Assembly: GCA_035250975.1 (NCBI GenBank)
Contig: DATFEP010000060.1
Span: 1 to 20,428, forward strand
Reading direction: 5' to 3'
Origin: Nitrososphaeraceae archaeon
GTDB lineage: Archaea > Thermoproteota > Nitrososphaeria > Nitrososphaerales > Nitrososphaeraceae
DNA length: 20,428 nt
The stretch's first letter is position 1, and each line of letters begins with the position of its first letter. The translations under genes were made by a program, and so were the position numbers. Below, piece by piece: positions 1 to 20,428 of this stretch. A model generated the notes under the pieces. It saw only the letters and a program-made list of their open reading frames with translations. It made no database searches and was not told where the DNA came from.

Positions 1-35
1 TGTAACGTACAATCCTTCTAGGTATGTACTCTGCA

Positions 36-458
36 CTAGTTTAGGTCACATATAACCAGATCGGTTACTAATGCTCCTTCTAAGTTTGTACCAGGTGGAC
101 ATACAAGAAGTTCTATATTATTTGAGTCACATAATGCGGGATCTGTTACTATTGCACCTTCCAATTCAGTTCCTGCTGGACATGTAATCAGTTCTGGTAT
201 GTCGATGTTACATATCACATTAGCATTCTCTTCAAGGACTACAACGCCTTCCAAATCAGAACCTGCTGGACAAGTTGAAGTACCAGATGGTAGGATGTCT
301 ACCTCACAAAACTCTGGGTACTTTAGACAGAATCCACCTAACTCTCCTGATATAAGTGCCTCTGCATTTCCTACCATTGATGGGTTCAGAGCCAATAGAC
401 CTGTTGCTAGTATTGCTCCCAGTATAGAAGCAAAAACTATCTTTTGATTGTTGCTCAA
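36..458 (-). CDS. Secreted/surface protein with Cys-containing repeats (CPAG[ST]xLEGxxV..C), probably truncated by a frameshift
   Basis: N-terminal signal peptide (KIVFASILGAILATGLLAL..NAEA). Three repeats: CPAGSDLEGVVV, CPAGTELEGAIVTD, CPPGTNLEGALVTD. A fourth repeat (STYLEGLYVT) continues in another frame past the stop, to the window edge. Confidence 0.75.
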   Translation of the reverse strand: MSNNQKIVFASILGAILATGLLALNPSMVGNAEALISGELGGFCLKYPEFCEVDILPSGTSTCPAGSDLEGVVVLEENANVICNIDIPELITCPAGTELEGAIVTDPALCDSNNIELLVCPPGTNLEGALVTDLVICDLN

Positions 459-709
459 TACAATGTTAAATACGAATTTAATATATCTAAGGTTGGAAGG
501 AACATTATCTAATCTTGTAATATTTTATCATTTTGAATTATTGACTATAAGAAGAATAGCAATTGATGTTCAAGTACAAAGAAAAATTAGCGTGGTAGTA
601 ATATCGCTGCATAAAAAGCCAAATGATAATCTTATTATTCAAGACTATATGGGTAAATTTAGAAAATTAGAATTTTAATGATAACGCAAATTATTTTATA
701 ATAAATAAA

Positions 710-723
710 CTCCACTAGTGGAG
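710..723. repeat. Perfect 14-bp palindrome CTCCACTAGTGGAG directly downstream of the tRNA fragment
   Basis: Sequence equals its own reverse complement and abuts the tRNA discriminator base. Confidence 0.7.
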
Positions 724-745
724 CGCCGGGAGTGGGAGTCGAACC
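724..745 (-). mobile_element. tRNA 3'-end fragment (probably tRNA-Ser-type), putative att site of an integrated element
   Basis: Minus strand reads GGTTCGACTCCCACTCCCGGCG: T-loop, 3' T-stem, 3' acceptor strand and G discriminator. It is GC-rich in AT-rich DNA, and the rest of the tRNA is absent (AAC replaces the 5' T-stem). Confidence 0.75.
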
Positions 746-985
746 GTTATTCATCCAATGTAGGTTTTATTATCGCCATATTAAAATTTAGCATTCAATT
801 ATTATTCTTCATTTTTCGTAAAAAGATATTCTAGATAAAGAATAATATTATGTGTCCTATCTGATCTGGTAACAAGTTTGTTACCATTTATAGTAATTAA
901 ACTTTTTGCTAAGTAAATAATAAATATTAAAGAATCAAACATAAAGATGTCATAACCACATAAATTTAGAGTATTAAAATTTATT

Positions 986-2069
986 TTAAGATTCTGAAAC
1001 ATCAAATTGGAATTTTGCTTTTTTCCTTTTCATAATTTGTACAAGAGACAGCATTACCGGAACTTCAACCAGAACACCAACAGTAATTGCTAAAGTGACC
1101 CCAGAATGTACACCAAACAAAATTGTAGATACTGTTACTGCAAGTTCAAAAAAGTTACTTGCTCCAATGAAAGCAGTAGGTGCTGCTTCCGGATAAGGTA
1201 TTCTCAATTTTTTTGATCCAAAATATCCTAATGCAAAGATTAGATAGGTGTGAAGTACAAGAGGGATTGCAATTAACATCAAGTGATAAGGAAAATTGAT
1301 GATCTTATCGCCTTGAAAAATAAAAATAAGAACTAGAGTTATCAAAAGACCAATTGGAGTAATTTTATCAATTCTCTCGATTAGATGAGTTTCAAGCCAT
1401 TCTTCTCTCTTCGTCTTGATTGTTACTCGTCGATTTAAAGCCGCTAATCCCAAAGGTACTGCAACATATAATAAAATTGAGACAAAAAGAGTGTCAAGAG
1501 GAACAGAAAACCCAGTGGCTCCAAGCAAAAACACACCAAGAGGAACATAAAGAACAAGGATAATTAGATCATTTATTGATACTTGAAGTAGTGCACAACT
1601 AATATTAGCTCTAGCAAGATATGTCCATACAAGTGTCATTGCCGTACAAGGTGCAAGTCCAAGAATTATCATACCCATCATGTATTCTTTATGTAAATTT
1701 TTCAGGAATCATAGAAGAAAAAATAACGCCCATAAACAACCAAGCGATAAAAGCCATCATAAAAGGTTGGATTGCCCAATTTATAGTCAATGTAAAAGCC
1801 ATAACCTTTACATTTTTCCTAAAGTTCAACAGCTCTGAATATTTTACTTTAAGCATAATTGGATACATCATCATCAAAAGTACTATTGCTATGGGGAGCG
1901 AGACATTTGCAAACTCAATGCTTGACAAAGAAGTAGATAGTGAAGGAAAAAAATATCCTAGCAAGGTTCCAGATATAATACAAATTGCTACCCAAATTGA
2001 GAGATATTTGTTAAATACATCGAGTTCCTTTTGATAAATTTTCGAGATTTTAGGTTCCTTTCGAGTTAT
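986..2069 (-). pseudogene. acr3: Acr3 family arsenite efflux transporter, frameshifted and lacking a canonical start
   Basis: Motifs FNKYLSIWVAICI, MMYPIM, INWAIQPF, GLAPCTAM, GASNFFELA and GVLVEVPVML. One extra base in GAAAAATTTA (~1694-1703) splits ORFs 1689-1964 and 986-1681. The first TM helix lies upstream of any ATG/GTG/TTG. An in-frame ATA at 2069 sits about 26 nt below TTATAA (2095-2100). Confidence 0.88.
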
Positions 2070-2134
2070 GAATACTGTATTATTGGTATATGTGTTATAA
2101 GTTTTTATTAAAACTGCTATACCTTCTATCTAAA

Positions 2135-2635
2135 TTGGTTACTGATGTTGGTACTGATAATAAAATAACACAAAACCTTATTAAAAAAATTCTAGTGGGA
2201 GTAGATGGTTCTGAGAAGTCATTTGAAGCTGCTGAATATGCATTAAATTTAGCTGAAAAATACAAAAGTAAATTGATACTAATTGTATATGTTCTTGAAA
2301 TAGAACCCTGGCTTCATGGTGAATATCCATATAGTTGGGGGAAACCTGAAGTAATTGAAAAAGTGTATGAGAATCAAAAACGAGATATACAGAAGATTCT
2401 TGACAAAATAAAAGAAAAAACTGATAAACTCGATCTAAATTCTAAAACTGATATGATTATGACTCCTCGCACAACTAATCCATCAATAGCGTTGGTAGAT
2501 TACTCTGAAAAAAACGATATTGATTTAATAGTGGTAGGAACAAGAGGAAGCACTGGTTTCAAGAAATTGCTTCTTGGTAGCGTAGCTAGCGGAGTGGTAA
2601 CATATGCTCATTGTCCAGTATTAATTATAAAGTAG
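2135..2635 (+). CDS. Universal stress protein (UspA family)
   Basis: KKILVGVDGSEKSFEAAEYA and DLIVVGTRGSTGFKKLLLGSVASGVVTYAHCPVLII motifs. TTG at 2135 is preferred over ATG 2090 because a TATA-like element lies at ~2104-2113. Confidence 0.92.
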   Translation: MVTDVGTDNKITQNLIKKILVGVDGSEKSFEAAEYALNLAEKYKSKLILIVYVLEIEPWLHGEYPYSWGKPEVIEKVYENQKRDIQKILDKIKEKTDKLDLNSKTDMIMTPRTTNPSIALVDYSEKNDIDLIVVGTRGSTGFKKLLLGSVASGVVTYAHCPVLIIK

Positions 2636-2852
2636 TATATATCATCTAATAATTTACTTAATAATGATAATTATTATTTTCAATTCTTTTATTTTTTGTG
2701 GAGAAGCATGAGAAATGTCACATATCTGTAGCTCTTATAACTTACAATATTGCTGAAATGAATTCACATACTATCATTATATGCTATTTCTTCTCTGTGA
2801 TTCGATATTTTCCGTGATTATAGAATACACGAAATTTCGTTAGCAAAGCATA

Positions 2853-3548
2853 TTATTTAACATTCTTAGTAAATTTACCCCTAAATAATAAGGCTATAAA
2901 TGATGTTCCTATGAAAGTTGCAGACAAATAAAGCCACAAATCATTTAAGACTCCAGATAATAAAGCAGGTGCTAAGGACCTGGCAGGATTCATGGAAGCA
3001 CCAGAAATAAATGCCAGGAAAAAAATATCTAAACCAACAATACTACCAATTACTAATCCACCAAAACCTCTCAAACCTTTTGTATGTACTACAATACAAA
3101 TAACAATCATCAACAATGCAGAAGCCAAAACTTCTATTCCAAATATCAAAGGAAGTGGATAACTATAATTTGGCGCATTAGCACCTAAATTGGCTTCATA
3201 TCCAATAAAATACTTTACAAATAAACTTGCTAAAAGGGCACCAATAATTTCCGCAACAAAATAATATACCAATTGATATTTTTTTATATGTCCAGTTATT
3301 AGAAATGCTAATGTCACTGCAGGATTAAAGTGCGCCATAGATATTTTACCTAAAATATATACCCCTATTGTAACTCCTATTAATGGAGAAATAGCAATAA
3401 ACGGAAGTCCCAACACTCCTCCAGTTTTTGCATCAATAACTACAGATCCAGTAGCTAATACAACTACGATAAATGTTCCAATAATTTCTGCAAAAAATAT
3501 TTTTTGATCAGACGATAGTCTATTGGTTAATTTCCAAAGTTGAGACAA
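2853..3548 (-). CDS. MIP/aquaporin family channel (NIP/AqpN-like, likely metalloid channel)
   Basis: Two NPA boxes (HFNPAVT, SMNPARS), AEIIGTF, six hydrophobic segments; overlaps the arsC 3' end. Confidence 0.93.
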   Translation of the reverse strand: MSQLWKLTNRLSSDQKIFFAEIIGTFIVVVLATGSVVIDAKTGGVLGLPFIAISPLIGVTIGVYILGKISMAHFNPAVTLAFLITGHIKKYQLVYYFVAEIIGALLASLFVKYFIGYEANLGANAPNYSYPLPLIFGIEVLASALLMIVICIVVHTKGLRGFGGLVIGSIVGLDIFFLAFISGASMNPARSLAPALLSGVLNDLWLYLSATFIGTSFIALLFRGKFTKNVK

Positions 3549-3969
3549 GTTCTTTTATCCTCTTCTCTATTTCATCTCTTATATCCCTAACTTCTTCTAT
3601 AGATTTCCCTTTTGGGTCTTCTAAATTCCATTCTATAACCTTTGGTAACCATATTGTAGGACAAAAGTTTTTATCCATACAGCCCATATTTACTATATTA
3701 TAAGAGTCTCGAATCATTTCATCGGTTAACTCTTTAGATCTTTGTTTACTGATGTCTATTCCAACTTCTTTCATTACTTCAACTACTATTGGATTGAGTT
3801 GGTAGGCAGGTTTTGTTCCTGCACTCACGGTTTTAAATCTACTCGGAGCATATTTTTTAAAAAATCCCTCTGCCATTTGACTTCTTCCTGCATTTTCAAT
3901 ACATACAAAGAGAATTGTTTTAGCATCTTTGTTACTACTTCTTTTTTTAGATTTTCCAAAAAATTTCAT
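3520..3969 (-). CDS. arsC: Arsenate reductase, LMW-PTPase fold (thioredoxin-type)
   Basis: P-loop FVCIENAGRSQMAEG, SAGTKP, NMGC..CP resolving cysteines, WNLEDPKG, VRDIRDEI; ars gene context. Confidence 0.9.
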   Translation of the reverse strand: MKFFGKSKKRSSNKDAKTILFVCIENAGRSQMAEGFFKKYAPSRFKTVSAGTKPAYQLNPIVVEVMKEVGIDISKQRSKELTDEMIRDSYNIVNMGCMDKNFCPTIWLPKVIEWNLEDPKGKSIEEVRDIRDEIEKRIKELVSTLEINQ

Positions 3970-3985
3970 GATCGTATCACTCCTA

Positions 3986-4768
3986 CTAATTTGTTAGTGC
4001 TTTAACTATTATACTAACGATTTTCCTTCCGTCACTAAAATTGGTTTCATCCCTGTATGTTTTTTCATTTAATATCTGGATGTTTTGAAATCCAGCGTCC
4101 TCAATGCTTTTTATGTAATTTTCTTTTGTTAATGCACCATCAATACAACTACACCAATTATCAGTATTGACGTCATCTTTGCTAATTTCTTTAGTTGTTA
4201 TCAGGTCAGAAATAATCATTCTTCCTTTTGACTCTTTTTTCAAAATACGATAAATTTCTTTGAAAGTATTTGTCTTATTAGAGGTCAAATTAATAACACA
4301 ATTACTTATTACAACATCTACCGAGTTAGTATCAATAGGAATTCTCTCTTCTATGTCTCCCTTACTAAATTCTATATTCTTGTAATTATGAGCGATTGAT
4401 GTTTTTCTTGCTTTTTGGAGCATTTCCTCAGTCATGTCAATTCCTATAACTTTTCCCTTATTACCTATCAATTTAGATGCTAAGAACGCATCAATTCCAG
4501 CACCTGAACCCAGATCAACTACAGTTTCACCTCTTTTTATATCTGCAAAATTTAGCGGTGCACCACATCCTAATCCAAGAATTGATTCTTCTGGAATAGA
4601 TTCCAATTCTGTTTCATTATATCCAATAACAGATGATACCTGTTCTTTAGAAATGTTATTAATATTACAACAAACCTGCTGTGGATTACAACAAGAACTG
4701 ATATTAGCTTTTAACGCAATTTTTGCATAATTTTCTTTGATTTTGTCTTTGAGTATTTCTTTTTGCAT
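3986..4768 (-). CDS. arsM: Arsenite S-adenosylmethionine methyltransferase
   Basis: N-terminal CC..CC, LGLGCGAP, VDLGSGAGID (SAM binding), GIDMTEEML, ISNCVINL, WCSCIDGAL. Confidence 0.93.
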   Translation of the reverse strand: MQKEILKDKIKENYAKIALKANISSCCNPQQVCCNINNISKEQVSSVIGYNETELESIPEESILGLGCGAPLNFADIKRGETVVDLGSGAGIDAFLASKLIGNKGKVIGIDMTEEMLQKARKTSIAHNYKNIEFSKGDIEERIPIDTNSVDVVISNCVINLTSNKTNTFKEIYRILKKESKGRMIISDLITTKEISKDDVNTDNWCSCIDGALTKENYIKSIEDAGFQNIQILNEKTYRDETNFSDGRKIVSIIVKALTN

Positions 4769-4828
4769 AATTATGTTTACTAAGGAAACTATTTAAATTG
4801 TCAAGATGACCATATTACACAAAGTATC
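4769..4828. promoter_or_regulatory. 60-bp divergent promoter for arsM and the regulator, with palindromic TATA and candidate operator
   Basis: ATTTAAAT at 4791-4798 lies 23-30 nt above the arsM ATG and 31-38 nt above the regulator ATG. Imperfect inverted repeat GTTTAC-TAA-GGAAAC at 4775-4789 lies between the TATA and the arsM start. Confidence 0.55.
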
Positions 4829-5209
4829 ATGAGGGAAACAAAGGGACAAAAAGTAAAGAAATTGCCTTTATATGATCATTGTACTTTTGATGGATATGAC
4901 TCTCAAAAATTAATGTTACAGACAACGAAACTTCGAAATCTGATAACAAAGAGAGGGACATTTGAAATGTTGATTCCTTTATGTTGCACAACCAATCCTG
5001 TAAGATATAAGCAATTCAAAGAGGAACTAAAAGGTATTAGTAGTAAAACTCTTGCTCGCAGATTAAAAGAACTTGAAAAAGATGGTATACTAGAAAGACA
5101 GGCATATAATGAAATTCCACCAAGAGTAGAATATAAAATGACTAAGAAAGGTCAAGAATTAGTAGAATCAATAATAAATTTAATTCAATGGATGATAAAA
5201 TGGTCATGA
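4829..5209 (+). CDS. HxlR/DUF24 (MarR-superfamily) winged-helix regulator with Cys18, Cys52, Cys53
   Basis: HxlR signature RYKQFKEELKGISSKTLARRLKELEKDGILERQAYNEIPPRVEYKMTKKG; divergent from arsM. Confidence 0.9.
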   Translation: MRETKGQKVKKLPLYDHCTFDGYDSQKLMLQTTKLRNLITKRGTFEMLIPLCCTTNPVRYKQFKEELKGISSKTLARRLKELEKDGILERQAYNEIPPRVEYKMTKKGQELVESIINLIQWMIKWS

Positions 5210-5978
5210 TTAAACTAAATTATTTAATCTTTTTCAAAACATTTTCTGTTTGATTATATTTTTATGTATGAAATAAGCTTCCCAGAAGAATCTAATAATA
5301 AAAAAGTTTACCAGTCGATAATGGATATCATATACAATAAATCTAAATGACAATATTTTTGGTCAAGTCTTTATCTATCTCCATAATGCATATTCGCTAA
5401 ATAATCTTCTAAATTTTATATTAAGAAACTTTTTGACGAGAGAATTATCTAAACTTTAAATATTATTAAATCAGTTTTTATCGACACTTTTGAAATCGAG
5501 TATTTGATAGACGAATTACTCTCATATCTTTAAATAATCCCACAACCACCGAACCGGATTCAGATTTTGTAATTTATAATCATCTTTAATTTTAATCTAG
5601 ATTTAGCCACTTAATTTTGTTTTATTAAAAATCTGTTATATAAAATTGTCTTACCTTTTTATATTCTATACTATCAAATTTAGAATAATTTCCAGTTCCT
5701 TAATATCGATGTAAGATTTAGACTTTATGTCTTTTATTTCTGGAGCGTAAAAGTTCAATCTTTATAAATTTCTTCACTAGAAAATTAGACTATTATTTTT
5801 TCACTCTATTGATATTAGTCTGGATGAAATACAGAATACTCATATGAATCCTAGTAGTGGACACTATCACTTTAGTCTAAAAAAATCTTTTTTATACCTC
5901 TATCTGTTTTTATTCGTTAAATAATTTTACTTTTAAAACATGAAATACTTACTACATGCCTTTTAAAATATAATTACA

Positions 5979-6527
5979 TTAGGGTAAATCTATAGTATGC
6001 ACCGCGTCTTCACAACTTAGACACATAAACCTGCCACAACTATCACACCACTGTATTTCAATGGAGCTGCCACATGAATCACATCCAGGTCCCTTTCCTC
6101 TAGTGGCCGTTCGCAATATGGAAGAAGCCAAATCTGATTTTATTTTAGGCAAGAGAAACATTACTAAGTCAGTTGTTGTTATTATGCCAACTAAATCATC
6201 ATTTTGGTCGACAATTGGAATCTTTCTGATTCCATTTTTTAACATGATTTTTGCTACTTTTTCAACTGTTGTACTGTGGTCTGCTGTAATAAGTGGATGG
6301 GAAGCCAAATCACCAAGAGGCGTATCACGAGCATATCTTCTTACAAGATCTCGTTCGGTAATTATTCCAAATGGTTTGTTATTTTTAGTTATAACAATAC
6401 TCCCTATTTTTTTCTCGGTCATCAAATCCGCTGCATGAGACGCTATTTTTGAGACATCTAAAGAGACAACATTCGTAGACATTATATCCTCTACCTTGGT
6501 ATTGCTTTCTTGTACAAATGATTTCAT
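5979..6527 (-). CDS. CBS-pair protein with C-terminal B-box-like zinc finger
   Basis: KVEDIMS, IGSIVI..GIITERDL, IRKIPIVD..GIITTTDL; tail CDSC-x8-CDSC-x4-CLSC-x4-H. Confidence 0.88.
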   Translation of the reverse strand: MKSFVQESNTKVEDIMSTNVVSLDVSKIASHAADLMTEKKIGSIVITKNNKPFGIITERDLVRRYARDTPLGDLASHPLITADHSTTVEKVAKIMLKNGIRKIPIVDQNDDLVGIITTTDLVMFLLPKIKSDLASSILRTATRGKGPGCDSCGSSIEIQWCDSCGRFMCLSCEDAVHTIDLP

Positions 6528-6810
6528 GATATGATATACTAATAATTTGTGAATACTATATTATATACATTAACCTAGCATTTCATGTAATACTCAGTTT
6601 TTTACTTTTAACAAACCAAGAAATCTAAATTCTTAAACCAATGCGTCTTTCCAAATGCTTTGAACGGGACCCAATAATAATGTGATCTCAATGATGGCAC
6701 AAAAAGTATCCTAGATTTGATAAAAAACACGATAAAAGATAGCTCGGGATTCCAGGCATTTTATTTTTGTGATATGTAAAAAGATCAAAGGCGACTGACG
6801 GGACCTGAAG

Positions 6811-7156
6811 GTGTTAGTCAAAAGAATAGATATTACCGAGATACCTCAAGAACCTAGTGATATGATGGCACCAGTAGAAGCAGCAAATGCTCAGGCAGCA
6901 CCAAATACACAAAATGGCTACGGTTTTGGGTAACGATAAAATTCAAAAAGAAGTTGGTAAACATATGTATCAATTAGAATAGAAGGGTAAGATAAAAGTT
7001 GTTCCTCCCCAATCAAGATGTAGAGTAACAGATACTATAACTGGATTGGGAGATAATACAGTTGGTGTACCTTATGACCCAGTAAATGAGATAATGTATG
7101 TGTCCAATTTTGATGGTAATACTCCCGGTGAAATCATCTCTATTAATCCTATATAA
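6811..7156 (+). pseudogene. Remnant of a secreted YVTN/YncE-type beta-propeller protein
   Basis: 7025-7156 reads VTDTITGLGDNTVGVPYDPVNEIMYVSNFDGNTPGEIISINPI*, one YVTN-like blade. An upstream fragment ..EAANAQAAPNTQNGYGFG* ends at 6933, and there is an in-frame TAG at 6980. Confidence 0.6.
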
Positions 7157-7653
7157 CAGCATTTTTTAAAATAATATTTTGATCTCTTAATGAATCCTCA
7201 TTTTTTATATTTATATAATTTAAACAATTTCTAAATAATAAAAGCTAAAATATAAGAGTATGGATTGGTAGAGCCTTACATTAAACATTCGACTTCAGAC
7301 AATAATGTCTAAGTGATAATGGTTTTGAATTTTATTGATAGTGGATATAATGAGTCTAAGTAAATATAAAACTTACTTTTTAAAATCTTTTAGCCTTTGG
7401 CTATGCCAGATTGTAAATATTTTCTTTTAGAAATATTTCAATCAAAAAAAATTTATACCAATTTTAATTAATAACAAATTTTTTGTGTTTATTAAGAGCA
7501 TATAAATGCAACATAAAATTGAAAGAAGTGAAATTTAATAAACATGAGTTCAATTGTGTACTTAGTCAGAGAACGAATGCATATTATTTTCGTTTTAATA
7601 ATATTTTTTTTCGATTAGAAAATTATTTAAGCTGGCTAGATGTATATCGATTA

Positions 7654-8611
7654 ATGAGAATTCTATATAGTAGAATAGGCTCTGTTGTAATTCTTATTAT
7701 CATAGGAACATTTATCTTTCTTAATATTCAAGATGATGGAATATTTGAAAGAATAATTGTACAAGAAGATATCAATAGATAACGATTCTCTATTACAAAG
7801 CAATCAGACTCAATTATCAATTCATGATAAAAGTATCATAGTTCAACTTTTAGCAAATCATTTAGAAACTAAACTCAATAAATCAGCTGCAATATTAGAA
7901 ATAGCAAGCGAGCTTCCACAAATGAGAACTCTACCTAATGGGACTTTAATTGATCCCTCTCTTCATGGCATTCCAGAAGATGAAGATATGTCAAAAAGAC
8001 AAGTAGCACAAAATATATTATCTATAGATAAGGATTTTGGACGAATTTTCTATATGATGCCAAATGGTGATATGTATTTTGAAGAGCCTTATTCGGCACA
8101 GGAGAACCTCACTAGAGATAACTTTGCATTTAGAGATTATTACAAGGGAGCCGTTTCTACTGGCGATACCTATCTTGGAAATGTACTCATATCTGCCTCT
8201 TCTGGCCTTCCCCAAGTCAATATGGCTATACCATTATACTATGCTAATGGCAGTAATAAGGATAACAATACTGAGAATTTGATAGGATTATTTGCTGGTG
8301 ATCAGGACATTTCTACATTTAACAAATCATTACAATCTCTTCCCCTATCAGAAAATGAAACTGCAATATACGTAGATAACAATGGCCAAGTTATCTCCAG
8401 CTCGTCGCATTCATCATATATTAATAATCAAGATCAATCAGATGATATCTCTTCTCTTTTATCTTTTAAAGACGTTATAGCTGGCATGTCTGGATATAAG
8501 ATTGAAAAAATTGGCGATAAAGATATGTTAATTGTATACACACCAGTCAAATTCAAATCAACAACATGGGGAGTACTCTTTATCTCTCCTTTAAATAATA
8601 TTGTTAGATAA
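7654..8611 (+). pseudogene. Membrane-anchored Cache (dCache_1-like) domain protein, frameshifted near 7760-7782
   Basis: ATG 7654 has TTATTTAA ~25 nt upstream and encodes a TM anchor (VVILIIIGTFIFL) that stops at 7782. The +1 frame carries Cache motifs NFAFRDYYKGAV, YLGNVLISASSG..AIPLY, YVDNNGQVI and YTPV..TWGV. Confidence 0.8.
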
Positions 8612-9241
8612 GAGGCCATCTGCATTGTAAATCAAGACAATATATTTAGATACCTCTATTTACATACCACTTTTATCTAATCCGATGACTATATTAAGTA
8701 TACTAAATCTATGTACTAAATGATTTAAACAACTACGCGTGCTAAGAAGATTGCACGTTTTTGTTGTTGTTTTTAATGACTTCAATATATAGTAATACCA
8801 AATAAAATTATATCAAGATACAATTAATTCTGCAAAATTTTGTCAATATGAAGTTATGATAGTGGATTTATTATAATTTAAGTACAATAACAAGTTAAGT
8901 TCCAATTTTTGAGACTGGATATTGAGGAAGCCAGTAAACACTTGACGGATTTGGAAGTCAAGTTAGGAACTAAAAAGAAGAGAGGAATTTAAAGGCTTTA
9001 TTCGATGGAGAATCTAATCGTGTTGGGATATAAAGATCATTCTAAATTACTCGGCAAGTTTGGGATTAATTGAGTTATTGGGATAGGGATAATAAAACCG
9101 AAAATCTATTTTTCCTTTTTTTTGTCTTATTTTAATTGGTTAATTAATCTATTTCTCTAGAGATAGAGATACTAACAGAGATAAATTACTGTTCTTTAAA
9201 AAAAAGAAAAAAGAAATGTTGAATAAAATCGACTATATTAC

Positions 9242-9766
9242 CTAGTATTTACTATCTTTCTTCATTTTATAGTCGTATCCGTACTTGTCGCCCTTGTCTT
9301 TACAGTAGTCCATTTTATGCTCATCATACCATGTAATTTCCTTCTTCAGCAAAACTTTTCCATTTCCAGGATCTACTATGACTTTATACTTTTTCATGTC
9401 CTCATCTAAGACTGTCACTTTGTAGATCAGATAGTTATGTGCGTGTGTTAACTCCGCTTCCTTTACAGTAGAATTTAATCCCACACTTCCTTGGGCTGCT
9501 TTTATAGCTTCAATAATGTCAACGTTTACTTTAGATTTGAATGCTTCCACTATAGTGGACTCTACCTCTACTGTTCCCGTCCAATTCATCTTGGGTTCAG
9601 ATTGATTAGACATTGTCATCGCAGTACTCTCATCCATCATTGGAGGATTTTCTGGATCTACTTGAGCAAACGCATTCCATGTATTACCATTATTATTGCT
9701 GATACCAACAATACCCATTGCTACAACCAAAGTCAAGGTTGTTGTGATTGCTAGAACTATTTTCAT
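9242..9766 (-). CDS. Secreted PepSY-domain protein
   Basis: Signal peptide ending ..AFA; EAIKAAQ..V..AEL..YLIYKVTV..KVIVDPGNGKVL PepSY pattern. Confidence 0.85.
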   Translation of the reverse strand: MKIVLAITTTLTLVVAMGIVGISNNNGNTWNAFAQVDPENPPMMDESTAMTMSNQSEPKMNWTGTVEVESTIVEAFKSKVNVDIIEAIKAAQGSVGLNSTVKEAELTHAHNYLIYKVTVLDEDMKKYKVIVDPGNGKVLLKKEITWYDEHKMDYCKDKGDKYGYDYKMKKDSKY

Positions 9767-9787
9767 TAAATAAGTTAAGGTATGATA

Positions 9788-9959
9788 GTTTATAACAGTT
9801 TAGGATATATAATATAAATAAAATTATTTGTATCTAGTATTTTTTAGGAATATACATATTGGTAAGTAAATCTATTACCTTCCTTTTAAGTACAACATTT
9901 AGTATTATATCCTAAACATATAGACATTATACTAAACTTCATGGCAGATTTAGGTTAAT
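9788..9959. promoter_or_regulatory. TATA box plus array of TTTAGG(A/T)-containing motifs upstream of the PepSY gene
   Basis: GTTTAGGATATA at 9798-9809 with its exact inverse TATATCCTAAAC at 9906-9917. Related copies at 9843-9854, 9927-9937 and 9949-9959; TATA at ~9788-9795. Confidence 0.4.
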
Positions 9960-10091
9960 TTGAATCGCCATACATTTCCTTTTTTTTGCACGTTCTTTCA
10001 ATTTCAAACTCGATTTAGAATTGGGTCTAAAGTAGAATTAGAATTTCAAAATATGATGTCTATTCCGGTTTTAAACTCTAGGGATGATTTT

Positions 10092-11411
10092 TCATATCGA
10101 ATGCTCTGTGAGCCATTTTCCGACTTCTGGCCATAGGCTTTTGTGTGCACTACGGCTAATGCACAATCCAACATGTCCAGTTGGAAATTCTAATGTTTTT
10201 TTGTCTTTACTTGAAATCACATCAGTGATTGTTCTGCTAGACTCTGCCGATACCAGATCATCCCTGGTTCCAACTATGTTCAATACAGGCATGGTAATTT
10301 TTTTGAGATCAACTAGGTCTTTTCCAAGCATCATTTTATTTTGAATTAAAAGATTGTCTTTGTAAATATCGTTGATGATTTGCTCAAACACTTTACCAAT
10401 TATTGGAACACTGTCATAAAGCCAAGATTCTACTGCTATAAACTGCATGATTTCTTTTATGCTTCTAGGCTTACTAAAATAAAATTGATACTTTAATGCA
10501 GCCTCTAATGGATTACGCATTAAGAATGCAATATTAAGAAAAGATGATGGCACATTTCCAAAAATCTGTACAAATCTTTTAATGTCTATACTTTTTATCC
10601 ACGATTCTAATACAGTAGGAGATTTACCAAAGTCCGTCGGAGTTGCATGCAATATCATATTTTTTACGTTTTCAGGATGTAACGCAGAATAGATCAAAGA
10701 AAGAATCCCTCCCCAACAGTACCCGAATAAAGTAACGTTTCTAGAGCCTGTCATCTCTTCTACTTTTTCGACTGCATCTTCAAGATAGTCATGTATATAG
10801 CTTTCAAGAGACATATTTTCATCCCTAACCTTGGGCATTTTCCAATCCGTAGCATACACATCAAACCCAAGTTGTTGAAAATATCTAATTATACTAGTCT
10901 CCGGCATCAAATCCAGAATATAATGTCTGTTTATTAAAGAACCTACAAAAAGTAATGGAGTCTTGAATTTGTGTTGTGATAATTTCATGTAATGATGAAC
11001 TTCGAATCTACCCCCCATCGGAATTACTTCAGAAGGTGTCCTGTTAGTAACATCACGTATGGGTTCTACCATGGATGATAAATTATTCATAGCTGATTCA
11101 AGAAATCTATATGATCTATCGTGATGGAGTAATGGTGCAAATTCCGCGTACGATCCCATAAATTCTGATAACGACTTACAAAATTCTGGGCTTTTTAACT
11201 TGTTTTTCAACTCACTATCAAAAGTACCTCGAAATTTATTTTGCATTGTTTCACCTGAGGCTTCATGAAAATCAGAAATAGACTCCATTGCTCTAGCGCA
11301 AGAATTAATTAAAGATAATCCATACTGTGTTTGAAAATTAAATAACTTGATTGTAAAATCTGCATAAAGACAAAAGGGATTTAAAGGAGTTAATAACGTT
11401 GAACCCGACAA
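10092..11411 (-). CDS. phaC: Class III polyhydroxyalkanoate synthase PhaC with N-terminal extension
   Basis: TPLLFVGSLINRHYILDL, GFDVYATDW, lipase box GYCWGG, catalytic Asp (GTRDDLV) and His (TGHVGL), LWPEVGKWL. Confidence 0.92.
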   Translation of the reverse strand: MSGSTLLTPLNPFCLYADFTIKLFNFQTQYGLSLINSCARAMESISDFHEASGETMQNKFRGTFDSELKNKLKSPEFCKSLSEFMGSYAEFAPLLHHDRSYRFLESAMNNLSSMVEPIRDVTNRTPSEVIPMGGRFEVHHYMKLSQHKFKTPLLFVGSLINRHYILDLMPETSIIRYFQQLGFDVYATDWKMPKVRDENMSLESYIHDYLEDAVEKVEEMTGSRNVTLFGYCWGGILSLIYSALHPENVKNMILHATPTDFGKSPTVLESWIKSIDIKRFVQIFGNVPSSFLNIAFLMRNPLEAALKYQFYFSKPRSIKEIMQFIAVESWLYDSVPIIGKVFEQIINDIYKDNLLIQNKMMLGKDLVDLKKITMPVLNIVGTRDDLVSAESSRTITDVISSKDKKTLEFPTGHVGLCISRSAHKSLWPEVGKWLTEHSI

Positions 11412-11517
11412 TTCTACTTGTATTTCAAGATCAGGCTAATATTACTATACCTCCATCCCATATTTGATTTTTGGTTAAAATTTTCATTACTGGTATTAAA
11501 GAATTGACAGTATTTTA

Positions 11518-11913
11518 TTAAACCATGAATCTCTCTATTTCTCTTTCAACTATAGGAATAATTTTCTCCATTATTATTTTATCATAGTTAGATTCCTTGG
11601 AGTCGATAGTTAAAAGTAAATAATAATTCTCACTTAATGGAATTATAGATCTAGATAAATTTTCATATTTTCCAAATGCATACGTTAATTTACCGATTTT
11701 TGGTTCAAATTTTAATCTTGTTCTGTGTCTGTTAATTGCACTGAATGCAGATTCTTGGTTCTCTTCTTTGCTAAGGAGCGGTCTTATGTCATCTCGATAT
11801 CTTTCATTTATAAAAACACCATTTTTATCAGTTATACCAATCCATCTAATGGATTTGTCGACATTCAATAAATTTTTAACAAAAGTATTAAGAAATTCAC
11901 TATTCGATACCAT
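11518..11913 (-). CDS. Roadblock/PAS-like hypothetical protein (DUF6659-like, expanded in AOA)
   Basis: LLNVDKSIRWIGITDKNG..R..PLLSKEE..KIGKLTYAFGKYENL pattern, recognised from memory of the family. Confidence 0.65.
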   Translation of the reverse strand: MVSNSEFLNTFVKNLLNVDKSIRWIGITDKNGVFINERYRDDIRPLLSKEENQESAFSAINRHRTRLKFEPKIGKLTYAFGKYENLSRSIIPLSENYYLLLTIDSKESNYDKIIMEKIIPIVEREIERFMV

Positions 11914-12043
11914 TCGTTTGTTAATTTTTTTAAATCGTAATAAAAAAGTTATGAGTAGGTGGACCTTATATTAATAATTATGCCATATAATCATGTTAAT
12001 TAGGAAAAAATTATAAAGGAATATTCACATTTCTGATAATTCT

Positions 12044-12169
12044 ATGAATGTAATTCACGAGAGAAACGCTAAAGGTGAGTTATTTGTATATTTTAACGCG
12101 AAAATGGAAGGCAACCGAAAAAATCGTCATTATTCAAAACTTGCGAATACTATTATTAAGACTTATTGA
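12044..12169 (+). CDS. Putative 41-aa small protein, possibly a decayed gene
   Basis: MNVIHERNAKGELFVYFNAKMEGNRKNRHYSKLANTIIKTY*. Strong BRE-TATA (GGAAAAAATTATAAA, 12003-12017) lies 27 nt upstream of the ATG. Confidence 0.4.
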   Translation: MNVIHERNAKGELFVYFNAKMEGNRKNRHYSKLANTIIKTY

Positions 12170-12577
12170 AGTTATGAAATCTATCACATGAATTAAATCT
12201 TTTGATTGGTTACACAAGATTTTTAAAAATATTGTAAGTATTTCATATAGGATACCCTTACGCATTTCAAAGTCTTTTTTTATCTTTTGCATAAAATAAG
12301 AATTGTGTAATTACTCTAATGACTATATACGTAACTATTCTGAAACCAGAGGTAGAATAAAATAGAAATACTAAAGATATCCGATATTGTTTAGAAGTTG
12401 TATCCATCAATATTCTCAATCCAATATCTTTTAACTATTTGGCTTTTGTTTAAATAAATTGAAACAAAAAGAAAGTATCCAAAGTAAAGAATATTTAGTT
12501 AGGTTTCGATATCATTTCTGTTAATTAGTAATTAGCATTAAATCTATAAAAAAATATAACAGACCTAATTTTAATTA

Positions 12578-13096
12578 CTATTTCAGTTCATGAAATATTT
12601 GAGATCCCCTGGTTGTTTTGATTTGCGGTTCTTCATTTTTGTAACCGATAGACAGTAAAGTAACAGGAATAATATCGTCGGAAAGGCCTAGAATTATTGA
12701 TACTTTCTGTTCATTAAATGCTCCAACCCATACTGATGATAATCCTAGTGCAGATACTGTTAATTGAGCATAGGATGCAGCTATAGTAGCATCTTGTATT
12801 GAAAATAATTTCGCTTTTGTTCCATACTGGCTCGAGCGACTCGGATTCGCACAAAAAACTAAAAGTAGAGGCGCTTCTGCAATAAACTCCTGGTCCATTG
12901 CTGCTTTGACAATCTGCTTTTTAATCTCTATGTTGTCTACATAATAAATTTCAAAACTTTGTAAACCGCCTGCTGATGGAGACAAATCGCATATTTCGAT
13001 AATTTTTTTTATAATCGCCTTATCTACTTTTTTATTATTGAAACTTCTTACAGACCTACGTTCTTCCACAACCTGAAAAAAAGATTTTCCTTCCAT
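12578..13096 (-). CDS. Nitroreductase family protein
   Basis: RRSVRSF, SPSAGGLQ, QDATIAA..LGLSSVWVGAF, LLSIGY. Confidence 0.93.
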   Translation of the reverse strand: MEGKSFFQVVEERRSVRSFNNKKVDKAIIKKIIEICDLSPSAGGLQSFEIYYVDNIEIKKQIVKAAMDQEFIAEAPLLLVFCANPSRSSQYGTKAKLFSIQDATIAASYAQLTVSALGLSSVWVGAFNEQKVSIILGLSDDIIPVTLLSIGYKNEEPQIKTTRGSQIFHELK

Positions 13097-13222
13097 TGTA
13101 ATCTTATTTATCTCTCAGCAATTAAATGTGTTATTTTTATTATTATACTTTAGGTAAACTGAGTTTCAATATTAAAATTATCGTAATCAATATAACCGAC
13201 CATTTAAAATGATTTTTGAGAA

Positions 13223-14083
13223 CTATCTTACAAATCCTTTTTGATCGACAAGACTCTCTATCATCCATTTTTCAAAATCTCTATCAGACAACTTTTTCCT
13301 GTTTTCAATTATGGAAGTAGCGTCTTTTCCTACAACATATCTAATTTGTGGATTATTTGTTGTAACTGCCTCTAAGATAGTTTCAGCAACTTGTTTTGGA
13401 GAAGATGATGTGTCTCCCATCAGAGGTACAAAACCACTGAAAACCTTTTGAGTTAATTCGTAATACGGTGAATGTGGTGAAGCATTTGTTGCCATCTTAA
13501 CATTTTCGAAAAAATTTGATCTGACTACACCAGGTTCTATAAGAATGACATTTATACCAAATCCTTGCAATTCAAATCTTATAGAATCTGACAATCCTTC
13601 CAATGCAAATTTAGTTGCAATATATGCAGAATTAAGGGGAACACCAACCTTTCCTCCTATCGAACTAACATTTACTATAGTTCCATGATTTTGACTTCGC
13701 ATAATAGGAACCACTTCCTTCATGACCCTTATAACCCCAAAAAAGTTAGTTTCAAACTGTGCTTTGAATTCTGTTAATGTAAGTTCTTCAAGAGCTCCCG
13801 CTACATCATAGCCTGCATTGTTCACTAATACATCGATTCTGTCATCTTGATCGATAACCTTTTTTATTGCTTCGTTTACCGATTCGTCACTATTAACGTC
13901 TAACTCGATTATATCAATGGGAAGGTTTTCATTATGTTTAATTTCCGTTAAACTTTCGGCTTTCTCTAAATTTCTCATAGTTGCATAGGTCTTAAAACCA
14001 TTTCTTGCCAGATACAAAGATGTCTCATAACCTATACCGGTTGAACTACCTGTAATAATTGCAACCTTTTTTTTATGATTCAT
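13223..14083 (-). CDS. Classical short-chain dehydrogenase/reductase
   Basis: ITGSSTGIG, LDV, VNNAG, NVSS, catalytic YIATK, IEPG. Confidence 0.95.
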   Translation of the reverse strand: MNHKKKVAIITGSSTGIGYETSLYLARNGFKTYATMRNLEKAESLTEIKHNENLPIDIIELDVNSDESVNEAIKKVIDQDDRIDVLVNNAGYDVAGALEELTLTEFKAQFETNFFGVIRVMKEVVPIMRSQNHGTIVNVSSIGGKVGVPLNSAYIATKFALEGLSDSIRFELQGFGINVILIEPGVVRSNFFENVKMATNASPHSPYYELTQKVFSGFVPLMGDTSSSPKQVAETILEAVTTNNPQIRYVVGKDATSIIENRKKLSDRDFEKWMIESLVDQKGFVR

Positions 14084-14541
14084 AAGAAAAATAGAATATT
14101 AGTTTTACTTAAATGATACACCATCTTTCAAGTCTTTATTTTGATATTCACAACTAAATTTTTAATTTTTACGATCCGATGTTAAATTTAAAATTGGAAT
14201 ATTAATTTTTGACCCTATCTCTGTGGGAAACAAATTTCCATGATTTTAATATGAATATAGGAATTTAGAGACTAGTCTCGAAATATTGCTTTGTTTCAAC
14301 GAATATAGAATCAGGGAAGTTACAATTTGAAAATTAAACCAAATCTTATCGGAATTTCTATTGTTACAGATGTACTATATTAATTGCATATCTAGAAATA
14401 GCTCTGAAATCCCAAAAACAAATCTATAAAGAAATGTGATAGAGAATGGGATTAGCTTTAAACTTTCTAATTATGCAAATGATCTAATATAGCGTTTACA
14501 AAGTTCTAACAAATATATTTACAAGAATAGTTTTTCTTGAT

Positions 14542-14760
14542 ATGAAATGTTTATCGTGTGACAATCATTTTCATCCGCAAATGGGCTTTCATTTTTTAGG
14601 GTTCAATAAAAGACAAAACTCTATTTATGTATATTATCAGCTATGTCCATCATGCAATGAACCAGTTATAGGAACCTATGAAACACAGAAATTGGAATTT
14701 ATGCCTCCAGTTTCGTCAGATGACATTAATAATAAAGTGTCATTATTAAAGAAGGTATAG
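14542..14760 (+). CDS. Small zinc-ribbon protein (CLSC...CPSC)
   Basis: 72 aa with two CxxC motifs; AT-rich TATA-like element at ~14511-14521. Confidence 0.7.
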   Translation: MKCLSCDNHFHPQMGFHFLGFNKRQNSIYVYYQLCPSCNEPVIGTYETQKLEFMPPVSSDDINNKVSLLKKV

Positions 14761-14906
14761 GTGTATTAAAAAAGTAATTTTAATTTCGTTATTAAGGATA
14801 AACATTATTCAATAGAATTCTTTATAGGCGACTCTCTTGTCTTCTTCTGTTTTATGTTATCAAATCTAGAAAAATTTTTATCTTTCTTATCTTCTAAATC
14901 ATAGAT

Positions 14907-15701
14907 TCAAACCTTATAGTTTGTAATTGGAAAGCTTATTGTTTGTCCTAATTTCATCAATTCAGCCATTGATTTGGCAGAAGCCGGGGCAAAACCTGAA
15001 TAATAATTGTTTGCAGATACTATAGCCATATTCACGTTTCTTACCTTATTTTGAAGAGCAAGCAATATCTTTGACCATACGTCCATTTCTACTGTTCTAT
15101 CAAAAACTATTTTTCCAAAATTCTTGTCATCAAAACTTCTATTTCCTATCAATCTCATATATACAAAATCTGATGTAATGATTGGAGGAGTGGCCAATTT
15201 ATCATGTTGACTCCAAACCAGACAATAATCGTGCCGTTTTAAATAGTTGTAGGAAACCTCATTAAACCAGCTTGGATGTCTAACTTCTATAGCATATCTA
15301 AAGGATTTGTCTAATAGGATATCCAGGGAATTTAAAAAATTAATCCCATCTAACATGTCTAGCCATGGGGGCAACTGTATTAGAAATGAAAGAATCTTTT
15401 TTTCCAATGGTCTCATTACTTTATAGAATTTTTGGATGTTTTGCCGGAGCTCTGAAAGACGAGTGCTATGTGTGATTATTTTGGGAAATTTAACGGTAAG
15501 CTTGAAGTCACGGGGTGTTTCAACCATCCATCTCTGTACTGTTAACTTGGACGGAATTTTGGAAAATGTAGATTCTATTTCAACGAAATTGAAAATTTGG
15601 GAATAGTATGAAAGCCAATATTTGTATTCCAAATCCTCTGGGTAGAACCTTCCCTTCCATTCATCATAATTCCATCCAGAACAGCCCAGATAATATTCCA
15701 T
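14907..15701 (-). CDS. DUF72 (YecE-like) family protein
   Basis: GCSGWNYDEWKGRFYP, VEIESTF, VKFPKIITH, LIQLPP, AIEVRHPSW, YMRLIG, ANNYYSG. Confidence 0.93.
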   Translation of the reverse strand: MEYYLGCSGWNYDEWKGRFYPEDLEYKYWLSYYSQIFNFVEIESTFSKIPSKLTVQRWMVETPRDFKLTVKFPKIITHSTRLSELRQNIQKFYKVMRPLEKKILSFLIQLPPWLDMLDGINFLNSLDILLDKSFRYAIEVRHPSWFNEVSYNYLKRHDYCLVWSQHDKLATPPIITSDFVYMRLIGNRSFDDKNFGKIVFDRTVEMDVWSKILLALQNKVRNVNMAIVSANNYYSGFAPASAKSMAELMKLGQTISFPITNYKV

Positions 15702-16119
15702 TATATTATTATTTTAGAACAAGTTGGCAAAAACTTTTCTATTCACTCAAATAGACGTTACGTTTTATTTGCTCAGAATTTTGATGGCTATTCTTTCTTT
15801 CCATTAATCTTCATTTGAAGGAACAAAAATGATTAACGAAAAGAGGATTGAATTATTCATTTCATATTCACAATATCATTAATAACCCTCCATCCAAATC
15901 TATTGATTGAAATGTAAATCTTGTTCTAAAGACAAAAAATTAGAAAAAAATATTATAATTTTATAGAATTGAAAGTTATTTATTCGCGCACTGACGGGTG
16001 AAAAGTGATAATTAGAGTAATTCTATTTTTTTTTGACTTATGAAATTAATAATTAGTCTATTACTCTACCAATACGACTGATGATATTTCTCATTATCAA
16101 TTAAGCAATATAACAAATA

Positions 16120-16278
16120 CTAAAATCCAGTTAGGTCATTAGCACATAATCCCAAGAATAGAGCTGCCTCGGGTTTTATATCAGAATCCAACTCTAAAAT
16201 CCTTCGTACCACTCTTCCCAAACGTCAAGTAATTAGAAATATTTGCTCTGGCTGCGTAATTTTTTCTTTTTTTCCCAT
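16120..16278 (-). pseudogene. Stop-interrupted small ORF remnant
   Basis: MGKKEKITQPEQIFLIT*RLGRVVRRILELDSDIKPEAALFLGLCANDLTGF*; in-frame TGA at 16225-16227; GC-richer than its flanks. Confidence 0.35.
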
Positions 16279-16467
16279 TTCTAGGTCGTCATCATGAATG
16301 TTATTATTAATGATATTGTTGTTAATTTGATTTTCTCGTTCCTATCTATTAGCTCATATGGCATGTCTCATTTTTATTACTATTGTTCTCATTTCCTCAG
16401 CATTCAAAAATTATATACAAATAATCAATGGATTAAAATATCTTTTATTATTAATAGTAATGTAATA

Positions 16468-16722
16468 TTGATCAAACTAAAGGATTTTGAAGCACCTTTG
16501 CTATCTGAATTAACAGAGAAGATAAACAATTGGATTGAAAATCGTACAACTCGTTTTGGAGAACAATTCAAGTATATCAACATAAAATACAATTATGAAT
16601 CCCATCTACATTCTAATGAAGAATACTTGGCAGGTTCCGAATCTAGTTATACAGCAATATTAATTTATGAAAATAAAAATAACAACCCCGCTATGGATTC
16701 TGACGGAATCATAGATGATTAA
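16468..16722 (+). CDS. Small hypothetical protein, Cse60-like pattern
   Basis: From TTG 16468: MIKLKDFEA..ELTEKINNWI..INIKY..YTAILIYE; TATA-like ATTAAAATA at 16432-16440. The ORF-track extension from 16294 is probably non-coding. Confidence 0.6.
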   Translation: MIKLKDFEAPLLSELTEKINNWIENRTTRFGEQFKYINIKYNYESHLHSNEEYLAGSESSYTAILIYENKNNNPAMDSDGIIDD

Positions 16723-17095
16723 ATGCTGAGAATAAATAGTTATTCAAAATTCAAAATATTCAAAAGAAAATATAGGAAAAAAATTGAAACAAGCCGTAAT
16801 AACAGCAGTCTCTATTGTCTAAAATGTAACCGTATTACTATGAAAAATTCTTTAATTTATGAAAAAATTTTAATCAATCCCTGTATAAATTGACAAAATT
16901 TAAAACTGGATGATAAATATTGTTCATACAGAATCAATATTATTTGACAGAATTTATTGCAATACCTGTAACCCTTTAGAGTTCACGATTGATTTCAAAT
17001 ATCTCGATGAATTTGACGAAATTAGAACAGACACTAAAATTATTGAAGTTTTAATGATATGGTATCTTTTGTCTACAATTTTTCATTCTATATGA
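16723..17095 (+). pseudogene. Disrupted multi-CxxC (zinc-finger) protein
   Basis: ATG immediately follows the upstream TAA. Reads YCLKC, then PCIN* (TGA at 16891 where Cys is expected), YCSY, and in the +1 frame YCNTC. Confidence 0.4.
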
Positions 17096-17556
17096 ATGGT
17101 TACGATAAATATTGTTACCAGTATTATTCCATAAATTGCATGGCCTATCAGACTTACTATAACAGGCCCTTTTCCTAAAGAATGATTCAAAGGATCTATT
17201 CCTGTAATTGGCTTGTGAATTGGAAGAAGAGTAAGAATCCATAGAAAAAAACCGTAGAACACCCCCAATGCTATTAAAGGAATTTCTTTTAAAGAAGGGA
17301 CAAGTATTAAAGCAAATAATAGTCCTAATCCTCCAAGACTTCCGTTTATAAAGTGCAAAAGAAATATACCCCAGAAATGAAGACTGCTAGGTGAAAGCCT
17401 AAAAAATTTGCATGTTAAGACCTGATTTTCATGCCATTCTAGGATACCAGTTAATCCCCATCTCTTCCAAAATGGTATTTCTATAAATGTCATAGCTCCG
17501 GTCGCCAATAGTCCTGAAAACAAACTCAATAAAATTGAATATAGATCTATTTGCAA
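17083..17556 (-). CDS. Four-TM membrane protein of unknown function
   Basis: GLLATGAMT, LLHFINGSLGG, YGFFLW and GHAIYG hydrophobic segments with intramembrane His. Start at TTG 17556 is a judgement call. Confidence 0.8.
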   Translation of the reverse strand: MQIDLYSILLSLFSGLLATGAMTFIEIPFWKRWGLTGILEWHENQVLTCKFFRLSPSSLHFWGIFLLHFINGSLGGLGLLFALILVPSLKEIPLIALGVFYGFFLWILTLLPIHKPITGIDPLNHSLGKGPVIVSLIGHAIYGIILVTIFIVTIHIE

Positions 17557-18002
17557 AATTAATACACACATCCATAGCAAATTTCCAATGATACCCTCGT
17601 GAAATCATTTAATGATAGAACGATCGATGCCAAAGCGCCTACCTTTTCTTTCACTATTAATATATTAAAGAATGATAATAAAATATTATATTCCTATATT
17701 TAAAACGATGGTGTGGTCTCTTTTATTCAATATTCATAAAAAAGAATTAATTGAACTTTATAAAATTTTTTTATCGCCAGATAATATTGAAAAGAATTCC
17801 GTATGAAAATAATTTGAAACTAGGTAGTATTCAATTTTATACTTAATTATCTGTGAACTCCTTAAACAAGAAATTCAGCAAGGAATATCTTGTTTTATTT
17901 ATGGTCTATCTTCATATGATAGCGATCTTCATATATTGATTATTTAATAAATGGTATTTTATCTATAAATTTTTAAATCTGGTTCTTCTTAGATTTTTAG
18001 GG

Positions 18003-18278
18003 ATGATACCTTTAATAATTTCGGGAATTGCTGGTTTCGCTATCTCTGAAATTATTACATATTACTGGAAGAAAAATCATTCATCAGAGATCTATATTTT
18101 TGATAGACGATTACATCATGGAGAGATAGGAATTTTGTTACTCGGTATTTTGACGATGGGAAAAATATCTCCATCAATAATCTCCTTAATAACTGGTTTG
18201 GGAATTGGTTTGATAAAGGATGATCTTGGAGATCTAAACAAATGGTTTAAATTCCATAAAAGATCAAATAATGGTTAA
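18003..18278 (+). CDS. Small membrane protein with RLHHG..GLGIGL..DD motif
   Basis: 91 aa, three hydrophobic segments, His-His and Asp-Asp pairs; AT-rich TATA-like element upstream. Confidence 0.7.
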   Translation: MIPLIISGIAGFAISEIITYYWKKNHSSEIYIFDRRLHHGEIGILLLGILTMGKISPSIISLITGLGIGLIKDDLGDLNKWFKFHKRSNNG

Positions 18279-18984
18279 TAATAATCTGCAAATTGGATAA
18301 TTTTACTGAAATGTAATTGAATCGTAATATATTATTTGTACCAAAAAATGCATAATATTCAGAACTATTAAAAATAATGTATCACAACTGATCTAAATAT
18401 TATTTGTTTAGGAAAAAGACTGATGTGTTAAATAAACCCGTTAATAAATGGTAGGTCCTCAAATTTTCAAGATCATTTTCATAAATCTTTTATGTTAGGA
18501 AATAGTACTTAAATTTATCAGAAATATAACACTCAAAATGATTTATATCATACCTTGGTATTTTTATTTTTTAATTTTTTATGAAATAAGATGTATTACA
18601 CATACTATACTTTAAATCTGAAATATAAATTTAGATAATAAAGAAACTTATTATGTCATCTTTCTTAATATAATCCCTCTCATAATGTTCTATATTTAGG
18701 ATCTATTTATGCTATAATATAACCTATGTGAGTTACAAAAATAACAGGAATTACATCATGCGTATAATTAATTAATAAAAGAGTTCAATGATCTATAATC
18801 TCATTTTCCAGACATTTTCTTCTTAACTTATTTTTATCCAGTCATGGAATGTGTTAACTGGAAAAATAATTGGTTTTCTATCTGTAATACTTTCTTCATT
18901 TTCTTATCAATTCCCATTTTTACTCCAATTTTTCTAGAATATACATAAAATATTATTAAAATTAATAATTATGAAATAATTAGC

Positions 18985-19512
18985 CTATTCCAATATCCAT
19001 ATAGATCTTAGTGTATCCGCGTCACTTCTAGATATTCCAATGGTATTGTTCAGGAAGGAAAATTTGTCATCTGTGGTAGAATTAAAATATATGATACCTC
19101 TGTACCCAGGATGTGCCGCGACGACAAGATTTACATCATAAGACTCCCATCCTATCATGTGACCAACTTCAGAAACTATCTTTCAATGTCCTTGTCCAAA
19201 AATAGTCTTATTATAAATTACTGATGTTTAAAAATATAGCATTGTTTATTACTTTACCGATGTGTTTTATTGTTGCATTTTCAGTACATTTATCTTCTAA
19301 AACTACATAAGGATGAGATTTAACTTCTTTAGAACTTGTACATTTACCACTTGTTGCTATATAGACAGGATCGATATTTTCTATCTTGTTATTGTGCTGT
19401 TGTTAATTAAATTCTCTGTTGCTTCAGCATCTACAGAAAAATAATGGTCAATACCAATAATCGAAGAAAAACAAAGCATGGTTATGTAAATATACTTTTT
19501 TTGTATGAGCAC
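18985..19512 (-). pseudogene. Decayed secreted beta-rich protein (two frameshifts, one nonsense codon)
   Basis: Pieces: MLIQKKYIYITMLCFSSIIGIDHYFSVDAEA.. / KIENIDPVYIATSGKCTSSKEVKSHPYVVLEDKCTENATIKHIGKVINN.. / KTIFGQGH*KIVSEVGHMIGWESYDV..GYRGIIYFNSTTDDKFSFLNNTIG..IWILE*. Confidence 0.6.
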
Positions 19513-19940
19513 ATTTTATCGAATAATATTATCAAATAATAATGTTGCTTGTTTTTTATCTCTATTATGACTTAGTAAAATACACAATTATTCGTTTTAA
19601 TTTTCAATAAATTTGAGAGGAAAGAAGAATCTCAAAAACCAATGTTAATTTATTATATCTGATTTCAATTAAAATTATACAATTATTAGATCGCTTTTCA
19701 ATATTCAAATTCTGTTGAATAAAGTATCTGCTTGATGGCAATACCGCACGAAATTTTATCTTGGTTTGAATTATATTTAAAAATATTATTATTTCTTCTA
19801 TATTTTGAGATTCATCATCGTAGCTATAAAATCAATGGATTAATAATATGGAAACCACTGAAAGCAATAAATATTCATAATAGGATAAGAACATAAAACT
19901 CAAAATAAACAAAAAATAAATATTACGAAGACTGAAACTA

Positions 19941-20354
19941 ATGGCCTTGAATCAACAGAAATTAATTGATTTTGGACCGTTACCATTACGGATAATAGCT
20001 GGTGTGGGCTTTATTGCTCATGGCCTTCCTAAACTTGTTGATATTGCAAACAGTCAAAATTCGTTTATAAATATGGGATTACCACCAGAATTGGCAATTG
20101 TTATAGGACTTTTAGAGTTTATAGGCGGGATAGCAATTCTCTTAGGAGTCTTAACAAGAATTTCTGCAATTTTACTGGCAATAGACATGATAGGTGCTAT
20201 ATTTACAGTAAAATTATCAAAGGGTTTTATTGGTGGATTCGAGTTAGATCTCTTGTATCTTGCAATAATGATAAGCTTGATCTTGACAGGACCTGGTTCG
20301 TTATCAATAGAAAAAAATCTTCTGAGGAGAGAAATTTTTCCTAAAAAATCATAA
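19941..20354 (+). CDS. DoxX family membrane protein
   Basis: LRIIAGVGFIAHGLPKL, EFIGGIAILLGVLTR, GFELDL, GPGSLSIE. Confidence 0.93.
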   Translation: MALNQQKLIDFGPLPLRIIAGVGFIAHGLPKLVDIANSQNSFINMGLPPELAIVIGLLEFIGGIAILLGVLTRISAILLAIDMIGAIFTVKLSKGFIGGFELDLLYLAIMISLILTGPGSLSIEKNLLRREIFPKKS

Positions 20355-20428
20355 ATTTTTTCTTATATAAATAATATTTATTTATTCTATTTAATTTCGT
20401 TTTCCTTTTATTTTTATTTTATACTTCA

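Follow-up and report, generated by a model that had tools for sequence, protein, structure and literature searches.

Which protein controls the arsenic genes of this Nitrososphaeraceae archaeon, given that no ArsR/SmtB gene lies near them? To our knowledge, nearly every explanation of arsenic-responsive transcription in prokaryotes invokes ArsR/SmtB proteins. The first-pass annotation had reported that the window, i.e., the whole stretch of 20,428 nucleotides analyzed here, contains no such gene, and this holds: there is no match to PF01022 (ArsR HTH_5) on the contig of the window, nor in the other window ORFs scanned. The genome has 10 HTH_5 matches above the cut-off, all on other contigs. 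The small ArsR-sized proteins of this type (86-109 aa) contain no Cys, and a Cys-bearing ArsR was not found elsewhere in the 94.6%-complete genome. The host had been described as an ammonia oxidizer, in agreement with the presence of an archaeal amoA gene in its genome, and the sources of close homologues give them the name Nitrososphaeraceae.

The ORFs and the sequence confirm the gene arrangement that had been described. On the reverse strand, arsM (3986-4768) encodes a 260-aa As(III) S-adenosylmethionine methyltransferase and is separated by 16 nt from arsC (3520-3969), which encodes a 149-aa arsenate reductase of the low-molecular-weight (LMW) phosphatase type. The co-oriented gene of a 231-aa MIP-family channel (2853-3548) overlaps arsC by 29 nt, provided that it starts at the TTG at 3548. 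Across a 60-bp divergent promoter, the forward strand carries a gene (4829-5209) encoding a 126-aa HxlR/DUF24 winged-helix regulator.

The products of the operon are those of an arsenic pathway. ArsM scores 273.6 bits against the arsenite methyltransferase profile NF008823 (cut-off 263), and its alignment with CmArsM (4fr0/4kw7) places Cys residues opposite the GCG (~72), NCV (~174), and ECLGG (~224) segments of the chain, which we take to be, by their residue numbers, the As-binding cysteines of CmArsM. ArsC scores 78.9 bits against PF01451 (LMWPc), its translation contains the C-X5-R P-loop CIENAGRS, and its best PDB matches are the arsenate reductases 3t38, 2l19, 3rh0, and 1ljl; it also matches TIGR02689, TIGR02691, and NF010053, all below their cut-offs. 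The channel (PF00230, 125.8 bits) has two NPA motifs (HFNPAV and SMNPAR), its gene comes after arsC in most related loci, and it is a candidate conduit for As(OH)3 or MAs(III).

The genes for the proposed pathway of reduction, methylation, and exit through a channel are thus present, but the encoded exit routes are not limited to the channel. An ACR3 arsenite efflux gene, overlooked so far, lies 0.9 kb away on the reverse strand (986-1964) in two frames (1689-1964 and 986-1681), whose ORFs match positions 22-103 and 105-326 of TIGR00832, each below the cut-off of 282.8. The frameshift falls beside an A-run near 1685-1700 and may be an assembly error. No site resembling the candidate operator O1 (see below) was found upstream of ACR3. 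Two soil metatranscriptome runs from one study contain, in assembled contigs, pieces with 90-99% likeness to parts of the MIP gene, of arsC and arsM, and of the regulator gene at its 3' end; two runs that are probably DNA contain more. Carry-over of DNA is possible, and these pieces do not show transcription, strand, starts, or induction.

The regulator belongs to the HxlR fold. It matches PF01638 (HxlR) with 77.8 bits over residues 46-125 (cut-off 20.8), and PF01022 does not figure in the six Pfam families matched. Its sequence matches in the PDB are YtcD, HypR/YybR, YodB, HxlR, and QsrR, and the AF2 model (pLDDT 85.9) retrieves with Foldseek 1z7u, 2fsw, 1yyv, YodB (5hs7/5hs8), HxlR (7bze), HypR (4a5n), and QsrR (4hqe) as top matches, with probability 1.00 and TM values of 0.59-0.70 normalized on the query. 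ArsR/SmtB-type structures such as CadC, BigR, and HlyU rank below those of the HxlR family. The homodimer model reaches an ipSAE of 0.84, the best control being 0.01, although solved HxlR dimers exist and likeness to them may explain this pass; of 30 solved homodimers, 20 attained the mark applied, as did 1 of 23 single chains. Its contacts agree by at least 84% between runs, with pLDDT of at least 80. From both copies, residues 18-26 and 52-55 are part of the predicted interface, and the pair 18-52' was not found among the lowest-error contacts listed for the model.

As had been noticed, the only cysteines in the 126-aa translation are C18 (codon 4880-4882, forward strand), within the N-terminal motif C-x-F-x-G-Y-D, and the vicinal pair C52-C53 (codons 4982-4987, forward strand), within IPLCCTT. 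In the AF2 model, Cys18 is in a coil (pLDDT 74-79) and C52 is the final residue of helix 44-52, and in the modelled dimer all three cysteines would fall within or beside the interface. Conservation of these residues and linkage of the homologues to ars genes were the two points on which the proposal of an arsenic sensor could be computed, and both were found. The C52-C53 pair is invariant in a 33-sequence alignment that reaches down to 41% identity and includes ammonia-oxidizing archaea (AOA), Bathyarchaeia/Thermoproteota, and an Asgard MAG, and all 115 AOA-clade loci for which the region was available have the N-terminal Cys. In the Bathyarchaeia/Asgard branch, the third Cys occupies other N-terminal sites or C-terminal CxC/CC tails, and every full-length sequence inspected in the clade defined by the pair (the CC clade) has at least one Cys beyond it. 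The 33 sequences show no His, Asp, or Glu conserved alongside the three cysteines. In one CC locus (L086), RRA stands where other loci have RG.

In YodB, HypR, and QsrR, helix alpha-1 has at its N-terminus a conserved Cys used for sensing. The alignment with HypR and YodB puts this position near residue 32, where the regulator has no Cys; this residue marks the thiol-sensing subgroup and not the Pfam family PF01638. The CC-less paralogues (L180-L191) retain the canonical C-x-C-P...GKKW N-terminus.

The linkage to arsenic genes extends well beyond this genome. Orthologue loci with an upstream flank number 27 (from this genome and 26 others of its family), and all have a divergent arsM (25) or arsC (2) neighbour. 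Looking at 36 same-family genomes, arsM is present in 24, all of them with the regulator, neither gene is found in eight, and none has arsM without the regulator. The CC pair is present in 79 of 80 species-representative loci, and 68 of these 79 have a divergent arsM (58) or arsC (10) as neighbour; in one further locus arsM is one gene off, behind a DUF169 gene. A 401-genome sample of the phylum gave an ars neighbour for 18 of 18 CC homologues and for none of the 12 nearest CC-less HxlR paralogues. This divergent neighbour is retained over genera, families, and phyla. The only homologue with genomic context that has lost the pair within the clade (L085, with TT in place of CC) has no ars genes nearby, and the other CC-less sequences in the clade mostly look truncated or frameshifted. 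Three arsM-like loci (37-48% identity; L067-L069) from other families of Nitrososphaerales have no HxlR neighbour. A single branch sets the CC clade apart in the tree (FastTree, SH-like support 93, 92 columns), and therefore the linked loci largely represent one inherited association and not many independent ones.

The divergent promoter (4769-4828; no strand is assigned to it or to its elements) is strongly conserved across several genera in the 76 of 81 loci that could be aligned. The TATA-like box TATTTAAAT at its center (4790-4798) is near-invariant, and the block TTGTCAAG (4798-4805), on the regulator side of the box, is conserved in the 76-locus consensus. The center of the box is about 26 bp from the arsM ATG (4768), which is also the modal distance over the loci. 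This spacing fits the usual archaeal TATA-to-start distance, suggesting that the arsM mRNA is leaderless. The box is presumably used in both directions, and TTGTCAAG would be a BRE-like element of the arsM promoter.

Two dyads flank the box. A column-wise scan of 75 loci (L083 was left out, being anchored inside the coding region) places the best one, O1 (GTTTAC-TAA-GGAAAC, 4775-4789), between the TATA box and the arsM start, with a 6-3-6 complementarity of 4.57 of 6 pairs versus 1.63 over all positions and a 4-7-4 core, GTTT-N7-AAAC, that is 95% complementary. Its consensus is GTTTAC-N3-GKAAAC, and it becomes a perfect GTTTAC-N3-GTAAAC in the Nitrosotalea-type loci. The pattern GTTTAC-N3-G[GT]AAAC matches the genome once, at O1, with about 0.8 matches expected by chance, a count that shows only the lack of a second site. 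The second-best position, O2 (TTACAC-AAA-GTATCA, 4815-4829), overlaps the start of the regulator gene and is a candidate autoregulatory site. It averages 3.53 of 6 pairs, has at least 5 pairs in 21 of 75 loci, and is a perfect TTACAC-N3-GTGTAA in close relatives; its region is also retained in L085. In the window, O1 pairs at 5 of 6 positions and O2 at 4 of 6. O1 is the candidate operator, although its conservation may partly reflect the basal promoter, because its right half coincides with the expected BRE of the promoter of the regulator itself.

We propose, with somewhat more confidence than doubt, that the HxlR protein is the dedicated regulator of arsM-arsC-MIP in place of ArsR, acting as a dimeric O1-binding repressor that thiolate-bound trivalent arsenic releases. 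The homodimer would bind O1, and since this dyad is situated between the common TATA box and the leaderless arsM start, binding would block transcription; it would probably bind O2 as well, at its own start, leading to autoregulation. Three thiolates would bind As(III), and possibly MAs(III), in an S3 geometry: those of Cys52 and Cys53, where helix alpha-2 ends, and that of Cys18, which may belong to the other subunit. The bound arsenic would distort the dimer and release the DNA, switching on reduction by ArsC, methylation by ArsM, and exit through the MIP channel.

The same sensor and ligand could also work as an arsenic-dependent activator or dual regulator, with the O2-bound protein recruiting the basal machinery to arsM and shutting its own gene, and the O1-bound protein doing the reverse. 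The promoter is near-symmetrical: for either gene, one dyad is downstream of TATA and the other upstream of BRE/TATA. In addition, Bacillus subtilis HxlR is titled 'HTH-type transcriptional activator' in its PDB entry, which would agree with such a role. We regard it as unlikely, however, given that O1 is the better conserved dyad and sits on the arsM core promoter between the box and the start, which is the classic position of an archaeal repressor, and that repression is the mode of action of ArsR proteins and of most thiol-sensing members of the HxlR family.

As far as we know, every characterized HxlR-family member senses oxidants, quinones, or aldehydes, and for this reason a disulphide switch is the default expectation for the family. 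In the present case it would be a Cys18-Cys52'/53' disulphide, or an S-alkylation, that places the ars genes within a general thiol-stress response. The PDB titles of YodB, HypR, and QsrR provide the precedent, the position of Cys18 and Cys52-Cys53 in the predicted dimer interface is what an intersubunit disulphide needs, and six CC loci with ample flank (L087, L105, L134, L137, L141, and L157) have no detectable ars gene. Nevertheless, the genes controlled are specific for arsenic, namely arsC and an arsM whose product keeps the cysteines aligned to CmArsM, and their linkage persists over deep divergence while the canonical redox Cys has been lost. A vicinal Cys pair with a movable third Cys is, moreover, the As(III) pattern of the ArsR proteins (PMC11868830). 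A redox or electrophile switch thus appears improbable.

If Cys52-Cys53 alone bound methylarsenite, the protein would be a MAs(III)-selective sensor and Cys18 would be structural or play no part in sensing. Methylarsenite binding requires two thiolates, only the pair is invariant throughout the clade, the third Cys varying in position outside AOA, and arsM is the first gene of the operon in most loci. SpArsR, too, relies on two cysteines to sense MAs(III) (PMC11868830). What makes this version quite improbable is the further Cys of every full-length CC-clade sequence inspected, which in all 115 AOA loci belongs to a conserved N-terminal motif, and the variant arsC-MIP operon without arsM, whose regulator is still the same and has all three Cys.

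A role of the cysteines in binding another soft metal (Zn, Cu, Cd, or Hg), or in the structure, with an effector other than arsenic, is suggested by an intact extra copy of the regulator in a copper/calcium transporter neighbourhood (L075). This copy and a decayed one (L076) adjoin genes that, inspected by eye from their translations, look CopA-like, TRASH-domain, CorA-like, and NRAMP-like. These are only 2 of many copies, one of them a pseudogene, the dominant neighbour everywhere is arsM or arsC, and the three Cys lack a conserved His, Asp, or Glu, making this explanation very unlikely; nonetheless, L075 and the CC loci devoid of ars genes could point to a wider soft-metal or thiol-stress role. 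Finally, a chance neighbourhood with no control of the ars genes by the HxlR gene is hardly credible, even if regulation is deduced from sequence and layout: soil and marine AOA share both the divergent layout and the conserved intergenic sequence with Bathyarchaeia, and paralogous copies within one genome each retain their own arsM or arsC.

Returning to the arsenic-released repressor, the CC-HxlR protein is probably an undescribed arsenic sensor that replaces the usual ArsR in this archaeon and in many others. A link between HxlR/DUF24 proteins and arsenic regulation was not found in the literature searched, whose coverage stops short of subscription journals. More tentatively, at slightly less than an even balance in our judgement, the CC-HxlR clade may constitute a second family of arsenic metalloregulators, independent of ArsR and standard for the ars genes of soil and marine AOA, Bathyarchaeia, and at least one Asgard lineage. 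Its members would sense As(III) by an intersubunit S3 site made of the invariant pair at the end of helix alpha-2 and a repeatedly moved third thiolate, and would act through two dyads on a compact bidirectional TATA promoter. The first-pass annotation had already called the sensor independently evolved, which stands relative to ArsR and needs to be corrected within the HxlR family, where the tree makes the clade look like a single origin.

If this is true, arsenic sensing would have a new structural solution, built on the HxlR/DUF24 scaffold, the known effector range of the family (oxidants, quinones, and aldehydes) would come to include a metalloid, and the moves of the third thiolate would replay on another scaffold the convergent evolution of ArsR. 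Ammonia-oxidizing archaea, many of which have arsM, rank with the most abundant microbes of soil and ocean. With the switch known, one could predict and measure when these archaea methylate arsenic, and the sensor, once confirmed, would provide a new chassis for arsenic biosensors.

When compared with known systems, the regulator resembles ArsR/SmtB proteins in being a small, predicted homodimeric winged-helix protein at an ars operon, with three Cys that include a vicinal pair and with candidate ligands at a helix end. According to PMC11868830, the S3 sites of ArsR proteins occupy varied positions, with ligands at helix ends, such as Cys32/34/37 in R773 ArsR, Cys95/96/102 in AfArsR, and Cys15/16 plus Cys55' in CgArsR. 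Set against that account, the position of the third ligand also differs between lineages of the CC clade, and the predicted site may be intersubunit, like that of CgArsR. Unlike ArsR/SmtB proteins, the regulator has no PF01022 match, its best Pfam family being PF01638 and its best structures those of the HxlR family; its gene is divergent from the operon instead of being its first gene, and its promoter is of the archaeal TATA/BRE type.

With YodB (5hs7), HypR/YybR (4a5n), QsrR (4hqe), and HxlR (7bzd), the regulator shares the Pfam family, the fold, the predicted homodimer, and an expected Cys-based sensing. It differs from YodB, HypR, and QsrR in lacking the alpha-1 Cys, in having the CC pair at the end of alpha-2, and in carrying its further Cys in an N-terminal extension of about 20 residues. 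The neighbours of these four regulators are genes for the detoxification of quinones, aldehydes, or oxidants, unlike the arsenic genes found here. The AqpS-ArsC system of Sinorhizobium meliloti reportedly combines a LMW-type arsenate reductase and a MIP channel in one operon, As(III) leaving the cell down its gradient. The locus analyzed here pairs arsC and the MIP gene in the same way and departs from that system in having arsM ahead of arsC-MIP in most loci, an HxlR-type regulator, and an archaeal host.

The arsM, arsC and MIP channel genes of the window share one orientation on the minus strand. The arsM gene (3986-4768) encodes an arsenite methyltransferase (NF008823, 273.6 bits, cut-off 263), arsC (3520-3969) encodes a probable arsenate reductase of the low-molecular-weight-phosphatase type (PF01451) whose closest solved relatives are arsenate reductases, and the third gene (2853-3548) encodes a MIP channel (PF00230). 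The spacing described in the first-pass annotation was confirmed on the sequence: arsM and arsC are 16 nt apart, and the MIP gene, with its TTG start, overlaps arsC by 29 nt. That annotation did not include an ACR3 arsenite-efflux gene (986-1964, minus strand), which is split into two frames; their junction at about 1681-1700 adjoins an A-run (coding strand GAAAAATTTACATAAAG), and the split is either a true pseudogene or an assembly error. With a true pseudogene, the MIP channel may serve as the principal way out of this cell.

Between the ACR3 and MIP genes stands a universal stress protein gene (2090-2635, plus strand), and downstream of the regulator stands a gene for a CBS-pair protein whose C-terminus carries a Cys cluster (5979-6527, minus strand); numerous paralogues of each occur in the genome. 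The same genome carries archaeal amoA as well as a second, decayed arsM-arsC remnant on another contig (G000:C42:6051-6810), consisting of arsM fragments with 61-62% identity and stops, followed by an arsC fragment with 68% identity.

On the strand opposite to arsM and 60 bp upstream of it, a gene of 126 codons (4829-5209) encodes a regulator of the HxlR family (PF01638, 77.8 bits), and near-identical proteins are assigned by their sources to Nitrososphaeraceae. In a comparison with PDB sequences the regulator aligns to YtcD, HypR/YybR, YodB, HxlR and QsrR, and HxlR-family structures are the first structural matches of its AF2 model (pLDDT 85.9). Its translation contains C18, C52 and C53 and no other cysteines, as had been read before, and none stands near residue 32, where the alignment with HypR places the usual sensing Cys of the family. 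In the model, C52 closes the helix 44-52 and C53 is the next residue, while C18 belongs to an N-terminal extension of about 20 residues, with the conserved motif C-x-F-x-G-Y-D, that is modelled as coil (pLDDT 74-79). The homodimer model reached an ipSAE of 0.84 versus 0.01 for the best control, with a contact agreement between runs of at least 84% and a pLDDT of at least 80; the ipSAE mark is reached by 20 of 30 solved homodimers and by 1 of 23 single chains, and this pass may be due to likeness, HxlR dimers being already solved. The predicted interface takes in residues 18-26 and 52-55 from each copy.

Among 60 relatives searched, orthologues of the regulator (62-94% identity) were found in 28 of the 36 genomes of the same family, and the matches below 50% identity are paralogues. 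We fetched 29 orthologue loci, counting the window's own, and in all 27 that have upstream flank the divergent neighbour is arsM (25) or arsC (2). The regulator is present in each of the 24 same-family genomes that carry arsM; eight genomes have neither gene and none has arsM alone. Extra copies of the regulator within one genome are each paired with their own arsM, or with arsC-MIP without arsM (L072-L074).

This arsM-less architecture, where the regulator is divergent from arsC-MIP only, was observed in L072, L073, L074, L077, L078 and 10 loci of a wider scan, sometimes co-resident with the arsM type in one genome. Two further copies, one intact (L075, 303-5828) and one decayed with stops (L076, 2507-9965), lie amid metal-transporter-like genes, recognized by eye as a copper P-type ATPase, TRASH-domain Lrp-type regulators, a CaCA antiporter, CorA and NRAMP; L075 also encodes a product with MMGPQQG repeats (3467-3973). 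In L079 (G032:C259), at about 1200-1390, an arsM copy stands beside conserved intergenic DNA and only the first regulator codons (METKARSKK...), which is a recent deletion of the regulator in a genome that holds another intact pair. In another Nitrososphaerales family, a winged-helix gene, TrmB-like by eye (L069:1721-2356, plus strand), lies about 0.7 kb upstream of an arsM-like gene (37% identity).

Seven matches to the regulator below 1e-30 were found among 1.84 billion cluster representatives, and, among the matches listed, 38 of the 75 representatives covering positions 52-53 carry the vicinal pair there (CC). A distant CC branch (43-54% identity) has the N-terminal Cys swapped for other N-terminal cysteines or for C-terminal CxC/CC tails. 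This branch was used to scan species-representative genomes, keeping 80 loci of 592 matches, from Nitrososphaera, Nitrosocosmicus, Nitrosotalea, Nitrosotenuis, Bathyarchaeia, other Thermoproteota and one Atabeyarchaeia (Asgard) chromosome. CC is found in 79 of the 80 and the divergent neighbour of 68 of these is arsM (58) or arsC (10). The other 11 comprise four loci with less than 400 nt of upstream sequence, L082 with arsM one gene further, and six without an ars gene detectable with four queries. The sole non-CC locus, L085 from Bathyarchaeia, reads TT at the site and has no ars gene nearby.

In the Atabeyarchaeia locus L082, a DUF169 gene (4162-4881, minus strand; PF02596, 179.8 bits) separates the CC-HxlR gene from arsM within one divergent operon. 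Three Nitrosotalea loci (L124, L128, L150) have a two-arsC operon, the regulator being divergent from arsC-arsM-arsC-MIP. A CC-HxlR gene and promoter typical of ammonia-oxidising archaea were also found in a bin that carries the label Acidobacteriota (L141, contig of 249 kb); the bin or its label may be wrong, or the locus may have been transferred.

A control search of 401 genomes across the phylum gave 30 loci. All 18 CC loci have an ars neighbour (17 arsM, 1 arsC), versus none of the 12 non-CC loci within 1.5-kb flanks; the latter encode HxlR proteins of the ordinary kind, which have the canonical C-x-C-P...GKKW N-terminus. The co-occurrence of the pair with arsM/arsC neighbours, a check suggested in the first-pass annotation, thus holds in both scans. 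The species-representative loci overlap with the sets retrieved genome by genome (L163 is identical to L086), so that the counts of the different sets are not additive. In a FastTree tree of 60 sequences (92 columns, SH-like support only) every CC protein falls on one side of a single branch with support 93, and therefore the association of CC with ars genes is mostly one old, maintained invention and not many independent ones. Secondary losses are represented by L085 and by the fragment P0139, both nested within the CC clade, and most other in-clade sequences without a cysteine look truncated or frameshifted.

When upstream regions were aligned on the TATA box, 76 of 81 showed a common architecture of the intergenic DNA, with the consensus G-TTTAC-N4-GAAAC-TATTTAA-GTTGTCAAG ... 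TACAGTTGGTGTAA..ATGGAAAC. A dyad scan across 75 of the 76 revealed two candidate operators. O1 (GTTTAC-TAA-GGAAAC, 4775-4789) has a mean of 4.57 of 6 complementary pairs versus 1.63 overall, its core GTTT-N7-AAAC being 95% complementary. About 26 bp separate the centre of the TATA box from the arsM ATG, in the window and modally across loci; this spacing would fit a leaderless arsM transcript and puts O1 within the core promoter of arsM. Since the right half of O1 falls on the BRE that would be expected for the regulator gene, the conservation of O1 may be partly basal. The strict form of O1 occurs once in the genome, suggesting a local regulon. O2 (4815-4829), with a mean of 3.53 of 6 pairs, overlaps the regulator's own start; close relatives have a perfect dyad and the window has 4 of 6 pairs. 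The O2 region is kept in L085 despite the lack of an ars neighbour, as would be expected of an autoregulatory site, a putative role for O2.

As the first-pass annotation had claimed for the window, no ArsR was found on the contig (zero PF01022 matches). Other contigs of the 2.49-Mb genome hold 10 matches over the cut-off, and all 12 listed PF01022 places were translated and inspected for Cys. The ArsR-sized proteins (86-109 aa) have no cysteines and the Cys-bearing ones are larger, one having at its C-terminus a Cys cluster that by eye is a TRASH domain; thus, the PF01022 search yielded no protein with an As(III) site of the ArsR type in this genome, which is 94.6% complete, so that the missing 5% could encode a trans-acting ArsR.

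The most economical reading, which we consider slightly better than an even bet, is that the regulator is a repressor dedicated to the ars operon, sensing trivalent arsenic via thiolates, ArsR-like in action and built on the HxlR scaffold. The main rival, a redox or electrophile switch, has in its favor that this is the default of the HxlR family; the ars gene content and the loss of the canonical redox Cys speak against it and make it improbable. Equally unlikely, in our judgment, is that the same putative thiolate sensor acts as an activator instead.

No report tying HxlR/DUF24 regulators to arsenic was found in the literature covered, which leaves out most subscription journals. The novelty of the putative arsenic-sensing repressor would lie in its scaffold, which is new for a winged-helix regulator that senses metalloids by thiolates. 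Two-Cys sites are described in PMC11868830 as conferring selectivity for MAs(III). In CgArsR the site is intersubunit, formed by Cys15/16 and Cys55', and, by analogy, a comparable intersubunit thiolate site is possible for the Cys triad of the regulator.
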